DNA from: Escherichia phage A51.2
Direction: 5' to 3' (one strand)
Length of the DNA stretch: 64,000 bases
Sequence record: ON286973
Shown here piece by piece: positions 1-64,000 of the stretch. Position numbers and translations under genes: made by a program. The notes under the pieces are model-generated. The model was not told the DNA's origin and ran no database searches. It saw nothing but the letters and a program-made list of their open reading frames with translations. How positions within the stretch are numbered: position 1 is the stretch's first letter; every line of letters starts with the position of its first letter.

Positions 1-139
1 TGCCCATAGTAAGTAATAAATTTAAAACATGGTACTTAGGATCTAGTATATTCTACATAAGTTAAGTATATGTACTTAGTACCATAAGTACTAGATCTTT
101 TATTTTTTATTATTTAGTTATTTTAGTTATATTCTTTAT

Positions 140-248
140 GTGTCCGTATCACGGACAGTTAGTGTCCGTATTACGGACAGATGTGTCCGCGTGACGGACA
201 GTAGTGTCCGTATCACGGACAGTTAATAGTATCCGTTCCATGGCGAAC
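140..248. repeat. Four tandem copies of a 19-bp palindromic unit GTGTCCGTATCACGGACAG (140-158, 162-180, 183-201, 204-222; period 21-22 bp) plus a degenerate fifth half-site; putative operator/iteron array
   Basis: Read directly; each unit carries the inverted repeat GTCCGT/ACGGAC; copies are separated by only 2-3 bp. Confidence 0.8.
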
Positions 249-296
249 ATAAAACATACGAATCCTTATAGTACAGATATTTAAGTTTTTACTGGT

Positions 297-647
297 CTAA
301 CCAGTTGTTGACATCCGAATAACTTCTTCTGGTGGCAAAACTTTGGAAAATGTGCATCTTTTACCTCTCCCTTGTGTGGATGTTTCAACCACCCCTGCAC
401 ACTCTAAAGTTTTAACGCACGCTGCTGCTTTTGTTTTCTTTATCCCAACATCTGCTGCAATTTTCCTTGTGCTGGGTGTGAAGCGTGAATTTCCTCCAAG
501 CTTATACCAGTTGTGCAGGTAGCAGTATACGATCTTGTCATACAAGTCAAGAACAACAACCTCTCCAGTTGTGTCATTCAAAACTTTTGACATAGACAGT
601 ATTTCAAGGGGGACTTTAAGATATAGCAGCTTATCCCCATCTTTCAT
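297..647 (-). CDS. Hypothetical protein, possible winged-HTH DNA-binding protein
   Basis: 116-aa ORF; basic C-terminal half resembles an HTH; no recognisable catalytic motif. Confidence 0.4.
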   Translation of the reverse strand: MKDGDKLLYLKVPLEILSMSKVLNDTTGEVVVLDLYDKIVYCYLHNWYKLGGNSRFTPSTRKIAADVGIKKTKAAACVKTLECAGVVETSTQGRGKRCTFSKVLPPEEVIRMSTTG

Positions 648-694
648 ATCTCCTGATTCTCCTTGTGTGGCAATTTTCTTTAAAATAGCAGGGA

Positions 695-1249
695 TTACTC
701 CCCGCTGTCAATAGCAAAACTCATTGCAATACGGTATGCCTCTTCTAATGGTAAGAGTCTCCCCCACACATCCCAACCGACATCAAGCTGCCTGCCAAAC
801 AACTGTTGTGTGGTTCCGTGAGCATGACCGAACAGTTGGACTGATCCGTGAGGCTTTCTGTTCCACTTTGCAAATTGGTAATGGCTCATACAGATCAAAT
901 TCTTGTTGTGGCGAAGCTCGTAATAATCTACAACCTCATGACCGAACTCTTTCATAATTCTGACAGTCGTCCTTGTGTCATGGTTGCCACGAACAAGAAT
1001 AATATGTCCGTTCAACATATTTAGAATATCTGGAAGTAAGTTGTTGATATTCTTATCATTAGTGCACGCAATATCTCCCAAGTGGAACACAGTGTCTGCA
1101 GGTGACACAACAGAGTTCCACTCGGCGATGATTCCCGCATTCATACTGTCAAGATTGTGATCATACTGAGATCTGTGTTTTTGACATGAATCGAACTCCA
1201 TGACCCGCTGGTGGAGAAAGTGTGTGTCGCTTGTTACAAAGTATTTCAT
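695..1249 (-). CDS. Calcineurin-like metallophosphoesterase (Ser/Thr phosphatase / polynucleotide 3'-phosphatase-like)
   Basis: Motifs MKYFVTSDTHF (D-x-H), HLGDI (GDxxD-like), VRGNHD (GNH[DE]); start refined to ATG at 1249, 8 nt after the upstream gene's stop. Confidence 0.8.
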   Translation of the reverse strand: MKYFVTSDTHFLHQRVMEFDSCQKHRSQYDHNLDSMNAGIIAEWNSVVSPADTVFHLGDIACTNDKNINNLLPDILNMLNGHIILVRGNHDTRTTVRIMKEFGHEVVDYYELRHNKNLICMSHYQFAKWNRKPHGSVQLFGHAHGTTQQLFGRQLDVGWDVWGRLLPLEEAYRIAMSFAIDSGE

Positions 1250-1256
1250 ACATTCC

Positions 1257-1664
1257 TCATTTAAGTTTAATGCAGTTTTTAAGTTGGCGTTCCATACGAT
1301 CCACAACCTCGTCTGAAGCATGAATGCTTTTATTACCGTGGCGGTTTTCAACCACGATTACGGTATAACTATACCCATAACTGATTGCCATGTCAATATA
1401 TTTTTGCACATATTTTTCTTTTGTAAACGTATTACTTACCACGATACGGTCGTATCCCATACGCATCATATCTTCTACGTTATCTTTGCACCATTTTGCT
1501 GCAAGTGTGACTTTACTTGCATCCCAGTTGTAATTTCCATCATCGTCGTACCAGAACATGTCGTTCTCAAAATGTGGATACAGACCCTCTAAAGATAGCG
1601 CATTTGCCAGTGTTGATTTGCCAGACCCTGGTAGACCACGCACGATATATAGCATTTTAGACAT
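1257..1664 (-). CDS. P-loop polynucleotide 5'-kinase-like protein (T4 Pnk kinase-domain-like)
   Basis: Walker A GLPGSGKST near the N-terminus, then IVVSNTF resembling the T4 Pnk kinase core; start refined to ATG at 1664 preceded by GGAGGG. Confidence 0.6.
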   Translation of the reverse strand: MSKMLYIVRGLPGSGKSTLANALSLEGLYPHFENDMFWYDDDGNYNWDASKVTLAAKWCKDNVEDMMRMGYDRIVVSNTFTKEKYVQKYIDMAISYGYSYTVIVVENRHGNKSIHASDEVVDRMERQLKNCIKLK

Positions 1665-1724
1665 AGTGACCCTCCGTTTTAATTTCAACGATAGTATACC
1701 TAACTGTTTTGTTAATTTCAAGTG

Positions 1725-1730
1725 TTGACA
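1725..1730 (+). promoter_or_regulatory. TTGACA -35-like hexamer in the divergent intergenic region between the minus kinase gene and the plus ligase gene
   Basis: Read directly; the -10 element is weak, so the promoter call is tentative. Confidence 0.3.
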
Positions 1731-1764
1731 CTAGGTTATTTGTGTGGCAGGATAGACTGACAAA

Positions 1765-2700
1765 ATGACAAATGAGGAACGTATGATGAAGTATTTTAAT
1801 GCAGACGACCTAGTTGACAAAGGTCTTGTAACCAGTAGGTATTACCCAGATCTCGGGTTAAAGATCTATAAATATGCTAGAAAAGTATTTTACAACAATT
1901 TATGGCATTTGTCCCCTCGTTTACTGGAGTGCCGAGGCATTGTTGTAGGTAATGAAGGAAATGTTGTGGCATGGCCCTTCACAAAAGTGTTTAACTTGGG
2001 AGAAAACTCCACCAACCTGCCTGACAATAAGCTTGTGACTGCGGTAGAGAAAAAGAACGGATTCCTTGGTGTGGTATCATCTCATAAAGGTGACCTATTG
2101 TTCTCAACAACCGGGTCTCTTGATTCTCCATATTGTAACCTTGCAAAGGAAACCATCCAAGAGCAATGTGGTAATTTAGATCTTATCAAGAAGGTTATGG
2201 GCAATGAAAACATGACATTCATGTTTGAAATTTGTCACCCTTCAGATCCGCATATTGTTCAAGAAGACCATGGCGCATATTTGATAGGTTGCAGATATAA
2301 TGATTCTGGAATAATGCTACCAGAAGCAGCTTTAGATGGGATTGCCAAATACCTTGGTGCAAAACGTCCTCACACTGTGCGTGAAATCCCGTTCAGCTAT
2401 GCAAAAGAATTAGCCGCAGAAACAAGGGGCGAAGGGTATATGATCCGTAAGCCTTACTACCCTTATGACCTGCAGCTGAAGATCAAGTCTCCATACTACC
2501 TGGCACGGAAGGCCGTAATGAGGGGTAAAGCTTGGAAGATTTGGGATGATGATATCTTTAAACGTGTTGACGAAGAGTTTTACGGCATGGTAAACTTCAT
2601 TCGTAACAATTACACAGAAGATGTGTGGAACTGCCTCCTGGAGCAGGAACGCCGTGAGATACTTGATTACTATTTCCACAACGAGAACTATATGCAATGA
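1765..2700 (+). CDS. Putative RNA ligase / nucleotidyltransferase (K-x-[DN]-G motif I)
   Basis: 311-aa ORF with VEKKNGFLG resembling the covalent nucleotidyltransferase lysine motif; divergent from the kinase/phosphoesterase pair. Confidence 0.45.
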   Translation: MTNEERMMKYFNADDLVDKGLVTSRYYPDLGLKIYKYARKVFYNNLWHLSPRLLECRGIVVGNEGNVVAWPFTKVFNLGENSTNLPDNKLVTAVEKKNGFLGVVSSHKGDLLFSTTGSLDSPYCNLAKETIQEQCGNLDLIKKVMGNENMTFMFEICHPSDPHIVQEDHGAYLIGCRYNDSGIMLPEAALDGIAKYLGAKRPHTVREIPFSYAKELAAETRGEGYMIRKPYYPYDLQLKIKSPYYLARKAVMRGKAWKIWDDDIFKRVDEEFYGMVNFIRNNYTEDVWNCLLEQERREILDYYFHNENYMQ

Positions 2701-3047
2701 AGAAGTTGATTGTGTGGCTGGATGACTTGAGAGATCCGTCAAATTATGGGCTCCCAGACGCTATTTGGCTAAAGAATTCCTCCGAGTTTATAGATTTTAT
2801 TAACGATAGGGGAAAGCTCTACAGACGCGTTTCTGAGTGGCACATGGACAACGACCTTGGAGAGGTGTTCGAAGGGTACGATTGCCTATCTATGTTGGAG
2901 GAAAAATTTGTATTTGGTAAGCCCCCTGTAGTTGACAACGTGAAGATTTTCGTGCATACTTCTAACCCATCAGCGGCTCGTAAATTCATGCTTGCAGCTG
3001 ACTCGTTTAAAAAGTTTGGAATAGAGATTAAACAAAACATCTACTGA
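2697..3047 (+). CDS. Hypothetical protein
   Basis: 116-aa ORF overlapping the upstream stop (ATGA); sits immediately upstream of the Sir2-like gene. Confidence 0.45.
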   Translation: MKKLIVWLDDLRDPSNYGLPDAIWLKNSSEFIDFINDRGKLYRRVSEWHMDNDLGEVFEGYDCLSMLEEKFVFGKPPVVDNVKIFVHTSNPSAARKFMLAADSFKKFGIEIKQNIY

Positions 3048-3055
3048 GGACACTT

Positions 3056-3817
3056 ATGCGACGACTGATTATTATCTCCGGTGCTGGTTTGAGCGCTGAA
3101 TCTGGTATTCCCACTTTCCGATCTGGTAGCACTGCAATGTGGGAGAATTTCAGCATCGATGAGGTGTGCAACATCCACACCTTTGCCAAGAACTACTACA
3201 AGGTGCATGACTTTTACAATGCACGTCGTGTAGCTCTAGGCGGTGTTGAGCCTAACCTTGCACATCTTCGGATCGCTGAGTGGTATTCCCGCTGGTCTGG
3301 TCGTGTGATCAACCTTACCACCAATGTAGATGATTTGCTGGAGCGTGCGGGTGTAAAACATGAAGATATTTTACATGTTCACGGGTATTTGCCAGAAATA
3401 GTCTATGAGGACGATGAAGGAAGTGACGTCATTAAGGACATTGGATACTCTGAGGTAGATGCAGGAAAGTATACCTGGGTTAAACCTAATGTGGTGTTCT
3501 TCGGAGAAGTAGCTCCGAAGTATACAGACATGTATGACCTGTTGACTTCTCTTACAAGCAATGATATGGTTATCCTTGTAGGGTGTTCCAACACAGTTAT
3601 CAATTTTAACTGGGAGCTATTCCCTGCCTGCAATAAGGGAACCAAACTACTGATCGTTAATAAATACGACTCACAGCATCTAGAGGAGAATGGCATTTCA
3701 CGTAGTGATATTTACCAGTATGAGGATCGCGGCATCCCAGTTTGGTTTAACGGTGCGGTTGATGCCTTCTCTGATAAAACATTCATTGAGACCGTAGAAA
3801 ACTTTATGGAACTTTAA
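3056..3817 (+). CDS. Sir2-family (sirtuin-like) NAD-dependent protein
   Basis: N-terminal Rossmann motif GAGLSAESGIPTFR matches the canonical sirtuin GAG(I/V)SxxSGIPxFR; HG dipeptide at LHVHG; no Zn-ribbon cysteines. Confidence 0.8.
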   Translation: MRRLIIISGAGLSAESGIPTFRSGSTAMWENFSIDEVCNIHTFAKNYYKVHDFYNARRVALGGVEPNLAHLRIAEWYSRWSGRVINLTTNVDDLLERAGVKHEDILHVHGYLPEIVYEDDEGSDVIKDIGYSEVDAGKYTWVKPNVVFFGEVAPKYTDMYDLLTSLTSNDMVILVGCSNTVINFNWELFPACNKGTKLLIVNKYDSQHLEENGISRSDIYQYEDRGIPVWFNGAVDAFSDKTFIETVENFMEL

Positions 3818-3830
3818 AAGGAGACCTTTA

Positions 3831-4544
3831 ATGCTGAATACTAAATTAATTGACAACCTGGAAAAACTGTCCCAACCTGAAAACTACCTTTGGTCTGCCA
3901 ACTGGGTGGAAAACTGGAACCGTGTGGCAGCTAAAGTGAAAAAATCATACACACCGTTCGAATTACAGCTTAGCTTCATTGAGGAAGAGTTCAATGAAGT
4001 TTTGGAAGAGCTGGAAAAAGGGGATGGTGGAGATCACCTGCTAAAAGAGGCCTGCGATCTTCACGTTGTCACAAGTTATGCCGCTTATCTTGTTAATGAC
4101 AATCACGAAAAGTGGTCAAACCTGTTTGATAATCCACGAGGTCTTAAGTTCAAGATCGGTGAGTTCTATGATACACTGATCGCTGCGAAAAACACCTCTA
4201 AGCAAAGAGCATCCGCTTACCGCTTAGCAGAGTTGTCAACAGCTTTGCTGTTCCAGCTTCGCGGCGATGTGTGCGGGATGATGCGTAAGGTTATCAAATC
4301 GAATGACAGCAAGTTTGCACGGGTCAACCATCTACGGTATTCACACGGTGCCAGTGCAGATATGCCTGCTGAACAACTCATCGAGTTGGAGATTAAAGAT
4401 CTTGAGCGACGCTTTGATGGTCGATATGAAGGTTTTGTTGCTAAGGAAGAATTCTACAACGGTAATAAAGTTATCATATTCCTTGACAGTAAAGGTAAGA
4501 TCATGAAGCCTTCGAGCTTCAAGGATGTAACAGAGTATATTTAA
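3831..4544 (+). CDS. MazG-like nucleoside triphosphate pyrophosphohydrolase (putative)
   Basis: EEEFNEVLEELEKGD ... EACDL fits the MazG E-x-x-E ... E-x-x-D metal-binding pattern. Confidence 0.5.
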   Translation: MLNTKLIDNLEKLSQPENYLWSANWVENWNRVAAKVKKSYTPFELQLSFIEEEFNEVLEELEKGDGGDHLLKEACDLHVVTSYAAYLVNDNHEKWSNLFDNPRGLKFKIGEFYDTLIAAKNTSKQRASAYRLAELSTALLFQLRGDVCGMMRKVIKSNDSKFARVNHLRYSHGASADMPAEQLIELEIKDLERRFDGRYEGFVAKEEFYNGNKVIIFLDSKGKIMKPSSFKDVTEYI

Positions 4545-4550
4545 CAACAT

Positions 4551-4576
4551 AGCCGGGATTACCCGGCTTTACTTGT
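4551..4576 (+). terminator. Intrinsic terminator-like hairpin AGCCGGG-ATTA-CCCGGCT followed by TTTACTTGTTG
   Basis: Read directly, immediately after the stop at 4544. Confidence 0.5.
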
Positions 4577-4607
4577 TGTGGAAAGTATGCAAGTGAGGCA
4601 GATAGTT

Positions 4608-4916
4608 ATGTACAAGCACTCTAGAGATCTTGAAAACGATGCTGTGTTTGGGGATCAGATGAAAGAGTTGGTTAAACTCATAGGCAGGATAGAGGATAAG
4701 TTTGACACTAAGATCTACATCGACAGCAAAGTATTCAACCACAAAATATGGACAAATCTGTGTGTTGGACTACATGGAGATAAAGATGTGGTAAATTTAG
4801 TTGTAATTAAGTTCATAGTGTGGCAGAATAAAACTATAAATTATTACGATCCACATCTGCTTGTTTACCCGATAAAAGACCTATTAGATAAGGAGGACTG
4901 CAATGCCGTTATTTAA
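4608..4916 (+). CDS. Hypothetical protein
   Basis: ORF; start refined to ATG 4608 with GTGAGG upstream. Confidence 0.4.
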   Translation: MYKHSRDLENDAVFGDQMKELVKLIGRIEDKFDTKIYIDSKVFNHKIWTNLCVGLHGDKDVVNLVVIKFIVWQNKTINYYDPHLLVYPIKDLLDKEDCNAVI

Positions 4917-5172
4917 TCTTGCTAAACCTGTAGAAGCACACCAGTTTGACGGAAGCTCTTCATCAGTATCTGATCTGCAACGGTGGATTGATACAGGTGT
5001 GTTTACATCGTCACCTGTTCGGACCAGAGATCTTCGCCGTATGTGTGAGCTTGTAGAGCCGTTTGGTAACCTAGTCTTGCACCAGGGTGATTGGCTTGTT
5101 GATTTTATGGGGGACTGGTTGGTAATGAGTAAAGAAGAGATGTTTAAAATTTTTAAGGAAGAGGTAGAGTAA
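4903..5172 (+). CDS. Hypothetical protein
   Basis: 89-aa ORF, tightly packed with neighbours. Confidence 0.4.
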   Translation: MPLFNLAKPVEAHQFDGSSSSVSDLQRWIDTGVFTSSPVRTRDLRRMCELVEPFGNLVLHQGDWLVDFMGDWLVMSKEEMFKIFKEEVE

Positions 5173-6455
5173 TGCATCAAATCAAAACAACACTGTACGC
5201 ACTGAACAAAGATGGCAGCTACCAACAGTGGAAAGTATTCACGGATGGTGATAAGGTTATCGTAGAGTTTGGCAAGCTTGATGGTAAACTGCAATACAAA
5301 GAGACGATCTGCACACCTAAGAACGTGGGTCGCGCCAATGAGACTACAGCTGAGCAACAGGCCGAGCTGGAAGCGATCAGTAAGTGGGAAAAACAGGTCC
5401 GACTAGGGTACGTGGAGAGTATGGAAGATTGTGAGCAAGGTGTTGATCTTTTACCAATGTTAGTGCATGACTACCTGAAGCGTGGCAAGGCACTTAAATT
5501 ACCTTGCTGGATCTTGCGTAAGTTAGATGGCCTTCGTCTACTTGTTGTTTTCCAGAATGGTGAGCCTAAATTTATTTCCCGTGGTAATAAATCCTACCCT
5601 ATTCAAGGAAAGCTTCTGGAGCAACTTCGCTCTTTCCACCTAACCACCGGGATTAAACAGCTCGACGGAGAGCTCTATATTCATGGTCTGCCTCTGCAGA
5701 AAATAGTGTCTCTTGCTAAACGGTGGCGCACACAGGAAGAAATTCAGGCCGAGATCGATAAAGACTACGAGGCAGATAAAAAACGCCGTCAGGCTGCGAT
5801 TAAGGCAGGTTTAGCAACATACAAAAACTTCAACAAGATGGATATTCCTGTTGATGTTGATCCTGTTCGTGATGATTTGCGTTACGGAGGGTACTGCAGC
5901 TACGACCTAGAGTATCATATTTTCGATATCCCTAGCGATAAGGTGTGGTGGGATCCTGAAACAGAGTCTGGTCGCTGTAAGGATCTTATGGAGGCAAACG
6001 GTGCTATTACTTCTTTGATGCTTGATCATATTAAGGTTGTTGATGCAGAGCTTGCATATACGGTTGATCGGTGCGAAGAGTCTGTTGGTATATTTATGTC
6101 TGAAGGATATGAAGGTACCATTATGCGTAACTTCTGCGGTAAATATGAGTATGGTCAGCGAACATCTGAAGCATTGAAATGGAAAAAGTTCAACGACGCA
6201 GAGGTGAAAGTTATTGACGTTGAGAAAGATAAGAATGATGAAGGTGTTCTTATCTGTGTTGACAAGGAAGGTGTTGTTGTTAAAATGAAGATGAAAGGCA
6301 CGCACGAGGAGCGTAGCTATGACAGGATGCAGGAAATGATCGGCAAGTTTGTCACCTTCAAATATCAAGCAAGGACAGAAGACAACAACTACCAATTCCC
6401 TGTCGGTATCTGCGTCCGAAATGTTAACCCAGACACTTGGGAGGTTCTGGAATGA
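5172..6455 (+). CDS. ATP-dependent DNA ligase
   Basis: Motif I K-x-D-G-x-R present as RKLDGLR; size (427 aa) fits phage ATP-dependent ligases. Confidence 0.7.
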   Translation: MHQIKTTLYALNKDGSYQQWKVFTDGDKVIVEFGKLDGKLQYKETICTPKNVGRANETTAEQQAELEAISKWEKQVRLGYVESMEDCEQGVDLLPMLVHDYLKRGKALKLPCWILRKLDGLRLLVVFQNGEPKFISRGNKSYPIQGKLLEQLRSFHLTTGIKQLDGELYIHGLPLQKIVSLAKRWRTQEEIQAEIDKDYEADKKRRQAAIKAGLATYKNFNKMDIPVDVDPVRDDLRYGGYCSYDLEYHIFDIPSDKVWWDPETESGRCKDLMEANGAITSLMLDHIKVVDAELAYTVDRCEESVGIFMSEGYEGTIMRNFCGKYEYGQRTSEALKWKKFNDAEVKVIDVEKDKNDEGVLICVDKEGVVVKMKMKGTHEERSYDRMQEMIGKFVTFKYQARTEDNNYQFPVGICVRNVNPDTWEVLE

Positions 6456-6579
6456 TGTAGGATGGTTTAGTAGGTAACGGTAGCCAATTGAATGATGGTT
6501 TTTCAATTGGCACCTACATAACCACACTATGCAGTGTTGTTGATCGGGTTAGTTATGAGCAAACTGGAGAGTATGAAAA

Positions 6580-7050
6580 ATGAAACTTGATAAAAATGTT
6601 CAACGAAAAGCTTTCTTGGATATGATCGCATATTCGGAAGGAACAGATAATGGTAGACAACCTACCAAGGATCGGGGGTACGATGTCATAGTCGGCGGCA
6701 AGCTGTTCAGCGATTACAGCAAGCATCCAGGTGTTTACGTTAAGCTAAATGCTAAACTTACCTCCTCCGCTGCTGGTCGTTACCAGGTTTTGGAGAAGTT
6801 TGCTAAACACTACATGAAACAGTTAGGATTACCAGATTTTGGCCCTGCCAGTCAGGACAAGATTGCGTTGCAACTGATCCGTGAGTGCAAGGCTCTCGCC
6901 GACATTGACGAAGGGCGTATCCACGAAGCTATCCGCAAATGCCGTTCCCGCTGGGCTTCGTTACCCGGCGCTGGATATGGTCAGCATGAACAGAAGATCG
7001 AGAAGTTGATCGAGGTGTTTAAAAAGGCAGGCGGTGTTGCCCTGGATTGA
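6580..7050 (+). CDS. Endolysin, lambda R-like lytic transglycosylase
   Basis: NVQRKAFLDMIAYSEGTDNGRQPTKDRGYDVIVGG and ASLPGAGYGQHEQK closely parallel lambda R. Confidence 0.85.
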   Translation: MKLDKNVQRKAFLDMIAYSEGTDNGRQPTKDRGYDVIVGGKLFSDYSKHPGVYVKLNAKLTSSAAGRYQVLEKFAKHYMKQLGLPDFGPASQDKIALQLIRECKALADIDEGRIHEAIRKCRSRWASLPGAGYGQHEQKIEKLIEVFKKAGGVALD

Positions 7051-7113
7051 TCATTGACATAACCACACGGACGTGGTATTGTCACCTCATAAAATGTTTG
7101 AGAGGGTTTAACC

Positions 7114-7320
7114 ATGAAAGATTTTCTGTTGGCAATTTTGTTCATGGCGGCATGTCTGGCCTGTGGTGTAGTGTTTGCAGGTGAAACAGCGTATCTTGTC
7201 GATGTATATCGGGACAATGGTAAACGTATTTGCCTTTATGAGACAAGCCAAGGTGAGCTCTACGAACTTGTGAAACAAGGAGAGGCAGGTTCCTGCCCTC
7301 GCACCCATTTCTTTGAATGA
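7114..7320 (+). CDS. Small secreted protein with N-terminal signal peptide; possible lysis accessory protein
   Basis: Hydrophobic N-terminus MKDFLLAILFMAACLACGVVFAG; located directly after the endolysin; no canonical lipobox. Confidence 0.4.
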   Translation: MKDFLLAILFMAACLACGVVFAGETAYLVDVYRDNGKRICLYETSQGELYELVKQGEAGSCPRTHFFE

Positions 7321-7329
7321 GGAGGATAC

Positions 7330-7794
7330 GTGGAAGACGGACGTTTAATGAAGTCTGAACGCAGGCTTATTGTGCAACTGATCCCAGAAACAGCTTGGTA
7401 TAATAACCTCCGAAACGCTGTAAAGAAGAGTGAGTGGGATAAGATCCGCAAGAAGTGCTATAGAGAAGCCAACTACACCTGTGAGGTGTGCGGCGGTAAA
7501 GGCAGCAAACATCCAGTGGAGTGTCATGAACTTTACACTTTCGAAGAGGGAGTGATCCGGCTTGTCGGACTGATAGCGTTGTGCCCAGATTGTCACACAT
7601 CGGTGCATCCTGGGTTAGCAAATATTCGTGGAAAGTATGCTCAGGCAGTTAATCAGTTGGCTAAGGTGAATAAGATCACCAAAGGTATGGCAGAGGCGTA
7701 TTACCGAGACTGCTTTGCAGAGTGGCGTGAGCTTAGTAAAGTTCCAGAGTGGAAGACTGACTTTTCGTGGATAGAGGGTTACCTTGATGGCTAA
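7330..7794 (+). CDS. HNH endonuclease-like protein (putative)
   Basis: CEVCGG ... ECHELYTF ... CPDCHTSVH resembles an HNH / zinc-ribbon nuclease core. Confidence 0.45.
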   Translation: MEDGRLMKSERRLIVQLIPETAWYNNLRNAVKKSEWDKIRKKCYREANYTCEVCGGKGSKHPVECHELYTFEEGVIRLVGLIALCPDCHTSVHPGLANIRGKYAQAVNQLAKVNKITKGMAEAYYRDCFAEWRELSKVPEWKTDFSWIEGYLDG

Positions 7795-8077
7795 GAAACC
7801 TGTAAAAGAGAAATTCGATAAGACAGCTTTTGTATTCGATACACCTCTGGACGATATCATCAGAGGTATGCAAGCCTTGTATCGGAAGGCTGAATCTGAG
7901 CAGTTGTCTGAATCAGAACTTTACTGGCTTGGTTGGTGGGAGTTAAACCTGCCTAAAGCTGAAAGTTCTTGTCTGAGAACTGTTAAAACGTGCGCCCAAG
8001 AAAACGCTGCACTTGGAATCTACCACAAAAGGAAAAGATCAACAAAAAGCTCTCCAAGAAAGACTAAAAAGTCTTGA
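7784..8077 (+). CDS. Hypothetical protein with basic C-terminus
   Basis: ORF only. Confidence 0.35.
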   Translation: MMAKKPVKEKFDKTAFVFDTPLDDIIRGMQALYRKAESEQLSESELYWLGWWELNLPKAESSCLRTVKTCAQENAALGIYHKRKRSTKSSPRKTKKS

Positions 8078-8103
8078 CAAAAGTGTTATTAATCTGATAT
8101 TAT
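8075..8103 (+). promoter_or_regulatory. Sigma70-like promoter, TTGACA-17bp-TATTAT
   Basis: Read directly; preceded by the small palindrome AGACT-AAAA-AGTCT. Confidence 0.5.
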
Positions 8104-8136
8104 CGGTAAGATATCTATAAACTAGGAGAACTAGAT

Positions 8137-8445
8137 ATGCTTAAAATTTTTATTGTTGAAGATAAAGATATTGTCCAGTTGTATGCAAACGAGAATCATA
8201 AAGGTATGATTCTGAAGAAGGCAAGCAACCTTCATGAAAACACAATTCAACCTGGCGATGTAATTAAGATCTGTGGTTATATGATACCAGACTCCTTGAT
8301 GAAAATAACCCACCACTGGGGGTCTAATCCGTTCCTTTTTGAAAAGTATTGGGATGTTGAGTCACTTATTGCAGAGAGTGATGATGCCTTCCATTACAGC
8401 ATCCAACCATCTTGCAGAATAACTAACAGGAGGGTCTTTGAGTAG
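8137..8445 (+). CDS. Hypothetical protein
   Basis: ORF with AGGAGA upstream. Confidence 0.4.
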   Translation: MLKIFIVEDKDIVQLYANENHKGMILKKASNLHENTIQPGDVIKICGYMIPDSLMKITHHWGSNPFLFEKYWDVESLIAESDDAFHYSIQPSCRITNRRVFE

Positions 8446-9577
8446 AGAATATCCACTTATTGAGTCCATAGATTGTCTGGCTGATCTTCTTGAACCTGAC
8501 GCTATAGTTTATTATGACTTCGATCAGGTTGCATATCAAGCTGCAGCAAGTTGTGAAAAAAGGACAATTGAGGTAACACACAAAGCCTCCGGACGTAAGA
8601 AGATGTTTAAAACACGAACAGAGTTCTGGGGGCGGCAGAAGAACACCGTTGGTGGTTGGTTAAAAGCTGAGAATACCAACCGTGAAGCTGCATGTAAAAA
8701 GGCTGGCAAGGAGTTTATTCCGTGGACACGAGAAGATTTCGATGTCTTGGATATCCAAACCCCTGATCCTGTAGAGAACTGCTTGCACACAATTAAGTGT
8801 AAAGCTAATGCAGTCCTTAATTATCTCGGTATTCCGGAAGATCGGTGCGTGGGGGTACTTGGAGGCACAGGTAATTTCAGACTAGATCTTCCCATGCCGG
8901 AAAGATATAAAGCCAACCGTAACAATACTCTTCGACCACTGCTGCTTGGAGATGCAAGACAGTATCTCCAAAAGCAGTATAATGCTCAAGTGATCAACGG
9001 TATCGAGGCTGACGACTGGTTAGCTATCCAGCAATTTGAAGGTTGGAACCACTACCAAAAAACAGGTAAGTTCAACAAGTTTATTATCTCTATTGATAAG
9101 GACCAAAGAACACTACCGGGGCTTGTGTTCGATCCCATGCGAAACGATAAGGGAGATTTTGTAAGAGAAACCCCTATGCTGATCGATAACGGTATGGGGA
9201 ACATCTTCATGAAGCCTAATGGAGAGGTTGGTGGTTACGGAATGCTGTTCTTCGGATACCAAATGCTGTGTGGTGACTCTGCTGACAACATCAAGCCGTA
9301 TCAGGGACTTATCGGTAAGGGTAAGTTCGGAGATGCCTCAGCATTCTACCTACTGTCTCAGTGCAGCACTCCAAAGGAGATGTGGATGGCTATTATTGAT
9401 CAGTACAAGAAGTGGTTCCCGAAAGGTGTTGTTAAGTATACTGACTTCAATGATATTGATCGTAGAATTTCCGTAGGTCAATGGATGAGTATAATTTTTG
9501 ACTGTTTGTATATGAAGCGAACATTCAATGATCAAACAAAACTTGTTAACGTTCTTAGAAATGTTGGAGCAATTTGA
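8438..9577 (+). CDS. 5'-3' exonuclease / flap endonuclease (T4 RNase H-like)
   Basis: YKANRNN, INGIEADDWLA and ISIDKDQRTL/LCGDSADNIKP parallel the T4 RNase H motifs YKKNRG, YEADD, SSDGDF, KGDKKDN. Confidence 0.7.
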   Translation: MSREYPLIESIDCLADLLEPDAIVYYDFDQVAYQAAASCEKRTIEVTHKASGRKKMFKTRTEFWGRQKNTVGGWLKAENTNREAACKKAGKEFIPWTREDFDVLDIQTPDPVENCLHTIKCKANAVLNYLGIPEDRCVGVLGGTGNFRLDLPMPERYKANRNNTLRPLLLGDARQYLQKQYNAQVINGIEADDWLAIQQFEGWNHYQKTGKFNKFIISIDKDQRTLPGLVFDPMRNDKGDFVRETPMLIDNGMGNIFMKPNGEVGGYGMLFFGYQMLCGDSADNIKPYQGLIGKGKFGDASAFYLLSQCSTPKEMWMAIIDQYKKWFPKGVVKYTDFNDIDRRISVGQWMSIIFDCLYMKRTFNDQTKLVNVLRNVGAI

Positions 9578-9909
9578 TGACTAAAAATTCTGTAGATAAC
9601 GCAATTATGGAAGCTGTTTTTGAGGATGATCACACAACAGGGACACTTAAAACAAAAAATACATTCGTTGTTGCCACAGGTATGTGGCGGTTGTATGAAG
9701 ATGACACCATTTCATACATCCTGTACACGGATGATTACGCAGATGACCGTGTATGGTCTGCTGTTTTAAAAGAGGATTGTGAGCTGATTGAGGGCGAGCG
9801 GTTATGCATGTTCACCAGTGTGGAAACAGATGTTAAGCTTTGCTCTCTCGTATTGTTCAAAGATAAGGCTTATGCTCCTGATGAAGGAGAGGAGGATGAG
9901 GAAGCATGA
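9574..9909 (+). CDS. Hypothetical acidic protein
   Basis: ORF with acidic C-terminal tail. Confidence 0.4.
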   Translation: MMTKNSVDNAIMEAVFEDDHTTGTLKTKNTFVVATGMWRLYEDDTISYILYTDDYADDRVWSAVLKEDCELIEGERLCMFTSVETDVKLCSLVLFKDKAYAPDEGEEDEEA

Positions 9910-10535
9910 GAGAGCGTCTATTATCCATAGACCAGTCGTTGACACACACAGCTTGCGTTGTATGGGACGATGGAAAGCCTGTTCATAAGGTTGTGTTACG
10001 AACTCAAAGCTCATCTGCAAAAGAGAAGAAACCAGGGACGGTTTCTTTTGCAACAGCTGCTGAGCGTATTGACTGGATCTGCAAACAGGTCAGATATTAT
10101 ATCCACACGCACGGCGTTGACACCGTAGTTATGGAAGGGCTTTCCTTTGGATCACGCGGGGATGCCACACGTGAACTGGCTGGGTTGTTTTACGGTCTTG
10201 AAGTTATGCTTTGGGATGCCTTAGCTGATTGTGAAAATGACGGCCTGTTTAAGGTCCACACAGTGACACCAACAACTGTCAAAAAGTTTGCTCGTAGTCA
10301 TCTTCCTGAGGAACTTGCTTTCGAGGAGAAGAAAAAGCTTGACAAAAAGACAGGTAAAGAGCATACTGTGAAGAAACCTGTTACGATGGATAAAAAGTTG
10401 ATGGTTAAGGCCTGCGAAGTATCTGAACCTGGGTTCCTAGATGGGGTCAATTTGGTACAAGGTAAGGCCGATCTCGCAGATGCTTATTGGATAGGCAGGG
10501 CGCATCTGGAGGGATTATCGCAAAGCGTAAAATAA
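9906..10535 (+). CDS. Hypothetical protein, possibly RuvC-like nuclease fold
   Basis: Weak resemblance only (LSIDQSLTHTACVVWD ... MEGLSF); speculative. Confidence 0.3.
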   Translation: MRERLLSIDQSLTHTACVVWDDGKPVHKVVLRTQSSSAKEKKPGTVSFATAAERIDWICKQVRYYIHTHGVDTVVMEGLSFGSRGDATRELAGLFYGLEVMLWDALADCENDGLFKVHTVTPTTVKKFARSHLPEELAFEEKKKLDKKTGKEHTVKKPVTMDKKLMVKACEVSEPGFLDGVNLVQGKADLADAYWIGRAHLEGLSQSVK

Positions 10536-11092
10536 GAAAGAAAGCTGTCAAAGCCCCCGTTCATAACGGGTGGTTAAAAGATTCTAAGGACATAGCCAAC
10601 TTTCGAAAAGAATTGTCAGAGGAGCAGGATGGTCTTGATCCGATCTTGTGCGAGCCACTTCGTAAGCCTTGTTTGGATCATGACCATCTGACTGGTCGTT
10701 GCAGGGGTGTTTTGTCACAATGCACTAATACCTTTGAGGGGTATGTGCTTAAATACTGGATGAAATACTGTAACGAGTATACAGATTGCAGTTTATCAGA
10801 GGCGTTGCGCCGGATGGCTGACTATCTGGAGAAAGACTACAGCGACTTCCCGCTCCACAAAAACTACAGAGATGATATGACAAAGTTCTTGAGGAGATGC
10901 TCTAAAGCTACGGTTATTGCACGAGCAGAATCAGATCTCAATCTTGTCATTAATCCAGAGTGCACCAAGCATGAGGCTATTGAGTCCTACATGCAGGAGT
11001 TTATAAAGAAAACTGAGGAGAGAGACTTCTATGAGGATGAAAAAGGTATTCAATCCTTGCGACTCAGTCCTGATCAGGATGAAATACCGTAA
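10487..11092 (+). CDS. Endonuclease VII-like junction resolvase (T4 gp49-like)
   Basis: CEPLRKPCLDHDHLTGRCRGVLSQCTN matches the endo VII zinc/catalytic core; non-ATG start and 49-nt overlap with the upstream ORF leave the true start uncertain. Confidence 0.55.
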   Translation: MDRQGASGGIIAKRKIRKKAVKAPVHNGWLKDSKDIANFRKELSEEQDGLDPILCEPLRKPCLDHDHLTGRCRGVLSQCTNTFEGYVLKYWMKYCNEYTDCSLSEALRRMADYLEKDYSDFPLHKNYRDDMTKFLRRCSKATVIARAESDLNLVINPECTKHEAIESYMQEFIKKTEERDFYEDEKGIQSLRLSPDQDEIP

Positions 11093-11252
11093 CTGGAAAG
11101 GTGTTGTTGCAGATCGCTGCGTTACTGAGCCTAATTTATGGTTTGGATCTACAGAGTATCATAAAGAAGAGCAGTGGTTGATGCGTGCCTTCGATGTAGA
11201 CAAGGGCGAATATCGTGACTTCGCTTTAAAAGACATTCTTCAGTTTTACTAA
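11031..11252 (+). CDS. Hypothetical protein
   Basis: 73-aa ORF overlapping the endo VII-like 3' end in another frame; coding status uncertain. Confidence 0.25.
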   Translation: MRMKKVFNPCDSVLIRMKYRNWKGVVADRCVTEPNLWFGSTEYHKEEQWLMRAFDVDKGEYRDFALKDILQFY

Positions 11253-11264
11253 GGAATCTTGACG

Positions 11265-12248
11265 ATGATGACAAAGTTAACTCTTGAGCAAATTTTAACA
11301 CTAAAGCAGCAGGGATACACTAATAGACAAATTGCTCGTGAATTTTTAGGCCGTGAGTCACGTGAGAGCTGGATCCGACTACAGCTTAAACGTGCACAAG
11401 AGAATATGTCAGAGATTGTAGGAGAAGCAACGGAGCGCTTCCTTGAAGAACACAAAGGTGCTAAAGTTTGGGTGTATGATACAGAGACATCACCAACAAA
11501 CGGCTGGTTCTTTGGGCACTATAAGACCAACATTCAAACCTGCGGTATTGAAATTATGCCCTATATGCTAACTTTCGCAGGTAAGTGGTTAGACAGTCCT
11601 AGTGTGGTTGACTGCGCTCTTCCCGATTACAAAATGTGGGATGAGGATATTCACAATGACCTCGAATTGATTCAGGACTTGTGGTATTATCTGGATAAAT
11701 GTGATGTCGCAGTAGCCCACAATTCAGGTTTTGACTGTGGGTGGGCAAACCAACGATTTGCATTTCACGGGTTGCCGCCAACAAGCCCATACAAAGAGGT
11801 TGACACCCTTAAAATGATCAAGAAGGCATTCCGTTTGAATGCAAACACTTTGGAGTATGCATGCAAATACTTCCAACTTGCCCGACAGAAACTGATTGAC
11901 CACACATTTGAAATGTGGATCAAGTGTGTTCATGGTGATCTTGAGGCGTTTAAACAGATGCGGGAGTACAATGTTGGTGATATCCTATCTCTGGAAGGCC
12001 TGTATTTGCTGGCACGCCCGTTTGCTAAGCAGCACCCCAACATGTCATTGTACTACCAGGATGAGGAGCCAAAAGTTCGTTGCCCACGCTGTGGTGGAGA
12101 ACACCTTCACGAGGAAGAAGCTTTGGCGTATACTCAACTGAGTGCATTTAAAACATATCGCTGCGAAGGTTGTGGATCTGTTGTTCGTGACCGTAACAAC
12201 ATCCGTACCAGAGAAGAAATGAAAAACACCCTGATTCAGATAATCTAA
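11265..12248 (+). CDS. DnaQ-like 3'-5' exonuclease with N-terminal HTH and C-terminal zinc ribbon (putative)
   Basis: VWVYDTETSP (Exo I), HNSGFDCGW (Exo II), YNVGD (Exo III), CPRCGG ... CEGCG; start refined to ATG 11265 after AAGGAA. Confidence 0.5.
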   Translation: MMTKLTLEQILTLKQQGYTNRQIAREFLGRESRESWIRLQLKRAQENMSEIVGEATERFLEEHKGAKVWVYDTETSPTNGWFFGHYKTNIQTCGIEIMPYMLTFAGKWLDSPSVVDCALPDYKMWDEDIHNDLELIQDLWYYLDKCDVAVAHNSGFDCGWANQRFAFHGLPPTSPYKEVDTLKMIKKAFRLNANTLEYACKYFQLARQKLIDHTFEMWIKCVHGDLEAFKQMREYNVGDILSLEGLYLLARPFAKQHPNMSLYYQDEEPKVRCPRCGGEHLHEEEALAYTQLSAFKTYRCEGCGSVVRDRNNIRTREEMKNTLIQII

Positions 12249-12257
12249 TCAAGTATA

Positions 12258-12285
12258 GGGAGGCTTGCGCCTCCCTTTTCCTTTT
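12258..12285 (+). terminator. Intrinsic terminator GGGAGGC-TTGC-GCCTCCC followed by TTTTCCTTTT
   Basis: Read directly after the stop at 12248; overlaps the annotated ATG of the next ORF. Confidence 0.6.
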
Positions 12286-13113
12286 GGAGGCACTTTGAGC
12301 AAGAAAGAGTCCAACGACAAATATTACACAAACCCTGAGTATGCAGAATATCTTGTTGGTAAAGTAAAAGATAAGTATGGAAATTGTGCATACGTTGAGC
12401 CTTCTGCTGGAAGGGGTTCTTTTTCAAAACTATTTTCAGAGATACTGTCTTACGATCTGGTACCAGATCCTGAATTTGAAGGACCAACACCGTGCATTCA
12501 GGCAAACTTCTTGGAGGTGCATCCCAAGGCAGATGTCTTCATAGGTAACCCACCATTTGGCAAGAATTCATCTTTAGCTTGCAAATTCTTTAACCATTGT
12601 GCATCATTGCTAGAGCTTGGAGGGGCTATAGCCTTCATCTTGCCACGGACATTTGAAAAAATATTTTTTGCAAACAAACTGGACATGTCTATGCACCTTG
12701 TCTACAGTGAAAGGTGCCCTAAGAACTCGTTTCTACTTAATGGCAAACCTTATGACGTGCCATGTGTTTTCCAAATTTGGGAGAAAAAGGCGTGCAACAG
12801 GGATCCTGTAGAGATTGGAGAGAATAAGTTATTTTCTTTTAGCACACCAGATGACTACGACTTCTGTGTAAGACGTGTTGGGTATAATGCTGGAAAAGTA
12901 TTGGGGGATGATGACCCAAAATCTGAAGAATCAACATATTTCATAAAATCTTTAGTTGACGGTGTTGACAGAGTGTTTGCTGAATGCTATTCTTCTTTTC
13001 AAGAAGAAGCAGGTAAGACTGCTGGAATGAAGAGTATAGGTAAGAAAGAACTACAATACATTTTGGAGACCAGGTATGATCAAAAGCATAGACTTGACCA
13101 AAGAACTTACTGA
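12265..13113 (+). CDS. DNA N6-adenine methyltransferase (putative)
   Basis: IGNPPFG catalytic motif and EPSAGRGSF SAM-binding motif; the ATG at 12265 lies inside the terminator hairpin, so an in-frame TTG at 12295 after GGAGG is an alternative start. Confidence 0.65.
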   Translation: MRLPFPFGGTLSKKESNDKYYTNPEYAEYLVGKVKDKYGNCAYVEPSAGRGSFSKLFSEILSYDLVPDPEFEGPTPCIQANFLEVHPKADVFIGNPPFGKNSSLACKFFNHCASLLELGGAIAFILPRTFEKIFFANKLDMSMHLVYSERCPKNSFLLNGKPYDVPCVFQIWEKKACNRDPVEIGENKLFSFSTPDDYDFCVRRVGYNAGKVLGDDDPKSEESTYFIKSLVDGVDRVFAECYSSFQEEAGKTAGMKSIGKKELQYILETRYDQKHRLDQRTY

Positions 13114-13534
13114 TGCAAAAGCTTTTGGTGAGACAGCGGTACAAAGGGGGCAGGCGATGGGACTGGCACTACCTTTCGTATTAAAAGAGCACTTTACAGA
13201 TTTTCAACTTATCAAGGGTGATAAGGGAATGCTTATCCTGGAGCATAAGTTGAGTAAGAAACGCTATAAAGTTGTTTTTAATTCTAAAGCTCCAACAAAA
13301 CTGGGATTCAGAACTTACAATCTTAACCCATCCTACACTAAGGGTGTTGGAAGGGTAGAACAACAGCATTTCAGTGCCAGAGCTTCTTTAGCCCCTTTGA
13401 TGCTAAATTTCTCAGGGGTGGCTTTAGGATACCTTGATAAGAAAAGAGTTCTTCATGTCCGTTTCACAGACTTTGTAACGCTTCTAGCCAACAACGAGGT
13501 TGATGAAAAGGGACGTGTAAAAACAAACTTCTAA
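13076..13534 (+). CDS. Hypothetical protein
   Basis: 152-aa ORF. Confidence 0.4.
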   Translation: MIKSIDLTKELTDAKAFGETAVQRGQAMGLALPFVLKEHFTDFQLIKGDKGMLILEHKLSKKRYKVVFNSKAPTKLGFRTYNLNPSYTKGVGRVEQQHFSARASLAPLMLNFSGVALGYLDKKRVLHVRFTDFVTLLANNEVDEKGRVKTNF

Positions 13535-13561
13535 TAACGCATAGTATGATTGGAGAACGCA

Positions 13562-13753
13562 ATGACACTAAAGTTAACAATTCCAGACAGCTTTTCAGAA
13601 GACTTTATCCCAGAAATGATGGATAAGATGCGATCATTGCTTGATCAGATCGAGGAAGCTGTTTGGGAAGACGATGCTGTAGTGGCTAACGAGCTGGTAG
13701 ATAAGTGTAAAAGTATTATTGATGCAGTTGAAGAATACCACGGAGGTTTTTGA
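13562..13753 (+). CDS. Hypothetical small acidic protein
   Basis: ORF; start refined to ATG 13562 after GGAGAA. Confidence 0.4.
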   Translation: MTLKLTIPDSFSEDFIPEMMDKMRSLLDQIEEAVWEDDAVVANELVDKCKSIIDAVEEYHGGF

Positions 13754-14367
13754 TGGATATTATTGTTCTTAACGCCCCACCCAGCAGTGGTAAGGATCAC
13801 ATTGCAGATCTCTTGTTGGAAGCTATTCCTAACTCACACCACCGTGAGGTTAAGGAGATGCTCTTCAGTGTGGCAATTAAGGCAGCTGGTGTAACTCCTC
13901 AACTCTGGAATGCACTTTATGACCGCCACTACAAAGAAGAGCCTTGCCCTTTCTTAATGATAGACGGTAAGCATGTTTCTCCGCGAGAATGGATGATCCA
14001 TTGTAGTGAAAATCTGATTAAACCTATCTTTGGTGAAGATGCTTTCGGTAAAGCCGCAGTCGCATCTTTGAAGAAAGATTTCCCTAAAGGTAAAGGGGTT
14101 GTTGTTTACTCCGATGGTGGATTCAAAGAGGAGCTGGCATGCCTTAGCGAGTACGCGTACAGCACAGGTGGAGATCTGTTGTTGTTCCGTATTCACCGTG
14201 TCGGATATGACTGGGGAAATGATTCCAGAACCTATCTAAGTCTGGAAAAGAACGGAATAAAAGGAATTGAGTTCGATGTTGTAAACCCTGAAGGTGCACC
14301 TTGGGAATGTGCATCGGAGATTGTGTGCAAGTATATTGATGCTAAAGAGGCCCAAGAAGAATGTTAA
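13750..14367 (+). CDS. Deoxynucleoside monophosphate kinase-like protein (T4 gp1-like)
   Basis: P-loop variant PPSSGKD near the N-terminus as in T4 dNMP kinase (RSGKD). Confidence 0.5.
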   Translation: MMDIIVLNAPPSSGKDHIADLLLEAIPNSHHREVKEMLFSVAIKAAGVTPQLWNALYDRHYKEEPCPFLMIDGKHVSPREWMIHCSENLIKPIFGEDAFGKAAVASLKKDFPKGKGVVVYSDGGFKEELACLSEYAYSTGGDLLLFRIHRVGYDWGNDSRTYLSLEKNGIKGIEFDVVNPEGAPWECASEIVCKYIDAKEAQEEC

Positions 14368-14954
14368 TCGGTATTGATGTAGATTTGACACTGGTAGATT
14401 CAGGAACAGCATGGTGGGAGTGGTTGGAGCGTTTATATGGTCCAGCCAGTAAGACAGTCACTAAACCCTCTAATGGGTTAATGTATTACGATCTGTCAAA
14501 GTATTGGCCTGATCGCCCCAAAGAAAACATCATAGGGCCTTTTGATTTCTGGAGTGACCCGTTCCTCTACGACTTTCTTAAGCCTGAAGATGGGGCTATT
14601 GAGGTTATGAAAGATTTGGTGGCTCGTGGTCACAAGCTTGCATTTATCTCGGTATGCAAGAAAGGTCACCTTGCATCTAAATCAAGGTTCTTAAAGCGTT
14701 GGACTAGTGATTTTATGGATCTGGACGATCACACCCAGGGTCACGGCTTCTACGCCACGCATTTCAAGGGAAATGTGGCTGTAGATGTTATAATTGACGA
14801 CAGGCATGAATACCTGAACCAATTCGCTTCACGCCCTGAAGTTATTAAAATCCTAAAAGATACGCCTTATGAGCAATTTGAGGAGTTAAAGGTCAGTGTT
14901 GACTATACCGCTAATAGCTGGTATAAAATAGGAAAGTTTTTAGAAGGTATTTGA
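14361..14954 (+). CDS. HAD-superfamily hydrolase, putative 5'(3')-deoxyribonucleotidase
   Basis: N-terminal HAD motif I IGIDVDLTLVD (D-x-D-x-T). Confidence 0.5.
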   Translation: MLIGIDVDLTLVDSGTAWWEWLERLYGPASKTVTKPSNGLMYYDLSKYWPDRPKENIIGPFDFWSDPFLYDFLKPEDGAIEVMKDLVARGHKLAFISVCKKGHLASKSRFLKRWTSDFMDLDDHTQGHGFYATHFKGNVAVDVIIDDRHEYLNQFASRPEVIKILKDTPYEQFEELKVSVDYTANSWYKIGKFLEGI

Positions 14955-14955
14955 A

Positions 14956-15156
14956 ATGGGCAGATGTTCTAAAGGTGGCGATCCTGTAGTCAGATACGGT
15001 GACTGGCTAGAGGTGTATGATCTGGGAGGTAAGCTGGTGTATGCCTCCAGGATCACCCAAGACATGTGCTCCGATATGTTCAACAGATACCTTGCATTTA
15101 AGGCCAACATAAACCCAGACGAAATTTCCAAAATTAAAACAAGGAGAGCTAAATAA
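14956..15156 (+). CDS. Hypothetical protein
   Basis: 66-aa ORF. Confidence 0.35.
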   Translation: MGRCSKGGDPVVRYGDWLEVYDLGGKLVYASRITQDMCSDMFNRYLAFKANINPDEISKIKTRRAK

Positions 15157-16139
15157 TGCTAAAACTGTGCACTGCAAAGATCATTGCTGACAGCATTTCC
15201 GAGAAAGGTAAGCGCATCACCACTTTTGAGCTAGAGTATCCTCGAATTATTCACTCAGAGCTTATGACGCACCGAGTGTTCAGCCGAAACGCCATGTCTT
15301 CCCGTGCAGTGCCTGTCGGAAAGATGCTGCAACAGATTGTGGAGAATCCGGCAATGCCAGTTCGCTTCGGTGTAAATAAGCGAGGAATGGAAGATGGTGG
15401 GGAACACGATCAAAAGATCCGTGTAGAGTACACTGATATGGAGCTAACTCCGGAAGAGTTTTGGAAAGAAGCTGCAAAAAACGCCGCTTGGCATGCAGAG
15501 AAGTTTGCCCTTGCTGGTTACCATAAGCAAGTATGTAACCGCTTAGTGGAGCCTTTTCAGCGCATGAAAACAGTTGTAACAAGCACCGAGTGGAATAATT
15601 TTTTCCACCTCCGTTGCTGGCACGATGCGGATCCTACGATTCAGATGTTAGCTAATTGTATGTGGGAGGCTCTTGTGAATAGCACTCCTGAAATCCTTAA
15701 ACCGGGTCAATGGCACACTCCATATGTAGAGCACGTTTATTTGGACGGGGAGTTTAACTACGCTGTACGTGACACAGAAGGAAAGCTCTGCATTCTCGAT
15801 ACTAAAGAAGCTCTGTCTATCAGTGCTAGTTGCTGTGCACAAGTATCTTATCGAAATATTGACAGCACGTTTGAAAAGGCAGACAGTGTGGCTAAAAAAT
15901 TGATTGGTGGGGATCGTATTCATGCAAGCCCTTACGAGCACCAGGCAACACCTATGGATCACGATAACGCAATGGAACGTTTAAACTACTACCTGTCTTC
16001 ATGTGAAATCACACAAGACATCAGTACTTGGCAGGAAGGTGTAACCCATCAAGACCGTGATGGTAAATTCTGGTCTGCCAACTTTTGTGGGTGGGTTCAG
16101 CACAGACAACTGCTTAATAACCACTTCGTGAAAGGTTAA
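15156..16139 (+). CDS. thyX: Flavin-dependent thymidylate synthase ThyX-like
   Basis: HRVFSRNAMSSRA resembles the ThyX signature RHRxxxxxxxSxR. Confidence 0.6.
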   Translation: MLKLCTAKIIADSISEKGKRITTFELEYPRIIHSELMTHRVFSRNAMSSRAVPVGKMLQQIVENPAMPVRFGVNKRGMEDGGEHDQKIRVEYTDMELTPEEFWKEAAKNAAWHAEKFALAGYHKQVCNRLVEPFQRMKTVVTSTEWNNFFHLRCWHDADPTIQMLANCMWEALVNSTPEILKPGQWHTPYVEHVYLDGEFNYAVRDTEGKLCILDTKEALSISASCCAQVSYRNIDSTFEKADSVAKKLIGGDRIHASPYEHQATPMDHDNAMERLNYYLSSCEITQDISTWQEGVTHQDRDGKFWSANFCGWVQHRQLLNNHFVKG

Positions 16140-16168
16140 TCCTATCACAGCGATAGGTAACTTTTGTG

Positions 16169-16197
16169 TTGACTAATAGTATTAGATAATCTATAAT
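16169..16197 (+). promoter_or_regulatory. Strong sigma70-like promoter, TTGACT-17bp-TATAAT
   Basis: Read directly; followed by hairpin GGCTCAC-TTTGTTG-GTGAGCC at 16202-16222. Confidence 0.6.
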
Positions 16198-16237
16198 AAT
16201 GGCTCACTTTGTTGGTGAGCCAGAAATGGAGACAGAT

Positions 16238-16699
16238 ATGAGTAATGTTATGATTCCTAAAAAGACATTTATTTCAGTTACTTTGGATTTCCTATCTACC
16301 GTTCCCGGGTTTAACGTTCGCACACGAAACGGTCTCCGAGCTGCACTCTTTGCCGTAGGGTTTGATTTAAAAAGTATTGATGTTCTTCGTGGAAAAAACG
16401 TTCGATGCAAAAATAAGCCAACACATTATCGAAAGGCAGATGTATTTGCTGGTGTCATGCGTGCAGACTTTAGATACCCGCAAATGTATAACGGTGTAGA
16501 TATTTTAGATGTGGATAAAGCACCTGGTGAGGCAATGCTTGTTCAAGATCTTCCGTATGATATTCCTGTAGAGGATCGTGTTAATGTAAGAAAGTATACA
16601 AAACAATCTGAAAAGGCTGAAGATATTCATATTGTTGATGAACCTTTCAATTTTGAAGATCTGCATCGCCTGGAAAAATTATTCGGTATTGAAAGCTAA
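16238..16699 (+). CDS. Hypothetical protein
   Basis: ORF; start refined to ATG 16238 after GGAGA, because the ATG at 16199 abuts the -10 box. Confidence 0.45.
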   Translation: MSNVMIPKKTFISVTLDFLSTVPGFNVRTRNGLRAALFAVGFDLKSIDVLRGKNVRCKNKPTHYRKADVFAGVMRADFRYPQMYNGVDILDVDKAPGEAMLVQDLPYDIPVEDRVNVRKYTKQSEKAEDIHIVDEPFNFEDLHRLEKLFGIES

Positions 16700-16709
16700 G
16701 GTGGTGAAG

Positions 16710-16940
16710 ATGAGTCATAACTCCAAGTGGAAGGATCTTGGTTTTGCAAGTCGGTCAGAGTATGTTGGTTGGCTTTGGTTCAACGGCCTGACAAACGATA
16801 TTAAAATGTATGATGATGTTTATTATGACGAGTATACAGGCAAAATTATAAATATCTCTGTAGAAGAGGATACCTTTATCCAGCAAGATACTGATACCTG
16901 CCTTGATAAATACGTTGATGAAGTGGAGGAAGCAAATTGA
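16710..16940 (+). CDS. Hypothetical small acidic protein
   Basis: ORF; start refined to ATG 16710 after AAGGTGGTGA. Confidence 0.4.
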   Translation: MSHNSKWKDLGFASRSEYVGWLWFNGLTNDIKMYDDVYYDEYTGKIINISVEEDTFIQQDTDTCLDKYVDEVEEAN

Positions 16941-19252
16941 TCACCAAGGTAATTAAAAGCAACGGATGTGAAGTGGCATTCGATCCAGAACGTTTAAATA
17001 AGGCAGCTATTTTCGGTGACGACGGTAACGGCAATTGGTCACATATTGCACTGGATGCATACAAACGACTGTATGATGGATGTACAACCAAAGAAGTTAA
17101 CCAAGCTATCATAGACTCCTGTGTTAGCCGTAAAGACGAAGCACATTCCCGTATGGCTGGTCGTGTTCTTATTGGTCAGATTTATAAAGAGGCTTTTGGA
17201 GGGTTTACAAAGATCCCTTCCTTACCATCATTTTACAACGACATGGTTGAGAAAGGGTATTGGGAGGATATGGGATATAGCTTTACCGAGCTAAACACTT
17301 TAGACGCTGTTATTGACCACAGTAAAGATCTCGGTTATGGCTATGCAGTCCTTAAACAGTTTCGCGACAAATACGGGATCAAGGATACTCTTAAAGACAC
17401 CTTGTTTGAATCTCCCCAGATGATGTTTATGGGGATAGCAATGGCTGTCATGAAGAATATGCCGAAAGAACGTCGTATCAACGATGTTGTAAAATTATAC
17501 ACTTATCTGTCCGACTTAAAGATCAATGCCCCGACACCGTACTTAAACGGGCTGCGCACAGGTAAGACAGGGTATGCATCTTGTTGTGTAATAAAAGCTG
17601 ACGATACAGCAAAATCTATTGGTGTGGCACGTGAAGTTGCGTACACAATGACGGTTAACCAAGCAGGTATCGGCTACTATTTATCATCAAGATCTGCAGG
17701 TGATGGTGTTCGCGGTAACACTATTAAACACATGGGTAAGATTCCATATTATCGAGGTATTGATGCTGGTGTTAAGGAGAACAGACAACAATCACGTGGC
17801 GGTTCTGCAACAGTATCATTCCTTGCACTGGACCCGCAGATTGATGAGCTAATCCGTTTGAGAAACCCTATGACTGTTGCTTCAAAAAGAATCAACACCA
17901 TGGACTACTCCATCGGTATTAATAGGTCGTTTATCAACCGTGTGGCTAAGAATTTAGATTGGATGCTTGTTTCTTATAAGCACGCTCCTCAACTGCATGA
18001 GGGTATCTTCACCATGTCTATGGAGGAGTTCGATGCAGAGGTTGAGCGTATTGCTAAAGATGACAGTATTCCTAAGACATGGATCCGGGCTAGAGATCTT
18101 GCTGTTGAGCTGATCACGCAGCGTACTGAGGTGGGAAGGCTGTACGTATACTGGACAGATGAGATGAATAGACATACACCTTTTAAAGATGTGATCTATT
18201 CAAGCAACCTGTGTGCAGAAATAGCCCTCCCGACAAAAGGCTATTCAGATATGCGTAATATCTTCAAGTACGATGTTGATGATGGTGAGGTTGCATTGTG
18301 CTTCCTGTCATCTCTTGTAGCTGGAAGGGTTACCCCAGAGGAGTATGAGGATGTTGCATACTACACGGTACTTATGATTGACAATGTTATGGAAATCATG
18401 ACATATCCGTATGAAAACATGGAGAGTACTGTTAAAAAACGCAGATCCATCGGGGTTGGCCTTACCAATGTTGCACATTTTATTGCCAGCCACAAGGTTA
18501 CTTACGGATCTCCTGAAAGTAAACAGCTTGTTCACGATCTTGCAGAACTTCACAGCTACAGCTTGCATAAGGCAAGTTTACGGTTGGCAAAAGAGCGTGG
18601 TGTCTGCGAGTGGATGTATAAAACAAAATATCCAGAAGGTTGGTTACCAATCGACACTTATAACAAAGAGGTCGATAGTGTGGTGAAAGATCCTTCTCTT
18701 AAACAGGATTGGGAAGGGTTACGTAAAGAAATCATTGAAAATGGTGGGCTACGTAATAGCGTTCTTGAAGCATATATGCCTAATGAAAGCTCTTCGCTGG
18801 CAACAAACACCACTAACGGGGTTTATCCTGTCCGTGAGCACATTATCTTTAAAAAGTCGCCACAAGGGCAGGTGCTGTTTATCGTTCCTGAATACGATGA
18901 GTTGAAAGAGTATTACACTTCGGCTTGGGACGTTGATACTAACGACATGATCGATATGTATGCTGTGATTCAAAAATTCACAGGTCAGGCAATCAGCGCG
19001 GATTTATACATAGACTACACCAAGTTGAAAGATGGTAAAATTTCAATGAAGGAGCAGCTAGGGTACCTTATCCGTGCCACTAAATTCGGGATGAAGACAT
19101 GGTATTATTTAAACTCTAGGGTTGGTGCTGGTGACTCCTTGGCAGAGGAACTTCATGCCAAGAAACAGGCTGAAGATGAAACCAGAAAGAACTATCCTTT
19201 GATTGCAGATAGTTCAGTTGAAGATCCGTATTGCGAAAGCTGTGCACTATAA
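16937..19252 (+). CDS. nrdA: Ribonucleoside-diphosphate reductase large subunit (class Ia, NrdA)
   Basis: 771 aa; active-site motif NLCAEI; TTG start at 16937 after AGGAGG. Confidence 0.9.
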   Translation: MITKVIKSNGCEVAFDPERLNKAAIFGDDGNGNWSHIALDAYKRLYDGCTTKEVNQAIIDSCVSRKDEAHSRMAGRVLIGQIYKEAFGGFTKIPSLPSFYNDMVEKGYWEDMGYSFTELNTLDAVIDHSKDLGYGYAVLKQFRDKYGIKDTLKDTLFESPQMMFMGIAMAVMKNMPKERRINDVVKLYTYLSDLKINAPTPYLNGLRTGKTGYASCCVIKADDTAKSIGVAREVAYTMTVNQAGIGYYLSSRSAGDGVRGNTIKHMGKIPYYRGIDAGVKENRQQSRGGSATVSFLALDPQIDELIRLRNPMTVASKRINTMDYSIGINRSFINRVAKNLDWMLVSYKHAPQLHEGIFTMSMEEFDAEVERIAKDDSIPKTWIRARDLAVELITQRTEVGRLYVYWTDEMNRHTPFKDVIYSSNLCAEIALPTKGYSDMRNIFKYDVDDGEVALCFLSSLVAGRVTPEEYEDVAYYTVLMIDNVMEIMTYPYENMESTVKKRRSIGVGLTNVAHFIASHKVTYGSPESKQLVHDLAELHSYSLHKASLRLAKERGVCEWMYKTKYPEGWLPIDTYNKEVDSVVKDPSLKQDWEGLRKEIIENGGLRNSVLEAYMPNESSSLATNTTNGVYPVREHIIFKKSPQGQVLFIVPEYDELKEYYTSAWDVDTNDMIDMYAVIQKFTGQAISADLYIDYTKLKDGKISMKEQLGYLIRATKFGMKTWYYLNSRVGAGDSLAEELHAKKQAEDETRKNYPLIADSSVEDPYCESCAL

Positions 19253-19259
19253 TTTTAAA

Positions 19260-19279
19260 GGGGCTTCGGCCCCATTTTA
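19260..19279 (+). other. Intergenic stem-loop GGGGC-TTCG-GCCCC between nrdA and nrdB
   Basis: Read directly; followed only by ATTTTA, so more likely a stabiliser or attenuator than a full terminator. Confidence 0.5.
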
Positions 19280-19290
19280 GAGGTAGAATA

Positions 19291-20379
19291 ATGGCTGTAT
19301 TTAATGCTGAGAACACCGCTCATAAAACTGGTGACTATCCGCTGTTTCTGGGACAGCAAATGGGTATGTACGACTCTATCAACAAAAAATATCCACAACT
19401 GTTTGAACTATACAAAAAACAAAAAGAGCAAGATTGGGCAGAGGATGAAGTGGATTTGTCGCAATCTATTTCAGATTTTGTAACATGCTCAAAGTCAACT
19501 TATGACGTGATGGTGCAGACCTTGATGTGGCAATGGGAGGCTGATAGCGTTGCGGCAAGATCGATCATCTGCCTCTTTTCACCATTCATCACTAATAGTG
19601 AGCTTTTCACTCTATTGATGAAACAGTCAGAGATTGAAGTTCTTCACGCACTAACTTACTCAGAGATTGTTAGACAATGCCTCCCCAATGCCCGTGAGAT
19701 TATAGAAGAGATTCAGGAAAACCAAAACGTTCTGAGCAGATCCGGCGTTATTGTCAAATACATGCAAGAGCTTGAGGTTATTGGTGCAAAATACCGCCTG
19801 GATCCTTCTAGTGTTGAAGAAGATATTGTGCGGAAATGCATTCTTAGAGCGCTTTTTGCGCTTTTAGCTCTGGAAAGTATTGAGTTTATTGCAAGTTTTG
19901 CATGCACTTTCGCAGTAGCTGAACAGGGTATCTTTGTTCAGGTGGCGCAGCTTGTTCAAAAAATCATGCTTGACGAAATGCTACATTCGAAAGGTGATTT
20001 TGCCATCATTGATATCTTGCTTAATGATCCCGCATGGGAGAAAAGCTTCCTTGAGATAAAGGGGGAGTTAAAAGAGATTCTTGATGAAGTACGAACCAAA
20101 GAGTACGGTTGGAGTGACTATATTTTCAGCGAAGGAAGAGCGATTATAGGTCTTAACTCACCGTTGCTTAAAGAGTGGGTTGACTATAACTGCTCACCGA
20201 TTTATGATTACTACGACATCGACAAAGACTTTGTGCCGCCAACAAAGGACCCGCTACCGTTTATGCAGGTGTGGATGAAACCTTCATTACAACAGACGGC
20301 GAACCAAGAAATGTCGAACACTGACTACCGCGTCAACACAACTGTTAACGACGCTGAAGAAGAAATTTGGGAGTTTTAA
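19291..20379 (+). CDS. nrdB: Ribonucleoside-diphosphate reductase small subunit (NrdB)
   Basis: Position after nrdA, size about 360 aa, ferritin-like small-subunit character; start refined to ATG 19291. Confidence 0.85.
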   Translation: MAVFNAENTAHKTGDYPLFLGQQMGMYDSINKKYPQLFELYKKQKEQDWAEDEVDLSQSISDFVTCSKSTYDVMVQTLMWQWEADSVAARSIICLFSPFITNSELFTLLMKQSEIEVLHALTYSEIVRQCLPNAREIIEEIQENQNVLSRSGVIVKYMQELEVIGAKYRLDPSSVEEDIVRKCILRALFALLALESIEFIASFACTFAVAEQGIFVQVAQLVQKIMLDEMLHSKGDFAIIDILLNDPAWEKSFLEIKGELKEILDEVRTKEYGWSDYIFSEGRAIIGLNSPLLKEWVDYNCSPIYDYYDIDKDFVPPTKDPLPFMQVWMKPSLQQTANQEMSNTDYRVNTTVNDAEEEIWEF

Positions 20380-20382
20380 TAT

Positions 20383-20661
20383 ATGAGCTGCGAAAAATCT
20401 TTTTTCATCATCATTTACGGTAAGGATAACTGCCCACATTGTGTCAGAGCAAAAGAATTTGCAATCAGCAAAGGTCTGCCTTTTGTATATAAGACACTTG
20501 GCGAGGGCTACACAAAAGAAGAGCTTATTGAGAAGTGCAGTCCAATTGTCCCCAGAACGTTGCCGCAGATCTTCTTAGAAAGCGATCTTGACAGTGTCCA
20601 TATAGGCGGTGCCGACGATTTCATCTCTTTTGTTAAGAATGGTTTTGGAGAGAAAAAGTGA
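20383..20661 (+). CDS. Glutaredoxin/NrdH-like thiol-disulfide redoxin
   Basis: CPHC redox motif in IIIYGKDNCPHCVRAKEF. Confidence 0.8.
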   Translation: MSCEKSFFIIIYGKDNCPHCVRAKEFAISKGLPFVYKTLGEGYTKEELIEKCSPIVPRTLPQIFLESDLDSVHIGGADDFISFVKNGFGEKK

Positions 20662-22796
20662 AAGTTGTAAAACGGGACGGTAGAGAAGAGTTCTATAACG
20701 GAATTAAGGTGATCAAGGCGGCAGAGTCCGCCTTACTTGAGTCTGGACATACTGAAGAAGAAGCTTACCGGATCGCCTGCGCGGTTAATGAAGTTGTTGC
20801 TAACAATCTACCAACCGACCAGTGCACGATCTCTGTAAAAAATATCCATATCCTTGTTGAAGATGCTCTTATGGATATGGGTTTAAAATGTGCAGCCAGA
20901 GAATACATCCAGTATAGACAGACAAGAGATAATAACAGAGAGGCAGGTGGAAAACTGCTTGCAGATATTAGTGGCTTCTTGGATCGAACTTGTGATGAAT
21001 TTACAAAAGAAAACGCAAATAAGCCTACTAATCATGTACACACTCATCGCGACCTGCTTGCAGGTATTCTTAGCAAACACCTTGCATCAACACAGATCCT
21101 GCCAGACCGTGTCTCCGAAGAGCACAATAAAGGATTCATCCATGTGCATGATCTTGACTACTTGATCAGTCCGTTAACAAACTGTTGTTTGGTAAATTAT
21201 CCAGATATGTTGGAAAACGGATTCAACATTGGTAACGCCCATGTCAGTAAGCCGAAGTCAATAGGGGTTGCAACAACAATCCTTAGCCAAATCTCTAGTG
21301 CGGTAGCTAGTGCTCAATATGGTGGTCAGACTATGAGCCATATTGATCATTATCTGGCACAGTATGCTGAAGCAACCTATGAGAAGAACCTTAAATTTTG
21401 CCAGGAACATTGGTTGCCGGATGCTGAAACTGTTGCAATGCAAATGACAGATAAAGACGTATTTGACAGCATGCAGACTTTGCTCTATCAAATCAACACG
21501 TTAACTTCTGTCAACGGGCAAACTCCATTCATCACATTGAGTTTAGGACTGGATACCTCGGTCTTTGGTAGAATGATTACCAAAAACTACCTGAAAGTCC
21601 ACAAAATGGGTCTTGGTGAAGAACGTATCACACCTGTGTTCCCTAAAGTGCTGTTCTTCCTGGAAGAGGGTGTCAACATGAACCCTGGGGATCCTAACTA
21701 TGATTTGAAACGATTAGCTCTGGAATGCTGTGCAGAACGTATCTATCCTGACTTCGTATCTGTACCACTAAATAGAAAAGTGACAGGCTCGACAGATGGC
21801 AAAGTAACTAGCATGGGTTGCAGGAGTTTTCTTAGCAAATACAATGACTTGGAAACAGGCGAGGAGAAATACCTTGGCAGATTTAACTTAGGCGTTGTTA
21901 GCCTTAACCTGCCAATGATTGCGGCAAAAGCTAAGACGGAAGGTGTTGATTTCTTTGCAGTTCTTGACGAATACTTGGATCTTGCATACGAGGCTCACCT
22001 TGTAAGGGTTAACCGTCTAAAAGGAACAAAGGCAGGGCAGAACCCCATCATGTGGTGTGAAGGCGCTCTTGCTCGCCTGGATCCTGAAGAAAGTATTGAT
22101 AAACTCTTCTATGACGGGTACGCTTCCATCAGCATTGGGTACATTGGTGTGTATGAAACCTGTCAGATTTTGGGCAGAGAAGGTGACAAGGCTTTAGCTC
22201 TTGGAATCCTTCAGCACATGAGAGATGCTTGTGAGCGATACAAGAAGGAAAGTAGACTAGCATTTAGCTTGTACGGCACTCCTTCTGAGAGTCTATGCTA
22301 TAAAGCTGCAACCTGTCTGGATCGTGAATATCCAGAAGTGTTAAAGCACGAGCATGAATATCTCACCAACAGTTTCCATCAGCCAGTATGGATCAATAGC
22401 TCTCCTTTTGATAAGTGGGAGTATGAGGAAGGTTTTGCTATGATCTCCTCCGGTGGCAACATCGGATACGTAGAGACACCTAACCTGAAAAACAACCTTG
22501 ATGCTTTAGAGGCTCTTGTTGACTTCGGGTATAAACACATTATGTATTTTGGTATTAACCAACCTGTGGATAAATGTCTCAAGTGTGGTTTCTCTGGTGA
22601 GTTCAGTGCAACAGCTAAAGGGTTCTGCTGCCCTGCGTGCGGATGCCACGATGAACAATATATCTCAGTGATCCGAAGAGTGTCTGGCTATCTCTCCAGC
22701 CCGAACAGTAGGCCGTATAACACAGGTAAACAAGCAGAGGTTATCGAACGTGTTAAACATGTTGGGAATGTAGACTGTTGTCCGTTGAGTAAATAA
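20658..22796 (+). CDS. nrdD: Anaerobic ribonucleoside-triphosphate reductase (class III, NrdD)
   Basis: C-terminal glycyl-radical motif RRVSGYL and Zn ribbon CLKCGF ... CPACGC. Confidence 0.9.
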   Translation: MKVVKRDGREEFYNGIKVIKAAESALLESGHTEEEAYRIACAVNEVVANNLPTDQCTISVKNIHILVEDALMDMGLKCAAREYIQYRQTRDNNREAGGKLLADISGFLDRTCDEFTKENANKPTNHVHTHRDLLAGILSKHLASTQILPDRVSEEHNKGFIHVHDLDYLISPLTNCCLVNYPDMLENGFNIGNAHVSKPKSIGVATTILSQISSAVASAQYGGQTMSHIDHYLAQYAEATYEKNLKFCQEHWLPDAETVAMQMTDKDVFDSMQTLLYQINTLTSVNGQTPFITLSLGLDTSVFGRMITKNYLKVHKMGLGEERITPVFPKVLFFLEEGVNMNPGDPNYDLKRLALECCAERIYPDFVSVPLNRKVTGSTDGKVTSMGCRSFLSKYNDLETGEEKYLGRFNLGVVSLNLPMIAAKAKTEGVDFFAVLDEYLDLAYEAHLVRVNRLKGTKAGQNPIMWCEGALARLDPEESIDKLFYDGYASISIGYIGVYETCQILGREGDKALALGILQHMRDACERYKKESRLAFSLYGTPSESLCYKAATCLDREYPEVLKHEHEYLTNSFHQPVWINSSPFDKWEYEEGFAMISSGGNIGYVETPNLKNNLDALEALVDFGYKHIMYFGINQPVDKCLKCGFSGEFSATAKGFCCPACGCHDEQYISVIRRVSGYLSSPNSRPYNTGKQAEVIERVKHVGNVDCCPLSK

Positions 22797-22806
22797 GGAA
22801 AGAGGT

Positions 22807-22843
22807 GGAGAGCAAGGATGCTCTCATTTTTTTTTTTGTTTTT
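22807..22843 (+). terminator. Rho-independent terminator GGAGAGCA-AGGA-TGCTCTC plus an 11-T tract
   Basis: Read directly after the nrdD stop. Confidence 0.8.
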
Positions 22844-22844
22844 A

Positions 22845-22873
22845 TTGACTTCTATTCCTCTTTTCTATAGTAT
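22845..22873 (+). promoter_or_regulatory. Sigma70-like promoter, TTGACT-17bp-TAGTAT
   Basis: Read directly, immediately downstream of the terminator. Confidence 0.5.
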
Positions 22874-22911
22874 GCAATATAAAGTGAATAGCGGAAGGGT
22901 CTGGTCTGGTA

Positions 22912-23844
22912 ATGAGAAGACTAACAACCGAAGAGTTTATAGAAAAAGCTCAGACTATACATGGTGACAAATATGATTACTTCAAAGTGGAGTATAAAAA
23001 CAACAAGACACCTGTGTGTATAATTTGTCCTGAGCACGGTGAGTTCTGGCAAACCCCTGTGGCACATGCTTTCAAGAATCATGGTTGTCCAAGGTGTGGT
23101 GGGTCAGCGAAAAAGAACACTGAAGAGTTCATAAAAGAGGCTATGGCTGTTCATGGGGACAAGTACGATTACTCATTAGTCAAATATGCGAACATGAGAA
23201 CGCCTGTAAAAATTGTTTGCCCTGAACACGGTGTGTTTGAACAATACCCTGAAAACCACTTATACCAAAGAAACGGCTGCCCAGAGTGCTATGACTTAAG
23301 ACGTGGGCAAAGTCAAGCGTTAACCCATAAGGAGCACGCTGCAATTATCCACAAAGCCAACCCAGACATAGAAATATTAGAGAAAATTGCCAATGATAAC
23401 ACAAAAGTGCAATGTAGGTGCAAAATTTGTGGGTATAAGTGGTCTGCTAAACCTAATAACCTAAAAAGTGGTCGTGGCTGCTGTAAATGCGCACAAAATG
23501 GATTCTTATCTCATGAGTACGGTAAACTCTACATTATGGTTGATGACTTAGAAGTGCCAACACTTATGAAAATCGGTGTATGCGTTAAAATGCACAGGAG
23601 GAAAAATGAGGTGCTTAACAGTGCTCGTAAATCTGGCGCAGGTGTCCACACTCTTCACGTAGTAAAAACATGGAGCGGATCAACTCAAAACATGGTAGAT
23701 TTAGAAAAATCTGTGCATAAGGCCTTGAGCAAGTATAAAATAAACTTTCCTGTAAAATTTGACGGTAGCACTGAGTTTTTCTACTACAGGCCTGAAGTGT
23801 TTGACACGGTAGAAGAGGTATACAAGAAGATTTGTGGTAAATGA
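22912..23844 (+). CDS. Putative free-standing homing-endonuclease-like protein
   Basis: Two N-terminal repeats HGDKYDY ... CPEHG ... GCP.C, and a C-terminal GKLYIMVDD ... KIGV segment resembling GIY-YIG-like (T5orf172-type) modules; inserted between nrdD and nrdG. Confidence 0.4.
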   Translation: MRRLTTEEFIEKAQTIHGDKYDYFKVEYKNNKTPVCIICPEHGEFWQTPVAHAFKNHGCPRCGGSAKKNTEEFIKEAMAVHGDKYDYSLVKYANMRTPVKIVCPEHGVFEQYPENHLYQRNGCPECYDLRRGQSQALTHKEHAAIIHKANPDIEILEKIANDNTKVQCRCKICGYKWSAKPNNLKSGRGCCKCAQNGFLSHEYGKLYIMVDDLEVPTLMKIGVCVKMHRRKNEVLNSARKSGAGVHTLHVVKTWSGSTQNMVDLEKSVHKALSKYKINFPVKFDGSTEFFYYRPEVFDTVEEVYKKICGK

Positions 23845-23896
23845 TTGTAGAAAGATATGCATATCTTAAACATGCTATTAACTAAGGAGGTGCAGT

Positions 23897-24013
23897 ATGT
23901 CATCAGGTATTTATAAAATTTGCAAGTGTGGTTGTCGTTGCAATCTTCGTTGGTGCAAGGCACTGGACGATTTTATTTGGCATTGCCCTGAATGCGATGC
24001 GGAGTACTTATAA
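23897..24013 (+). CDS. Small Cys-rich (zinc-ribbon-like) protein, 38 aa
   Basis: Strong RBS AAGGAGG then ATG; 9 Cys including CKCGC and CPEC; below the ORF-track length cutoff. Confidence 0.4.
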   Translation: MSSGIYKICKCGCRCNLRWCKALDDFIWHCPECDAEYL

Positions 24014-24164
24014 GCATAAGGGGTCGAAATGCGGAAATCTATCAAGAAAATCAAGATAAAATTGTTAGCACTGAAGCGTAAGTATAAAAAGTTATACGGC
24101 TTCATCAAATGGACTTTTATAGGTTTATCTTGAATAGAAGCACATCACAGAAGAGAGGTTCCTT

Positions 24165-24401
24165 ATGATAGGTGTCTGTGTAAAAGCTAACAGATGGTTT
24201 ACATTCGGTAAGGATTACGAAATTATCTTTCATTCGGACAGAGCCACAACAGTAGAAAGCGATGATGGGTGCCACTGGTTCGTTAGTTACCATGGTGATG
24301 GGTATTATAGATCTACTGATTCCAGAGGGGAAGAAGCTGTTTTCTTGGATAGAGCTTATTGTGGGCCTGAATATCCTTACCTAAAAGAGGATAAGGAATG
24401 A
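24165..24401 (+). CDS. Hypothetical protein
   Basis: 78-aa ORF, ATGA overlap with nrdG. Confidence 0.4.
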   Translation: MIGVCVKANRWFTFGKDYEIIFHSDRATTVESDDGCHWFVSYHGDGYYRSTDSRGEEAVFLDRAYCGPEYPYLKEDKE

Positions 24402-24871
24402 ATGTTGTTAATATTATAGAGTGTAGCATGGTTGACGGCCCAGGCATTAGGACAACGGTGTTCTGTTCTGGTTGCCCACATCACTGCGTCGGTTGCCAAA
24501 ACAAAAGTGTTTGGTCACCAGCTAAAGGGGAACCGTTAACAAATGACACTATTGAGAGTATACTTCACTCTATAGAGCCGAAACACATTACTGGCGTTAC
24601 ATTATGCGGTGGCGAACCTTTAGCGCCTTACAATATTGATGGTATGTACTCGATCATTCGCGCTATCCGTGAACACTTCGGCAACACAAAAACTATCTGG
24701 GTGTACACAGGGTATTTGTTTGAAGAAGTCCCCGATTACATTAAAGATAGTGTTGATTACATTATGGACGGTAAGTACGAAAAAGATAACCCCACCAAAA
24801 AACCCTTTAGAGGCAGTGATAACCAAAGAATGTTTAAAAAGGTAGCAGATGGTTGGGTTCAGGTTGACTAA
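24398..24871 (+). CDS. nrdG: Anaerobic ribonucleotide reductase activating protein (radical SAM, NrdG)
   Basis: VDGPGIRTTVFCSGCPHHCVGCQN, the radical-SAM cysteine cluster typical of NrdG. Confidence 0.9.
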   Translation: MNVVNIIECSMVDGPGIRTTVFCSGCPHHCVGCQNKSVWSPAKGEPLTNDTIESILHSIEPKHITGVTLCGGEPLAPYNIDGMYSIIRAIREHFGNTKTIWVYTGYLFEEVPDYIKDSVDYIMDGKYEKDNPTKKPFRGSDNQRMFKKVADGWVQVD

Positions 24872-24874
24872 TCG

Positions 24875-24904
24875 TTGACAAAGCTTTGTTAAGTCGGTTA
24901 TAAT
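24875..24904 (+). promoter_or_regulatory. Sigma70-like promoter, TTGACA-18bp-TATAAT
   Basis: Read directly after the nrdG stop. Confidence 0.5.
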
Positions 24905-24933
24905 TGTCGTAATGAAAGCAGAGGAGGTGCCAA

Positions 24934-25047
24934 ATGGCTAAAAAAGCCTTGAAGAAGGCGTACAAGAAAGAGATTGCGCTTGAGCTTAAGAAAAAACACA
25001 AGCGTGAAAAGAAACATCATGAAGATGAAGAGGGGGTGCAACAGTGA
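24934..25047 (+). CDS. Small lysine-rich basic protein, 37 aa
   Basis: GAGGAGG RBS then ATG; sequence MAKKALKKAYKKEIALELKKKHKREKKHHEDEEGVQQ; stop overlaps the GTG start of the next ORF. Confidence 0.35.
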   Translation: MAKKALKKAYKKEIALELKKKHKREKKHHEDEEGVQQ

Positions 25048-25394
25048 CACAAGAACGTATCGATTTGGCTAATAAGTTTGTAGATCTCATTTTGCCACGG
25101 TTAGTTACTCAACATGCAGATGCTATTTCTACTAATCTTGATGGCTTACGCCTAATGCTGAATCGCACAGATGACCCTCGTATTCGGGCTGATTTAGAAG
25201 CCTCTGCCAACAAACTGGAAAAGTTCTTGCAAGTAGACACGCAAGAAGCCTTGCACAAGATTATGGTGGAAGGTTTCTCTAAAGAATTTACCATTAAAGA
25301 GCTTAAGGAGCTGATCCACCAAGAAGAGATGAATATCCGAGTTCAGGCTGTTGCAAGCAGCATGGAAGCGGTTATTGAAAAACTGTTGCAGTAA
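25044..25394 (+). CDS. Hypothetical protein
   Basis: 116-aa ORF with GTG start after GAGGGGG. Confidence 0.4.
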   Translation: MTQERIDLANKFVDLILPRLVTQHADAISTNLDGLRLMLNRTDDPRIRADLEASANKLEKFLQVDTQEALHKIMVEGFSKEFTIKELKELIHQEEMNIRVQAVASSMEAVIEKLLQ

Positions 25395-25432
25395 AAGTAC
25401 TTGGCACATCTCAATCTGAAAGGAGTCCCAAC

Positions 25433-26221
25433 ATGGGTCGAGCTAAAGAAACAAAACGCATGCGTGATGAAGCTAGAGAGGCTCGCAAATCTGATCGCCT
25501 GCGTAAGGCTGCTGAGAAATTTGCTGACGAAAGAGAGCACACCGCTCCAGCTCTCCGACCAATGAATAAGAAGCAGCAAAAGTATCTTGATTATCTAGGG
25601 TCACGTAAGATTATTATTGTAAACGGTGTGTTTGGATCCGGTAAGACATTTATGGCATCTGCATATGCAGGTGATCTTCTGCGTAAGAACGAGATTGATA
25701 AGATCATTGTTGCACGTCCTTACGTCCAGACAGGAAAGACTTCAGGATTTAAACCCGGAAATGCAATGCAGAAACTGTGGCCCTATCTTCGAAGCATGAT
25801 GGACACGATTTGTCGTCGTGTTGGCAAAGGTGCTTTTACCGCAATGCTGGGAGACGGTCAGAACAGTCGTATCGAGATTTGTGAAGTTGAAAGCATTCGT
25901 GGTCGTAGTTTCGATGAGCGATGCTTTGTCCTGATTGACGAGGCACAGCAAACTAACCCTGAAGAAATGTTGTCAATTATCACAAGGATCTCTGATCAAG
26001 CCACCCTTGTAATTATGGGTGATAATAGCCAACGTGACATCCCTGGTAAATCTGGCCTCGCATGGGTGACGGATTTCTTTACTCGTCATCCAGATCCTGA
26101 GGTTGGAATGATTAGCTTTGATAGTCCAGACGATGTCGTTCGTTCCGGGTTGGGTCGTCAGATTGCACTCAATCTTATTGAAGATCGTGCAAATCATATT
26201 TGGACCCCTGTTTCCGAGTAA
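25433..26221 (+). CDS. phoH: PhoH-like ATPase
   Basis: Walker A GVFGSGKT and PhoH-like core. Confidence 0.8.
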   Translation: MGRAKETKRMRDEAREARKSDRLRKAAEKFADEREHTAPALRPMNKKQQKYLDYLGSRKIIIVNGVFGSGKTFMASAYAGDLLRKNEIDKIIVARPYVQTGKTSGFKPGNAMQKLWPYLRSMMDTICRRVGKGAFTAMLGDGQNSRIEICEVESIRGRSFDERCFVLIDEAQQTNPEEMLSIITRISDQATLVIMGDNSQRDIPGKSGLAWVTDFFTRHPDPEVGMISFDSPDDVVRSGLGRQIALNLIEDRANHIWTPVSE

Positions 26222-26226
26222 TACAG

Positions 26227-26247
26227 AAGGGTGGTTATTCCACCCTT
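26227..26247. other. Stem-loop AAGGGTGG-TTATT-CCACCCTT after phoH
   Basis: Read directly; no clear U-tract. Confidence 0.4.
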
Positions 26248-26266
26248 AAAATATCTAAAACAGTTG

Positions 26267-26295
26267 TTGACAAACAGGTAAGCTTTAGATATTAT
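26267..26295 (+). promoter_or_regulatory. Sigma70-like promoter, TTGACA-17bp-TATTAT
   Basis: Read directly. Confidence 0.55.
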
Positions 26296-26325
26296 CATCG
26301 GACAAAACAAGGAGAAGGAGATAGT

Positions 26326-26637
26326 ATGGCTACAATACAAGAGAGACTGAATAAAATATACTGCCTGTTCGTCTACAACGGTGAGACAATTTTGGCAAAT
26401 AAAGGATCCAAGAATGTGTGGATCAAGGACAGTGGTGGTAATATAATCAACTTAGCGTTGCTACGTGAGCGCCGACACAGATTCTTTATCGAGTCTCGAA
26501 TTATTGAAAGCAGCACCTGCTACAGAACAGGCGATAAAGTAATTGTTGACAATGATACGTGGTATGTGGTAGACTGGCAATCATTGAGTTGTGATGCTTC
26601 TGACAATCGTAAGTATTCCATAGTGATTGCTAAATAA
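26326..26637 (+). CDS. Hypothetical protein
   Basis: ORF; start refined to ATG 26326 after GGAGAAGGAG. Confidence 0.45.
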   Translation: MATIQERLNKIYCLFVYNGETILANKGSKNVWIKDSGGNIINLALLRERRHRFFIESRIIESSTCYRTGDKVIVDNDTWYVVDWQSLSCDASDNRKYSIVIAK

Positions 26638-26697
26638 AGGTAAATGTGAATCAGGTTTAAATAAATAGCTTTCAACTTCCAATATTAAGGATTTCTC

Positions 26698-27744
26698 ATG
26701 AATTTAACACCTCGCAGCACCATGGTACACGGCATGAAAGAAAAACAGAACGGTTTCGAACCTATGAGTAATAAAATGTTTGGTATGCCGGGCGGTATCA
26801 TGGAAACATACAGCTACCCAACACCTGTTGTTGACCACGTTCTTTATATCGACGATTTGGAAGACCTGCAGGATCATATGTCTCGTCTGCAGACGATCCG
26901 TATGGCTCAGCCGGAAGAAAGCATTCGGGTGATCATCAATAGCCCTGGTGGTTGCGTGCACATTGCAATGGCTTATCTACAGGCATTCCGCGAGTCTCAG
27001 GCAAGCGTTGTTGCACATGCTGAAGGGATGTGCTGCTCTGCGGGAACAATCTTATGGCTGGGTTGTAAAGAACGCACTGTGGCTCCGGACACAGAATTTA
27101 TGTTCCACTACTATCAAGGTGGCACTTATGGTAACGGTGTGAACATGAATACTCAGGTCAGCTACTGGAAAAAACGTTTTGAACGCCTGATCGAAAAATA
27201 CTACGGTGGGGTGCTGACAGAAGATGAGATCGCATCCATCACAGCTGGTGGTGAAGTGTGGTTGGACGGAGAGGAGCTGGCAGCTCGAACTGGAGCCATC
27301 ATTCTGGATGAAGGTAACATACAGCGCATCCAGAACGGACAAAAACCTAAAAAGCTTCTGGCAAAAGGTGATGAAGGCGTGTTAGGTGAAGCAGGTCTTC
27401 CTGAGATTCACCAGTGCACCTCTTTAGATGAGCTAGTTCATGCTGTTGAATCTGCGAAAGCGGTTGGTTCGAAAGGTGATGTTCACACTGTGTTCCTAAA
27501 TCTGCAGATGGAAAGTGGTGAGACCATTAAGATTGCCTTAGGTGAGATTACCTCAGAAGATCTGCAGCGATTCTCTGTCGTTGAACTTCAAGACATTCTG
27601 TCCCAATTGAAGACAACCCTGAACGGCGGTGAAGAGGTTAAGGTAAAAGATAAGACTCGCAAGCGTCTGGTGGACAATATTATTAAAACAGCAAAAGAGC
27701 TCAATGAAAAAATCCTGGGTGCAGGAATTGTCGAAGAAGCTTAA
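26698..27744 (+). CDS. ClpP-like serine protease (putative)
   Basis: INSPGG, MCCSAGT (Ser) and HYYQGG (His) parallel the ClpP triad region; long C-terminal extension. Confidence 0.6.
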   Translation: MNLTPRSTMVHGMKEKQNGFEPMSNKMFGMPGGIMETYSYPTPVVDHVLYIDDLEDLQDHMSRLQTIRMAQPEESIRVIINSPGGCVHIAMAYLQAFRESQASVVAHAEGMCCSAGTILWLGCKERTVAPDTEFMFHYYQGGTYGNGVNMNTQVSYWKKRFERLIEKYYGGVLTEDEIASITAGGEVWLDGEELAARTGAIILDEGNIQRIQNGQKPKKLLAKGDEGVLGEAGLPEIHQCTSLDELVHAVESAKAVGSKGDVHTVFLNLQMESGETIKIALGEITSEDLQRFSVVELQDILSQLKTTLNGGEEVKVKDKTRKRLVDNIIKTAKELNEKILGAGIVEEA

Positions 27745-27756
27745 ACATTAATTCTA

Positions 27757-27782
27757 AAGCCCTCTTCGGAGGGCTTTTATGA
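27757..27782 (+). terminator. Intrinsic terminator AAGCCCTC-TTCG-GAGGGCTT followed by TTTATGATC
   Basis: Read directly. Confidence 0.6.
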
Positions 27783-27795
27783 TCTGGAGATTTGC

Positions 27796-28329
27796 ATGAC
27801 TTGTGCTAGAAAACCTGATGAACAACGTAACGCTTACGATGAGTATGTGACACCGGAGTGGTGTGCAGAAGGGCTGTATGACCTTATTCCGTTCCCAGAA
27901 GACTGGACCTATTTAGAGCCTTGCAGGAATAGTGCCTCAGGTGTGTTCTACTCACGTATGCCGTTAGGATCTGCATGGGGAGAAATCCAAGAAGGTGTTG
28001 ACTATCTGAATACAGAATACAACCATGTTGACTGTATTATCACCAACCCACCATACAGTTTGGCTCGTGAGTTTGTAGACAAGGCGTTGAAAGATGCTGA
28101 CGTAGTTATTATGCTTTTGCGTCTTAATTTTCTGGAAAGCAAAGCCAGATTTGAATGGTGGCTTGATAATGCACCTACCACTGTGATCACAATATCTAAG
28201 CGTCCATCTTTTCAATCAAATGGCAGAACTGACGGGCAAGCATATGCATATTTTGTCTGGGATAAGAAAAACCGTTTAGACTTGCCGCCATTTATGTGGT
28301 TGGCACCTCCAGAGGTAGACCTGAAATGA
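27796..28329 (+). CDS. DNA methyltransferase (N6-adenine or N4-cytosine, NPPY type)
   Basis: IITNPPYS catalytic motif; small (177 aa). Confidence 0.6.
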   Translation: MTCARKPDEQRNAYDEYVTPEWCAEGLYDLIPFPEDWTYLEPCRNSASGVFYSRMPLGSAWGEIQEGVDYLNTEYNHVDCIITNPPYSLAREFVDKALKDADVVIMLLRLNFLESKARFEWWLDNAPTTVITISKRPSFQSNGRTDGQAYAYFVWDKKNRLDLPPFMWLAPPEVDLK

Positions 28330-28610
28330 AAATGAGTGCTAAGGACAAATTACACCAGTTAGCGCTAAAACGTCCTGTAACGCTTCCTGACGAGCTTAAC
28401 TCTATTTATGATGCGATTGTAGGGGAGATACAAAATAAAGCGTTAGCAGGCTTTCTGGGGTGCGGATTTTCGATAAATCTACCATCGCATCTCTCAGATT
28501 ACTTCCCGCACATTGTTGGAGATTTAAGGGCAGGAGGTCTGCAGGTAGATGTTGTTGGCATCTCCCCAGAGAAAAATAATACGGTTGCCTACTTGACAGT
28601 AACCTGGTAG
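28326..28610 (+). CDS. Hypothetical protein
   Basis: ORF; ATGA overlap with the methyltransferase stop. Confidence 0.4.
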   Translation: MKMSAKDKLHQLALKRPVTLPDELNSIYDAIVGEIQNKALAGFLGCGFSINLPSHLSDYFPHIVGDLRAGGLQVDVVGISPEKNNTVAYLTVTW

Positions 28611-28646
28611 TTGTGTATTGTTGTTTTCAACAAGAGGGGGTCATTT

Positions 28647-28886
28647 ATGTACAAGTCATTTTCAATCTACTCAAGACAGTCGAAACACTACACAGAGATC
28701 CTGATCACTCAGAAAAAATCTGTGGAAGGTGAGTGGGAATATCACCATAAAATGTTGCGTCCAGACTGGGTTTTTGATAGACTTATTGCTATGATCCCTC
28801 TCGGAGAAGTATACCCTCTGACAGCCCATCGCGATGCTTGGGATTTAATTGATTACATAGATTCATTTAAGGAGCCTAGATTATGA
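28647..28886 (+). CDS. Hypothetical protein
   Basis: ORF; start refined after AGAGGGGG. Confidence 0.4.
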   Translation: MYKSFSIYSRQSKHYTEILITQKKSVEGEWEYHHKMLRPDWVFDRLIAMIPLGEVYPLTAHRDAWDLIDYIDSFKEPRL

Positions 28887-29281
28887 AGATTGAGATTACT
28901 AAAGAAGGTAAGAAAGTGTCCGGCAACTATGCAACAGTAATTCGGGATTTAATGTTTGAAGCCACCAAGATCGGTACATCTAAAGTTGGTCAAACTGTTA
29001 GTGTGCAAAGTAATATCTCCACAGGAGAGAAGGTATTCATTGTGGTCAAAGGGCAGGATCCCGTGGAAGGAACAGTGGGCCGAGGTGGCTACCTGTGCAT
29101 TTCTGAAGAGCCGCGTATGTTAGTGGCTGACGCTACTATGGGTGGGAAACGTGTGTGCGAGGCGGATGAGGTAATGATTATCCAACCTGTTGATCCAGAT
29201 GACCCAGCAACTTGGGTGGTAGGAAATGAAATCTTCTCTTTAGAAGAGTTATCCTTCCCAGCACCGCGCTCTGTTCAGTAA
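28883..29281 (+). CDS. Small acidic protein, paralog family A (MKIEIT N-terminus)
   Basis: Shares N-terminal and acidic C-terminal features with other family A members. Confidence 0.45.
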   Translation: MKIEITKEGKKVSGNYATVIRDLMFEATKIGTSKVGQTVSVQSNISTGEKVFIVVKGQDPVEGTVGRGGYLCISEEPRMLVADATMGGKRVCEADEVMIIQPVDPDDPATWVVGNEIFSLEELSFPAPRSVQ

Positions 29282-29318
29282 TAATTTATCTTACCAGGGA
29301 CGGTAGGTAGGAGGTAGC

Positions 29319-29552
29319 ATGAAAGTTAAATTTCTTACAGATTTAGGGTACCCTTCCTTGGTTGACTGTGTTGGTAAAATTGTGGAAGCAAAACGGCTAT
29401 CTGCAAACGAGAATGTTGTCCTGGTTAAAGGGAAGGATTTACTAGCTGCAGGTGCAGAGTCTGGCAGGATCTCTCCTGATTATATGTATTACCTATCTTT
29501 AAGTAATCTGCCAGAGCGAGGCGGTAAAGGCCTTGAAGTTGTGGAGGAGTGA
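29319..29552 (+). CDS. Small acidic protein, paralog family A (MKVKFL ... LEVVEE)
   Basis: Family A N- and C-terminal signatures. Confidence 0.45.
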   Translation: MKVKFLTDLGYPSLVDCVGKIVEAKRLSANENVVLVKGKDLLAAGAESGRISPDYMYYLSLSNLPERGGKGLEVVEE

Positions 29553-30082
29553 CAGGTATGCTTCTGATTAACTGGGAAGACCTCTATGGGGACAAAGACC
29601 CTGTTGCGTTTGTTGATCGTAGGTGGAGATACACTGAAGAACAACTGGCGGCAAAAAATTTAACTGCAAAACGCAGAAAGATCATCCAGTGCAAGTACAA
29701 ATACGCACAGTTTGCTGCAAAAGTGTCTCCACAAATCGAGAGCTTTGTGCTTAAATTGTATGACGAGTACCTCAAATTCAAATTGGATTTTGTGCAGGTG
29801 TACCGTGCACAGGTACGACCAGATACCAACATATGTAGATGGAAGGTTGTTTGTGAAGGTAAAGATTTGCCGCTCAGCTTGACAATTGAGTGGCGTTATG
29901 GGTATCATGAGTGTGGTCTGTATGATATTTGGGATGTCATTGTAGATCCTGCTAAGCATCTGAACACAGAGGAGCTGGAATATATCAATAAGGTTATTCT
30001 CGATATGTTTTTCAGCTACACACATGAAAACTCTGAGAAAGAACGGGATAATTTTCTTGACACCCTCAGCGACCATTTGTAG
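29549..30082 (+). CDS. Hypothetical protein
   Basis: 177-aa ORF. Confidence 0.4.
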   Translation: MTGMLLINWEDLYGDKDPVAFVDRRWRYTEEQLAAKNLTAKRRKIIQCKYKYAQFAAKVSPQIESFVLKLYDEYLKFKLDFVQVYRAQVRPDTNICRWKVVCEGKDLPLSLTIEWRYGYHECGLYDIWDVIVDPAKHLNTEELEYINKVILDMFFSYTHENSEKERDNFLDTLSDHL

Positions 30083-30112
30083 TATACAATTTAACCTACA
30101 AAGGGAGGACCA

Positions 30113-30340
30113 ATGAGTATAAATGTTGTGCTAATAGGTTACCTGGTAATGTCCGTTATAACAGCGGTATTCTTGACAGGTGTATGCATCGTGTCCAGAC
30201 GAAGGGTGAAGTTTGATGATTTTATCACCATCATCACTGCTGCACCTTTTTGGCCTGTTGTTATCTTCATCGTAATAATGTGCCTAGTTGATTACTACAA
30301 GAATATCAGGAAGGAGAGTAGGGATGGAGACTGCACCTAA
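30113..30340 (+). CDS. Small membrane protein
   Basis: Two hydrophobic segments. Confidence 0.4.
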   Translation: MSINVVLIGYLVMSVITAVFLTGVCIVSRRRVKFDDFITIITAAPFWPVVIFIVIMCLVDYYKNIRKESRDGDCT

Positions 30341-30476
30341 AACTATCTATACTGTTCTTAAAGAGATTGCGTTCTACGCAGATCTTAGCCAGGCACCTTT
30401 ATGGGAAAAGAGCATGTATTTAAAATGGTGCGTTAATTTAGGGAGACCTTCCAGTGTTTCAAGCCATGTTTATTGA
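30324..30476 (+). CDS. Hypothetical small protein
   Basis: ORF; start refined after GGAAGGAGAG. Confidence 0.3.
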   Translation: METAPKTIYTVLKEIAFYADLSQAPLWEKSMYLKWCVNLGRPSSVSSHVY

Positions 30477-30576
30477 GATGCTATCTGGGATATTGTTACT
30501 GGTAGCCATCTTAGGTGGTGCAGTTCTGATGTATAACTATCTTGAAAAAGGAGACAGCAATGGTAAAAAATAAATC
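30469..30576 (+). CDS. Small membrane peptide, 35 aa (MFIEMLSGILLLVAILGGAVLMY...)
   Basis: Micro-ORF with one transmembrane segment; below track cutoff. Confidence 0.3.
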
Positions 30577-30745
30577 TTTAGAGCAGGCTGAAAACCTTCT
30601 CCACGAGCTGGTAAAGGAGTGGAAAGTTGAATACTCAGATTTTAATGCACGAGAGGGTGAAGAATATTGGCCTACGGAGCGCTCAGAGGGCGAATGGTAT
30701 CAAGATTTTATAGAGTGGTTATATCAGACGTGCGATGAGGGGTGA
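30560..30745 (+). CDS. Hypothetical protein
   Basis: ORF; start refined after AAGGAGACA. Confidence 0.4.
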   Translation: MVKNKSLEQAENLLHELVKEWKVEYSDFNAREGEEYWPTERSEGEWYQDFIEWLYQTCDEG

Positions 30746-31212
30746 CGATGTTTGTTAAATATGTAAAAACGTGCCTCAACAGTCTTGGCAGAGAGCATTG
30801 GTACACCTTGCTTGAAAAAGGGGAAATTTTAACAAAATCTGGAAAGATAACTTTGATACCTCTTGATAGTAAAGGTAAAGACCCGTCACGACTTGTTATA
30901 GATGATTACGTTACAGGTGTGACGTTCGAGGTCTCTGTGGAGAGGTTAATACGCAGAGCTGGCGGCCCTTATGACCGAAGAGAGTATGTTTTCGATTCCG
31001 TTACAGAGATGGGGGAGCATCCGTCTTTAATGTTCAGGATGGTAATCAGAGATATGAGGTCATCTATAGATAGGATCGTAAAGGACATTAAGGAACCTTT
31101 TAGAGTAAAAGTTAAGAAGTTTTTCGATTCTAAGATTAACATACTCGCCGTTGCACTAGGTGTAGTTCAACTTCTGTTAATTTTGCACTATTTTGAACTA
31201 CTATTTAAGTAG
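30742..31212 (+). CDS. Hypothetical protein with C-terminal hydrophobic segment
   Basis: ORF. Confidence 0.4.
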   Translation: MTMFVKYVKTCLNSLGREHWYTLLEKGEILTKSGKITLIPLDSKGKDPSRLVIDDYVTGVTFEVSVERLIRRAGGPYDRREYVFDSVTEMGEHPSLMFRMVIRDMRSSIDRIVKDIKEPFRVKVKKFFDSKINILAVALGVVQLLLILHYFELLFK

Positions 31213-31274
31213 TAGTTGAGATATGGCACAAAGGATGTGCCATAGTGAAATAAACTAAGAAAGAGGTAGAGAGA

Positions 31275-31622
31275 ATGCCAAAGATTAAAACGTTATTACT
31301 GTGGGTAGCTGTTTTAGCTTTTATAGGGTACTGGACTTGGGAAACTGAATTAAAAGATATCGGATATACCAGTCTTGAGAGCAAGGCGTGCATTGGCATA
31401 ACCGATGCGTTCAGGCAAAATGCTATGGATCACGAATGTGTTGATGCAGATATAGATGAGAAACTGTCTAAGGACAAAGATTTTTACCATGGGCATGCTT
31501 TACTTGATAGTGGTGACACTGTAGAGTTCTGGTCGTGGTTTCGTGAAGATGGAACAATAAAAACAGCAGTAAAGATCTCTAACAAAGAGTTAATGCTGTT
31601 GCAGCAAAAGGAGGCTCAATGA
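31275..31622 (+). CDS. Hypothetical protein with N-terminal transmembrane anchor
   Basis: ORF; LLLWVAVLAFIGYWTW. Confidence 0.4.
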   Translation: MPKIKTLLLWVAVLAFIGYWTWETELKDIGYTSLESKACIGITDAFRQNAMDHECVDADIDEKLSKDKDFYHGHALLDSGDTVEFWSWFREDGTIKTAVKISNKELMLLQQKEAQ

Positions 31623-31906
31623 TCTGGATATCCTATGCTGATGGCACCATGCTGTATACTGCAGGTACCAGATATGAAGTTCAGGAGAACGATAAAAAAT
31701 TTATCGTAAAAACATTTGACAAGGACGACAACCTTTTGCTAGAATTGACTTACAAAGTTGGAGAGGTATCCAATATCCAGTTGGATTGTGGTCATAAAGA
31801 TAATCCACTCAAAAAACCTGGAGTAGGTAAGGCTTCAGAAGAACGTCTGTCTCGTATTGCAGAAAGCGTTTCTCCCCAAAAATCTAAGAAGAGGACTAGA
31901 AAATGA
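31619..31906 (+). CDS. Hypothetical protein
   Basis: ORF. Confidence 0.4.
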   Translation: MIWISYADGTMLYTAGTRYEVQENDKKFIVKTFDKDDNLLLELTYKVGEVSNIQLDCGHKDNPLKKPGVGKASEERLSRIAESVSPQKSKKRTRK

Positions 31907-32097
31907 AAAACTTACGTTTTAACACTTATTACTACAACACATTGAATGATTTGTATTATATTGTTCGAAGTAAAAGTCCTGAAACAGTCCTATTCTGCCG
32001 CGAACCTTTCAAAGGGGAGGAAGTAGAGTCTGAGATGAATGTTAGCCAGATCACCTCTTTGTTGCTCTCAGGCGCAATGGAAGAAGCAATATTCTAA
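31903..32097 (+). CDS. Hypothetical protein
   Basis: ORF. Confidence 0.35.
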   Translation: MKNLRFNTYYYNTLNDLYYIVRSKSPETVLFCREPFKGEEVESEMNVSQITSLLLSGAMEEAIF

Positions 32098-32115
32098 ACC
32101 AGGCAGGAGGGTTTT

Positions 32116-32301
32116 ATGAAGCACTATTGCCTGTCTGGTAGAATGGGTGCAGATTGTGATTGGGTTTTCTTAAAACTTGTCAGCATTCGAGAGTTCATCC
32201 CAGAGGAAGAGCAAGAAAGCGAGCTGATGTCATGGATCAACCATTACGGTAACACTTTTCGGCATGTTAAGGTAGAAGAGTTGCCAAGCGAGGCTGATTG
32301 A
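32116..32301 (+). CDS. Hypothetical protein
   Basis: ORF. Confidence 0.35.
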   Translation: MKHYCLSGRMGADCDWVFLKLVSIREFIPEEEQESELMSWINHYGNTFRHVKVEELPSEAD

Positions 32302-32303
32302 CT

Positions 32304-32393
32304 ATGATTGCATCAATATTAACGTTTATGGGTGGCGTGGCATTCGGATTCATTGTTTGCCTGTTTATAGTGATTATGTCTATGCGAGGCTGA
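32304..32393 (+). CDS. Small membrane peptide, 29 aa (MIASILTFMGGVAFGFIVCLFIVIMSMRG)
   Basis: Micro-ORF, single transmembrane segment. Confidence 0.3.
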   Translation: MIASILTFMGGVAFGFIVCLFIVIMSMRG

Positions 32394-32396
32394 ATT

Positions 32397-32693
32397 ATGA
32401 AACTTTTTGAGTGGTTTAAAAAGTTTAAATATAAAGCTGTAGCCATCGTGCCGTGGTCCATTCAGTGGGTTGATGAAGGTGGTCTACCGATACCTGGTGA
32501 CAAAGATACTGGGTACTGGATTATGATGGAGAACGGGTTTGGAAAGCGAAAGTATACGTGCACAAACTCTACTCGATCTGCACTTAATAGAGTGCCTGGT
32601 TACAAACTTATGGTTGTGTGGAAAATGTCAGGCGTGCCTCCAGCCAATGCTCAATTTCTTACTGACAATCCGACCACGGTAGAGGGAGATTGA
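32397..32693 (+). CDS. Hypothetical protein
   Basis: ORF. Confidence 0.4.
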   Translation: MKLFEWFKKFKYKAVAIVPWSIQWVDEGGLPIPGDKDTGYWIMMENGFGKRKYTCTNSTRSALNRVPGYKLMVVWKMSGVPPANAQFLTDNPTTVEGD

Positions 32694-32977
32694 TAATGAA
32701 AAAGATTAACAGTAGTGAAGTAGAGTTTAAACTTGTCGGAAAAGGCACTTACTGGGAAGTTCGTCAAAAGGTATATTTGTTCGGTCTTATTCCCTACTGG
32801 TCTAAATTCTACTGGGGAGCTAACGAGTTGGGAAGATACGCCACCAAATCAATGGCACTTATTGGTATAGCAGAGTACATTGCAGCCCGAGACAGGGTTG
32901 GAACCACTTATTACTACACTGCTGACGATATTCGTAACAGTGTTTACGTCCCACAACCACCTGATGGAGACCGTTGA
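32690..32977 (+). CDS. Hypothetical protein
   Basis: ORF. Confidence 0.4.
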   Translation: MIMKKINSSEVEFKLVGKGTYWEVRQKVYLFGLIPYWSKFYWGANELGRYATKSMALIGIAEYIAARDRVGTTYYYTADDIRNSVYVPQPPDGDR

Positions 32978-33201
32978 TGAAAGTTAAAGTTTTAGATTCA
33001 AGCTTCTATATTGGTCAGGAGCCTTTAGTAGGAAAAGTGTTTACTGCTGTCCCTAACGAAGATTACCCTGACCTTTTAAAAATAAAAGGAGCAGATCTTA
33101 TTGCCGCTGGTGCATCTCAGGAATGCTTTGACAGTCAGTGGACCTATAACTTTGCCCTAGGTGAGGATGTAGAGGTAGTGGAGGACGATCATGAAGGTTA
33201 A
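32974..33201 (+). CDS. Small acidic protein, paralog family A (MMKVKVLDSSFYIGQ ... VEVVEDD)
   Basis: Clear paralog of 33191..33445. Confidence 0.5.
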   Translation: MMKVKVLDSSFYIGQEPLVGKVFTAVPNEDYPDLLKIKGADLIAAGASQECFDSQWTYNFALGEDVEVVEDDHEG

Positions 33202-33445
33202 AATTCTTGATTCTAACGTCTACTTGGGACAATCCTTCCTGAATGGAAAGGTCGTTCCTGCGGTATACTTTGAAGGGTTGCCGTGGGATGATCCTGTGCG
33301 GCAACATCACAGTTATGTAGGCCACAACGTGGTGTTTATCTTGGGATCAGACCTGATCACCGCTGGTGCACCTGAATATTATTTCGGGGAAGAGTCCTAC
33401 TATGCCTTTGGGGTAGGGTCAGATGCAGATATTGTAGAGCTGTGA
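33191..33445 (+). CDS. Small acidic protein, paralog family A (MKVKILDSNVYLGQ ... DIVEL)
   Basis: Clear paralog of 32974..33201. Confidence 0.5.
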   Translation: MKVKILDSNVYLGQSFLNGKVVPAVYFEGLPWDDPVRQHHSYVGHNVVFILGSDLITAGAPEYYFGEESYYAFGVGSDADIVEL

Positions 33446-33457
33446 TGGGTAACCGTT

Positions 33458-33856
33458 GTGAAAAATAAACTGTTTAAAGTTACAATGAAAATTCGCGGGG
33501 CTTGGAGCGTAAAGCAAGGGCGTATTCCAGAATTTGAGAAAGACTTCTACGTAGTCTCCACCTCGGAGGAGGCTGCATGCTGGCAGGCTGGCTATGCCTA
33601 TGCAAGAACCTGGTACGAAGGATACCAGACTGGGGGCTATGACGGAGAAATTATCAGCAAGGGTGTAGAAGAAATTAATGTGTTGACAAGTGAAAAAGTT
33701 TTTGTTATAGTGCATCCAGATTCCAGAGTGAAGCATTACTGGAATGCCAGAACAAAAACTTGGACACCGTTTGCAGATTCTGCTACGCCACTTTTAAACC
33801 AGAAAGCTCTTGACTCTGCCCCAAGTTATGGGGTTGTTGAAGAAAAGCTAAACTGA
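33458..33856 (+). CDS. Hypothetical protein, paralog family B (HPDS ... HYWN ... WTP)
   Basis: Paralog of 35668..36063. Confidence 0.45.
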   Translation: MKNKLFKVTMKIRGAWSVKQGRIPEFEKDFYVVSTSEEAACWQAGYAYARTWYEGYQTGGYDGEIISKGVEEINVLTSEKVFVIVHPDSRVKHYWNARTKTWTPFADSATPLLNQKALDSAPSYGVVEEKLN

Positions 33857-33873
33857 AACAGTGAGGTGTCACC

Positions 33874-34164
33874 ATGATGGATTTAATTCTAAATATTGAT
33901 AACGCAGGAGAGTTTAAAGACGATGGTGTAACAAGCATGGACAAACCCTGCTCTGCTAAGGTTGACTCAAAATGGACCTACAAGTTTGACGGAGAGATCT
34001 TCGCAAATGATGAGAAGGTTGTAGATGCTGCAGCCATTTTAAACGCTCTAGGGTACGACCCTGTGAATTCTTTGATCAAGGATCCTGTTGAGTTTGCAGA
34101 GTATGTTCGAAAAATGGCAGATCTTGCTGTGGATATTTTAAAAACTATCGACAACAAGCTGTAA
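33874..34164 (+). CDS. Hypothetical protein
   Basis: ORF. Confidence 0.4.
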   Translation: MMDLILNIDNAGEFKDDGVTSMDKPCSAKVDSKWTYKFDGEIFANDEKVVDAAAILNALGYDPVNSLIKDPVEFAEYVRKMADLAVDILKTIDNKL

Positions 34165-34170
34165 AAACTG

Positions 34171-34199
34171 TTGACACAACGCTTCAGATTTAGTATCAT
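34171..34199 (+). promoter_or_regulatory. Sigma70-like promoter, TTGACA-17bp-TATCAT, upstream of the HPF-like gene
   Basis: Read directly. Confidence 0.55.
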
Positions 34200-34248
34200 T
34201 GTTTTCAAAGAGAGATAGTTATTCCCTCTTCCTTAAAAGGAACACGTT

Positions 34249-34569
34249 ATGCAAATTGAAATCACTGGCAACAATGTAGAAATCACAGAAGGTATGGTAT
34301 CTTTTATTTCCCGCAAAATGTCCAAGCTGGAGCGTTTACATCCCTCTGTTAACTATGCACGTGTGAGTGTAAAAGTTGAAAATGATCACCAGGAAGTTAT
34401 GGCGTTCATTTTTGACAATTCTGGAAAAGAAGTTATTGCCAAGGCTAAAGGCAGTGATGCTTACGAGGCAACTGACCGTATGGTAGATGTTGCAGCACGT
34501 CAGCTGGCTAAATGCGGTGGAAAGAAAGGTAAGGGGAAAGGCAAAGTAAAGATTGACTTTGGAGAATGA
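34249..34569 (+). CDS. hpf: Ribosome hibernation promoting factor / RaiA (YfiA) family protein
   Basis: N-terminus MQIEITGNNVEITEGMVSFISRKMSKLE is near-identical in pattern to E. coli HPF MQLNITGNNVEITEALREFVTAKFAKLE; basic Lys/Gly-rich tail. Confidence 0.85.
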   Translation: MQIEITGNNVEITEGMVSFISRKMSKLERLHPSVNYARVSVKVENDHQEVMAFIFDNSGKEVIAKAKGSDAYEATDRMVDVAARQLAKCGGKKGKGKGKVKIDFGE

Positions 34570-34706
34570 GGTGCTACAATGGGTGTGATTAAGAAATTAG
34601 TCCCAAATGTAGAGATTGCATGCTTTGAAATTATGTTTGCAATCGCAGTTGTAGTTAATGTGTTAGGTTACGGCTATTAATATCAAATAATTGAGGAGAC
34701 CTCTAA

Positions 34707-34976
34707 ATGAAAATTAAATTATTCCAAACTGAGCTGGCAGACAAAAATTGTGGACTGGTTGAAGGCATGATTGTTGAAGCACAACCAGTGGACTATATGA
34801 AGGTGGTTCGTGATGCCCTAGGTGAAGGTTTTGATCTGATGGAGCCAGCTCTGCGAGAAGATGTTATCGAGATGGCTAAAAAGCACACACCTGAAGGTTT
34901 GGTGGTGTTTGTTGCACCGGGTAACGGAGAAGAGTTGATTGTAACTCCTGATGTGTATGAGATTGTAGAGGAATAA
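34707..34976 (+). CDS. Small acidic protein, paralog family A (MKIKLF ... EIVEE)
   Basis: Family A signatures. Confidence 0.45.
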   Translation: MKIKLFQTELADKNCGLVEGMIVEAQPVDYMKVVRDALGEGFDLMEPALREDVIEMAKKHTPEGLVVFVAPGNGEELIVTPDVYEIVEE

Positions 34977-35067
34977 TCCTGCTTGGATTAGCATACTTCC
35001 TCGCTAAGGAAGATTTGTAATTATTTGTGGGAAAGGAGTCCCAATCTCTTACCAGAGGTGATACTAT

Positions 35068-35331
35068 ATGATTGTTTATTTTAAAACTTCAGGTGGATAC
35101 CCTGATTCTCAAAGCTTGATCGGAAAAACGTGCACAGCATACTCACCTCTTGATGAGGAGGTAAGCGATATTTTACGAAATATGTATCGGATTGACCCCC
35201 AAGAAGCCTTTGATCAAAACCTTGTATTTGTCAAGGGCTCAGATATGAAGTCTTTGGGAGCATTCCCTGAAGCAGATGATGATGCCGTTTATTCGTTCAT
35301 GACTCCTTTTGAAGCTATGGTTGTTGGGTGA
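35068..35331 (+). CDS. Small acidic protein, paralog family A-like
   Basis: Similar size and composition; ends AMVVG. Confidence 0.4.
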   Translation: MIVYFKTSGGYPDSQSLIGKTCTAYSPLDEEVSDILRNMYRIDPQEAFDQNLVFVKGSDMKSLGAFPEADDDAVYSFMTPFEAMVVG

Positions 35332-35335
35332 TAAT

Positions 35336-35668
35336 ATGAAAGTACGCTTTATTGGTGAAACAATTCCTGTGCATCTCCGGTCGCCTGAGGATTCTGCAGA
35401 TCTTGCATCTCAAAAGGCGAGAGGTTATGATAAGAAAGTAACCTCAACCGATGTAGTGCTTGAGGCTACTAGTCTACCTGACCCTGCTGCATTCTTTAAT
35501 CATTATGGGTACTATTTCAGCAATCTGATGAATATCGGTGAGCTTGTGTTTATTAGTGGTGGAGAAATTGTTAGCAAGCTTGGCGGCGATCCGGATGTCT
35601 TTCATGAAACCTGTCCTTTTGCATTTGTGGTGGGTTCAGATGTGGAAGTTATTGAGGAGGTGCGGTAA
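35336..35668 (+). CDS. Small acidic protein, paralog family A (MKVRFIG ... VEVIEEVR)
   Basis: Family A signatures; start refined to internal ATG 35336. Confidence 0.4.
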   Translation: MKVRFIGETIPVHLRSPEDSADLASQKARGYDKKVTSTDVVLEATSLPDPAAFFNHYGYYFSNLMNIGELVFISGGEIVSKLGGDPDVFHETCPFAFVVGSDVEVIEEVR

Positions 35669-36063
35669 TGGTAAGCCTATACCGTGTTGAGTATAGCTCA
35701 GATACTGTATACAACGTAAGAAGCAAAGATCGCAGCGACAGAGTGCAAGAAATGTATGTTCTTGCCGACAGTCCGTTATCTGCAGCGTTCAAGGCAGGGG
35801 CTCTTGCATCTCGTTGGAAATTTGAAGGCGGATCTTTCTATGAAGAAACCCTTGAAGATTCTGTTGTTATTTCTTCTGTAGAGGTTTCAGATGACTACGA
35901 AGGGAAAAAGTTCGTAATGCGGCACCCACACAGCAACATTGCGTACTACTGGGATGTTCTGAACAACGAGTGGACCCCAGATCTTCAGAAGGCTACTGTG
36001 CTAACACCGTTTTTGGCAGATAAGTTCCCACCAGAAGGTAATTTATCCGCACTGTTTCAGTAA
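35668..36063 (+). CDS. Hypothetical protein, paralog family B (HPHS ... YYWD ... WTP)
   Basis: Paralog of 33458..33856. Confidence 0.45.
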   Translation: MVSLYRVEYSSDTVYNVRSKDRSDRVQEMYVLADSPLSAAFKAGALASRWKFEGGSFYEETLEDSVVISSVEVSDDYEGKKFVMRHPHSNIAYYWDVLNNEWTPDLQKATVLTPFLADKFPPEGNLSALFQ

Positions 36064-36072
36064 TTTTCTTGC

Positions 36073-36110
36073 ACACAGGTGTTGACAACACCAACCCTGT
36101 GTGAAATAAT
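36073..36110 (+). promoter_or_regulatory. Promoter-like TTGACA-17bp-AATAAT with its -35 box inside an inverted repeat CACACAGG / CCTGTGTG
   Basis: Read directly. Confidence 0.45.
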
Positions 36111-36139
36111 ACCTTCATCTTAACAAGACGGGAGACTGA

Positions 36140-36400
36140 TTGATGAAGATTAAACTGAAAAACCTTGAAATGGCAGAGATTCAGGATGGTGTTGATTTCC
36201 GCTCTAAAGATGGTGACATCTTGGAGGTAAATCTTCCAACCTACGAGCTGATTAAAGGTTTTGGCAACGTTCAGGAAGAGGATATTCCAGAAACTCTTAT
36301 GATGTTGATTCTTGACGGAACTGTGTTTGTAGGTGAAGGTGAGAACGCTATTGCAATCCCCGGCCATTTTTATGAAGTAGTTGACGAAGAGGTGCTGTAA
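36140..36400 (+). CDS. Small acidic protein, paralog family A (MMKIKLKNL ... VVDEEVL)
   Basis: Family A signatures. Confidence 0.45.
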   Translation: MMKIKLKNLEMAEIQDGVDFRSKDGDILEVNLPTYELIKGFGNVQEEDIPETLMMLILDGTVFVGEGENAIAIPGHFYEVVDEEVL

Positions 36401-36751
36401 ATGAAAGTAGAAATTACTGGTTTTGATGTTAGTGTGGTTCCGGAAGATATTTTAGCTAACTTACCGGAAGGTTTTGGTAACGGTGTTGTGGTGGATGCTG
36501 TTCCTCCTACCAAAGACATTCTGCTGCAGTATGGTGTAGCAGAGGAAGATGTCGATAAAGTTCTTACAATGATGGCAATCGATCGTGTTGTCGTTGTTAA
36601 AGGTCTCGATAATTTTGAGAGTGATCCTCTGATTATTCGCGGAGATGACTACAAAATCATCGATAATGAAGGCCAAGAGTTCTATGAGCCTTGTGCAGAA
36701 GATATTCTTAACTTATTACTGGAAGCAGGCACCGAAGAGGAGGACGAATAA
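36401..36751 (+). CDS. Small acidic protein, paralog family A (MKVEITGF ... acidic tail)
   Basis: Family A signatures. Confidence 0.45.
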   Translation: MKVEITGFDVSVVPEDILANLPEGFGNGVVVDAVPPTKDILLQYGVAEEDVDKVLTMMAIDRVVVVKGLDNFESDPLIIRGDDYKIIDNEGQEFYEPCAEDILNLLLEAGTEEEDE

Positions 36752-37080
36752 TGAAGATTGACCCGTTACTGAAGGCTCGTGCAGAAAAAGCGTACACCAT
36801 TAAGCTGACCAACCTGGTTCCTACTTGTCATCCAGATGTAGGTTGGCCCGAAGGTTTGGTGGAGGGAACTGTAACAGCTGCATACCTTCCTAACATCAAA
36901 TACCTTATGGAAATCTTGGAGCTGGATGAGGAAACGGCAGAAGAGTTACAGTTGGACATGAAACAAAGTGGGACTCTGGTTATTCACGGGTGGTATAATA
37001 CTAAAGATGCAGAAGACCCTCTGGTAACTTCTAATCTGGCATATGAAATCTTAGGACCTTTGAACCTGGAGGAAGACTAA
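36751..37080 (+). CDS. Small acidic protein (family A-like)
   Basis: ORF, acidic. Confidence 0.4.
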   Translation: MKIDPLLKARAEKAYTIKLTNLVPTCHPDVGWPEGLVEGTVTAAYLPNIKYLMEILELDEETAEELQLDMKQSGTLVIHGWYNTKDAEDPLVTSNLAYEILGPLNLEED

Positions 37081-37367
37081 TGAAAGATTTGGTTAAGATT
37101 AAGATTAAAGATACCAATGGAGAACTCAGCCATTTTGGAATTAAGGATGGTGACGAGCTGATCGCACACTTGCCTACTAAGGAGGTTGTAAGCAAAGCAG
37201 TTGCCGGAGAAGAAGCTGCAATGCAGGCTGCAGGTGTGGATGAAAACTATGTAGCTATGTGCATGTGCCGAGATCAGGTTGTTCTGTATAAAGCGTATCG
37301 ACCAAACGGAGCCACGGAGTGGCTTGTATTCCGACCCGAAGGATATGAAATCTTAGAGGCACTATGA
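37080..37367 (+). CDS. Small acidic protein (family A-like; MKDLVKIKIKD ... EILEAL)
   Basis: ORF. Confidence 0.4.
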   Translation: MKDLVKIKIKDTNGELSHFGIKDGDELIAHLPTKEVVSKAVAGEEAAMQAAGVDENYVAMCMCRDQVVLYKAYRPNGATEWLVFRPEGYEILEAL

Positions 37368-37456
37368 TAAATCTTGCCAAGGTTGCAACGGCACTGTTAA
37401 TTATTTGCTGGTCTGTAACCTTAACACTGTGTCTTGTATTTCAGTGAGGTGCTTGT

Positions 37457-37720
37457 ATGAACATCCTGATGTGGGTTATAGCAGTGGCGTTTGTTGCATG
37501 TTTTTGCTGCTGGGTTGCGGTGAGGATTTCTGTAGCTACCCTTCGGAAGTTGGGGTTCTCAGAATGGGATATTAATATCCTTTCTTTTCGCAATGAAACA
37601 ATCTCAGCCGCCCTGCTTTGTAAGAAATTCAAGTGGGAACCTTGTGAGGTCATGAGCTATCTAAGAACAGGCGATATCCCTGAAAGATTTAAAAAAGTTC
37701 TTGACGGCAAGGATAAATGA
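37457..37720 (+). CDS. Small membrane protein
   Basis: N-terminal transmembrane segment ILMWVIAVAFVACFCCWVAV. Confidence 0.4.
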   Translation: MNILMWVIAVAFVACFCCWVAVRISVATLRKLGFSEWDINILSFRNETISAALLCKKFKWEPCEVMSYLRTGDIPERFKKVLDGKDK

Positions 37721-37875
37721 CAGTATAGTGACTAACAAGAGGTGAGGAGTGACTGATTTTACTGAAGCTTTAATGATGGCCTTGTCTGTTTTAGCGCTAT
37801 CGGTGTGTTTTGGGGCGTTATTCACATCTCTGGTTAAAGTTTTACATACAGTATTATTACCCAAGGAGCGCAGTA

Positions 37876-38127
37876 ATGACGAAGATTGACTTGAATGCTG
37901 GTGATCATGTTGTTGTCAAATGCATTGGAGATTATCTTGGATTCACAATCGGCAATACTTACGAGGCGGTAGTGGCGAAGGTTTATCATGATAAAGTCCT
38001 CAGTCTTGTATTTGACTGCGATGATGATGGGGATGACCGATACGTCTGTGAGGTGCTGGCACGAGACGATAGTGAAGACCAGAAATTCCTGGTTATTGAA
38101 CTGAACGGTATTTTTGTAGAACGTTAA
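37876..38127 (+). CDS. Hypothetical protein
   Basis: ORF; start refined to ATG 37876 after AAGGAG. Confidence 0.4.
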   Translation: MTKIDLNAGDHVVVKCIGDYLGFTIGNTYEAVVAKVYHDKVLSLVFDCDDDGDDRYVCEVLARDDSEDQKFLVIELNGIFVER

Positions 38128-38155
38128 TTTAAAACAACATAAGGAGACTCTTACT

Positions 38156-38461
38156 ATGGCTAAATCTAAAGTTGAACTGTTCACCTCTCTTCCTTCTGAC
38201 ACTGCAGAACGTGATCGCCTTCGCAAAACAATTGAAGAACTGGTGGAACTCCAGCTTCAGATTAAAGATTTGAAAGATGCCATCAAGGATATCATTCTTG
38301 TTGAGAAGCAGGATCATCTGTATTCTCCTAAATTCATCAAATCTCTGGTGGCTACCGAGTTCGATATTCGATATGAGGCTGAAAAACGTCGAGCTAAAAT
38401 CGAAGAAGAGGTTGAGCACATGTCTGAGGCAGACATTCTGTTCAAACGCTCTGTAGAATAA
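38156..38461 (+). CDS. Hypothetical coiled-coil protein
   Basis: ORF. Confidence 0.4.
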   Translation: MAKSKVELFTSLPSDTAERDRLRKTIEELVELQLQIKDLKDAIKDIILVEKQDHLYSPKFIKSLVATEFDIRYEAEKRRAKIEEEVEHMSEADILFKRSVE

Positions 38462-38467
38462 TGACAA

Positions 38468-38495
38468 AGAGGGGGGCTTAGGCCCCTCTTTTTAC
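38468..38495 (+). terminator. Rho-independent terminator AGAGGGGGGC-TTA-GGCCCCTCT plus TTTTT
   Basis: Read directly. Confidence 0.7.
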
Positions 38496-38516
38496 TATCC
38501 ATGAAGGAGACTTGAG

Positions 38517-38849
38517 ATGGGTATACCGATCACTGTAAAAGAATTGAATGAACGTGATGCAGGTGGTCTATGGCCTGCACGAAAAATACACTGCATCCGT
38601 ATGAAAGAGAACCTTCAGCATCTTGAGCAACAGAAACGGATTGAGGTTGGTGATATTTTCGAAGTATTTTATTCTGATCGCCGTAACTGGGAAACCATTC
38701 AACCTTCCGGTTTTGTTCTTGCTAAGCTTGACACTGGAGAAGTGATTGTTCCTGGGTTGGATATTGTCTTCGAAATTATACAGGAGTGGGATCCGGACAA
38801 GATTAGATACGAAGAGCTATTCGGTGAAGGTATTATCAAACCTGTGTGA
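38517..38849 (+). CDS. Hypothetical protein
   Basis: ORF after AAGGAGA. Confidence 0.4.
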   Translation: MGIPITVKELNERDAGGLWPARKIHCIRMKENLQHLEQQKRIEVGDIFEVFYSDRRNWETIQPSGFVLAKLDTGEVIVPGLDIVFEIIQEWDPDKIRYEELFGEGIIKPV

Positions 38850-39157
38850 GGTGGATTATGTCTACAAAGGCGGCTAAATACTCCTATATGCCATCAACCT
38901 CTGCAGAGGTAGACTTTAGTTTCGATGTGTTTCCACTGTTTGAGGTGGTTCTGGCATACCCAACAATACTATCTACTCCTGAATCACTTGTGCCTGTTAA
39001 GTTGCAGAACGCTATGCATTCCATGCACTACAACAACAAATGTAGGCACAGATGGTGTCAGGACGAGGAAAAAGATTTGGATAGTTTGAGAGATTTTGAC
39101 AGTCACCTTTTGACACCTTTCAGCTACTCCAACCTTGATAAGCCCTCGTGGGTATAG
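38846..39157 (+). CDS. Hypothetical protein
   Basis: ORF. Confidence 0.4.
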   Translation: MRWIMSTKAAKYSYMPSTSAEVDFSFDVFPLFEVVLAYPTILSTPESLVPVKLQNAMHSMHYNNKCRHRWCQDEEKDLDSLRDFDSHLLTPFSYSNLDKPSWV

Positions 39158-39370
39158 CAAAATATCAAATTTAAGACACCTAGAACGCTCTGTGGCGTCC
39201 TTTTCTTTATCTGGTGCACGATTGCATACCTTGGGTAGTTAATTTCATTACAGAGCGTTTAAGAGCTCCCTACAAACAACCCCATATTTCGAGCGTAGCG
39301 AGAACGCACGTCCGTTTTGACCCAAATCACCATACGCTCGGATTTTAACCAAACCCTCGCGGCGTTTCTG

Positions 39371-39399
39371 TTGACACATTACCGATCCAGTGATAGTAT
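39371..39399 (+). promoter_or_regulatory. Sigma70-like promoter, TTGACA-17bp-TAGTAT
   Basis: Read directly. Confidence 0.45.
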
Positions 39400-39419
39400 C
39401 CACACATCGTTTGGAGAAT

Positions 39420-39521
39420 ATGGGATACACAATGAAAACATTGTCAGAGGTTTTGGTGGTGATCCTGATGATCATTACGTCCATAGTGGCTGTTGCCGGA
39501 ATACTCACGGGTGGAACATGA
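39420..39521 (+). CDS. Small membrane peptide, 33 aa (MGYTMKTLSEVLVVILMIITSIVAVAGILTGGT)
   Basis: Promoter and GGAGA RBS upstream; the long track ORFs 39317..39730 (+) and 39248..39589 (-) overlap it in other frames. Confidence 0.3.
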   Translation: MGYTMKTLSEVLVVILMIITSIVAVAGILTGGT

Positions 39522-39851
39522 TAAACACACATGCATCTGAAGAGACATCCAAAGGAGTGACTATATGTCCCTTGACTGAGCCAGTGCAAGAGGAAAACTT
39601 CGATTCTGAAGATTCTTCATCTTCGCTCCAGGTAGATCCTGAGGCTGATGACCTGACGTGGGAAGACATCGTAGATATCTGGTTCTCTATTATGCCTGAG
39701 CACGAAGAGTTCAGGGGTGGTAGACTATGAAGCACCGAGCCCACACAGGTTCCTCATGCTGAAGCATGGCCTGAAGAGGCAAACGTGCATAATTCCTGTG
39801 CATCGGAACGTATAAAACCCTGTTCACACTCTCATTTCCAGAGGAGATTTC

Positions 39852-40067
39852 ATGAAGATAGAAATATTTGGTGGAGCTGACAACACTCGTGGCCTGATTT
39901 ACCTTGAATTCGATGAATCATACCTGCCAGAGGTGTTAAATATAGACTCTGTTGCTGATGCTTTGGGAGTAAGTCCTAAAGATCTCTACTCTGGTGCTGA
40001 GATTGATGGTTGGGAGGAGACCATGAACATTGATTTCAGTGAAGTAGAGGATGAACCGCTGGACTGA
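39852..40067 (+). CDS. Small acidic protein, paralog family A (MKIEIFGG ... VEDEPLD)
   Basis: AGAGGAG RBS; family A N-terminus. Confidence 0.45.
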   Translation: MKIEIFGGADNTRGLIYLEFDESYLPEVLNIDSVADALGVSPKDLYSGAEIDGWEETMNIDFSEVEDEPLD

Positions 40068-40194
40068 CGCACAATTAGCTGCCCGGCCAAAGTGCTGGAA
40101 GCACCTATAACACATCTTTCAACTAAATTTCCCACCACCACAATCACTTACCTTCCACACATGACTGTTTGCTTGTTTAGTGAGCAGTCATGCC

Positions 40195-40222
40195 TTGACA
40201 TTCTTGCCTATCCTGATAAAAT
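40195..40222 (+). promoter_or_regulatory. Sigma70-like promoter, TTGACA-16bp-TAAAAT, inside the ORF-free region
   Basis: Read directly; preceded by inverted repeat CATGACTG ... CAGTCATG. Confidence 0.4.
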
Positions 40223-41588
40223 TAAGTTCTTCTCTTTTCTTTTACCGAGTAATTCGGGTTTTCTGTTCTCTTCGGTTTGAAGGGGTATAGAGATACACCT
40301 GAGTGAACAGGGTGAACAACCGAACCATTAGCTATGGCATTAGCATGGCGAAGCGGACGGGTGACGAAAGAGGGGCCGGAGGACACCAGTCACTGCCATA
40401 TGATATATGGGTGATAACCTGAAGAGTCTGAATAAGTGTTTAAGTACCAGTCAGAGGAAAAGGTGAATGGTAGCCGAAGGGGGGAGGGGGGTTTCTTGTA
40501 TCTTTAATTTGTATATTATGTATACACTTGTAAACCAATCTAATCTGAATCTGTTTACCACACAAAGCGGATAGAGACAAATATTGCCTATTAAACTTGA
40601 ATTATTTATAGAAAATACCACAACACCCCTTAAGTCTTTGATTTTACACACAAATCCTACAGATATTCAACCTCCATATTTAACATACTTGTAACATATT
40701 CCATACTCTACCTGCCTGATCAATTTCCCCAACTACATTCTCATATTTCCCCTGTCTGTACTACCCTGCCCCACCGGGAGTCCCGTCATATCTGGCTTTC
40801 CAGCAAATATCACACCCACAAATATCATGCCTGAAGAGGGTTTCATCCCATAATACCTGCCTTGCCTGAAGAGCGCTTCATACACCACGTAAATTTTTTA
40901 ATTGACCTCCCCTGCCCCGCCGGAGAGGTTGGCTTTTCCCACACAGACCTGGAGAGTCAGCCAGAAATATCTGAATAGGCCCAGTTCTACCACGATTTTG
41001 ACCTGACCTACAGGAGCGCTGCCAGGCGGACGAAATGGGAATACTTCTCATTCTTATAACAATTCTCAAATATCGAGGCAGTGAGGCAAATTAATAGGCC
41101 AGGCCGTTCACACAGTGGCACAACATTTGCAACCTATCTTGTGGGGTGAATGAGAATACCTATCATTGTGAGAACCATTATCATTACGGGCAATTTAACA
41201 TAATACCCATTATGCGCACCACTGGCGATCCATACAGGGATTGATAACACGAGTTACAGTTTACGCATATAACAATCATATTTCTTACTATTTGTGTGGG
41301 ATATAGTTAGCAGCCGATAGATTAGATATTGACCTGTGGACTTCCAACCGTCTAGACGTCTAAGCGCCCACACAACAAGGCTTATACATACATTACTGAA
41401 TGTAAACAGGGCCGCAAAAATGCTACCATACCAGTTTGTAAATTTTTCATGCAGCACTTGACAAAGAGGAGGAAAACTTGTCTGACACAATGTCACACAA
41501 TATGACACAATAACGGCTGTTACCATTCCATATCTCACTGTTTACGCATAGACTGTTTACGCCTGGATAGTTTACACAGATATGATAA

Positions 41589-41885
41589 GCCATGCCATTC
41601 GTTTGCATGAAAACAATTAACAAGATAACAATCGACAAGTTAATAATCTTTCGCTGGCTATGCCAGGTGACTAGGTCACCCCTTCGGGCGTTCCTATGAC
41701 ATAATATAAAAGCAGGGCAACTATTAGCAGATCTATAGTTGCCTTGCTTGTTATGTCATGATTAACTAAATACAAGGCAACTATGATCTGATTAATAGTT
41801 TGCAGACAAACTATCACGGGGGTGATGGTTACTGCTTTTATATTATGTCGCGACTCCGTCGCGCCATGCCATTCGTTTGCATAGT
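41589..41885. repeat. Composite repeat: 20-bp direct repeats GCCATGCCATTCGTTTGCAT (41589 and 41865) flanking nested inverted repeats (CATAATATAAAAGCAG/CTGCTTTTATATTATG; GGCAACTAT/ATAGTTGCC; GGTGAC-TAG-GTCACC; CGCGAC/GTCGCG)
   Basis: Read directly. Confidence 0.7.
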
Positions 41886-42494
41886 TGCCTTATTGTTATG
41901 AATAAAACAATTGCATTGTTAATGATTTCTTATCTTTCTATTAGTCATCTAATGATTTCAGTCAGGATAGTAATGTACAGTAAACATTAGACGACTAAAG
42001 ATTTCTCTGTTTATGATAACCTATCGTGACAATTTCGGACTGTTTACGAAAAATGTTGACACCTGAGCTGATTTATGTTATGCAGTTTACACGAATAATT
42101 ATTTTATACAGGTATTGACTATTCTGTTATTCTATGGTTGGAATAAATACTTAGCAGACTATAGAATGGTGAGCGTACGTAAATTCTGAGATCTGGCGGC
42201 TATAGTTATACTCGATTTTTCACGTAGAACGCGCTTTTGTGGTTATGTAAGTGTATGACTTATAAGAATTTTTATTTGTTGACAAGATATTGAAGATGTG
42301 CATCAGGTTAAAATTTGTGCAATAGCGGCATTACGTGCAATTTTGAGGGAGAAAACGGGTAAAAATGGCCCTGCTACCACACAATGAAAAATTATGCAAT
42401 AGTTATTTTATATGTATGTTTGTACAGTGTGTGGGATTGATGGCTAGTCAATTATTCCACTTGCCAGGCTGGGCCGTTTGTGGTAGGGGGAAGA

Positions 42495-42523
42495 GCAGAC
42501 AAAAAGAAAGGGGCCTAAGCCCC
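42495..42523 (-). terminator. Rho-independent terminator for the minus-strand block: GGGGC-TTAG-GCCCC followed by UUUCUUUUUG (minus-strand sense)
   Basis: Read directly, just downstream of the minus gene ending at 42544. Confidence 0.7.
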
Positions 42524-42543
42524 TTGATAATTCAGTTAAAAAA

Positions 42544-42963
42544 TTATAATGATTCGTATATTTCATAGATTCGATTTGCCAGGTCGTTACGATAACGAAA
42601 TTTTTCATCACGTTTGATCATCAGATCCTTAAATCCATATTCTTTAAGCACTTCATTAACTTTATAGCGGCATACCTTCATATTATCCTGAGCGTCACCG
42701 ATAAACTTGTTGCTATGATGCATGGCTTTGATCTCTTCCTCCAGGACCAGGGCAACTATGCGGACCGGATCAAGCTGATAGGCGGTAACATCCATGCGGC
42801 ATTGCAAACGGCTTTTTACGTCTGCCACCGGATATACTGCAACCTCTTCCCCGTCAACATTGACAATAATTAGTTTACCATCAATTTCAAAACCTTTCGC
42901 CGCCGGACCGTGACAAAAAGCGTTATCAAAGCTATATGCCGGATTATTAGATTTAATGTTCAT
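42544..42963 (-). CDS. Hypothetical protein
   Basis: 139-aa ORF. Confidence 0.45.
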   Translation of the reverse strand: MNIKSNNPAYSFDNAFCHGPAAKGFEIDGKLIIVNVDGEEVAVYPVADVKSRLQCRMDVTAYQLDPVRIVALVLEEEIKAMHHSNKFIGDAQDNMKVCRYKVNEVLKEYGFKDLMIKRDEKFRYRNDLANRIYEIYESL

Positions 42964-43109
42964 GGTGTTTTTACCTCTTAGTTAATTTTCTTACAACTTC
43001 CCTTCAAAAAAGAATATAGCAAAACTGCCGATCCTTGTCAACCAAGGATAGCATAATTTTTTATGTGATCAAGGGGCTTTATTGCCCCCCTGATCGTGCA
43101 ACTTGTTTA

Positions 43110-43373
43110 TTATTTGTTGCTCATCCAGTTTTCCCAGGCTGCCTGATAATCTGCCTCACTGCGGCGGATCTCTTCTTGTTCTTCAAGGCGGATCTCTTCT
43201 TCCAGGTACCCCAGTATATCGGCTTTTTTGGTCTGGCGTAGCATCCAGTCATCTTTTTTGCGGGTAAAGATCTTATAAGCTTTCTCGCAAACCTCTTTTT
43301 TGCTACCTTTCTGGACTTCAAGAACACGATAAGCCATATATTGAACTAGTTTGAGCTGGTCAAGACGTTTCAT
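43110..43373 (-). CDS. Hypothetical protein
   Basis: ORF; start refined to ATG 43373 after AGAGG. Confidence 0.4.
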   Translation of the reverse strand: MKRLDQLKLVQYMAYRVLEVQKGSKKEVCEKAYKIFTRKKDDWMLRQTKKADILGYLEEEIRLEEQEEIRRSEADYQAAWENWMSNK

Positions 43374-43434
43374 GATGTTTACCTCTTTATGCGGTTCTGG
43401 TTTGGTGGGCCTTTTGGCCCGTGTCATTATCTTA

Positions 43435-43707
43435 TTACTTATGGCGGCAGAATTCAAGCGTTTTTAATTGATAATCTTCCTCAGCCTGGAGTACTACCGC
43501 CTCGATCATTTCGTTGGCATTGTTAAAGCCATAACCTTTAGCGAACTCATCCGCGCCACCTTCGTGATCATGTTCTGCGTTCATCGCTTCCACAAAATGG
43601 AATTCCAAATTGTTGAGGTAGGGGCTTGATGTTCCGTCCTCTTTTTCGATGAGATCCCAAATAGCATTAAAACGTGATTCGACTTCTTGATTAATCCAGC
43701 TTGACAT
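43435..43707 (-). CDS. Hypothetical acidic protein
   Basis: ORF. Confidence 0.4.
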   Translation of the reverse strand: MSSWINQEVESRFNAIWDLIEKEDGTSSPYLNNLEFHFVEAMNAEHDHEGGADEFAKGYGFNNANEMIEAVVLQAEEDYQLKTLEFCRHK

Positions 43708-43928
43708 AGTGTTTTCCTCTCTCCTGGTTGTTGTGTGGGCACCTTTGCCCCTTCAAGATAAATGTTACCTCACCCCCATGGCAGATGTCAACGGTTTTTA
43801 TAGTTCTTATATGACAGGCAGGCCCGGTGATTGTCTCCCCCCTGTTCCCAAGTGCCGCCCGTTTAATAAGAATAACAAAAGGGGCCGAACAAGTCAACCC
43901 CAAAATCAGTACCAAAAACACTTTTTAT

Positions 43929-44240
43929 TTATACGGTCCGATCATTGGCCTTTGTCCAGGACCTGGCGATCCGTTTCCCGGTCACCTGGAACGGAGACTG
44001 CATTGTGTGTAATGAGTCCAGCGTAAGGGAGGACCGTTTACGGCGTATCTTCAGGATCGCTAACGTATTGTCCATCTCACGGCCAGGCCCTGGGCGGTAT
44101 GGTGTGCCTCCAGCGTTAAGGTTGATGATCTCATGTATTGAGATCCGGCGTTGTTTTGCTTCCGCATCTTTGAAGATAGCCAGCGGAGGCGCTATGCGTT
44201 GCCGATACCAATCTAAAACGGTTGGCGTAATAGCGATCAT
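43929..44240 (-). CDS. Hypothetical protein
   Basis: ORF; ATGA overlap with the upstream minus gene supports co-translation. Confidence 0.3.
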   Translation of the reverse strand: MIAITPTVLDWYRQRIAPPLAIFKDAEAKQRRISIHEIINLNAGGTPYRPGPGREMDNTLAILKIRRKRSSLTLDSLHTMQSPFQVTGKRIARSWTKANDRTV

Positions 44241-44428
44241 ATTTTACCCCCTATGTAGTCCGGTCGGTTTTTCTCTGTCATGCGCTTTAGCAATTCTTGC
44301 ATGTTACTTATGGCTTGTAGTGTATCCCCTTCCAGGCTTGAATCAACATAATCAGGATCGTCTATGACCTTTCTATGATTATGATAACGCAGTACTGCTA
44401 ATACCTTTCTAACTTGTTCGATATTCAT
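44237..44428 (-). CDS. Hypothetical protein
   Basis: ORF. Confidence 0.35.
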   Translation of the reverse strand: MNIEQVRKVLAVLRYHNHRKVIDDPDYVDSSLEGDTLQAISNMQELLKRMTEKNRPDYIGGKI

Positions 44429-44577
44429 TTTTACCGCTCTTTAAAACAAGGTGCCAACCGTTTCCAATAGATCACTGACCATCAGGACAATACTGATCAG
44501 CACATGCCTAACCATAAGGGGAAAGAGCGCCAGCGATCCCGCCACAATCCCCAAGGTGATGATTATCTTTCTCATGG

Positions 44578-44862
44578 TTAACGGTTTACGTAAGCTTTAC
44601 CGTTTACGGTGATGGGCAGATCTTCCAGGTCTGGATCTTCCTTAAGGTCGCGAGCAAGCTCACCGCACCGGATACCCTCGAATCCGTAGTACTCTGTTGT
44701 GCCGTCATTAAAAGTTTTAGCGGCAAGGCATAAGCGATAAGTAACCCCGATTTGATTGACGGCATGAATATCCGTTAGATTAACCTCTTTTGCCAGCTCT
44801 TTAGCCATTACAGGCGCATTAAGTCCAACAACCAGGGCAACCACTGCGATCATCTTTTTCAT
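44578..44862 (-). CDS. Secreted/periplasmic small protein with signal peptide
   Basis: MKKMIAVVALVVGLNAPVMA signal-peptide-like N-terminus. Confidence 0.45.
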   Translation of the reverse strand: MKKMIAVVALVVGLNAPVMAKELAKEVNLTDIHAVNQIGVTYRLCLAAKTFNDGTTEYYGFEGIRCGELARDLKEDPDLEDLPITVNGKAYVNR

Positions 44863-44953
44863 TGTGTCTATCCTCTTTCTGCTACGTTTAAGGCGGCGGT
44901 AACCGCCTGTTTATGCTTTGTTGGTTAATTTTCGGGTATCGGTATAAATTAAA

Positions 44954-45178
44954 CTATGCTGTACGCTCAACTATAACAACGGTTTGAGGGATCTCACCTT
45001 CCACCACTATCAAGGCCTTTTTCTGCGTGATGGATATCTTTACCCGTTGCAGCGTGGCGGTGAAGTCTTTCATTTCGTCACGTGGTGTTTTAGTGCAATA
45101 CCAGATCTCAGGCTTGCCGACCTGCAAGCCGCGCAAGAATTCCGTTTTACCTGTTTTATTCGTGATCATTTGATTCAC
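44954..45178 (-). CDS. Hypothetical protein
   Basis: ORF. Confidence 0.35.
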   Translation of the reverse strand: MNQMITNKTGKTEFLRGLQVGKPEIWYCTKTPRDEMKDFTATLQRVKISITQKKALIVVEGEIPQTVVIVERTA

Positions 45179-45182
45179 CTTA

Positions 45183-45286
45183 ACCGATACCGTGGGAAGA
45201 TAGGATCATGTTAGCCATAGTTGCAACCCATCCAACCGATAATGCCAGGCCAACTACTACAACCGTGAAAATTTTCTCTAACATGA
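45183..45286 (-). CDS. Small membrane peptide, about 34 aa (MLEKIFTVVVVGLALSVGWVATMANMILSSHGIG)
   Basis: Micro-ORF with one transmembrane segment; coordinates approximate. Confidence 0.25.
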
Positions 45287-45361
45287 TTCTACCCTCATTA
45301 ATGGCGGGAAGTATTCCCGCGCTATGTAGTACACTTTACCAGATTGTTGACTGTTGTCAAA

Positions 45362-45589
45362 CTAATTTTTACAAGGGATCAGTAAACTTCTTGCTACTGC
45401 TTCGCGTAGTCCTTGACTTTTTATCAGATCTATTGTTGCAGGATGGCAAGTAAAAGCCTTTGACCATTTTTGATCCCCTGGTTTACGGGCAAAAATGTAA
45501 ACTTCCCCGTCGATTTCATCCCAACGAGTATTGCTTGTTAGTTTTTTAAGCGCCATGATGATCTCTCTTTTAGTTGTGAGCGGCATCAT
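45362..45589 (-). CDS. Hypothetical protein
   Basis: ORF. Confidence 0.4.
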   Translation of the reverse strand: MMPLTTKREIIMALKKLTSNTRWDEIDGEVYIFARKPGDQKWSKAFTCHPATIDLIKSQGLREAVARSLLIPCKN

Positions 45590-45641
45590 TGCCGCCCTAC
45601 GAAATACATTCTACCCGATTTACAATTGTTGTCAAACTATT

Positions 45642-45821
45642 TTAACGATAATCATCATATGCTTTATTGACCTGGCGAATATAACATTCAAAAGCTAGAT
45701 CAATAGATTTATATTCACGGATATATTCACCATAGGAAACCACATACATTTCTATAGCTTCCTCATATGCGAGGAGAATAGAATCTAAGCCTACGATCTC
45801 AGTCTTTGCAATAATAGCCAT
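45642..45821 (-). CDS. Hypothetical protein, 59 aa
   Basis: ORF below track cutoff; RBS AAAGAGGA. Confidence 0.3.
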   Translation of the reverse strand: MAIIAKTEIVGLDSILLAYEEAIEMYVVSYGEYIREYKSIDLAFECYIRQVNKAYDDYR

Positions 45822-45895
45822 GATTTTTATCCTCTTTGTGGTTGGTGGGGCTTGTTGCCCCTTTGATTTATATTCTACAGTCTTATAAGGTCATG

Positions 45896-46129
45896 TCAAC
45901 TATTTTCAAAAAATTTTTCTGCTGTAATATTTTTCCCGGTAGGGTTCGCTACTTTCAAAATTTTATCATGCACTGGACGCCCAAAAGAATAAGCGCCGTA
46001 CACAGTGCACCAATAATCGCCGTCAGGCTGTACTATTACAGCCGCATAGGGTACGCCTTTTTCGTTTTTGCTGACAAAATAGATCACGTTGCCATTAATA
46101 GCCTCGGCGCGTTTAATTTGTTCCATCAT
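45896..46129 (-). CDS. Hypothetical protein
   Basis: ORF; AAGAGAGG RBS. Confidence 0.4.
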   Translation of the reverse strand: MMEQIKRAEAINGNVIYFVSKNEKGVPYAAVIVQPDGDYWCTVYGAYSFGRPVHDKILKVANPTGKNITAEKFFENS

Positions 46130-46185
46130 GATGATTTGCCTCTCTTTATTTTCATAATTGGGGGGCCTTTTCGGCCCCGCCAGGT

Positions 46186-46470
46186 TTATTTATTGATAGC
46201 GTGCAGCGGGAAAGGTACGCCAGGTTGATAGATAACTTTTACAACCTCATCAGAGCAAAAGAAATTACAGAATTCGCCCTGATAAGCCTCATCCTCTTTT
46301 AATTCTTCATCAACATACTCAAAAAAGTAGTCAACACTTGGATAATCTTGCCCTGGGTTATAGTCAACCATTGTCAGGACCAGTTCAAGATCGTTGCGTA
46401 GGATATGCATACCCGCTTTTAAGTATTTTGCTTCCATTTCTACTACATCGCCAGCGGTAACAATAGCCAT
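46186..46470 (-). CDS. Hypothetical acidic protein
   Basis: ORF; AGGAG RBS. Confidence 0.4.
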   Translation of the reverse strand: MAIVTAGDVVEMEAKYLKAGMHILRNDLELVLTMVDYNPGQDYPSVDYFFEYVDEELKEDEAYQGEFCNFFCSDEVVKVIYQPGVPFPLHAINK

Positions 46471-46526
46471 GGTTTTAACTCCTATCTATCCGGTTAATGA
46501 TTGGGGGCCGCCCCCCGACACGTCCT

Positions 46527-46554
46527 ATTATCCATATTGTAGGGCTTGATGCAA
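46527..46554 (-). promoter_or_regulatory. Sigma70-like promoter on minus strand, TTGCAT-16bp-GATAAT, within the conserved element TATTATCCATATTG
   Basis: Read directly; second copy at 47694-47721. Confidence 0.5.
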
Positions 46555-46672
46555 GTACTTCTTTAAAAAATTTTTTAAGCGCCTTGGGGGTAGCTGTAAC
46601 GCTAAAATAATAAAGGCCATGCAACCGCATAGCCTTTATGTGATTATATCGCTGCAGGCCCTGCTAGGGGCC

Positions 46673-47023
46673 TTATTTTGCATTCTTGCTTGTATTGCCG
46701 CCACGGTACCAACGTTTGCGGTGAAAATGGTAATAATCACCCTCGGCATTGAACATCAGATGATTTTCAATAACCAGCTTACGAAGGTGGGCCGGATCTT
46801 GTTCCATTCTTGCCAGATTCCGGCTGTTGTTACGTAAGCGGATAAATTCCATATTCAGGCCGTTGATTGCAGCATGGATGTCAAAGTAACCACCTTTGAG
46901 ACGTTCACGCATGGCGTTAAGCTCAACACAATATACAGATTTCTCACAAATCAAGGTATTAGCCAGGGCGCGGACCTGGGCAAGGGGGTTAAGCTCATTA
47001 AGGTAATATAGTTTTACTTTCAT
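46673..47023 (-). CDS. Hypothetical protein
   Basis: ORF. Confidence 0.4.
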   Translation of the reverse strand: MKVKLYYLNELNPLAQVRALANTLICEKSVYCVELNAMRERLKGGYFDIHAAINGLNMEFIRLRNNSRNLARMEQDPAHLRKLVIENHLMFNAEGDYYHFHRKRWYRGGNTSKNAK

Positions 47024-47040
47024 AAAATCACCTGCTGAAA

Positions 47041-47349
47041 TTAGTTTGAGAAAACATCGTTCACAATAGCGATCACAATGCCGCCCACCTTGTCACGGTC
47101 AACAATGCACAAATCACCATAGATCATGTGGTAGTCTGGATGATCTTTCACAGAATAGTCAATAAGTGTTTTCTTGTCGTCCAGCTTCGTAACTTCCATT
47201 CTCATAACGATATGAGAATCATCAAAGGCATTATTCCGGAAAGTCATAGCCTGACCACCAGGGCACCCGGTGATCTCCACTTCCACACCATCTACGATCT
47301 GACCATCAAAGAAATAAAGATTATTAGCCTGGATAAACATGTCTATCAC
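47041..47349 (-). CDS. Hypothetical protein
   Basis: ORF. Confidence 0.4.
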   Translation of the reverse strand: MIDMFIQANNLYFFDGQIVDGVEVEITGCPGGQAMTFRNNAFDDSHIVMRMEVTKLDDKKTLIDYSVKDHPDYHMIYGDLCIVDRDKVGGIVIAIVNDVFSN

Positions 47350-47384
47350 TCCTTGTTAACTGCGTGGTATTTTAACAGGGTTTA

Positions 47385-47432
47385 AATTTACTTTATCGAT
47401 GGCCCTGAAGTCAAGGCCATCTAAAAATAAAT
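47385..47432 (-). promoter_or_regulatory. Conserved roughly 44-bp intergenic element TTTACTTTATCGATGGCCCTGAAGTCAAGGCCATCTAAAAATAA (copy 1 of 3); hairpin GATGGCC/GGCCATC; promoter-like on the minus strand
   Basis: Read directly; near-identical copies at 51125-51169 and 51746-51792. Confidence 0.55.
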
Positions 47433-47433
47433 T

Positions 47434-47634
47434 TTACAGGCCTACAATCTCTTTGATTCGTTTAACTGCTGCCTCAGCGCCTTGGGGGTAGAAATTATGA
47501 TAACCAATCACGCGAGTGATACTAATCGCCGTTTGATGATCTTCATAGTCGCCCTTGAAGATTTCTTGACCGTCAATCAGCACGGCAATTTTTTCTTCTT
47601 TTTTGAAGTTAATAACGCGGATATTGTTGCTCAT
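47434..47634 (-). CDS. Hypothetical protein
   Basis: ORF. Confidence 0.4.
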   Translation of the reverse strand: MSNNIRVINFKKEEKIAVLIDGQEIFKGDYEDHQTAISITRVIGYHNFYPQGAEAAVKRIKEIVGL

Positions 47635-47693
47635 CTTCTTTCTCCTCTTCGGGCTTTTGTTTGTGTGGTGGGGATGTTTCCCCGTTGATTGTT

Positions 47694-47721
47694 ATTATCC
47701 ATATTGCGGACCGGATTGCAA
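47694..47721 (-). promoter_or_regulatory. Sigma70-like promoter on minus strand, TTGCAA-16bp-GATAAT (second copy of the TATTATCCATATTG element)
   Basis: Read directly. Confidence 0.5.
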
Positions 47722-47778
47722 CACCCTGAAAGGGAAATTTTTTAAAAAGATAGGCCCCCATGATCGGGGGCCGTTCTT

Positions 47779-47892
47779 AGTTACTTACAGCGATAAAGTA
47801 CATCCCTACGCCTAGCAATATTTCAAGGGCGATGATCTCAAGCCATACCATAACCCGGCGCGCCTTATCGGTACGGGGCTTATCCTTGGTTG
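47779..47892 (-). CDS. Small membrane peptide, about 37 aa
   Basis: Micro-ORF with hydrophobic C-terminal half. Confidence 0.25.
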
Positions 47893-48138
47893 TCATCGTC
47901 TCCCCCTTTCTTCCTGGTAGTAGTGACGTGGTTTACAATGGCCCCCAGGAGTACCATCACCACGCACATCCCAAGAAAAATTATCTCCGCTGTTGTTCGG
48001 TCCATTGTTATAAAATTCCTCAAGATCAGGCTTGAAAATAAAGCGTTCGTTATTGAATCCATCACGCCAGGCGGCTGGATTCAAATCTTCACTAAAGGGA
48101 TTAATTAACGTGGCATTATTTAAACGGTTGGCCCACAT
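47893..48138 (-). CDS. Hypothetical protein
   Basis: ORF; start refined to ATG 48138 after GAGAGGAA; alternative overlapping frame 47880..48065 not excluded. Confidence 0.3.
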   Translation of the reverse strand: MWANRLNNATLINPFSEDLNPAAWRDGFNNERFIFKPDLEEFYNNGPNNSGDNFSWDVRGDGTPGGHCKPRHYYQEERGRR

Positions 48139-48487
48139 ATTTTCTATTCCTCTCAAATAGGCGATCCGCCTCAGTTAAACATATCTCATGGGCTTGATCT
48201 CTGGTTTTAGCCTCATCGAAAACTTGTTGTGCCAGGCTGCAGCGTAGGGAGACTGGAAGATCACTATAATAGGCGTTGACAAACGTTTGAGCGTCGTACA
48301 GGTCTGAAAATACTTTACCCTTTCTATTATTCCCCTTGTCAACAATTGCAAGGATAACCAATACAATAGTTGCAACCACTCCCAGGAAAATAGATATAAC
48401 AAACCATAGAAAAGCGGATCTACCCATCTTGCCAGCGATCCAGGCGTTGAACAAGGCAACTACTACAGCCAAAATAATAAATTCCAT
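48116..48487 (-). CDS. Membrane protein (two transmembrane segments)
   Basis: MEFIILAVVVALFNAWIAG ... FLWFVISIFLGVVATIVLVILAIV; start refined to ATG 48487. Confidence 0.45.
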   Translation of the reverse strand: MEFIILAVVVALFNAWIAGKMGRSAFLWFVISIFLGVVATIVLVILAIVDKGNNRKGKVFSDLYDAQTFVNAYYSDLPVSLRCSLAQQVFDEAKTRDQAHEICLTEADRLFERNRKYVGQPFK

Positions 48488-48551
48488 TCTATGTACCTCT
48501 TTTGCAGTTCTGTTTAACAATAAGGCGGCAAATATGCCGCCTGTTACCTGA

Positions 48552-48932
48552 TTAAAAATTATCGCCGTAAATCTTTCCGCTTTCTGCCCACACCACCACG
48601 CGGGGCATGTTATCCCATACGTCTTGTTTTAGATTTAACGCGTGCAATTCTTCTGTGGTGCTCATACCAGGCACGGGCTGATTGTATACTGCAAAACGAC
48701 CACCTGCATAATCATAAGCTAAAGTCAAATCGCACTGAATCATTTTCTTGATCATGGCGTTGAGCATAGCATTAGCCGCATATTGATCACGTTTTAAAGG
48801 CAACTCTTTGATTAGTTTGCGATAGTTTTCAATGTGATCGCACACTGTTTCACGTGGAAGATCTTTCATATCCTCGCGAAAGGTAACCAGGTTAAACATA
48901 ACGGTGTCAATAGCTTTAGTAGTGTTTTTCAT
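48552..48932 (-). CDS. Hypothetical protein
   Basis: ORF; start refined to ATG 48932. Confidence 0.4.
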   Translation of the reverse strand: MKNTTKAIDTVMFNLVTFREDMKDLPRETVCDHIENYRKLIKELPLKRDQYAANAMLNAMIKKMIQCDLTLAYDYAGGRFAVYNQPVPGMSTTEELHALNLKQDVWDNMPRVVVWAESGKIYGDNF

Positions 48933-49021
48933 GATGTTTTCCTCTTTGTTTTGTGTGGGGCAAGTCATCTCGCCCCTTGAGTTTTAATATAGCAGGTTTT
49001 TAAATTATTGCAACACTTTAT

Positions 49022-49645
49022 TTATGAAAAACTCATCTCACCATATTCATCTACATCAAACCGCCAATCATTGGCTTCAATAAGGCCGATCAGGTTTTCG
49101 GTAGTAAACTGTTCAAGATAGGCCTCCTCAAGGTCTACATAAACCTTGCGGGATAGCTCCCGTACCGTCTCGGTGATCAGCTCTTCCAGATCTTCCACTT
49201 TATTTTCTTGTTTTGCGGTCAGATCTAGCCAGGTAGTATCAATATATCCGCTTACAGTGTTTTCATGGCTGTAATGGCTGTACTTGTCGCGTTCAACACT
49301 GGCTGATAGTTCGCCATCGTGCATTGTGCCGAACAAGTGACGAATTGATCGGAACTTGGTCAGGGCCTTGACTTTACGCAAGAATTTCTCTAAGTCTACA
49401 TTTTCAGCACTAATTGACGCGCCATCGCCTTGACACCAAAAGCCGGACCAATGTACATCGGTATCTTCAAGGCCGTACTCTGGAAAAACCTGTTCTTTAT
49501 AGTATTCAATTACACTTTCTGCAAAAAAGTTATCCCCGCTGTGTTCTTCTCTTTCGCGGACCATTTCAATAGCTTTTTCTTTTTGTTCGTCGGTCAGCAC
49601 GTCGAAAGATAAATTGTAACCTGTGGTAATGTTAACGGTGGTCAT
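49022..49645 (-). CDS. Hypothetical acidic protein
   Basis: 207-aa ORF. Confidence 0.45.
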   Translation of the reverse strand: MTTVNITTGYNLSFDVLTDEQKEKAIEMVREREEHSGDNFFAESVIEYYKEQVFPEYGLEDTDVHWSGFWCQGDGASISAENVDLEKFLRKVKALTKFRSIRHLFGTMHDGELSASVERDKYSHYSHENTVSGYIDTTWLDLTAKQENKVEDLEELITETVRELSRKVYVDLEEAYLEQFTTENLIGLIEANDWRFDVDEYGEMSFS

Positions 49646-49719
49646 GATATTTTCTCCTATTTTCTTTGTTAGTGGCGGGAAAACTTCCCGCCTGTGTGTT
49701 TAAGTATACTTATTGAGAT

Positions 49720-49980
49720 TTACTTGTCAACACTATTTTTTAAATTATTGTGGCGTAAAATGTTCAAGATCTCTTCAACGTCATCAACACGGCGGCAATT
49801 TTTAAACGCTACCAGTTGCCCCAGTATTTTAATCACTGGACGGCCTTGCCAGTGCCCTTGGAGAAAGCGAGCTTTAACTTTATCGGTGGAACTATCACGC
49901 CACCAAATGGCCTTGTTGTTGCAGTAGTAAAAATTATTCAGGACAACATCAACTTTATCAAAATTTTTTAATTTACGCAT
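49720..49980 (-). CDS. Hypothetical protein
   Basis: ORF. Confidence 0.4.
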   Translation of the reverse strand: MRKLKNFDKVDVVLNNFYYCNNKAIWWRDSSTDKVKARFLQGHWQGRPVIKILGQLVAFKNCRRVDDVEEILNILRHNNLKNSVDK

Positions 49981-50179
49981 GGCGTTTACTCCTTTCTCTC
50001 TTTGATGTGGTTAGTATAGCTAACCTGTTTAAGATGTCAAGCTTTAAATAAAATCACTATCAATGATATTTTTAACGCCATAAAACGGCCCTAAGCGATG
50101 TTTTCAGGTTAAAGGGGGCGATTGCATAGGTGGGGCCTTTTTGGCGCTTACAGGGCCAACCGGGGGCGCTATTCGTAGG

Positions 50180-50212
50180 ATAGAAATAAAAAGCCCCGCA
50201 CAATGGCGGGGC
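50180..50212 (-). terminator. Rho-independent terminator (minus-strand sense GCCCCGC-CAUUGU-GCGGGGC followed by UUUUUUAUUUC)
   Basis: Read directly, just downstream of the minus gene ending at 50221. Confidence 0.75.
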
Positions 50213-50220
50213 GTTGGTTG

Positions 50221-50418
50221 TTATTTGCCTTTGTGGCGGTATCGTTCCGCCTGTCGTTCACGTTCCAAAAGCAGGCCCGGTAATTTGCGATCATAATGAT
50301 TCCGCCAGATCTTCCCAAATCTTTTTGGCTTATTCAGTTTATTGTTGCGCTGGCGGCGTTCCGGCAGCTCTTCGGAAGCATGAGATCGCTTTACAATCTT
50401 CTCAAAATTAATCTTCAT
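50221..50418 (-). CDS. Small highly basic protein (Arg/Lys-rich)
   Basis: ORF; start refined to ATG 50418; nucleic-acid-binding character is inferred from composition only. Confidence 0.4.
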   Translation of the reverse strand: MKINFEKIVKRSHASEELPERRQRNNKLNKPKRFGKIWRNHYDRKLPGLLLERERQAERYRHKGK

Positions 50419-50761
50419 ATATTCCCCCCTTGCTAACTTCAATATTGGCCTGAATAGCCCGGATACGGCGCTTTATAACTTCCTGATCTGTGTGATCGTA
50501 TCCCCAAAAGTCTACGATTTTTGCGCCTCCAGCCTTTAGGCGGTATAGTGTTTCTTGCATCTTGTAAGCCGGGATCGGTCGCGGTGTTACCTGGTCGCCC
50601 TTCTCATTCTTGTACTTGATAATATAGTCTTCATTGTCGTTGAATACCCAAAACGGGTATTCTGTAAGGGCGTTGCTATCTTTTTCGTTTTTAGATTGGA
50701 TCTTGTTTACAATTAAAGCCGTAGCAATAGCGCCAATAATAAAACTTGCCCCGCTGATCAT
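50408..50761 (-). CDS. Membrane-anchored protein
   Basis: N-terminal transmembrane segment ISGASFIIGAIATALIV; start refined to ATG 50761 after AGGAG. Confidence 0.4.
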   Translation of the reverse strand: MISGASFIIGAIATALIVNKIQSKNEKDSNALTEYPFWVFNDNEDYIIKYKNEKGDQVTPRPIPAYKMQETLYRLKAGGAKIVDFWGYDHTDQEVIKRRIRAIQANIEVSKGGIYED

Positions 50762-50836
50762 GTACTTTCTCCTTTCATTGTATTGATAAACTATCTTTAT
50801 AGATGGCCCTGCTACCAGGACCACCGAAAAAACAGC

Positions 50837-51082
50837 TTATTTGACGATACCGACAAAACAGATCCCGCCTTCCCCTATATAGGCAATATCGGTAATTTTA
50901 TAATTTGTCAAGATCCGCGTGTTCAGATCATTAATAAAATCGGTCATCGCGTTGGTGTAGTTGTCTTCCGTGTCTAAGGCATAATCCCAGGTGTAAACCT
51001 TTTTACGTCCGAAGCCTTTTACCATGATACGGGCGCTTTTGGTGTTGGTAGGGGCATAATATTTGGTGATTAGTGCTGCCAT
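50837..51082 (-). CDS. Hypothetical protein
   Basis: ORF. Confidence 0.4.
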   Translation of the reverse strand: MAALITKYYAPTNTKSARIMVKGFGRKKVYTWDYALDTEDNYTNAMTDFINDLNTRILTNYKITDIAYIGEGGICFVGIVK

Positions 51083-51124
51083 GGTTTTAACTCCTCTGAA
51101 TTAGTTCAGTGTTAACAGTATAAA

Positions 51125-51169
51125 GTTTACTTTATTGATGGCCCTGGAGTCAAGGCCATCTAAAAATAA
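51125..51169 (-). promoter_or_regulatory. Conserved roughly 44-bp intergenic element (copy 2 of 3)
   Basis: Read directly. Confidence 0.55.
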
Positions 51170-51171
51170 TC

Positions 51172-51513
51172 TTACTCGTTTTCTTCCAGCTCCGCAAGCT
51201 CTTCTTTTGCTTCTTCTAACTCTGTCTGTAGTTCCTGGTATTCTTCATCTTCCTCAATATCCAGGCTGTCGATGTAGTCGCTAAATCCGCAGCGGTAAGC
51301 GATAGGATCTAGCTCCTTGAGGATACGCGACGGAAGAAAAGAAATGTTTCCGATCATAATTTCGCCGTAGATCTCGTCTAACCATTCATCATAGTTTTCG
51401 TCGTACTTGTCCTCGTCGATTTCAAAGTTATCGATCTTGTTCTCAAGGTCTGCGATCTGTTTTTTCAGCGCGGCGATCTGCATAGCTTTTTCTGCGGCGG
51501 TCATAGTAGTCAT
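51172..51513 (-). CDS. Acidic coiled-coil protein
   Basis: ORF. Confidence 0.4.
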   Translation of the reverse strand: MTTMTAAEKAMQIAALKKQIADLENKIDNFEIDEDKYDENYDEWLDEIYGEIMIGNISFLPSRILKELDPIAYRCGFSDYIDSLDIEEDEEYQELQTELEEAKEELAELEENE

Positions 51514-51745
51514 GGTGTTTTCTCCTTTTGTGTGCTCTGGGAAGTTTTCCCGTTTACGTGTTTAAGTATATCGATCTAAGTTAGTTTGTCAATTAAAAAT
51601 TTAAGAAAAATTTTGCAAAACTGTTAGCGCTACTCATTAACATTTGCGCCAGGATGTAACCGACAACGCAAACGATAATAGTTACCTTTGTGTATTGGCG
51701 TGTAGTGCTCATCTTAAAGCCCCCTTTTTTCGCTTAGTTGAGATT

Positions 51746-51792
51746 AGTTTACTTTATTGATGGCCCTGAAGTCAAGGCCATCTAAAAATAAA
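51746..51792 (-). promoter_or_regulatory. Conserved roughly 44-bp intergenic element (copy 3 of 3)
   Basis: Read directly. Confidence 0.55.
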
Positions 51793-51793
51793 C

Positions 51794-52198
51794 TTAGTAA
51801 GTTTTCAGTACTTTACCGTCCAACCTGTCAAGCTGGATCTCGATAGCTGCAGAAAACCTATTGTAAACCACATCGCCCATAGAATCCAACCAGTCTATGA
51901 TATTATACACTTGCTCTTTGTTCTTGCAGGTCCGGATCCGTTTCATGATGTAAGCCGGATCAATATTGGTACTCTCGTTGGTGTTCCCCTGTACCTGGTT
52001 TGCCGTATTAGTTACATCTTTAATGGCCTTTACCACCACCTGGAATGGCTTTAAGGTGCCTTTTGCGTTCATCTCACGCGCTTTTGCGGCGCGGTTGTTA
52101 TATGTTACACAACGGCGGCAAATGTTGATCAAATGCATGTCAATAATTTTTTCATCGTTTGCCAACTCGTTCATGATGCGGCGTACGTTCTTATTCAT
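51794..52198 (-). CDS. Hypothetical protein
   Basis: ORF. Confidence 0.4.
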   Translation of the reverse strand: MNKNVRRIMNELANDEKIIDMHLINICRRCVTYNNRAAKAREMNAKGTLKPFQVVVKAIKDVTNTANQVQGNTNESTNIDPAYIMKRIRTCKNKEQVYNIIDWLDSMGDVVYNRFSAAIEIQLDRLDGKVLKTY

Positions 52199-52286
52199 GA
52201 TCTTTTTCCTTTGTGCTGGCGGGAAACATTCCCGCCTTTTGTGTCTAGTTTACTTGAATTTTGCAGCGTGTCAATAATTTTTTTTT

Positions 52287-52685
52287 TTATTCGTGGGCAC
52301 ATGTTACAATGTGCTTTTTATAGCCTAGGTGGTCAGCAAGTGCTGACAAAAACTCTTCTTCGTAGATCCAGCCGTTGGCAGTGATCCCCATAGCATTTAA
52401 TGCGCTCTCAAGTGCTGCGTTAGCTTTATCATAACCGTGACCGCTCGCCTTGCCGCCAGTATAGCCGTACTTATTGTTCTTGTTGTCGTGTATCCAAAAA
52501 ACGCAGTAGTAAGTGTTCCCGCTGTCGGCGGCATAATACCGGATCTCAGCTACTTCGTGCAAATTATTGTCATCGTCCAGGCCCACCAGATTATAAGCCT
52601 TGTAAAATCCACGATCACGGCGGCAGTTCTTGACATCAGAAAAAGAAAAGTCTGCATTATCAAAATTAAAGGTAGTGGTTTTCAT
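52287..52685 (-). CDS. Hypothetical protein
   Basis: ORF. Confidence 0.4.
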   Translation of the reverse strand: MKTTTFNFDNADFSFSDVKNCRRDRGFYKAYNLVGLDDDNNLHEVAEIRYYAADSGNTYYCVFWIHDNKNNKYGYTGGKASGHGYDKANAALESALNAMGITANGWIYEEEFLSALADHLGYKKHIVTCAHE

Positions 52686-52749
52686 GATTTTATCCTCTTA
52701 GTGTCTTTTGTGCTTTTAGTGTATTTGGTGTCGGACTATATGTCAATAC

Positions 52750-52947
52750 TTATTTTTTATTAAACCAGTGGTTGATCTGACCTTTTGTCAGGGCGCAACG
52801 ATTAAGCTGTTGCAGGGTATAGCTATGACCGCGACGAAATTTATAAAGGCCTTGCCCGTTGTTGATGGTTACATCCACCCGGCAAATCACTTGATTGGTG
52901 ACCACCTGGCGAGTGTTGCGACGTACTTTGATCCCGTATGCGTTCAT
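52750..52947 (-). CDS. Small basic protein
   Basis: ORF; start refined to ATG 52947 after AGAGGA. Confidence 0.35.
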   Translation of the reverse strand: MNAYGIKVRRNTRQVVTNQVICRVDVTINNGQGLYKFRRGHSYTLQQLNRCALTKGQINHWFNKK

Positions 52948-53623
52948 AAATTTATCCTCTTTACTGGTTAGTGCGGTGTTGTTCACCTTGTAGGGTAATA
53001 ATACCATGATTAACCTTGTTGTCAACGACTATTTTAAATTATTTTTATGATAGAATCCACCTGCCGCCGCCCTGCCAGGTTAACCATCATTTTTTCGTAC
53101 TCTTCTTTATGTTCCAACGCTCCCGCCATGGCCTTTTCAACCAGGGCGATAGCCTCAGCGTCATTAATAGCTACATTTTCCAGGCTGGCCCCGCCAGGTT
53201 GCAGCGGTTAGCGCATCAGGTTAGAAAAATTTTTTGAAAAGTGTTGACAGCGGCCCCGCCAGGTGGCACAATATACCTATCGAAAGGACGGCAGGCACCG
53301 GTGACGGGGGAGACAACCACCGGGGATGGGCGCTGCATAAAATGAGAACGGTTATCATTATCATTTAAAAATTTATGCAAAAAATCCTTGCTTTCTTTGT
53401 CCTGTGTGATACTATAATAACAAGCCGGGGCAACAGGGGCCGGGAGACAATCACCGGGCCTGCCCGTTATTCTGCAAACGAGAATGATTATCATTCAAAA
53501 TTCTAAATGAGAACTCCTCGCATTTAATAAATTTAATTAGCACGCTAATTACCCTCCGTAACAATTTCCTATAAAACAGTATCCCATAAAATATTCCCGT
53601 ATAGAAATTTTAAAAATCCATTT

Positions 53624-53793
53624 CTGAAAACGAAAAATCGATTTCGTCCCCAAAAATTTTAGGCCAAGAGCCGGAGCGATTTCCAGAAAATCCGATTCAG
53701 AAAACGAAAAACAGATCGAGTACTGAGAAATTTATCGAGAAAAATTTTCAGAAAATTCAATCTTTGAAACGAAAAACAGATCGAGTACCTGGA
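53624..53793. repeat. Three tandem repeat units of about 70 bp, each containing GAAAACGAAAAA(C/T)(A/C)GAT ... (starts near 53624, 53696, 53764)
   Basis: Read directly; lies in an ORF-free island. Confidence 0.65.
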
Positions 53794-54099
53794 AAGCTGC
53801 ACCGCAACTTCAAGATAGTGGTTGGATTATTGCTATAAAAGGTCAAGGGTAAGTGGAGGAAGTTCTAGTAGCGAGATGTAAGCATGTGCGGGAAATCTAT
53901 AATGGTGGTCTGGAATATGGTGCAAACGGTAGGATGAGTGATTCAGCTTGTCGCGCCTACTCTGAAAAATCCATTTTAGTTTTCGATCCATTTTCTGATT
54001 TTCTAAGGATTTTAAAATATCCTGGCAGGTAAAATATCAAAAGGAGGAAATCCATTTTAGAAATCCTCCTGATCTCTGGCAACCTGATAACTTAAAATA

Positions 54100-54432
54100 T
54101 CAGGCTCCCAGTGTGTTCTTTCCTTTGTACAACCTTAAGGGTATAGTTTTTGTAACAGTCCATCTCCCCAGCCCTTCCCAGTTCCAGTTGTAGGCATGGT
54201 ACCCGGTTACGCATGCACTGCTAGAGTGGTCATAGGCATAAGAGAACGCTATACGCACCAAATGGAACCAGTCTTTCCACGGTTGTGGTCCGTAAGCTTT
54301 TCTCCAACACCGACACAAACTAAATGTCTCAAGAATAGGCAGGATAACAAATCCATACACCGCCACCAGAATAGCCAGCGCAATGATTGTCAGGAATACA
54401 TACCCTGCAGTTGAAACGATGATCTCTGTCAT
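54100..54432 (-). CDS. Membrane protein
   Basis: N-terminal transmembrane segment IVSTAGYVFLTIIALAILVAVYGFVILPIL. Confidence 0.4.
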   Translation of the reverse strand: MTEIIVSTAGYVFLTIIALAILVAVYGFVILPILETFSLCRCWRKAYGPQPWKDWFHLVRIAFSYAYDHSSSACVTGYHAYNWNWEGLGRWTVTKTIPLRLYKGKNTLGA

Positions 54433-54632
54433 TTGTCGTCCCCTTTCTTACGGATATAGATGTGAGAACCTGCCTGTATATAAATTTCTCGACCATCTTC
54501 TGCGAAGATGTGGAATACACGGTCACCTTCGTACTCAATACGAGATATCTTCATAATGGTCTTTCCACCTGGGATACGGATCTCGTCCCCCACAGCGATG
54601 TTCCATGCAGATTTAAGCTTAAACATCTGCAC
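54429..54632 (-). CDS. Hypothetical protein
   Basis: ORF. Confidence 0.4.
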   Translation of the reverse strand: MQMFKLKSAWNIAVGDEIRIPGGKTIMKISRIEYEGDRVFHIFAEDGREIYIQAGSHIYIRKKGDDK

Positions 54633-54864
54633 CCTCCTTTGGGAACTTGAACTCTGGCATAGCCATATACGCTACAACAGGGTTGTGATCAAAGTAGAAC
54701 TGACCGTTAATTATCCCGGTTTTGTCCACATAGTTACCAGATCCTGCAAGAACAACCTCGCAAGCTCCGAAATCTACATTGCCATCCTCATCAGCCATGG
54801 CTACGATATACTTTCCAAGAGGCATGTTTTTAACGCCGTCTACAAATGTCCACCCTTTGCTCAT
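54619..54864 (-). CDS. Hypothetical protein
   Basis: ORF. Confidence 0.4.
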   Translation of the reverse strand: MSKGWTFVDGVKNMPLGKYIVAMADEDGNVDFGACEVVLAGSGNYVDKTGIINGQFYFDHNPVVAYMAMPEFKFPKEGADV

Positions 54865-54884
54865 ACTTTATCTCCTGCGCTTTC

Positions 54885-55217
54885 TTAAGGTAACCAGTAA
54901 ACAATCTCGCCTTTCAGCTTCATGTCGTTTCCAACATAAATTTCCCAGCCATCCATCTTAGCAACTGTAGGCCCAAAGTCATCCGCACCCCTTACCTCTT
55001 TCCAGGCTCCGTAGTCAGGTTGCCAGATATAGAATCCACCTTCTTTGTCCCATGCTCCGTACACTACGTTTAACAGGTTTCCCATTGCAACAATGGTGGG
55101 CCGTGGGAATAATACATCTACAGATGCGCCACAATTTCGAGTATCTTTTAAGTTGCAATCCCAAAAGATGTCTGCCAGTGTGGCGGCGATAGCTTTACGT
55201 CTTTCCAATGTTACCAT
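54885..55217 (-). CDS. Hypothetical protein
   Basis: ORF. Confidence 0.4.
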   Translation of the reverse strand: MVTLERRKAIAATLADIFWDCNLKDTRNCGASVDVLFPRPTIVAMGNLLNVVYGAWDKEGGFYIWQPDYGAWKEVRGADDFGPTVAKMDGWEIYVGNDMKLKGEIVYWLP

Positions 55218-55227
55218 GGCACGATAC

Positions 55228-55419
55228 TCACTTGTTGTTAATAAGTTCTAAAACTTTCTGTCTTACTTTGTCAAGGTCTGTTGATTCAAAAACTGTGCGA
55301 TATCCCCAACTTTGCCCATAAGAGTGACTGCAATCCCCGTAGCACCATTGCTCAATTTGATAGTATTCAAGGAACGGGTGCTGTCTAACTATGATACCAT
55401 CCCGGTTAAAAATTACCAT
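55228..55419 (-). CDS. Hypothetical protein
   Basis: ORF. Confidence 0.35.
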   Translation of the reverse strand: MVIFNRDGIIVRQHPFLEYYQIEQWCYGDCSHSYGQSWGYRTVFESTDLDKVRQKVLELINNK

Positions 55420-55482
55420 AATACATCACTCTCTGTTAGTTTATGCATATATTATACACTGCAGTTTTCAGATGTCAATCTT

Positions 55483-55734
55483 TTACAGGTTACTCCAGTA
55501 TAATCGGCATTTACATTTTGGGCAATGAGGTTCTTTTATGTAATAACCATCAGTCTTTGGAACACTTTTTGGTGCAGTTTTAAGATTGTACCTGGTAAAA
55601 CATCGGAAGCAGGTTACCTCTCCAACCTGTTGATCGTTGATCCACTCACCAGAGTAAAGCTCTTTCTTGTTTCTCATAATTCTCTCCCAAATCCTCTGCA
55701 ATCTTATACCAAAATCTCCAGCCAGAAAGCACAC
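55483..55734 (-). CDS. Small zinc-ribbon protein
   Basis: CFRCF ... CPKCKC cysteine pairs. Confidence 0.4.
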   Translation of the reverse strand: MCFLAGDFGIRLQRIWERIMRNKKELYSGEWINDQQVGEVTCFRCFTRYNLKTAPKSVPKTDGYYIKEPHCPKCKCRLYWSNL

Positions 55735-55928
55735 GGGAACACTTTGAGGATTGAATCTTTACTTGGCTCGGAAGTTCTTTTTCCGTATGGTAGGTAGAAA
55801 TACCCTCCTGCAGATTCGAATATAGCTCCTTCGGTTGTATCTACCACAGCAAGAATTAAGATTTTAGTCTCCACAGTGCTCTCCTCTCTTAGTTGTTGTG
55901 GAGACTATATCACCTCAGAAGATGGTCG

Positions 55929-56468
55929 TCAACACTTTTTGTACTCTACTACAACCACATCAATATCTGTGGTTGCAAGATTAATTACATCTTCTACATG
56001 TTCCCACTTTAGACCGCCAATACCGCATCCAATTTTAGGAATGTAGAACGGCAATGACACACCTTTGAATACCTCGTTGACTCGCTCAAAACCTTTCATG
56101 ATTGAGAAGTATTCAGCATTGGGCCCTGGGTAGAACTGGGTATACAGGTTGATTCCATATACGACCCTGTTCTTGGCAAAATGCTCCCAACAAGAAAACA
56201 TACCCAGCTTGTCTAGATTACCATAAGCAGTTTCTTTGTCGGCTGCCAGTGCTTGAGGGAACTCACGGGCAATATCTTTCGCTATACCTGCACCCATTGT
56301 GTGAAAGCAGTTACAACCGTGGATCATGTGGCCTGACCCTTTCTTGAAAATGGAGATTAGATCTCCACCTACAGTATCAATAATCACGGTATGCCAGCTC
56401 CTCTTCCGCAATTTCAAAAAACTCAGTCCAGCACTGTGGCATATTGGAGTTGCCGAAGTGGCTTTCAT
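55929..56468 (-). CDS. Macro-domain protein (DarG-like ADP-ribosyl hydrolase fold, putative)
   Basis: GDLISIF ... HMIHGCNCFHTMGAGIAKDIAREFP fits the macro-domain GD ... H-x-C-N ... G-x-G-(I/V)-A pattern; start uncertain (ATG 56468 or GTG 56486) and overlaps the upstream ORF by over 90 nt. Confidence 0.55.
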   Translation of the reverse strand: MKATSATPICHSAGLSFLKLRKRSWHTVIIDTVGGDLISIFKKGSGHMIHGCNCFHTMGAGIAKDIAREFPQALAADKETAYGNLDKLGMFSCWEHFAKNRVVYGINLYTQFYPGPNAEYFSIMKGFERVNEVFKGVSLPFYIPKIGCGIGGLKWEHVEDVINLATTDIDVVVVEYKKC

Positions 56469-56802
56469 AGTAAAGGTTCTCACCACTTGGAAGATAGAAA
56501 TCTGTTACCTCATAGAATCCACAATCGTCGCACTCACCTTCTTCAAACTTGGCCTCAACCTTAATACCGAGGAAGGTGAAAAGTTTATGGATATCTTCAG
56601 TTTCGAACTCCCAGTGAATGTTGTTTTCCGCATCGGTGTAGAACTGGATCAGCAGACCCTTGTCCAGTTTACCAAAATACTCTGTGAAGTAACTTCCTTC
56701 CCAGAAATCTTTATGACAAATAATATCCATGCGTTTGCCCATAATAATGGTGTGAGCGTTTTGGGCATCGTCACGAATCAGTTTTGGCATTTCATAGATC
56801 AT
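56377..56802 (-). CDS. Hypothetical acidic protein
   Basis: 141-aa ORF; 3' end overlaps the macro-domain ORF in another frame. Confidence 0.4.
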   Translation of the reverse strand: MIYEMPKLIRDDAQNAHTIIMGKRMDIICHKDFWEGSYFTEYFGKLDKGLLIQFYTDAENNIHWEFETEDIHKLFTFLGIKVEAKFEEGECDDCGFYEVTDFYLPSGENLYYESHFGNSNMPQCWTEFFEIAEEELAYRDY

Positions 56803-56870
56803 CTTAGTTCTCCTGGTTCAACAGGTGGTGGCGCTACAGGAAGATCATAAAACATAGCTATCACAGTCTC

Positions 56871-57068
56871 TTACACAGGAATTGCTTCAAACAGGCCGTT
56901 ATCTATACCGTCCTTCAGATAGAGATTATATTCTATGTCGGTATCTGTGTAAAGGGCAGCATCCAGCATTCTATCTGTGAGTCCATCCATTGGGTGGATA
57001 AACCACCACCCACGCCAGTCAAAGTAACAGCCTGGTGCATCTTCTCTTACACGGATTCGATAAATCAT
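56871..57068 (-). CDS. Hypothetical protein
   Basis: ORF. Confidence 0.35.
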   Translation of the reverse strand: MIYRIRVREDAPGCYFDWRGWWFIHPMDGLTDRMLDAALYTDTDIEYNLYLKDGIDNGLFEAIPV

Positions 57069-57164
57069 GGGCAGTGGCCTCCTGTTAGTTATACATCCCA
57101 GTTTTCTTCGTTCATCACGTCCTCCCGTTCTATGAAGTTATAATTGCACACCTTTCAATCTGTG

Positions 57165-57581
57165 TCAACAGAAAACTTCAACAAATTCTTCCACAGTTTT
57201 AATGTCGTGGGAAAAAGGTTTACGGCTATAACGGGCAATAGCACTATCAACCACCGCCCGGTACTCCAAATCTTCAGAATATTTCATGAAGCATTGTAGC
57301 GTCTCTGGACAGATAGCTAAATAGCTCCACCACCCCTCTTCAGATTGGTAGTCGAATCCCATACTATCCAACCATGAAGCATATACGCCTGCACCCTCAA
57401 GCCAGTGAGTATTTTCATCCAGAAACTTGTTAATAGACATGTGAGCTTCTAAGCATTTATCCAGCTCTTTTCCGTTAACCAGCCACGCACTGACCGTGGC
57501 GCATCCAAGGTCTACAGATTGAGTTGACAGGTTGTATTGGTCATAGTTCTCAGGCTTAACAATGATATCTTCTAATGTCAT
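57165..57581 (-). CDS. Hypothetical protein
   Basis: ORF. Confidence 0.4.
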   Translation of the reverse strand: MTLEDIIVKPENYDQYNLSTQSVDLGCATVSAWLVNGKELDKCLEAHMSINKFLDENTHWLEGAGVYASWLDSMGFDYQSEEGWWSYLAICPETLQCFMKYSEDLEYRAVVDSAIARYSRKPFSHDIKTVEEFVEVFC

Positions 57582-57643
57582 TTTTCAGATCTCCTTATAC
57601 AAAAATGCCCCACCCTTTCGGGCAGGGCTATGTTAACTAGATG

Positions 57644-58870
57644 TTAAAAAGGGATGTCATCATCAAAGGTATACTGTGCTGGATTCTGATCCATTGGGTC
57701 ATCTTCCTCATCATTTACAGGAGGAGCGTCTACAGTGTTTTGCTGTGGAGCTGCTTCCTGTTTGGCAGCCTGGGGTTCTTGATAGTCAGTTGACCCAGCA
57801 CCGTTCTTGATCCAATCGTACAACGGTTCAGCCAGATTAGTCAAGACATCTTTTGCTTCTGCAGTAATTGCCGCTGCAAAATCATCAACTTTCGTTTTCT
57901 TGTCAATACGGCGACAAGCGTTCAACACCGCATTACCGACACTGGCACCTACTTCATCTTCAGTTCGGTTGGTGGCTTGAGCATACTCTTTCTTAAGCTC
58001 AATGGTGACTACGTGCAGTGTTTTAGCCACGCCCAGTGGGTCGTCTACCTTAAACCCGCGATCCAGGATGATCTGCAACGCATTGATGCTATGCCCCGTT
58101 TCCACACCGATAGGGTCGTAAGAGGATTTACGCTTGCCACCGGAGCCTTGAGTGCCGTTCTCTGCCTTAGGGGGATAGGCTTTGAAACCGCTGATAATGT
58201 TTCCGGTGTCTTTGTCAACAATGGCTGCAACACGACCACCTACCACCAGGTCTTTAAGCTGCTCATCAGTTACAACCATAGCACCTTCGCCAATCTTGTG
58301 GTCATTAACAGTAACCACGTTGCCAACAATCTGAGTCACATCGCCATAGATGCGTAAAACGTCCTGATTGGCATTCTGCTGAGGTTTCTGCTTCTGGCCT
58401 TGTGATTGTGCACCTTGTTGCTGTTTTTGCTGCTGAGTCGCTGCTGGAGCCTCTCCTGCACCCAGCTTGACCATCTTAGCCAGTGAGCCTTTGTAATAGG
58501 TCTTACCGTTATGCTCGTTTGCCTTCAAAGGGATATTTACGATCCATCCCGGCGTTACGGTTTCCCACTTGTCATCAATTTTAACAGAGACAGAGTCTTG
58601 ATGACCAGGTTTAAGCAGCTTATCACCCATGCTGATCCAAACTTCTTCACCACCTTGAAGCAGGTTATCAGAGGAATCCAGTTCAGAAATCAGTAAAGAG
58701 ATGGTGTGGCTGGATTCAATTTTCTTACCTTGCCACACAGTGGTTTTAATACCTGTTGTAGGATCAGCACCTTTGATAGGCTTGATGCTGACACGTTTAA
58801 TCATGCCGTGAGCCAGTAAAACAGTTTCACGCGGATTCATCGGGTTAGCGAATTGTTGAATAACGCTCAT
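57644..58870 (-). CDS. SSB-like protein with canonical C-terminal acidic tip DDDIPF (putative ssDNA-binding protein)
   Basis: C-terminus ends ...AQYTFDDDIPF, matching the bacterial SSB tail; Gln-rich low-complexity linker mid-protein; AAGGAGA RBS. Confidence 0.5.
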   Translation of the reverse strand: MSVIQQFANPMNPRETVLLAHGMIKRVSIKPIKGADPTTGIKTTVWQGKKIESSHTISLLISELDSSDNLLQGGEEVWISMGDKLLKPGHQDSVSVKIDDKWETVTPGWIVNIPLKANEHNGKTYYKGSLAKMVKLGAGEAPAATQQQKQQQGAQSQGQKQKPQQNANQDVLRIYGDVTQIVGNVVTVNDHKIGEGAMVVTDEQLKDLVVGGRVAAIVDKDTGNIISGFKAYPPKAENGTQGSGGKRKSSYDPIGVETGHSINALQIILDRGFKVDDPLGVAKTLHVVTIELKKEYAQATNRTEDEVGASVGNAVLNACRRIDKKTKVDDFAAAITAEAKDVLTNLAEPLYDWIKNGAGSTDYQEPQAAKQEAAPQQNTVDAPPVNDEEDDPMDQNPAQYTFDDDIPF

Positions 58871-59235
58871 TATTTGTCTCCTTGTTCTTCGTTAGTGTTT
58901 GCCGTGTGTGCAAACCCTGCTTGAATTAATTTGTCCTGAACTTGAGCCAACAGCCCCATTGCAAAACTTGTGGTCCCAGAGAGGGCCATCAGCATATCTC
59001 GTTGTTGAGCTACCCAACCTAAGGCATAGTCCAAACGACGATATTTTTCTTCTTCACGCAGAGCTTGAAATAATTGTTCAGCCTCTGGTTGTTGTGTGAG
59101 CTCCTGAAGTCTTCCCATGAAAGAAGAAAGCACTAGCAGAAGAGACACTTGATCTTTACTTAACCCTAAGAAAAATTCTTGAGGTTGTTCTTGCTCGTTC
59201 ATCGCAACCGACGCTTGATCGTTCATTTGTTCCAT
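58870..59235 (-). CDS. Hypothetical protein
   Basis: ORF; stop overlaps the downstream start. Confidence 0.4.
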   Translation of the reverse strand: MEQMNDQASVAMNEQEQPQEFFLGLSKDQVSLLLVLSSFMGRLQELTQQPEAEQLFQALREEEKYRRLDYALGWVAQQRDMLMALSGTTSFAMGLLAQVQDKLIQAGFAHTANTNEEQGDK

Positions 59236-59318
59236 TATGGAATCTCCGATTTTATTTGAACAACATAGAAGGAGACACTATTTTAGCATCCCCTTCTGCA
59301 AATTACAATAGGTATTTG

Positions 59319-59564
59319 TTAGCCAATCACTTCGAAAGTTCCCCAATTCCCGTCCAGCAGGCAGGTGATCGGATCCCCATCGTCGTCAAAGATTTCAAAG
59401 TTTTCAGCATCCAGGATGTGGCCCTCAAACACAATACTTTCGTCGCCACCACCAGAAATAACAGCGTATTCCTTACCTTGAGTCAAGTTTTGACACCCTT
59501 TGCCACCAAAACCTACTTCAACACAACGTACTTTCTGTCCTGCGCGAGCAACTACTTCAGTCAT
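59319..59564 (-). CDS. Hypothetical protein
   Basis: ORF. Confidence 0.4.
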   Translation of the reverse strand: MTEVVARAGQKVRCVEVGFGGKGCQNLTQGKEYAVISGGGDESIVFEGHILDAENFEIFDDDGDPITCLLDGNWGTFEVIG

Positions 59565-59581
59565 CTTAAGGTCTCCTGATA

Positions 59582-59902
59582 TTAATCGTCAAGTTCAAAA
59601 TAGATTTTAACAGCTTCATCAAAGATTGGAATCCCGATGTTGTTAATAAGCTGCCAAACTACCATATCTTTACCTGGGTCGGGGAGAATGTCAACCTTTC
59701 TCCATGCGCTGTATATCCAGTTCGGACCACCTTCTGCACTAACTGGCAGATTTTCACCAGCCTCCTGCAGATACTTATACAGCAAAAGATATTCTGGATA
59801 CTCTAGAACACTGTCCTCTGTAGTATATAGCAGTTCACGGTATACTTTTAAGAACCCTGCGGGGGTGATGTTTTCAGTCTTCATTTGCTGCTTCTCCTGC
59901 AT
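59582..59902 (-). CDS. Hypothetical protein
   Basis: ORF; alternative start ATG 59884 has the better RBS (GGAGAAG). Confidence 0.4.
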   Translation of the reverse strand: MQEKQQMKTENITPAGFLKVYRELLYTTEDSVLEYPEYLLLYKYLQEAGENLPVSAEGGPNWIYSAWRKVDILPDPGKDMVVWQLINNIGIPIFDEAVKIYFELDD

Positions 59903-60263
59903 TCATCAGATCTGCCATAGCGTCACCCACGAAGAGAACAACCACATCGTTGACAGCGTCAGCATCATCTTTGTTGACGTTGCTGAATTTAGGACACACA
60001 GCAATGATCATATAGACACCGTTACCAACTTGAACTGTCCGTGTGGTGCACATCATGGCGGTATTTGTGCCTTCTTTGAAGGCGAAGCCTTGAAGACGCT
60101 CCTCTAAAGTGTTACCGGTAGATTTCAGAAGCGCCAGCTCGTCCAAGGCATAGATGATATCTCCGGAAGTTAGTGTTGCCTTGCCATCAGACACCATAAT
60201 CACTCCATCAGCACCATCAAGCTTAGAGGCTTCAAAGATATCGATATCCCAAATATTTTTCAT
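59874..60263 (-). CDS. Hypothetical protein
   Basis: ORF; ATGA overlap with the upstream gene. Confidence 0.4.
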   Translation of the reverse strand: MKNIWDIDIFEASKLDGADGVIMVSDGKATLTSGDIIYALDELALLKSTGNTLEERLQGFAFKEGTNTAMMCTTRTVQVGNGVYMIIAVCPKFSNVNKDDADAVNDVVVLFVGDAMADLMNAGEAANED

Positions 60264-60535
60264 CACGCTTCCTCATCATCTAAGTAATCATCAAGAGAGG
60301 TGAAGATTTCACCGAAGTATTCTAAGATTTCTAGCTCACGTGTGGTGCAGCAAACATAATCGCCTTGGTCGTCCTTAATAGTGGCCTCTTTACCCAGAAT
60401 ATCTACTTCAAGTTCATCGTTCAACAGGACGGCCCCTGTGTAAACTTTGTCAGCTGTGCAGTCCCGAAAAGCAGAGTCCTTCTCCAGATAGTCTGGCTTA
60501 ACCTTGGCTTTAATTCGTTGATATTGTTTGGTCAT
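60263..60535 (-). CDS. Small Cys-containing acidic protein, paralog of 60599..60853
   Basis: KPDYLEKDSAFRDCT ... IKDDQGDYVCCT versus KPECVENDRAFKDCT ... FKDDEGDSVWCT; start refined to ATG 60535. Confidence 0.45.
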   Translation of the reverse strand: MTKQYQRIKAKVKPDYLEKDSAFRDCTADKVYTGAVLLNDELEVDILGKEATIKDDQGDYVCCTTRELEILEYFGEIFTSLDDYLDDEEA

Positions 60536-60598
60536 TGCTGTGGTCCCCTTTCGTTTTGATAGGGCCATTATAGTAGGCCCTATGACTGTTGTCAAGCA

Positions 60599-60853
60599 TT
60601 AATGTTCAGGTTTTACAAAAACTACTTCATTAACAGTGCACCAGACAGAGTCTCCTTCATCATCTTTAAAGGTAAGGCACTGTGCTGAGTTTTCCAACTC
60701 ATCAAGCTCTTCCTGTGATAGAGGAGCTCCTTCTTCCAGAAGGGCTTTTACCAAAGGGTTCTCACAAAACTCTGCTTCATAAATTGCACCGATTGTGCAA
60801 TCTTTAAAAGCTCGGTCATTTTCAACGCATTCTGGCTTCAGAGTAATTTTCAT
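60599..60853 (-). CDS. Small Cys-containing acidic protein, paralog of 60263..60535
   Basis: See paralog; AAGGAGA RBS. Confidence 0.45.
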   Translation of the reverse strand: MKITLKPECVENDRAFKDCTIGAIYEAEFCENPLVKALLEEGAPLSQEELDELENSAQCLTFKDDEGDSVWCTVNEVVFVKPEH

Positions 60854-60929
60854 CTTAGCGGTCTCCTTAAGTGTTAAACAATCAACGCTCTGTTTGTGTG
60901 AAGCATCTTATATCTAATCTTACTTCCTG

Positions 60930-61301
60930 TCAACGACTATTTTCGATCATCCACCAAGGATCAAGATAAGTTTGTTGACTTTTTGCCCACTGACAAACTT
61001 CATTGTACATCTGAACCTCGTTGTCCGTCAATTCACGAATAGGTTCATCTATACCCTCATTTTTATGGTAATCCCATTCTGCGTCTATCTCCCACAGCCA
61101 TGACTTGTTGTCACCACGCTTACGCACACAAAAATCACCAGGGCGGCCTGCCAGTGCATTTAAGAACTCGTTCTCCGCTCGCTCCTGGAGAATACTAAGG
61201 AGCAAAACGTTGGAGCATGACCGTAAAATATGCTTCAGCTCACAATCATCAATCTCAACTTCAATACGTTGTTTGACTGTGTGGGTACCTTTTACTAACA
61301 T
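60930..61301 (-). CDS. Hypothetical protein
   Basis: ORF; start refined to ATG 61301 after GAGGAGG. Confidence 0.4.
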   Translation of the reverse strand: MLVKGTHTVKQRIEVEIDDCELKHILRSCSNVLLLSILQERAENEFLNALAGRPGDFCVRKRGDNKSWLWEIDAEWDYHKNEGIDEPIRELTDNEVQMYNEVCQWAKSQQTYLDPWWMIENSR

Positions 61302-61311
61302 CCTGCCTCCT

Positions 61312-61506
61312 CTAAACGAACTCTGCAAGAGTTGTGTTGTTCACTGCACCGCAGTAAATGGAGTATCCCAGCCCATTAGAGTGCAGAAACCACGGCGTGC
61401 CGAAATTATCTTTCACGTAGACATCACCGTTGTTTGTAAAGGGCCAATATTCTTCACCAAGGGTAAAATACCTATTCATACCTTCAGCAAGATACTTTAC
61501 TTTCAT
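61312..61506 (-). CDS. Hypothetical protein
   Basis: ORF. Confidence 0.4.
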   Translation of the reverse strand: MKVKYLAEGMNRYFTLGEEYWPFTNNGDVYVKDNFGTPWFLHSNGLGYSIYCGAVNNTTLAEFV

Positions 61507-61730
61507 AGGTCCTCTTCAACAACTACAAACTTGGCAAGCAAAGTGGTTCCGTAGATATGATACTCACCGTTTGCCAGGTGAGAGATATACCAGGCAACCC
61601 CTTCCTCGTCTTTAATCATTTTGTTTGCACGAGCTTTATCGTAATAAACCTCGTAGGTCTTTCCTTCTTTAAAGAATGACAGGTCTGTCATCTTTTCTTC
61701 TACAAAGGTAGCTTTAACCAAAGTCGTCAT
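61503..61730 (-). CDS. Hypothetical protein
   Basis: ORF; AAGGAGA RBS. Confidence 0.4.
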   Translation of the reverse strand: MTTLVKATFVEEKMTDLSFFKEGKTYEVYYDKARANKMIKDEEGVAWYISHLANGEYHIYGTTLLAKFVVVEEDL

Positions 61731-62011
61731 TGATCGGTCTCCTTCTTGTTAAGTCTGAATACTGCAATAATAGCATTCCCAAGGTGCAGTGTCAAGTCAT
61801 TTCCAAGATACCACAGCATCCCACGGTCATCTTTAATGAAAGGGTAACAATCTGGTGCCTTCCAGACATTGTACACTTTCCCAACCTGAAAGAAATCAGG
61901 CCCTGTTGGGATTTTGGTGCCAGGCCACACTTGAGATACCTGAACACACTCCACCTGCATAATAACAGGAATGGTCATGGATGTAAATGTTTTTGTTGGC
62001 TCTACTACCAT
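61727..62011 (-). CDS. Hypothetical protein
   Basis: ORF; start refined to ATG 62011 after AAAGAGGAGA. Confidence 0.4.
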   Translation of the reverse strand: MVVEPTKTFTSMTIPVIMQVECVQVSQVWPGTKIPTGPDFFQVGKVYNVWKAPDCYPFIKDDRGMLWYLGNDLTLHLGNAIIAVFRLNKKETDQ

Positions 62012-62060
62012 AAAAGTCTCCTCTTTGCTCAACAGCACCTCCCTGTGCTGATAGTTTACA

Positions 62061-64000
62061 TTAGTGACAATCACCCCAGTTACGACCGCACAAGTATTCA
62101 CCTGTGATCTGGAATGGAACGCCCATCATTTTAGAAGCTTGCCAGAAGCAATGCACCACCATTTCACCCACAGGGCTCCAGATAAGTTCAAGCTTTCCGT
62201 CATCGTTCAGGATAGGATCGTACACCGTGTTTCCGTCTCTGTCAACCACTTCGTTTCCGTTTTCATCCTTGCGTGCCTTTTTGTACTTATGACCGTCGAA
62301 CACATGAAGTTTGGCTTCCTGCTCTGCCTTAAATGCTTCCAATTCTTCAATTGTGTCGAAGGTGTACACAGTCTTATACTTAGGTGTGTCAGGGACCTGA
62401 AGTTGGTACTCATCATGGTAATAAATAATACGACGGACACCTTCATCGTACCACCCACGCTTCACCATTTGGTGGTGCATGAGTATCCCAACTAAGTCAC
62501 ACAGCGATGCACCACCATTTTGTTGGTATGCATTAAGTAAAGAGTGTTTAGATCGGGTCCAGATAGCATGACCATCAAAAGAGTAGATAAACTTCTTACC
62601 TGTTGCTTCCCAGAATTTCTCCAGATCCTCTTTGCGCCCCTTAAGACCGGGGTTGGCATCCCAAAGTGCATCGATCACCCTTTGCCCCAACTCTGGGGAG
62701 ATATCCAGCATATCTGCGACTTTATCTTTTTGTGCCCCGTACATAACCCCATACGTGATAGGTTTACCGTCGTTACGAGACACCTCTCTGCCTGCTACTT
62801 TTGTATATGCCTCAGCATTGTTTTGGTGTGCGTCTCCGTTACTTACAACATCATAGTACAAGCCGTTGTCGAACTCAAAGGCACCCCAAGCCCCGATAAG
62901 CTGCTCTAAGTTGGACCCGTCAATACCGATCTCAAAATATCCAGGAGGAACACCCCACAAGCTACGCATCTCTTTACCCATAACCACTTTAGGAGATGGT
63001 TTAGGCATGTTTGCACAAATACTGTGTTTCTGTCGGGAAGTGTTTGTTAATCCAGAGCTTTTAGCAGGAAGCTTATGGTCAATCTTCAAACGTGGGTGAT
63101 TAAGAAGACCAGTATCAACCTTATCCTCCTTGATTGGATCAAGGACCGATCTGCGGTTTCGCAATGATAACCACAAGACGATATCTTTAGCCATCTCTCC
63201 GTTCAATTTTTCAAGATTCGGACATAGGTGTCCAAACGTATCTTTCAGTTGCGGAGAAGTAATAAGTGCCCTGGCTTTTCTGCGTATTTTCCCGAACACT
63301 TCCTTTTTAATCCTTTCGGAGTTAGGAAAGCTTCGGAACTTGTGCACTGTTGTCTGAAACTTAGCATCAGTTTTGTTCCAGAAGTTGATAATTAGGTCAC
63401 AATACTCTGACTCTAAAAGCTCGTCCATGTATGCATATACTCGTGCATCAACATCTGCATCAGGTAGAGCTTTCTTCTTGCTGTCCTTAGTTACATCCTT
63501 AGTTCTCCACATTGTCGGAAGCCAACCAGCACTGATCAGGTATCGCTTAATGTCGTCCTGATTGCTGATTTTCATAGGTATCTTGCAGTCAGGCATTCGC
63601 TTCTGCTGCAGATCACTTATTGCCTGATCCATCAGCTCTTTAGGTAAAGGTTGTGGTGTGGAGGTGCCCTTAATATAACCTCTCAAGAAATCAGCCATCT
63701 TGTCGGGGTCTTTGCAGCCCATCTCTTCGCACCATTTTATCCCCATCTTGCTGACATCTCCTGTGGAGGTAAATGCTCGCTTAGGCGGGGCTTTGAATTC
63801 TAAGGCGCTCATGTCTACAGGATAGCCAAGCTTATCTTTTAACCATTTCCAACCATTATTGGAGATTGTCCCATCTTGGTTAAACGGCTTTTCAGGGAAC
63901 TTGGGCCGCTGAGACATTGACAACTCTTTTAAAGGAAGTTGAGGTTCAACACGATCAGCGATCTCTTTCATCCACGCATCGCAACGGTCACGTAAAGCAA
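62061..64000 (-). CDS. DNA polymerase, family A (Pol I-like), C-terminal polymerase domain; 5' end lies beyond the window
   Basis: Motif B-like KPITYGVMYG and motif C-like YYHDEYQ; the ORF stays open to the window edge. Confidence 0.75.
   Translation of the reverse strand, partial: ALRDRCDAWMKEIADRVEPQLPLKELSMSQRPKFPEKPFNQDGTISNNGWKWLKDKLGYPVDMSALEFKAPPKRAFTSTGDVSKMGIKWCEEMGCKDPDKMADFLRGYIKGTSTPQPLPKELMDQAISDLQQKRMPDCKIPMKISNQDDIKRYLISAGWLPTMWRTKDVTKDSKKKALPDADVDARVYAYMDELLESEYCDLIINFWNKTDAKFQTTVHKFRSFPNSERIKKEVFGKIRRKARALITSPQLKDTFGHLCPNLEKLNGEMAKDIVLWLSLRNRRSVLDPIKEDKVDTGLLNHPRLKIDHKLPAKSSGLTNTSRQKHSICANMPKPSPKVVMGKEMRSLWGVPPGYFEIGIDGSNLEQLIGAWGAFEFDNGLYYDVVSNGDAHQNNAEAYTKVAGREVSRNDGKPITYGVMYGAQKDKVADMLDISPELGQRVIDALWDANPGLKGRKEDLEKFWEATGKKFIYSFDGHAIWTRSKHSLLNAYQQNGGASLCDLVGILMHHQMVKRGWYDEGVRRIIYYHDEYQLQVPDTPKYKTVYTFDTIEELEAFKAEQEAKLHVFDGHKYKKARKDENGNEVVDRDGNTVYDPILNDDGKLELIWSPVGEMVVHCFWQASKMMGVPFQITGEYLCGRNWGDCH

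What the first reader, a model, noticed from the sequence alone, without database searches (positions are those of the whole stretch)
140..248. Array of four evenly spaced 19-bp palindromic operator-like sites next to an HTH-like gene
GTGTCCGTATCACGGACAG and close variants occur four times at a 21-22 bp period (two helical turns), with a degenerate fifth half-site, just beyond the 3' end of the HTH-like gene 297..647 and preceded by an AT-rich stretch with three GTACTTAG-like motifs. Phased palindromes indicate cooperative binding of a dimeric protein (repressor, replication initiator or packaging/terminus recognition).
Basis: seen in the sequence. Interest (0 to 1): 0.6.

Follow-up and report, generated by a model that had tools for sequence, protein, structure and literature searches.

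The report
Candidate replication origin of rV5-like phages
Four evenly spaced palindromic sites sit next to the most easily melted DNA of an rV5-like E. coli phage genome and beside a small gene related to a known replication-initiator DNA-binding domain, so this is most likely the phage's still-unmapped replication origin, which can now be tested directly.

Summary
Four 19-bp units (GTGTCCG-N5-CGGACAG, each holding a 17-bp dyad) start at 140, 162, 183 and 204, two helical turns apart. The motif occurs nowhere else in the window or in the 135.6-kb genome.

The window is an rV5-like coliphage (Vequintavirus). All 14 relatives examined keep four sites at the same spacing. Changes cluster in the 5-bp centres, not the arms. 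The proposed fifth half-site is not conserved.

The array abuts the most AT-rich, least stable stretch of the whole genome (window ~20-139). That stretch holds the window's only perfect match to the oriC 13-mer consensus.

Four other phage lineages pair a homologous small protein with their own 22-24-bp tandem repeats next to a local stability minimum.

Best reading (about 0.6): an iteron-type origin with a DNA-unwinding element. The unusual feature is that the binding protein lacks the C-terminal domain of known initiators. A transcriptional operator or roadblock remains the main rival. No binding or origin activity has been shown.

The parts
140..158 (.). Site 1 (proposed iteron 1): GTGTCCGTATCACGGACAG, with 7-bp arms around a 3-bp centre. 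It is the site nearest the AT-rich block.
   Evidence: Present in all 14 Vequintavirus-type sequences. Only the centre varies (TATCA or TATTG).
162..180 (.). Site 2: GTGTCCGTATTACGGACAG, a perfect 17-bp palindrome in this window. Most relatives carry ACGGGCA in the right arm.
183..201 (.). Site 3: GTGTCCGCGTGACGGACAG. It is the only site with a G+C-rich centre. The centre varies among relatives (CGTGA, CGTGG or CGTAG).
204..222 (.). Site 4: GTGTCCGTATCACGGACAG, identical to site 1. It lies 74 bp past the stop codon of the wHTH gene.
20..139 (.). AT-rich block, proposed DNA-unwinding element. It directly abuts site 1.
   Evidence: 15-25% GC. It is the most AT-rich and least stable stretch of the whole 135.6-kb genome at every window size tried: dG -102.2 kcal/mol per 100 bp, against a genome mean of -133.5 with sd 5.7. 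It is almost invariant among seven relatives.
94..106 (+). GATCTTTTATTTT, the only perfect match in the window to the E. coli oriC DUE 13-mer consensus GATCTnTTnTTTT. It includes a Dam (GATC) site.
   Evidence: The consensus is cited from PMC4451416. A second match with 2 mismatches lies at 40-52. The core AGATCTTTTA recurs in the AT-rich blocks of two other genera.
113..130 (+). Two tandem 9-mers, TTTAGTTAT TTTAGTTAT, inside the AT-rich block.
   Evidence: read directly from the sequence
29..97 (.). Spacer-specific motif pairs inside the AT-rich block. ATGGTAC (29-35) pairs with GTACCAT (79-85). GATCTAGTA (40-48) pairs with TACTAGATC (89-97). GTACTTAG lies at 32-39 and 72-79, with an inverted GTACTTA at 85-91. 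They may be sites for an accessory factor; their function is unknown.
   Evidence: The 8- and 9-mers are unique to this spacer within the window.
297..647 (-). Gene for a 116-aa winged-helix protein (rV5 ORF79), the proposed origin-binding protein. It is homologous to the RepA N-terminal domain of the Vibrio PLE satellite (Pfam DUF6945) and has no C-terminal domain.
682..711 (-). Sigma-70-like promoter (TTGACA, 18 bp, TATTTT with an upstream TG) just upstream of the wHTH gene. Transcription from it would run through the gene into the array and the AT-rich block.
   Evidence: L001 4711-4682 equals window 711-682. It is annotated as promoter P76 in rV5.
1..19 (.). Edge of a conserved G+C-rich block of about 300 bp that continues beyond the left end of the window (L001 ~3700-4015). 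Whether it belongs to the element is unknown.
   Evidence: There is no Rfam match and no significant RNA structure.

Best explanation
The array is the initiator-binding part of an iteron-type replication origin of this rV5-like phage.

**Proposed mechanism (all steps inferred).**
1. The 116-aa winged-helix protein encoded 74 bp away is made early from a host-type promoter.
2. Dimers of the protein bind the four dyad sites, one recognition helix per TGTCCG arm.
3. The sites lie two helical turns apart, so the dimers sit on one face of the DNA. They oligomerise and bend or wrap the DNA.
4. Together with supercoiling and transcription from the gene's promoter, this opens the adjoining AT-rich block (window ~20-139).
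5. The protein has no recruitment domain. The phage's own gp4-like primase-helicase and/or SF1B helicase would therefore load on the opened DNA without a dedicated adaptor.

**Shown here by computation.**
- The anatomy of the array.
- Its conservation in relatives.
- The genome-wide stability minimum next to it.
- The protein homology.
- Recurrence of the same layout in other phage lineages.

**Not shown.** Binding, DNA opening, helicase loading and origin activity are all inferred.
For: **Array.** Four phased dyad sites occur here and nowhere else in the window or the genome.

**Conservation pattern.**
- All 14 Vequintavirus-type sequences keep four sites at identical spacing.
- These sequences span protein identities of 87-100%.
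- 2 of 56 arm positions vary, against 5 of 20 centre positions (Fisher p = 0.012).
- This fits a dimer that reads the arms.

**Adjacent unwinding element.**
- The abutting AT-rich block is the least stable DNA of the entire genome, about 5.5 sd above the mean.
- It holds the window's only perfect oriC-type 13-mer.

**Protein homology.**
- The closest solved relative is PLE RepA-NTD (4RO3): phmmer E 3e-6, family profile E 4.9e-13 against 2e-4 for the next hit.
- The AF2 model has pLDDT 81.8.
- The top seven Foldseek hits are all RepA-type initiator N-terminal domains, including an iteron-DNA complex.
- 4RO3 is Pfam DUF6945.
- PHROG 12838, 'replication initiation protein', matches at 5e-80.

**What those relatives do.**
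- PLE RepA binds semi-palindromic tandem iterons and is needed for replication (PMC7145576).
- The pSK41 Rep NTD (120 aa) binds four Rep boxes and oligomerises (PMC5703833).
- Lambda ori has four 19-bp imperfect inverted-repeat iterons bound by O dimers beside an AT-rich region. Two iterons plus the AT-rich region suffice for unwinding (PMC7466680).

**Recurrence in other lineages.** Seunavirus, a Klebsiella phage and two metagenomic phages each pair a homologous small protein with their own 22-24-bp tandem repeats. In each locus the repeats abut the least stable stretch.

**Against a promoter or terminator role.** There is no sigma-70 promoter-like or terminator-like site in the spacer.

**Origin still unmapped.** The origin of rV5 was sought by skew analysis alone and not located (PMC3606486).
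Against: **No experimental evidence.** Nothing here shows binding or origin activity.

**Protein.**
- It is only the DNA-binding domain. In RepA_N plasmids the C-terminal domain is essential and contacts primase. PLE RepA also has a C-terminal domain.
- Its scores lie just under the Pfam cut-offs: DUF6945 27.4 vs 28, HTH_36 24.5 vs 25. Pfam RepA_N is not hit.

**Skew.** The cumulative GC-skew minimum is 1.5 kb away, at the divergent promoters. Skew in this genome tracks transcription direction, so it neither supports nor locates the origin.

**Host-factor sites.** The spacer has no DnaA, IHF or Fis consensus sites.

**Other lineages.**
- There the repeats lie in divergent promoter spacers, which are AT-rich anyway.
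- In Seunavirus and the Klebsiella phage they sit just upstream of the small gene, so autoregulation would explain them equally well.

**Origin-binding protein may be unnecessary.** Large virulent phages can start replication from transcripts or recombination intermediates without one.
Confidence: 0.6

Rival explanations
1. The array is a transcriptional operator or roadblock. The 116-aa protein would be a repressor that binds the four sites cooperatively. Its targets could be leftward read-through from its own operon into the downstream genes (the 192-aa gene, small genes and the tRNA cluster), or an unrecognised phage-specific promoter in the AT-rich block.
For: - Most GenBank records call it a 'putative transcriptional regulator'.
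- In Seunavirus and the Klebsiella phage, the cognate repeats lie between the small gene's ribosome-binding site and the divergent promoters. That position is typical of autoregulation.
- Transcription from the promoter at 711-682 must cross the array.
- Rep proteins often have both roles, so this rival can coexist with the origin reading.
Against: - No sigma-70-like promoter lies in the 660-bp spacer.
- In Vequintavirus the array is downstream of the gene, not at its promoter.
- No further copy of the site exists at any other promoter in the genome.
- A pure operator does not explain why the sites abut the genome-wide stability minimum with an oriC-type 13-mer.
- It also does not explain why the closest relatives by sequence and structure are initiators rather than regulators.
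Confidence: 0.2
2. The array acts at the RNA or single-strand level. The four palindromes would form tandem hairpins in the 3' untranslated region of the wHTH mRNA, acting as a stabiliser, a processing site or a terminator. Alternatively they would form cruciforms in the DNA.
For: The strand folds far better than shuffled sequence (dG -28.7 kcal/mol, z = -7.1). The array lies in the transcribed 3' flank of the gene.
Against: - The strong fold follows trivially from the palindromes.
- No U-run follows the hairpins, and no terminator-like site is found.
- No compensatory arm changes are seen.
- The only arm change (A to G in sites 2 and 4) is uncompensated. It gives a C-A mismatch on the transcribed strand in most relatives.
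- Exact 21-22-bp phasing and conserved non-symmetric flanking G residues are not needed for hairpins.
Confidence: 0.05
3. The array is a packaging (pac) or terminus recognition site bound by a small terminase or accessory protein.
For: - Repeated sites occur in some pac regions.
- The large terminase gene is only about 4.4 kb away on the circular map.
- Several assemblies break at the array.
Against: - PhageTerm analyses report circular permutation and headful packaging, with no fixed ends.
- Contigs breaking there is what assemblers do at tandem repeats.
- The tRNA cluster and the spanin genes lie between the array and the large terminase gene.
- The adjacent protein is a RepA-NTD homologue, not a terminase small subunit.
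Confidence: 0.03

Closest known systems
RepA and ori of Vibrio cholerae PLE phage satellites (PDB 4RO3; Pfam DUF6945)
   Same: - PLE RepA binds semi-palindromic tandem repeats in a non-coding region, and those repeats are required for replication.
- Both occur in Gram-negative hosts and in a phage context.
   Different: - PLE RepA has an additional C-terminal domain, which the protein here lacks.
- PLE is a satellite that borrows the ICP1 replisome. This is a 136-kb virulent phage with its own polymerase and helicases.
- The iteron sequences are unrelated.
- The protein here scores just below the DUF6945 cut-off (27.4 vs 28).
RepA_N theta-plasmid initiators of Firmicutes (pSK41, pTZ2162; PDB 4PQL, 4PT7, 5KBJ)
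   Same: - The N-terminal domain has the same fold. These are Foldseek ranks 3-7, and they include the iteron-DNA complex.
- pSK41 has four Rep boxes.
- The iterons are dyad-containing direct repeats with an A/T-rich centre.
- The N-terminal domain dimerises and tetramerises and bends the DNA.
   Different: - Pfam RepA_N is not matched.
- In those plasmids the ori lies inside the rep gene, between the parts coding for the N- and C-terminal domains.
- Their C-terminal domain is essential and binds DnaG.
- The downstream 192-aa gene here shows no similarity to the C-terminal extensions of longer members of this protein family, and has no PDB match.
Bacteriophage lambda ori and O protein
   Same: - Lambda ori has four iterons, each an imperfect 19-bp inverted repeat bound by initiator dimers.
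- The iterons are flanked by an AT-rich region that unwinds.
- Transcription through the region contributes to activation (PMC7466680).
- The layout is almost identical to the one here.
   Different: - There is no Pfam Phage_rep_O match. Only weak PHROG links to 'O-like' families exist, and only through the Seunavirus homologue.
- Lambda ori lies inside gene O.
- O has a C-terminal domain that recruits P-DnaB.
E. coli oriC DNA-unwinding element (13-mers)
   Same: One perfect and one 2-mismatch copy of GATCTnTTnTTTT, each containing GATC, lie in the AT-rich block beside the initiator sites.
   Different: The spacer has no DnaA boxes and no IHF or Fis sites. The block is longer, and its other motifs are specific to this spacer.
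Operator arrays of phage and plasmid repressors
   Same: Both use dyad-symmetric sites read by a dimeric helix-turn-helix protein encoded next door.
   Different: - The sites do not overlap a recognisable promoter.
- There are four equally phased sites.
- No other copies exist in the genome.
- The sites abut the genome's stability minimum.

Membership tests
Iteron-type replication origin (lambda-like or plasmid theta origins) | Several tandem, helically phased binding repeats for an initiator | tested here: met
   Four units at 22, 21 and 21 bp, unique in the genome. They are conserved in 14 relatives.
Iteron-type replication origin (lambda-like or plasmid theta origins) | An AT-rich DNA-unwinding element directly next to the repeats | tested here: met
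   The abutting block is the least stable DNA of the 135.6-kb genome. It carries an oriC-type 13-mer.
Iteron-type replication origin (lambda-like or plasmid theta origins) | A cognate initiator gene in cis | tested here: inconclusive
   The adjacent gene encodes a homologue of an initiator DNA-binding domain. It lacks any further domain.
Iteron-type replication origin (lambda-like or plasmid theta origins) | The initiator binds the repeats and opens the AT-rich region | not testable with these tools
   This needs EMSA or footprinting, plus KMnO4 or P1 nuclease probing.
Iteron-type replication origin (lambda-like or plasmid theta origins) | Replication starts here (copy-number peak, 2D gels, ori-dependent plasmid replication) | not testable with these tools
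   No infection time-course reads are available. GC skew is uninformative because it follows transcription.
RepA_N / DUF6945 initiator proteins | An N-terminal winged-helix domain with the RepA_N/DnaD-NTD fold | tested here: met
   [not shown]
RepA_N / DUF6945 initiator proteins | A score above the curated Pfam threshold | tested here: not met
   DUF6945 scores 27.4 against a cut-off of 28. RepA_N is not listed at E <= 1. Homology is nevertheless supported by the family profile against 4RO3 (E 4.9e-13), and 23 of 39 family members hit DUF6945.
RepA_N / DUF6945 initiator proteins | A C-terminal domain that is essential for replication and engages the replication machinery | tested here: not met
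   The protein has 116 aa, the size of the N-terminal domain alone. The downstream 192-aa gene shows no similarity to the C-terminal extensions of longer members of this protein family.
RepA_N / DUF6945 initiator proteins | Iterons that are direct repeats containing inverted sub-repeats around an A/T-rich centre | tested here: met
   Three of the four centres are A/T-rich (TATCA, TATTA, TATCA). Site 3 has CGTGA.
Lambda O family (Pfam Phage_rep_O) | Sequence membership in Phage_rep_O | tested here: not met
   There is no hit at E <= 1.
Repressor-operator system | Sites overlap or flank a promoter that they control | tested here: inconclusive
   No sigma-70-like promoter lies in the spacer. Phage-specific promoter types are not covered by the scan.
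pac site / genome terminus | Located at a genome end, or in or next to the terminase genes | tested here: not met
   The genomes are reported as circularly permuted with headful packaging. The large terminase gene is about 4.4 kb away, beyond the tRNA and spanin genes.
Intrinsic terminator / REP-like hairpins | A G+C-rich hairpin followed by a U-run, or compensatory changes that keep the stems | tested here: not met
   No terminator-like site is found. The only arm change is uncompensated.

The most novel reading that the evidence does not exclude
A stand-alone RepA-type N-terminal domain, with no recruitment domain at all, is the true origin-binding protein of a large virulent phage. By oligomerising on four phased dyad iterons it opens the adjacent unwinding element. 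The phage's self-loading gp4-like primase-helicase, or its SF1B helicase, then enters without an adaptor. Related N-terminal-domain-only proteins with their own repeats would mark the origins of other Vequintavirinae genera. That would define a minimal class of initiator.
Probability: 0.3. Interest if true: 0.6.

Novelty: new variant of a known kind. Interest (0 to 1): 0.45.

Why it matters
**An unmapped origin.**
- rV5-like phages are widely isolated and are used in phage-therapy and biocontrol work.
- Their origin was sought in 2013 by skew analysis and not found.
- In GenBank records the array is left unannotated, labelled a bare 'repeat_region', or overlain by spurious small ORFs.

**What a defined candidate allows.**
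- A specific origin and origin-binding protein make the start of replication in this group directly testable.
- They would also help in engineering these phages, for example as ori-containing shuttle fragments or replication-defective mutants.

**Wider significance.**
- This would extend RepA_N/DUF6945-type initiator domains, described as rare in Gram-negative systems, to virulent coliphages.
- It raises the question of how an initiator without a recruitment domain could hand over to a replisome.

Tried and rejected
1. **Single-sequence AF2.** The model had pLDDT 39 and was unusable. The 39-sequence alignment was needed.
2. **Rfam on the spacer and the whole window.** No family reached threshold. 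The rli43 and mir-154 hits are far below their gathering scores.
3. **The G+C-rich block as a structured RNA.** The fold z-score was -1.5 on the transcribed strand and -0.25 on the other. None of the 93 predicted pairs showed a compensatory change. No evidence was found.
4. **The downstream 192-aa gene as a split-off C-terminal domain.** BLASTP against the longer members of this protein family (P0011, P0014) gave E > 3. There is no PDB or Pfam match. The idea is unsupported.
5. **DnaA boxes and IHF or Fis sites.** None lie in the spacer.
6. **GC and AT skew to place the origin.** The extrema coincide with switches of transcription direction, as the rV5 authors found. Skew is uninformative here.
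7. **Direct homologues outside the genus.**
   - tblastn finds the protein only in Vequintavirus.
   - The exhaustive HMMER search gave 8 hits.
   - IMG/VR holds no relative, and the profile was too diverse for the locus search.
   - The IMG/VR motif scan returned mostly single chance matches.
8. **The fifth half-site.** It is not conserved.
9. **Plasmid homologues.** The only hit is a phage genome deposited as a plasmid. There is none in RefSeq complete E. coli genomes.

Full report
**1. What the window is.**
- The first 3 kb are 97-99.9% identical to more than 100 rV5-like coliphages (genus Vequintavirus). The best match is phage JohannBauhin, MZ501083.
- The window starts inside a non-coding spacer of about 660 bp.
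- The spacer lies between two minus-strand genes. One is the 116-aa helix-turn-helix gene at window 297-647 (rV5 ORF79, 'putative transcriptional regulator'). The other is a 192-aa gene of unknown function to the left of the window.
- In plus-strand order the spacer contains four elements.
  - A conserved block of about 300 bp with 50-60% GC. Only its last ~19 bases are in the window.
  - An AT-rich block with 15-25% GC (window ~20-139).
  - The four palindromes (140-222).
  - A variable 74-bp stretch up to the stop codon.

**2.
- The units begin at 140, 162, 183 and 204, with spacing of 22, 21 and 21 bp.
- Each unit is GTGTCCG-N5-CGGACAG. This is a 17-bp dyad with half-site centres about 11 bp apart, inside a 19-bp direct repeat.
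- With up to 3 mismatches, the motif is found essentially only here, with 0.1 matches expected.
- The perfect-arm palindrome occurs nowhere else in the 135.6-kb genome. The 7-mer half-site GTGTCCG occurs elsewhere only as five isolated singletons, none part of a palindrome.
- It is by far the strongest tandem repeat in the window.

**3. Conservation.**
- I compared eight GenBank or window sequences and six metagenomic contigs. Their versions of the protein are 87-100% identical to ours.
- Four sites at identical spacing are present wherever the contig reaches that far.
- The left arm never varies. The right arm varies at a single position (A or G) in sites 2 and 4.
- Five of 20 centre positions vary, against 2 of 56 arm positions (Fisher p = 0.012).
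- That pattern is what a dimeric protein reading the arms would produce. It is not what hairpin selection would produce, since the arm change is uncompensated.

**4. The neighbouring DNA.**
- I rebuilt the complete near-identical genome and scanned it.
- The AT-rich block abutting site 1 is the most AT-rich stretch of the genome at 60, 100 and 120 bp.
- It is also the least stable stretch by nearest-neighbour energy at 50 and 100 bp. The value is -102.2 kcal/mol per 100 bp, against a mean of -133.5 with sd 5.7.
- It contains GATCTTTTATTTT at 94-106. This is the only perfect match in 64 kb to the oriC unwinding-element consensus GATCTnTTnTTTT (consensus from PMC4451416).
- It also contains a second match with 2 mismatches, two tandem TTTAGTTAT 9-mers, and spacer-specific inverted motifs.
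- No DnaA, IHF or Fis consensus sites are present.
- No sigma-70-like promoter or intrinsic terminator is found in the spacer.
- A good promoter (TTGACA, 18 bp, TG-TATTTT) lies just upstream of the 116-aa gene. Early transcription should therefore run through the array.

**5. The protein.**
- Pfam scores are just under threshold: DUF6945 27.4 vs 28 and HTH_36 24.5 vs 25.
- PHROGs places it in family 12838, 'replication initiation protein'.
- tblastn finds it only in Vequintavirus. An exhaustive HMMER search of 1.8 billion representatives gave only eight hits.
- Its best PDB match is 4RO3, at E 3e-6. With a profile of eight family members the match improves to E 4.9e-13, and the next hit is a MarR protein at 2e-4.
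- 4RO3 is the N-terminal domain of RepA of the Vibrio cholerae PLE satellite.
- Barth et al. showed that this RepA drives replication from the PLE origin during ICP1 infection. They showed that it belongs structurally to the RepA_N initiators, and that it binds a semi-palindromic tandem repeat required for replication (PMC7145576).
- The 4RO3 sequence is Pfam DUF6945, at 81 bits.
- An AF2 model built on a 39-sequence family alignment is confident (pLDDT 81.8, pTM 0.77).
- Its seven best Foldseek matches are all RepA-type initiator N-terminal domains: 4RO3, pSK41 RepA 4PQL, and pTZ2162 RepA 4PT7 with its iteron complex 5KBJ.
- In pSK41 the 120-residue N-terminal domain binds four Rep boxes, oligomerises and bends the DNA. 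A C-terminal domain that binds DnaG is essential (PMC5703833).
- The phage protein corresponds to the N-terminal domain only.

**6. The same layout recurs elsewhere.** Each lineage has its own protein sequence and its own repeat sequence.
- Seunavirus SPLA5a has a 105-aa homologue (BLASTP E 4e-6; PHROG 8102 'replication initiation protein'). Next to it are two copies of AGCCTAnnCTCAAATTGATA, 23 bp apart.
- A Klebsiella phage has a 119-aa homologue next to two copies of TCTAATTATTCCCGAnnAGGAATA, 24 bp apart.
- Two metagenomic phages have 182-195-aa homologues next to two ...AGGTACA repeats, 22 bp apart.
- In every one of these loci the least stable 60- and 100-bp windows abut the repeats.
- Three genera share the AGATCTTTTA core in the AT-rich block.
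- Caveat: in these lineages the module sits in a divergent promoter spacer, which would be AT-rich in any case, and autoregulation is a plausible alternative there.
- For lambda, two iterons plus the AT-rich region suffice for unwinding (PMC7466680).

**7. Interpretation.**
- The anatomy matches an iteron-type origin closely.
  - There are four dyad iterons bound by dimers on one face of the helix.
  - An adjoining unwinding element is present.
  - A cognate DNA-binding protein is encoded in cis and expressed early.
  - Transcription passes through the region.
- Formally it is almost a copy of lambda ori, which has four 19-bp imperfect inverted repeats plus an AT-rich region. The protein, however, is related to RepA_N/PLE RepA rather than to lambda O.
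- I put this reading at about 0.6.
- The main weakness is the absence of any recruitment domain.
  - The downstream 192-aa gene shows no similarity to the C-terminal extensions of longer family members.
  - The phage does encode a gp4-like primase-helicase, a DNA polymerase and a further DNA helicase, which the rV5 paper describes as PIF1/RecD-like. These could load on opened DNA without an adaptor. This is inference.
- The longer family members carry C-terminal extensions. Some end in an acidic (D/E)xPF tip. From my own knowledge this resembles the C-terminal tip of SSB. It hints at a replication context for the family.

**8. Rivals.**
- A transcriptional operator or roadblock (0.2) is compatible with the fold and with the position of the repeats in other genera. 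It does not explain the juxtaposition with the genome-wide stability minimum, the lack of a promoter, or the initiator-specific homology. It could coexist with origin function.
- RNA hairpins (0.05) and a pac site (0.03) are disfavoured.
- GC skew cannot decide. Its local minimum at record position 130,421 is the divergent promoter region 1.5 kb away, and skew follows transcription.

**9. Novelty.**
- The rV5 genome paper looked for the origin by skew analysis only and did not find it. It does not mention the repeats.
- Searches for Vequintavirinae with 'iteron', and for rV5 or PVP-SE1 with 'origin of replication', found no description of this element.
- Some GenBank records carry an automatic 'replication initiation protein' label or a bare 'repeat_region'. 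Others annotate small ORFs across the palindromes.
- The kind of element is well known. The variant features are an initiator reduced to its N-terminal domain, an origin placed downstream of the gene rather than inside it, and the setting in a virulent coliphage.

Noticed in passing
L001 ~3700-4015 (immediately left of the window; window 1-19 is its edge): A G+C-rich block of about 300 bp lies between the AT-rich block and the 192-aa gene and is about 95% conserved. It includes an invariant stem-loop (GGCCC...GGGCC). Annotators disagree on it: rV5 has ORF78, BASEL has two small CDS, and others have nothing. There is no Rfam match, the RNA fold z-score is only -1.5, and no covariation is seen. 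By my reading of alignment A2, substitutions show no third-codon-position bias. Its function is unknown, and it could be part of the origin region.
   Followed up: partly
window ~38,600-41,130 (JohannBauhin 91,000-93,521); weak repeats at window 41,485-41,648: A stretch of about 2.5 kb without annotated CDS lies at the convergent junction of the two long transcription units. It holds the second and third most AT-rich blocks of the genome and the global maximum of cumulative GC skew (record 93,062). A cluster of three weak 10-15-bp tandem repeats lies just beside it. It could be a terminus-like or regulatory region.
   Followed up: partly
L143 (CP057073.1, E. coli RHB39-C03 'plasmid' pRHB39-C03_2, 137,565 bp, circular): A complete Vequintavirus genome is deposited as a closed circular, non-mobilizable plasmid of a cultured cattle E. 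coli isolate, with no replicon type. This suggests a carrier state or episomal persistence. No comparable record exists in RefSeq complete E. coli genomes.
   Followed up: partly
L137, L141, L142 (contig ends 113-168 bp past the gene); MG065672 (record break at the same place): Short-read assemblies repeatedly break at the four-repeat array. This could be mistaken for a physical genome end.
   Followed up: partly
L002 4147-4248 (241Ecol014PP_00082); JohannBauhin 131,877-131,978 (bas53_0215): Small 'hypothetical protein' CDS of about 33 aa are annotated directly across the palindrome array in some records. They are probably spurious gene calls.
   Followed up: no
phage collection hits, e.g. MG065635, MG065652-MG065690: Eighteen records named 'Campylobacter phage' (host C. 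jejuni) match the first 3 kb of the window alongside the E. coli Vequintavirus genomes. The two listed, C12 and C14, are 97.7% identical to it. The naming or host assignment looks doubtful.
   Followed up: no
proteins P0009, P0011, P0014, P0019, P0021: Longer members of the protein family (194-217 aa) end in an acidic tip, such as ...DEAPF, ...DPDAPF, ...GEPF or ...EEPF. This resembles the C-terminal tip of bacterial SSB, which recruits replication proteins. Another subgroup ends in ...PPWE(A/V/I).
   Followed up: partly
window 93-102; L009 ~3477-3490; L010 ~3549-3562: The motif AGATCTTTTA, which includes a Dam site, is shared by the AT-rich blocks of Vequintavirus, Seunavirus and a Klebsiella phage, although their repeat sequences differ completely.
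   Followed up: partly
L011 683-2549 (JohannBauhin bas53_0003): The terminase large subunit is annotated as a CDS joined from two pieces. This suggests an intron or another intervening element in that gene.
   Followed up: no

What the first reader, a model, noticed from the sequence alone, without database searches (positions are those of the whole stretch)
695..2700. Split three-gene module resembling an RNA (tRNA) repair system: phosphoesterase, polynucleotide kinase, ligase-like enzyme
A calcineurin-like metallophosphoesterase (695..1249) and a P-loop polynucleotide-kinase-like protein (1257..1664) are adjacent on the minus strand, and a K-x-N-G nucleotidyltransferase (1765..2700) is divergently transcribed from the shared 100-bp intergenic region. 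Kinase, 2',3'-phosphatase and ligase together are the activities needed to heal and seal tRNA cut by host anticodon nucleases (T4 Pnk/Rnl1 versus PrrC). The combination of a metallophosphoesterase rather than a HAD phosphatase with a kinase resembles bacterial Pnkp, here split into separate genes. This suggests an anti-defense RNA repair system of unusual architecture.
Basis: partly seen in the sequence, partly recalled or inferred. Interest (0 to 1): 0.7.

Follow-up and report, generated by a model that had tools for sequence, protein, structure and literature searches.

The report
Phage RNA heal-and-seal repair gene cluster
This coliphage carries adjacent genes for a phosphoesterase, a small RNA-end kinase and an RNA ligase that most likely mend RNA cut by bacterial defences; the genes are real, but they are already annotated and were already predicted to do this in the literature.

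Summary
The window is Escherichia phage JohannBauhin (Bas53, an rV5-like Vequintavirus), matched at 100% identity. All three genes exist at the stated coordinates. GenBank already names them "putative phosphoresterase", "polynucleotide kinase" and "RNA ligase". The ligase has every Rnl1 catalytic motif, including the lysine that is adenylylated. The 135-aa kinase is closest in fold to the Clostridium Pnkp and T4 Pnk kinases. The phosphoesterase keeps all metal ligands, but it is of the uncharacterised Aquifex aq_1665 type, not the lambda-phosphatase type found in bacterial Pnkp. The module is larger than reported: ligase, cREC, Sir2 and MazG form a tight operon (1783-4544). Iyer et al. 2022 described this same neighbourhood in phage V5 as a predicted NAD-using RNA-repair system. 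New here: across 53 ligase lineages, the kinase lies within 3 kb in 46, the phosphoesterase in 46, and both in 40. Kinase-ligase and phosphoesterase-kinase fusion proteins exist. The divergent layout occurs only in rV5-like phages. There is no biochemistry. The Bas54 orthologs are dispensable on K-12. Verdict: the feature is real, the RNA-repair reading is well supported, "split Pnkp" holds only by analogy, and it is not novel.

The parts
695..1249 (-). Calcineurin-like metallophosphoesterase, 184 aa, aq_1665 subfamily (bas53_0213). Proposed healer of the 3' end (2',3'-cyclic phosphate or 3'-phosphate).
   Evidence: Pfam Metallophos_2 1.2e-6 and Metallophos 3.9e-6. PHROG 547 'phosphoesterase' 1.3e-51. 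The family profile matches only Aquifex aq_1665 (1xm7) strongly, at 3e-23. Metal-ligand motifs D8-x-H10, G58-D59, G88-N89-H90, H123 and G141-H142-x-H144 are invariant or nearly so in 33 homologs.
1257..1664 (-). Stand-alone minimal P-loop polynucleotide 5'-OH kinase, 135 aa (bas53_0212).
   Evidence: Pfam AAA_33 3.5e-10. PHROG 2071 1.3e-54 and PHROG 505 'polynucleotide kinase' 3.6e-10. Invariant RGxPGSGKST, D35, SNT and ENRHG. AF2 model pLDDT 88. Best folds are the C. thermocellum Pnkp kinase (TMq 0.74-0.78), T4 Pnk (0.73-0.78) and Pnkp1 (0.73). GGAGG lies 7 nt before the ATG at 1664.
1665..1782 (.). Divergent intergenic region between the healing pair and the ligase operon.
   Evidence: Promoter-like TTGAAA-17-TATACT on the minus strand at 1721..1693. 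TTGACA at 1725-1730 on the plus strand, but no acceptable -10 at 16-18 nt. GAGGA at 1774-1778.
1783..2700 (+). Rnl1-type ATP-dependent RNA ligase, 305 aa (bas53_0211). An alternative start at 1765 gives 311 aa.
   Evidence: Pfam RNA_lig_T4_1 1.1e-14. PHROG 562 2.8e-66. Invariant K90/N92/G93, E149, E217/G218 and K233/K235. The profile matches only T4 Rnl1 in the PDB (3e-13), with motifs I, III, IV and V aligned. AF2 pLDDT 92.9. Best folds are T4 Rnl1, Rnl3 and Trl1-LIG.
2697..3047 (+). cREC (cyclic-phosphate-processing receiver-like) protein, 116 aa (bas53_0210). Its start overlaps the ligase stop.
   Evidence: Pfam PF20274 cREC_REC 1.3e-14. PHROG 1479. Function only predicted in the literature (PMC7824862, PMC9503650).
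3056..3817 (+). Class III (CobB-like) sirtuin without the zinc-binding cysteines, 253 aa (bas53_0209).
   Evidence: Pfam SIR2 5.5e-27. Best PDB match is E. coli CobB 1s5p, 4e-21. The catalytic HVHG and TNVDD are kept, and the CobB zinc cysteines align to non-cysteine residues.
3831..4544 (+). MazG-like nucleotide pyrophosphohydrolase, 237 aa (bas53_0208). Last gene of the plus-strand operon.
   Evidence: PHROG 671 'nucleotide pyrophosphohydrolase' 9e-22. No Pfam hit. Named as a component of this neighbourhood by Iyer et al. 2022.
4551..4568 (+). Terminator-like GC-rich hairpin that closes the ligase-cREC-Sir2-MazG operon.
   Evidence: 7-bp stem with 6 G-C pairs, AGCCGGGATTACCCGGCT followed by TTACTTGTTG.

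Best explanation
This is a phage RNA end-healing and sealing system with the same logic as T4 Pnkp plus Rnl1, built partly from non-orthologous parts. [quoted passage not shown] The 135-aa kinase phosphorylates the 5'-OH. The aq_1665-type metallophosphoesterase opens and removes the cyclic or 3'-phosphate to give a 3'-OH. The Rnl1-type ligase is adenylylated on K90 and seals the nick. This triad is the conserved core in many phage lineages. In rV5-like phages the kinase-phosphoesterase pair has been inverted, so it is transcribed divergently from the ligase. The ligase operon has also gained cREC, a zinc-less sirtuin and MazG. Iyer et al. proposed that these handle 2'-phosphate or ADP-ribose-cyclic-phosphate by-products. 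Shown here: the family assignments, the catalytic residues, the conserved linkage and the gene fusions. Inferred: every enzymatic activity, the RNA substrate (tRNA is the leading candidate) and the anti-defence role.
For: Ligase: all Rnl1 motifs are invariant and align to T4 Rnl1 K99, E159, E227/G228 and K240/K242. Its fold is closest to T4 Rnl1, Rnl3 and Trl1-LIG.

Kinase: its fold is closest to the C. thermocellum Pnkp and T4 Pnk kinases. Nucleotide and sugar kinases score clearly lower, at TMq 0.6 or below. The top PDB sequence hit is RazKIN, a proven stand-alone RNA 5'-OH kinase of Mucorales tRNA splicing. The general-base Asp (D35) is invariant.

Phosphoesterase: the full binuclear-metal signature is conserved.

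Linkage: in 53 ligase lineages the kinase is within 3 kb in 46, the phosphoesterase in 46, and both in 40.

Fusions: 10-13 loci encode kinase-ligase fusion ORFs of 421-432 aa. P0305 and P0341 are phosphoesterase-kinase fusions, and P0305 sits directly beside an RNA_lig_T4_1 gene. PHROG 8238 is a 737-aa profile matched by both our kinase and our ligase.

The same kinase-phosphoesterase cassette, with overlapping genes, sits near an Rnl2-type ligase in unrelated freshwater phage contigs.

The literature independently predicts RNA repair for this neighbourhood in phage V5 (PMC9503650).

The Bas54 orthologs are non-essential on E. coli K-12, as expected for an accessory system (preprint 10.1101/2025.11.20.689424, supplementary table).
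Against: No member of this kinase, phosphoesterase or short-ligase family has been assayed, as far as the searched literature shows. The nearest solved relative of the phosphoesterase (aq_1665) has no known function, so its role at the RNA 3' end is inferred from context alone. The kinase has an aromatic residue where T4 Pnk has the acceptor-binding Arg38. The ligase lacks a detectable counterpart of the T4 Rnl1 C-terminal tRNA-binding domain: the alignment stops at T4 residue 250 and the protein is about 70 aa shorter. tRNA specificity is therefore open. Transposon disruptions of the Bas54 orthologs were not depleted on the two uropathogenic isolates tested, so no host defence has been matched to the module. 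An ATP-dependent DNA ligase lies within 10 kb in 47 of 88 loci, so some DNA-end healing cannot be excluded.
Confidence: 0.72

Rival explanations
1. The whole six-gene cluster runs a fungal Trl1/Tpt1-like pathway rather than a T4-like one. cREC opens the cyclic phosphate to a 2'-phosphate and the kinase phosphorylates the 5' end. The ligase seals, leaving a 2'-phosphate junction. The sirtuin uses NAD+ to remove it, acting as a Tpt1/KptA analogue. The phosphoesterase and MazG then clear ADP-ribose-1'',2''-cyclic phosphate. This is the proposal of Iyer et al. 2022.
For: cREC, Sir2 and MazG are packed tightly in one operon with the ligase: a 4-nt overlap, then 8-nt and 13-nt gaps, then a terminator. 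The sirtuin is an atypical zinc-less form with intact catalytic residues. The ligase fold also matches Trl1-LIG, and Pfam PF09511 covers both. The best kinase sequence hit is a Trl1-pathway kinase. Proposed in PMC9503650.
Against: cREC and Sir2 occur in only 15 of 88 ligase loci each and are separable: phi92-like phages have cREC without Sir2, and L016/L018/L023 have Sir2 without cREC. The triad evidently works without them in most lineages. By sequence, the ligase profile matches only T4 Rnl1 in the PDB, not Trl1-LIG. No sirtuin is known to act on RNA 2'-phosphate.
Confidence: 0.15
2. The kinase and phosphoesterase heal DNA ends (5'-OH, 3'-phosphate) for the nearby ATP-dependent DNA ligase, protecting or repairing the phage genome. 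The RNA ligase would be functionally separate.
For: T4 Pnk and MciKIN phosphorylate both DNA and RNA (PMC11571804). A DNA ligase lies at 5172-6455 and within 10 kb of the RNA ligase in 47 of 88 loci. A weak NCBIfam hit links the phosphoesterase to the ligase-associated DNA-damage endonuclease PdeM (2.6e-4, far below the cut-off).
Against: The kinase is fused to the RNA ligase, not to the DNA ligase, in 10-13 loci. The phosphoesterase-kinase fusion abuts an RNA_lig_T4_1 gene. The median distance from the RNA ligase is about 220 bp for both enzymes. In the freshwater contigs the cassette is accompanied by an Rnl2-type RNA ligase.
Confidence: 0.07
3. The phosphoesterase, and possibly the kinase, act on small nucleotide molecules such as cyclic-nucleotide immune signals or ADP-ribose derivatives. 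They would be part of an NAD+/nucleotide counter-defence island, not enzymes that act on RNA ends.
For: In other lineages the triad sits beside PRS- and NAMPT-like genes: 41 and 45 of 88 loci within 10 kb. These resemble the NARP1 NAD+-reconstitution genes Adps and Namat (preprint 10.1101/2024.02.11.579819). Here it sits beside Sir2, cREC and MazG. Weak PDB relatives of the phosphoesterase include cyclic-nucleotide and glycerophosphodiester phosphodiesterases such as Rv0805 and GpdQ.
Against: The fusions to the RNA ligase and the polynucleotide-kinase fold point to polynucleotide ends. The characterised NARP1-associated phosphatase is a Macro-domain protein, not this phosphoesterase. No PRS or NAMPT gene is present in this 64-kb window.
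Confidence: 0.05

Closest known systems
Sirtuin-linked phage RNA-repair neighbourhood, type 2 of Iyer, Burroughs, Anantharaman & Aravind 2022 (Viruses 14:1977; prototypes Escherichia phage V5 and Proteus phage Mydo)
   Same: It has the identical gene set: T4-like tRNA ligase, cREC, nucleotide kinase, sirtuin, MazG pyrophosphatase and calcineurin-like phosphoesterase. The window phage is in the same genus as phage V5.
   Different: Nothing structural differs. That paper centres the system on the sirtuin and calls the phosphoesterase 'occasional'. My survey finds phosphoesterase-ligase-kinase to be the conserved core and the sirtuin and cREC to be the lineage-restricted parts.
Phage T4 Pnkp (PseT) + Rnl1 (RnlA), which reverse PrrC cleavage of tRNA-Lys
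   Same: The same three activities are needed: 5' kinase, 3' end phosphatase and an Rnl1-family ligase. The ligase is homologous and has the same catalytic motifs. The kinase fold matches the T4 Pnk kinase domain.
   Different: The phosphatase is a binuclear metallophosphoesterase rather than a HAD DxDxT domain. The kinase and phosphatase are separate 135-aa and 184-aa proteins. The ligase is about 70 aa shorter, without a detectable T4-type C-terminal domain, and falls far below the RnlA equivalog cut-off (38.7 vs 242 bits). No cognate host nuclease is known.
Bacterial Pnkp-Hen1 RNA repair (Clostridium thermocellum Pnkp)
   Same: It pairs a P-loop polynucleotide kinase with a metallophosphoesterase 3' healer. 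The C. thermocellum Pnkp kinase domain is the best structural match to the phage kinase.
   Different: The phage phosphoesterase is aq_1665-type, not lambda-phosphatase-type. The ligase is Rnl1-type. The proteins are not fused here, and where fused elsewhere the order is phosphoesterase then kinase. There is no Hen1 partner.
Split tRNA-splicing apparatus of Mucorales fungi (stand-alone LIG and stand-alone KIN; Ghosh et al. RNA 2024)
   Same: Stand-alone small polynucleotide kinases work with a stand-alone Rnl1/Trl1-type ligase. RazKIN is the best PDB sequence hit of the phage kinase family.
   Different: The fungal pathway uses a 2H cyclic phosphodiesterase and Tpt1, with GTP-specific kinases. 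Sequence similarity is weak (E 1e-6), mostly at the P-loop and one further segment.

Membership tests
Rnl1-type ATP-dependent RNA ligase (Pfam PF09511, T4 RnlA) | Motif I lysine (KxxG), the site of covalent adenylylation | tested here: met
   K90-K-N92-G93 is invariant in 33 homologs. It aligns to K99 in the T4 Rnl1 'TKEDG' motif.
Rnl1-type ATP-dependent RNA ligase (Pfam PF09511, T4 RnlA) | Nucleotidyltransferase motifs III, IV and V | tested here: met
   FE149IC aligns to FEFV, E217-G218 to EGY, and K233-I-K235 to KIKS of T4 Rnl1. All are invariant.
Rnl1-type ATP-dependent RNA ligase (Pfam PF09511, T4 RnlA) | Score above the curated family thresholds | tested here: inconclusive
   The Pfam gathering score is passed (55.3 vs 28.3 bits). 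The NCBIfam RnlA equivalog TIGR02308 is not (38.7 vs 242.25 bits). It is a family member but not an RnlA equivalog.
Rnl1-type ATP-dependent RNA ligase (Pfam PF09511, T4 RnlA) | C-terminal all-helical tRNA-specificity domain of T4 Rnl1 (about residues 255-374) | tested here: not met
   The sequence alignment ends at T4 residue 250. The PHROG 562 match covers only 8-322 of 377 profile positions. The model has only a roughly 65-residue helical tail.
Rnl1-type ATP-dependent RNA ligase (Pfam PF09511, T4 RnlA) | RNA 3'-OH/5'-PO4 sealing activity | not testable with these tools
   Needs purified protein.
Polynucleotide 5'-OH kinase clade (T4 Pnk, C. thermocellum Pnkp kinase, Trl1/Mucorales KIN) | P-loop GxxGxGK(S/T) | tested here: met
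   RGLPGSGKST, invariant R9, G10, G13, G15, K16 and T18.
Polynucleotide 5'-OH kinase clade (T4 Pnk, C. thermocellum Pnkp kinase, Trl1/Mucorales KIN) | General-base aspartate after strand 2 (T4 D35, MciKIN D36) | tested here: met
   D35 is invariant. It aligns to the first D of 'NRDDF' in Pnkp1 4xrp.
Polynucleotide 5'-OH kinase clade (T4 Pnk, C. thermocellum Pnkp kinase, Trl1/Mucorales KIN) | Fold closer to polynucleotide kinases than to nucleotide or sugar kinases | tested here: met
   C. thermocellum Pnkp kinase TMq 0.74-0.78, T4 Pnk 0.73-0.78, Pnkp1 0.73. UMP-CMP, gluconate, shikimate and adenylate kinases score 0.47-0.61.
Polynucleotide 5'-OH kinase clade (T4 Pnk, C. thermocellum Pnkp kinase, Trl1/Mucorales KIN) | Acceptor-phosphate-binding arginine three residues after the general base (T4 R38) | tested here: not met
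   This position is W38 here and F, W, Y or H in homologs.
Polynucleotide 5'-OH kinase clade (T4 Pnk, C. thermocellum Pnkp kinase, Trl1/Mucorales KIN) | Lid arginine contacting the NTP phosphates (T4 R126) | tested here: inconclusive
   R108 in the ENRHG motif is invariant and is a candidate. I made no residue-level structural superposition, and model confidence drops after residue 105.
Bacterial Pnkp (Pnkp-Hen1 system) | Kinase, phosphoesterase and ligase domains in one polypeptide | tested here: not met
   There are three separate genes on two strands.
Bacterial Pnkp (Pnkp-Hen1 system) | Lambda-phosphatase-type metallophosphoesterase domain | tested here: not met
   The family profile matches aq_1665 at 3e-23. 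Even at E up to 10 it gives no match to the Pnkp phosphatase or to lambda phosphatase.
Bacterial Pnkp (Pnkp-Hen1 system) | Hen1 methyltransferase partner gene | tested here: not met
   None of the eight flanking proteins scanned has a methyltransferase domain.
T4 Pnkp (PseT) | C-terminal HAD (DxDxT) 3'-phosphatase domain fused to the kinase | tested here: not met
   The kinase is 135 aa and consists of the AAA_33 domain alone.
Calcineurin-like metallophosphoesterase superfamily | DxH / GD / GNH(D/E) / H / GHxH metal-binding signature | tested here: met
   D8-T-H10, G58-D59, G88-N89-H90-D, H123 and G141-H142-A-H144. All are invariant or nearly so in 33 homologs.
Iyer et al. 2022 sirtuin-linked phage RNA-repair neighbourhood (type 2) | Co-located sirtuin, T4-like tRNA ligase, cREC, nucleotide kinase and MazG, with or without a calcineurin-like phosphoesterase | tested here: met
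   All six are found within 695-4544. The neighbourhood as described is quoted.
Fungal/plant Trl1-Tpt1 pathway | 2H cyclic phosphodiesterase and Tpt1/KptA 2'-phosphotransferase | tested here: not met
   Neither domain is among the module's proteins. Analogues (cREC, Sir2) are only hypothesised.

The most novel reading that the evidence does not exclude
The zinc-less sirtuin and cREC encoded in the ligase operon could make this a phage version of the eukaryotic 2'-phosphate tRNA-ligation pathway. A sirtuin would replace Tpt1 in NAD+-dependent removal of an RNA 2'-phosphate, which would be a new substrate class for sirtuins. Separately, the aq_1665-type metallophosphoesterase could be a previously unrecognised and very widespread class of RNA 3'-end healing enzyme. 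The first idea was already put forward by Iyer et al. 2022, so only its demonstration would be new.
Probability: 0.15. Interest if true: 0.75.

Novelty: already known. Interest (0 to 1): 0.28.

Why it matters
tRNA and RNA cleavage is a common bacterial anti-phage strategy (PrrC, RloC, Cas13a, retron and PARIS effectors). T4 Pnkp/Rnl1 is still the only phage repair pathway shown experimentally. The phosphoesterase-ligase-kinase triad seen here occurs in hundreds of sequenced phages: 664 phage records carry this ligase family. They include therapeutic candidates such as Vequintavirinae and Pakpunavirus. The kinase and phosphoesterase families each have thousands of metagenomic relatives. Showing that the triad repairs RNA, and against which defences, would explain part of the broad host range of these phages. 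It would also give a function to the uncharacterised aq_1665 phosphoesterase family. For this window, though, the finding adds nothing that the GenBank annotation and the 2022 comparative-genomics paper did not already state.

Tried and rejected
1. 'Split bacterial Pnkp'. Rejected as homology: the phosphoesterase subfamily differs, the ligase is Rnl1-type and there is no Hen1.

2. A tRNA-splicing role. GenBank annotates a 97-nt tRNA-Lys 2.7 kb beyond the window start. Rfam alignment shows a normal UUU anticodon loop and a 26-nt insertion in the variable region, not an intron. Rejected.

3. Alternative P-loop families for the kinase (thymidylate, shikimate, adenylate, gluconate kinase, zeta toxin). 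These give only P-loop-level or lower-TM matches.

4. A sigma-70 promoter for the ligase operon. TTGACA at 1725-1730 has no acceptable -10 at 16-18 nt. Left open.

5. NAD+-reconstitution genes (PRS/NAMPT-like) that flank the triad in other phages. None is present in the 64-kb window.

6. tRNA genes and Rfam families in the window. None found.

7. Single-sequence PDB searches for the ligase and the kinase gave nothing significant. Family profiles were needed.

8. My first iterative kinase HMM was contaminated by kinase-ligase fusion proteins. I recomputed the counts with clean profiles from A1 and A2.

9. Literature searches found no biochemical or genetic test of this module.
Full report
**Identity of the window.** Bases 600-2800 match Escherichia phage JohannBauhin (Bas53, MZ501083.1; Vequintavirinae, genus Vequintavirus, rV5-like) at 100% identity. 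A further 117 phage records cover at least 80% of that stretch at 90% identity or more. The window is the reverse complement of the record. Window position equals L001 position minus 3476.

**The observation.** The three ORFs are real and are annotated CDSs:
- bas53_0213, 'putative phosphoresterase', 695-1249(-)
- bas53_0212, 'polynucleotide kinase', 1257-1664(-)
- bas53_0211, 'RNA ligase', 1783-2700(+)

All three are listed. A GAGGA at 1774-1778 favours ATG 1783 or 1786. The kinase ATG at 1664 is preceded by GGAGG. A TTGAAA-17-TATACT promoter-like site at 1721..1693 faces the kinase. Pfam places the proteins in Metallophos/Metallophos_2, AAA_33 and RNA_lig_T4_1, each above its gathering score. 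PHROGs gives much stronger family matches, from 1e-51 to 3e-66.

**The ligase.**
- There are 550 homologs of about 300 aa in the protein collection.
- In 33 diverse members, K90-x-N92-G93, E149, E217-G218 and K233-x-K235 are invariant.
- A profile of these sequences matches only T4 Rnl1 among all PDB sequences (3e-13). Motifs I, III, IV and V align to T4 K99, E159, E227/G228 and K240/K242.
- The AlphaFold model has pLDDT 92.9. It is closest to T4 Rnl1, archaeal Rnl3 and fungal Trl1-LIG.
- The protein is not an RnlA equivalog: 38.7 bits against a cut-off of 242.
- It has no detectable counterpart of the T4 C-terminal tRNA-binding domain.

**The kinase.**
- It belongs to a very large family of roughly 130-aa stand-alone proteins.
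- Invariant features are RGxPGSGKST, D35, SNT and ENRHG.
- In the PDB profile search, the matches that span the protein are Pnkp1, T4 Pnk, the C. thermocellum Pnkp kinase domain and PSTK. The top-scoring hit is RazKIN, the stand-alone RNA 5'-OH kinase of Mucorales tRNA splicing (PMC11571804).
- Adenylate, shikimate and gluconate kinases match only around the P-loop.
- The model (pLDDT 88) superposes best on the C. thermocellum Pnkp kinase (TMq 0.74-0.78) and T4 Pnk (0.73-0.78). Nucleotide and sugar kinases reach 0.47-0.61.
- One departure: the residue equivalent to T4 Arg38 is aromatic.

**The phosphoesterase.**
- All binuclear-metal ligands are conserved.
- The only strong solved relative is the uncharacterised Aquifex protein aq_1665 (1xm7): 1.7e-10 with the single sequence and 3e-23 with the family profile.
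- Even at E up to 10 there is no match to the lambda-phosphatase-type domain of bacterial Pnkp.
- The family has at least 7,555 clusters, again capped.
- Its proposed action on RNA 2',3'-cyclic or 3'-phosphate ends rests on context, not on a characterised homolog.

**The module is larger than reported.** Four genes follow one another tightly on the plus strand:
- The ligase stop overlaps the start of a cREC_REC protein (2697-3047; Pfam 1.3e-14).
- After 8 nt comes a sirtuin (3056-3817).
- After 13 nt comes a MazG-like pyrophosphohydrolase (3831-4544; PHROG 671).
- A GC-rich hairpin at 4551-4568 closes the unit.

The sirtuin is CobB-like (1s5p, 4e-21). It keeps the catalytic His and the N/D residues, but non-cysteine residues stand where CobB has its zinc cysteines.

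[quoted passage not shown] They propose NAD+-dependent RNA repair with the sirtuin acting like KptA/Tpt1. The same group defined cREC in 2021 (PMC7824862). A 2025 paper on the Pakpunavirus phage Adele also proposes tRNA repair by the kinase and ligase. It notes that the kinase lacks a 3'-phosphatase domain but does not link the neighbouring phosphoesterase (PMC12846349). The finding is therefore already annotated and already interpreted. I found no biochemical or genetic test of it.

**What the survey adds.** I fetched six GenBank phages and 80 IMG/VR loci anchored on the ligase. I searched their ORFs with profiles of each component.
- After de-replication to 53 ligase clusters at 80% identity, the kinase lies within 3 kb in 46, the phosphoesterase in 46, and both in 40.
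- Before de-replication (88 ligase-anchored loci), the median distance from the ligase is about 220 bp for each.
- The usual layouts are colinear: phosphoesterase-ligase-kinase or kinase-ligase-phosphoesterase.
- The opposite-strand layout occurs in a single cluster, the rV5-like phages. The 'split, divergent' design is thus a local inversion.
- cREC and Sir2 are each present in only 15 of 88 loci and are separable. The triad, not the sirtuin, is the conserved core.
- Ten to thirteen loci encode direct kinase-ligase fusion proteins of 421-432 aa, for example L051 2209-3474.
- P0305 and P0341 are phosphoesterase-kinase fusions, and P0305 sits directly downstream of an RNA_lig_T4_1 gene.
- In unrelated freshwater and jumbo-phage contigs, the kinase and phosphoesterase genes overlap and lie about 2 kb from an Rnl2-type ligase.

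These fusions and the swapping of ligase type are the strongest evidence that the three proteins act in one pathway on polynucleotide ends.

**Mechanism.**
- Shown: the family membership, the catalytic residues, the operon structure, the conserved linkage and the fusions.
- Inferred: the kinase phosphorylates 5'-OH RNA, the phosphoesterase converts 2',3'-cyclic or 3'-phosphate ends to 3'-OH, the ligase seals through a K90-AMP intermediate, the substrates are tRNAs or other RNAs cut by host defence nucleases, and cREC, Sir2 and MazG are accessory.
- Since most lineages have the triad without cREC or Sir2, I favour a T4-like 3'-OH/5'-PO4 route (0.72) over the Trl1/Tpt1-like 2'-phosphate route (0.15).
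- DNA-end healing for the neighbouring DNA ligase (0.07) and small-molecule processing (0.05) are less likely because the fusions join the kinase to the RNA ligase.

**Experimental context.**
- In the HIDEN-SEQ preprint (10.1101/2025.11.20.689424), five of the six Bas54 orthologs (bas54_0206, 0207 and 0209-0211) are classed non-essential on E. coli K-12. The cREC gene (bas54_0208) is classed 'intermediate'.
- None of the six is depleted on the uropathogenic isolates CFE303 or CFE311. Log2 fold changes are +0.13 to +0.43 and q is 0.75 or higher for the rows where it was shown.
- In the same study, the T4-type PseT ortholog of Bas37 was depleted in one comparison in the supplementary table (log2 fold change -1.9, q = 0). 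The legend flags it among the most significant effects on a clinical isolate.
- This fits an accessory, host-dependent function, but it does not identify a target.

**Verdict.** The RNA-repair reading is well supported computationally. The Pnkp comparison is an analogy only. The architecture is common rather than unusual. The system is already known as an annotation and as a published prediction. Interest is low to moderate. What remains open is experimental: the activity of the aq_1665-type phosphoesterase, the ligase's end requirements, the sirtuin's role and the host nuclease that is countered.

Noticed in passing
L001:669-765 (-), i.e. MZ501083.1 134838-134934, about 2.7 kb beyond the window start: A phage tRNA-Lys(UUU) has a 26-nt insertion in the variable region, giving a class-II-like long arm (Rfam tRNA 35.5 bits). 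ARAGORN miscalls it as having a 4-base anticodon. It sits in a cluster of seven tRNAs (Pro, Met/Ile-CAU, Thr, Lys, Ser, Tyr, Arg) next to the repair module. tRNA-Lys(UUU) is a classic target of anticodon nucleases, so an odd-shaped copy could be a decoy or a resistant replacement.
   Followed up: partly
window:40070-42540: An ORF-poor stretch of about 2.4 kb lies at the point where GC skew changes sign. It carries four or more copies of ACTGTTTACG (41256, 41537, 41552, 42039) and inverted repeats (41698-41715 / 41832-41849). It probably corresponds to the roughly 2-kb intergenic region of Bas54 in which HIDEN-SEQ recovered no transposon insertions. It is a candidate origin or control region.
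   Followed up: partly
L051:2209-3474, L056:577-1875, L066:9527-10825 and about 10 further IMG/VR loci; L092:6001-7068 (P0305): Natural fusion proteins occur: kinase-Rnl1-like ligase (421-432 aa) and phosphoesterase-kinase (353-355 aa). The latter sits directly after an RNA_lig_T4_1 gene. These would be convenient single-polypeptide targets for biochemistry.
   Followed up: partly
L007, L008, L009, L010, L011 and 41-45 of 88 ligase loci (within 10 kb of the ligase): In Pakpunavirus, Otagovirus, Thalassavirus, Mydovirus and phi92-like phages, the repair triad lies next to genes annotated ribose-phosphate pyrophosphokinase and nicotinamide phosphoribosyltransferase. These resemble the NARP1 NAD+-reconstitution pair (Adps/Namat). 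An HD phosphohydrolase gene is also nearby in 21 loci. Together they suggest an anti-defence island. None of these genes is in this 64-kb window.
   Followed up: partly
window:3056-3817: The phage sirtuin is CobB-like and keeps its catalytic residues, but non-cysteine residues stand where CobB has its zinc-binding cysteines.
   Followed up: partly
GenBank MG065635, MG065653, MG065655, MG065656, MG065661 and others (hits H16, H17, H22, H25, H39): About 18-23 records named 'Campylobacter phage C..' with host Campylobacter jejuni are 98-99% identical to this E. coli phage region. Others match phi92-like coliphages. The host assignment of these records looks doubtful.
   Followed up: no
window:297-647 (-): An HTH_36/DUF6945 'putative transcriptional regulator' lies just downstream of the phosphoesterase on the same strand. 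A promoter-like site of its own (TTGACA-18-TATTTT with TG, 711..682) overlaps the phosphoesterase 3' end. Homologs were found only in the rV5-like loci. Whether it regulates the module is unknown.
   Followed up: no
window:5172-6455: The ATP-dependent DNA ligase (427 aa) matches the Pfam adenylation domain only over its last 55 profile positions, plus the OB domain. The N-terminal 280 residues are divergent. A DNA ligase lies within 10 kb of the RNA ligase in 47 of 88 loci.
   Followed up: no
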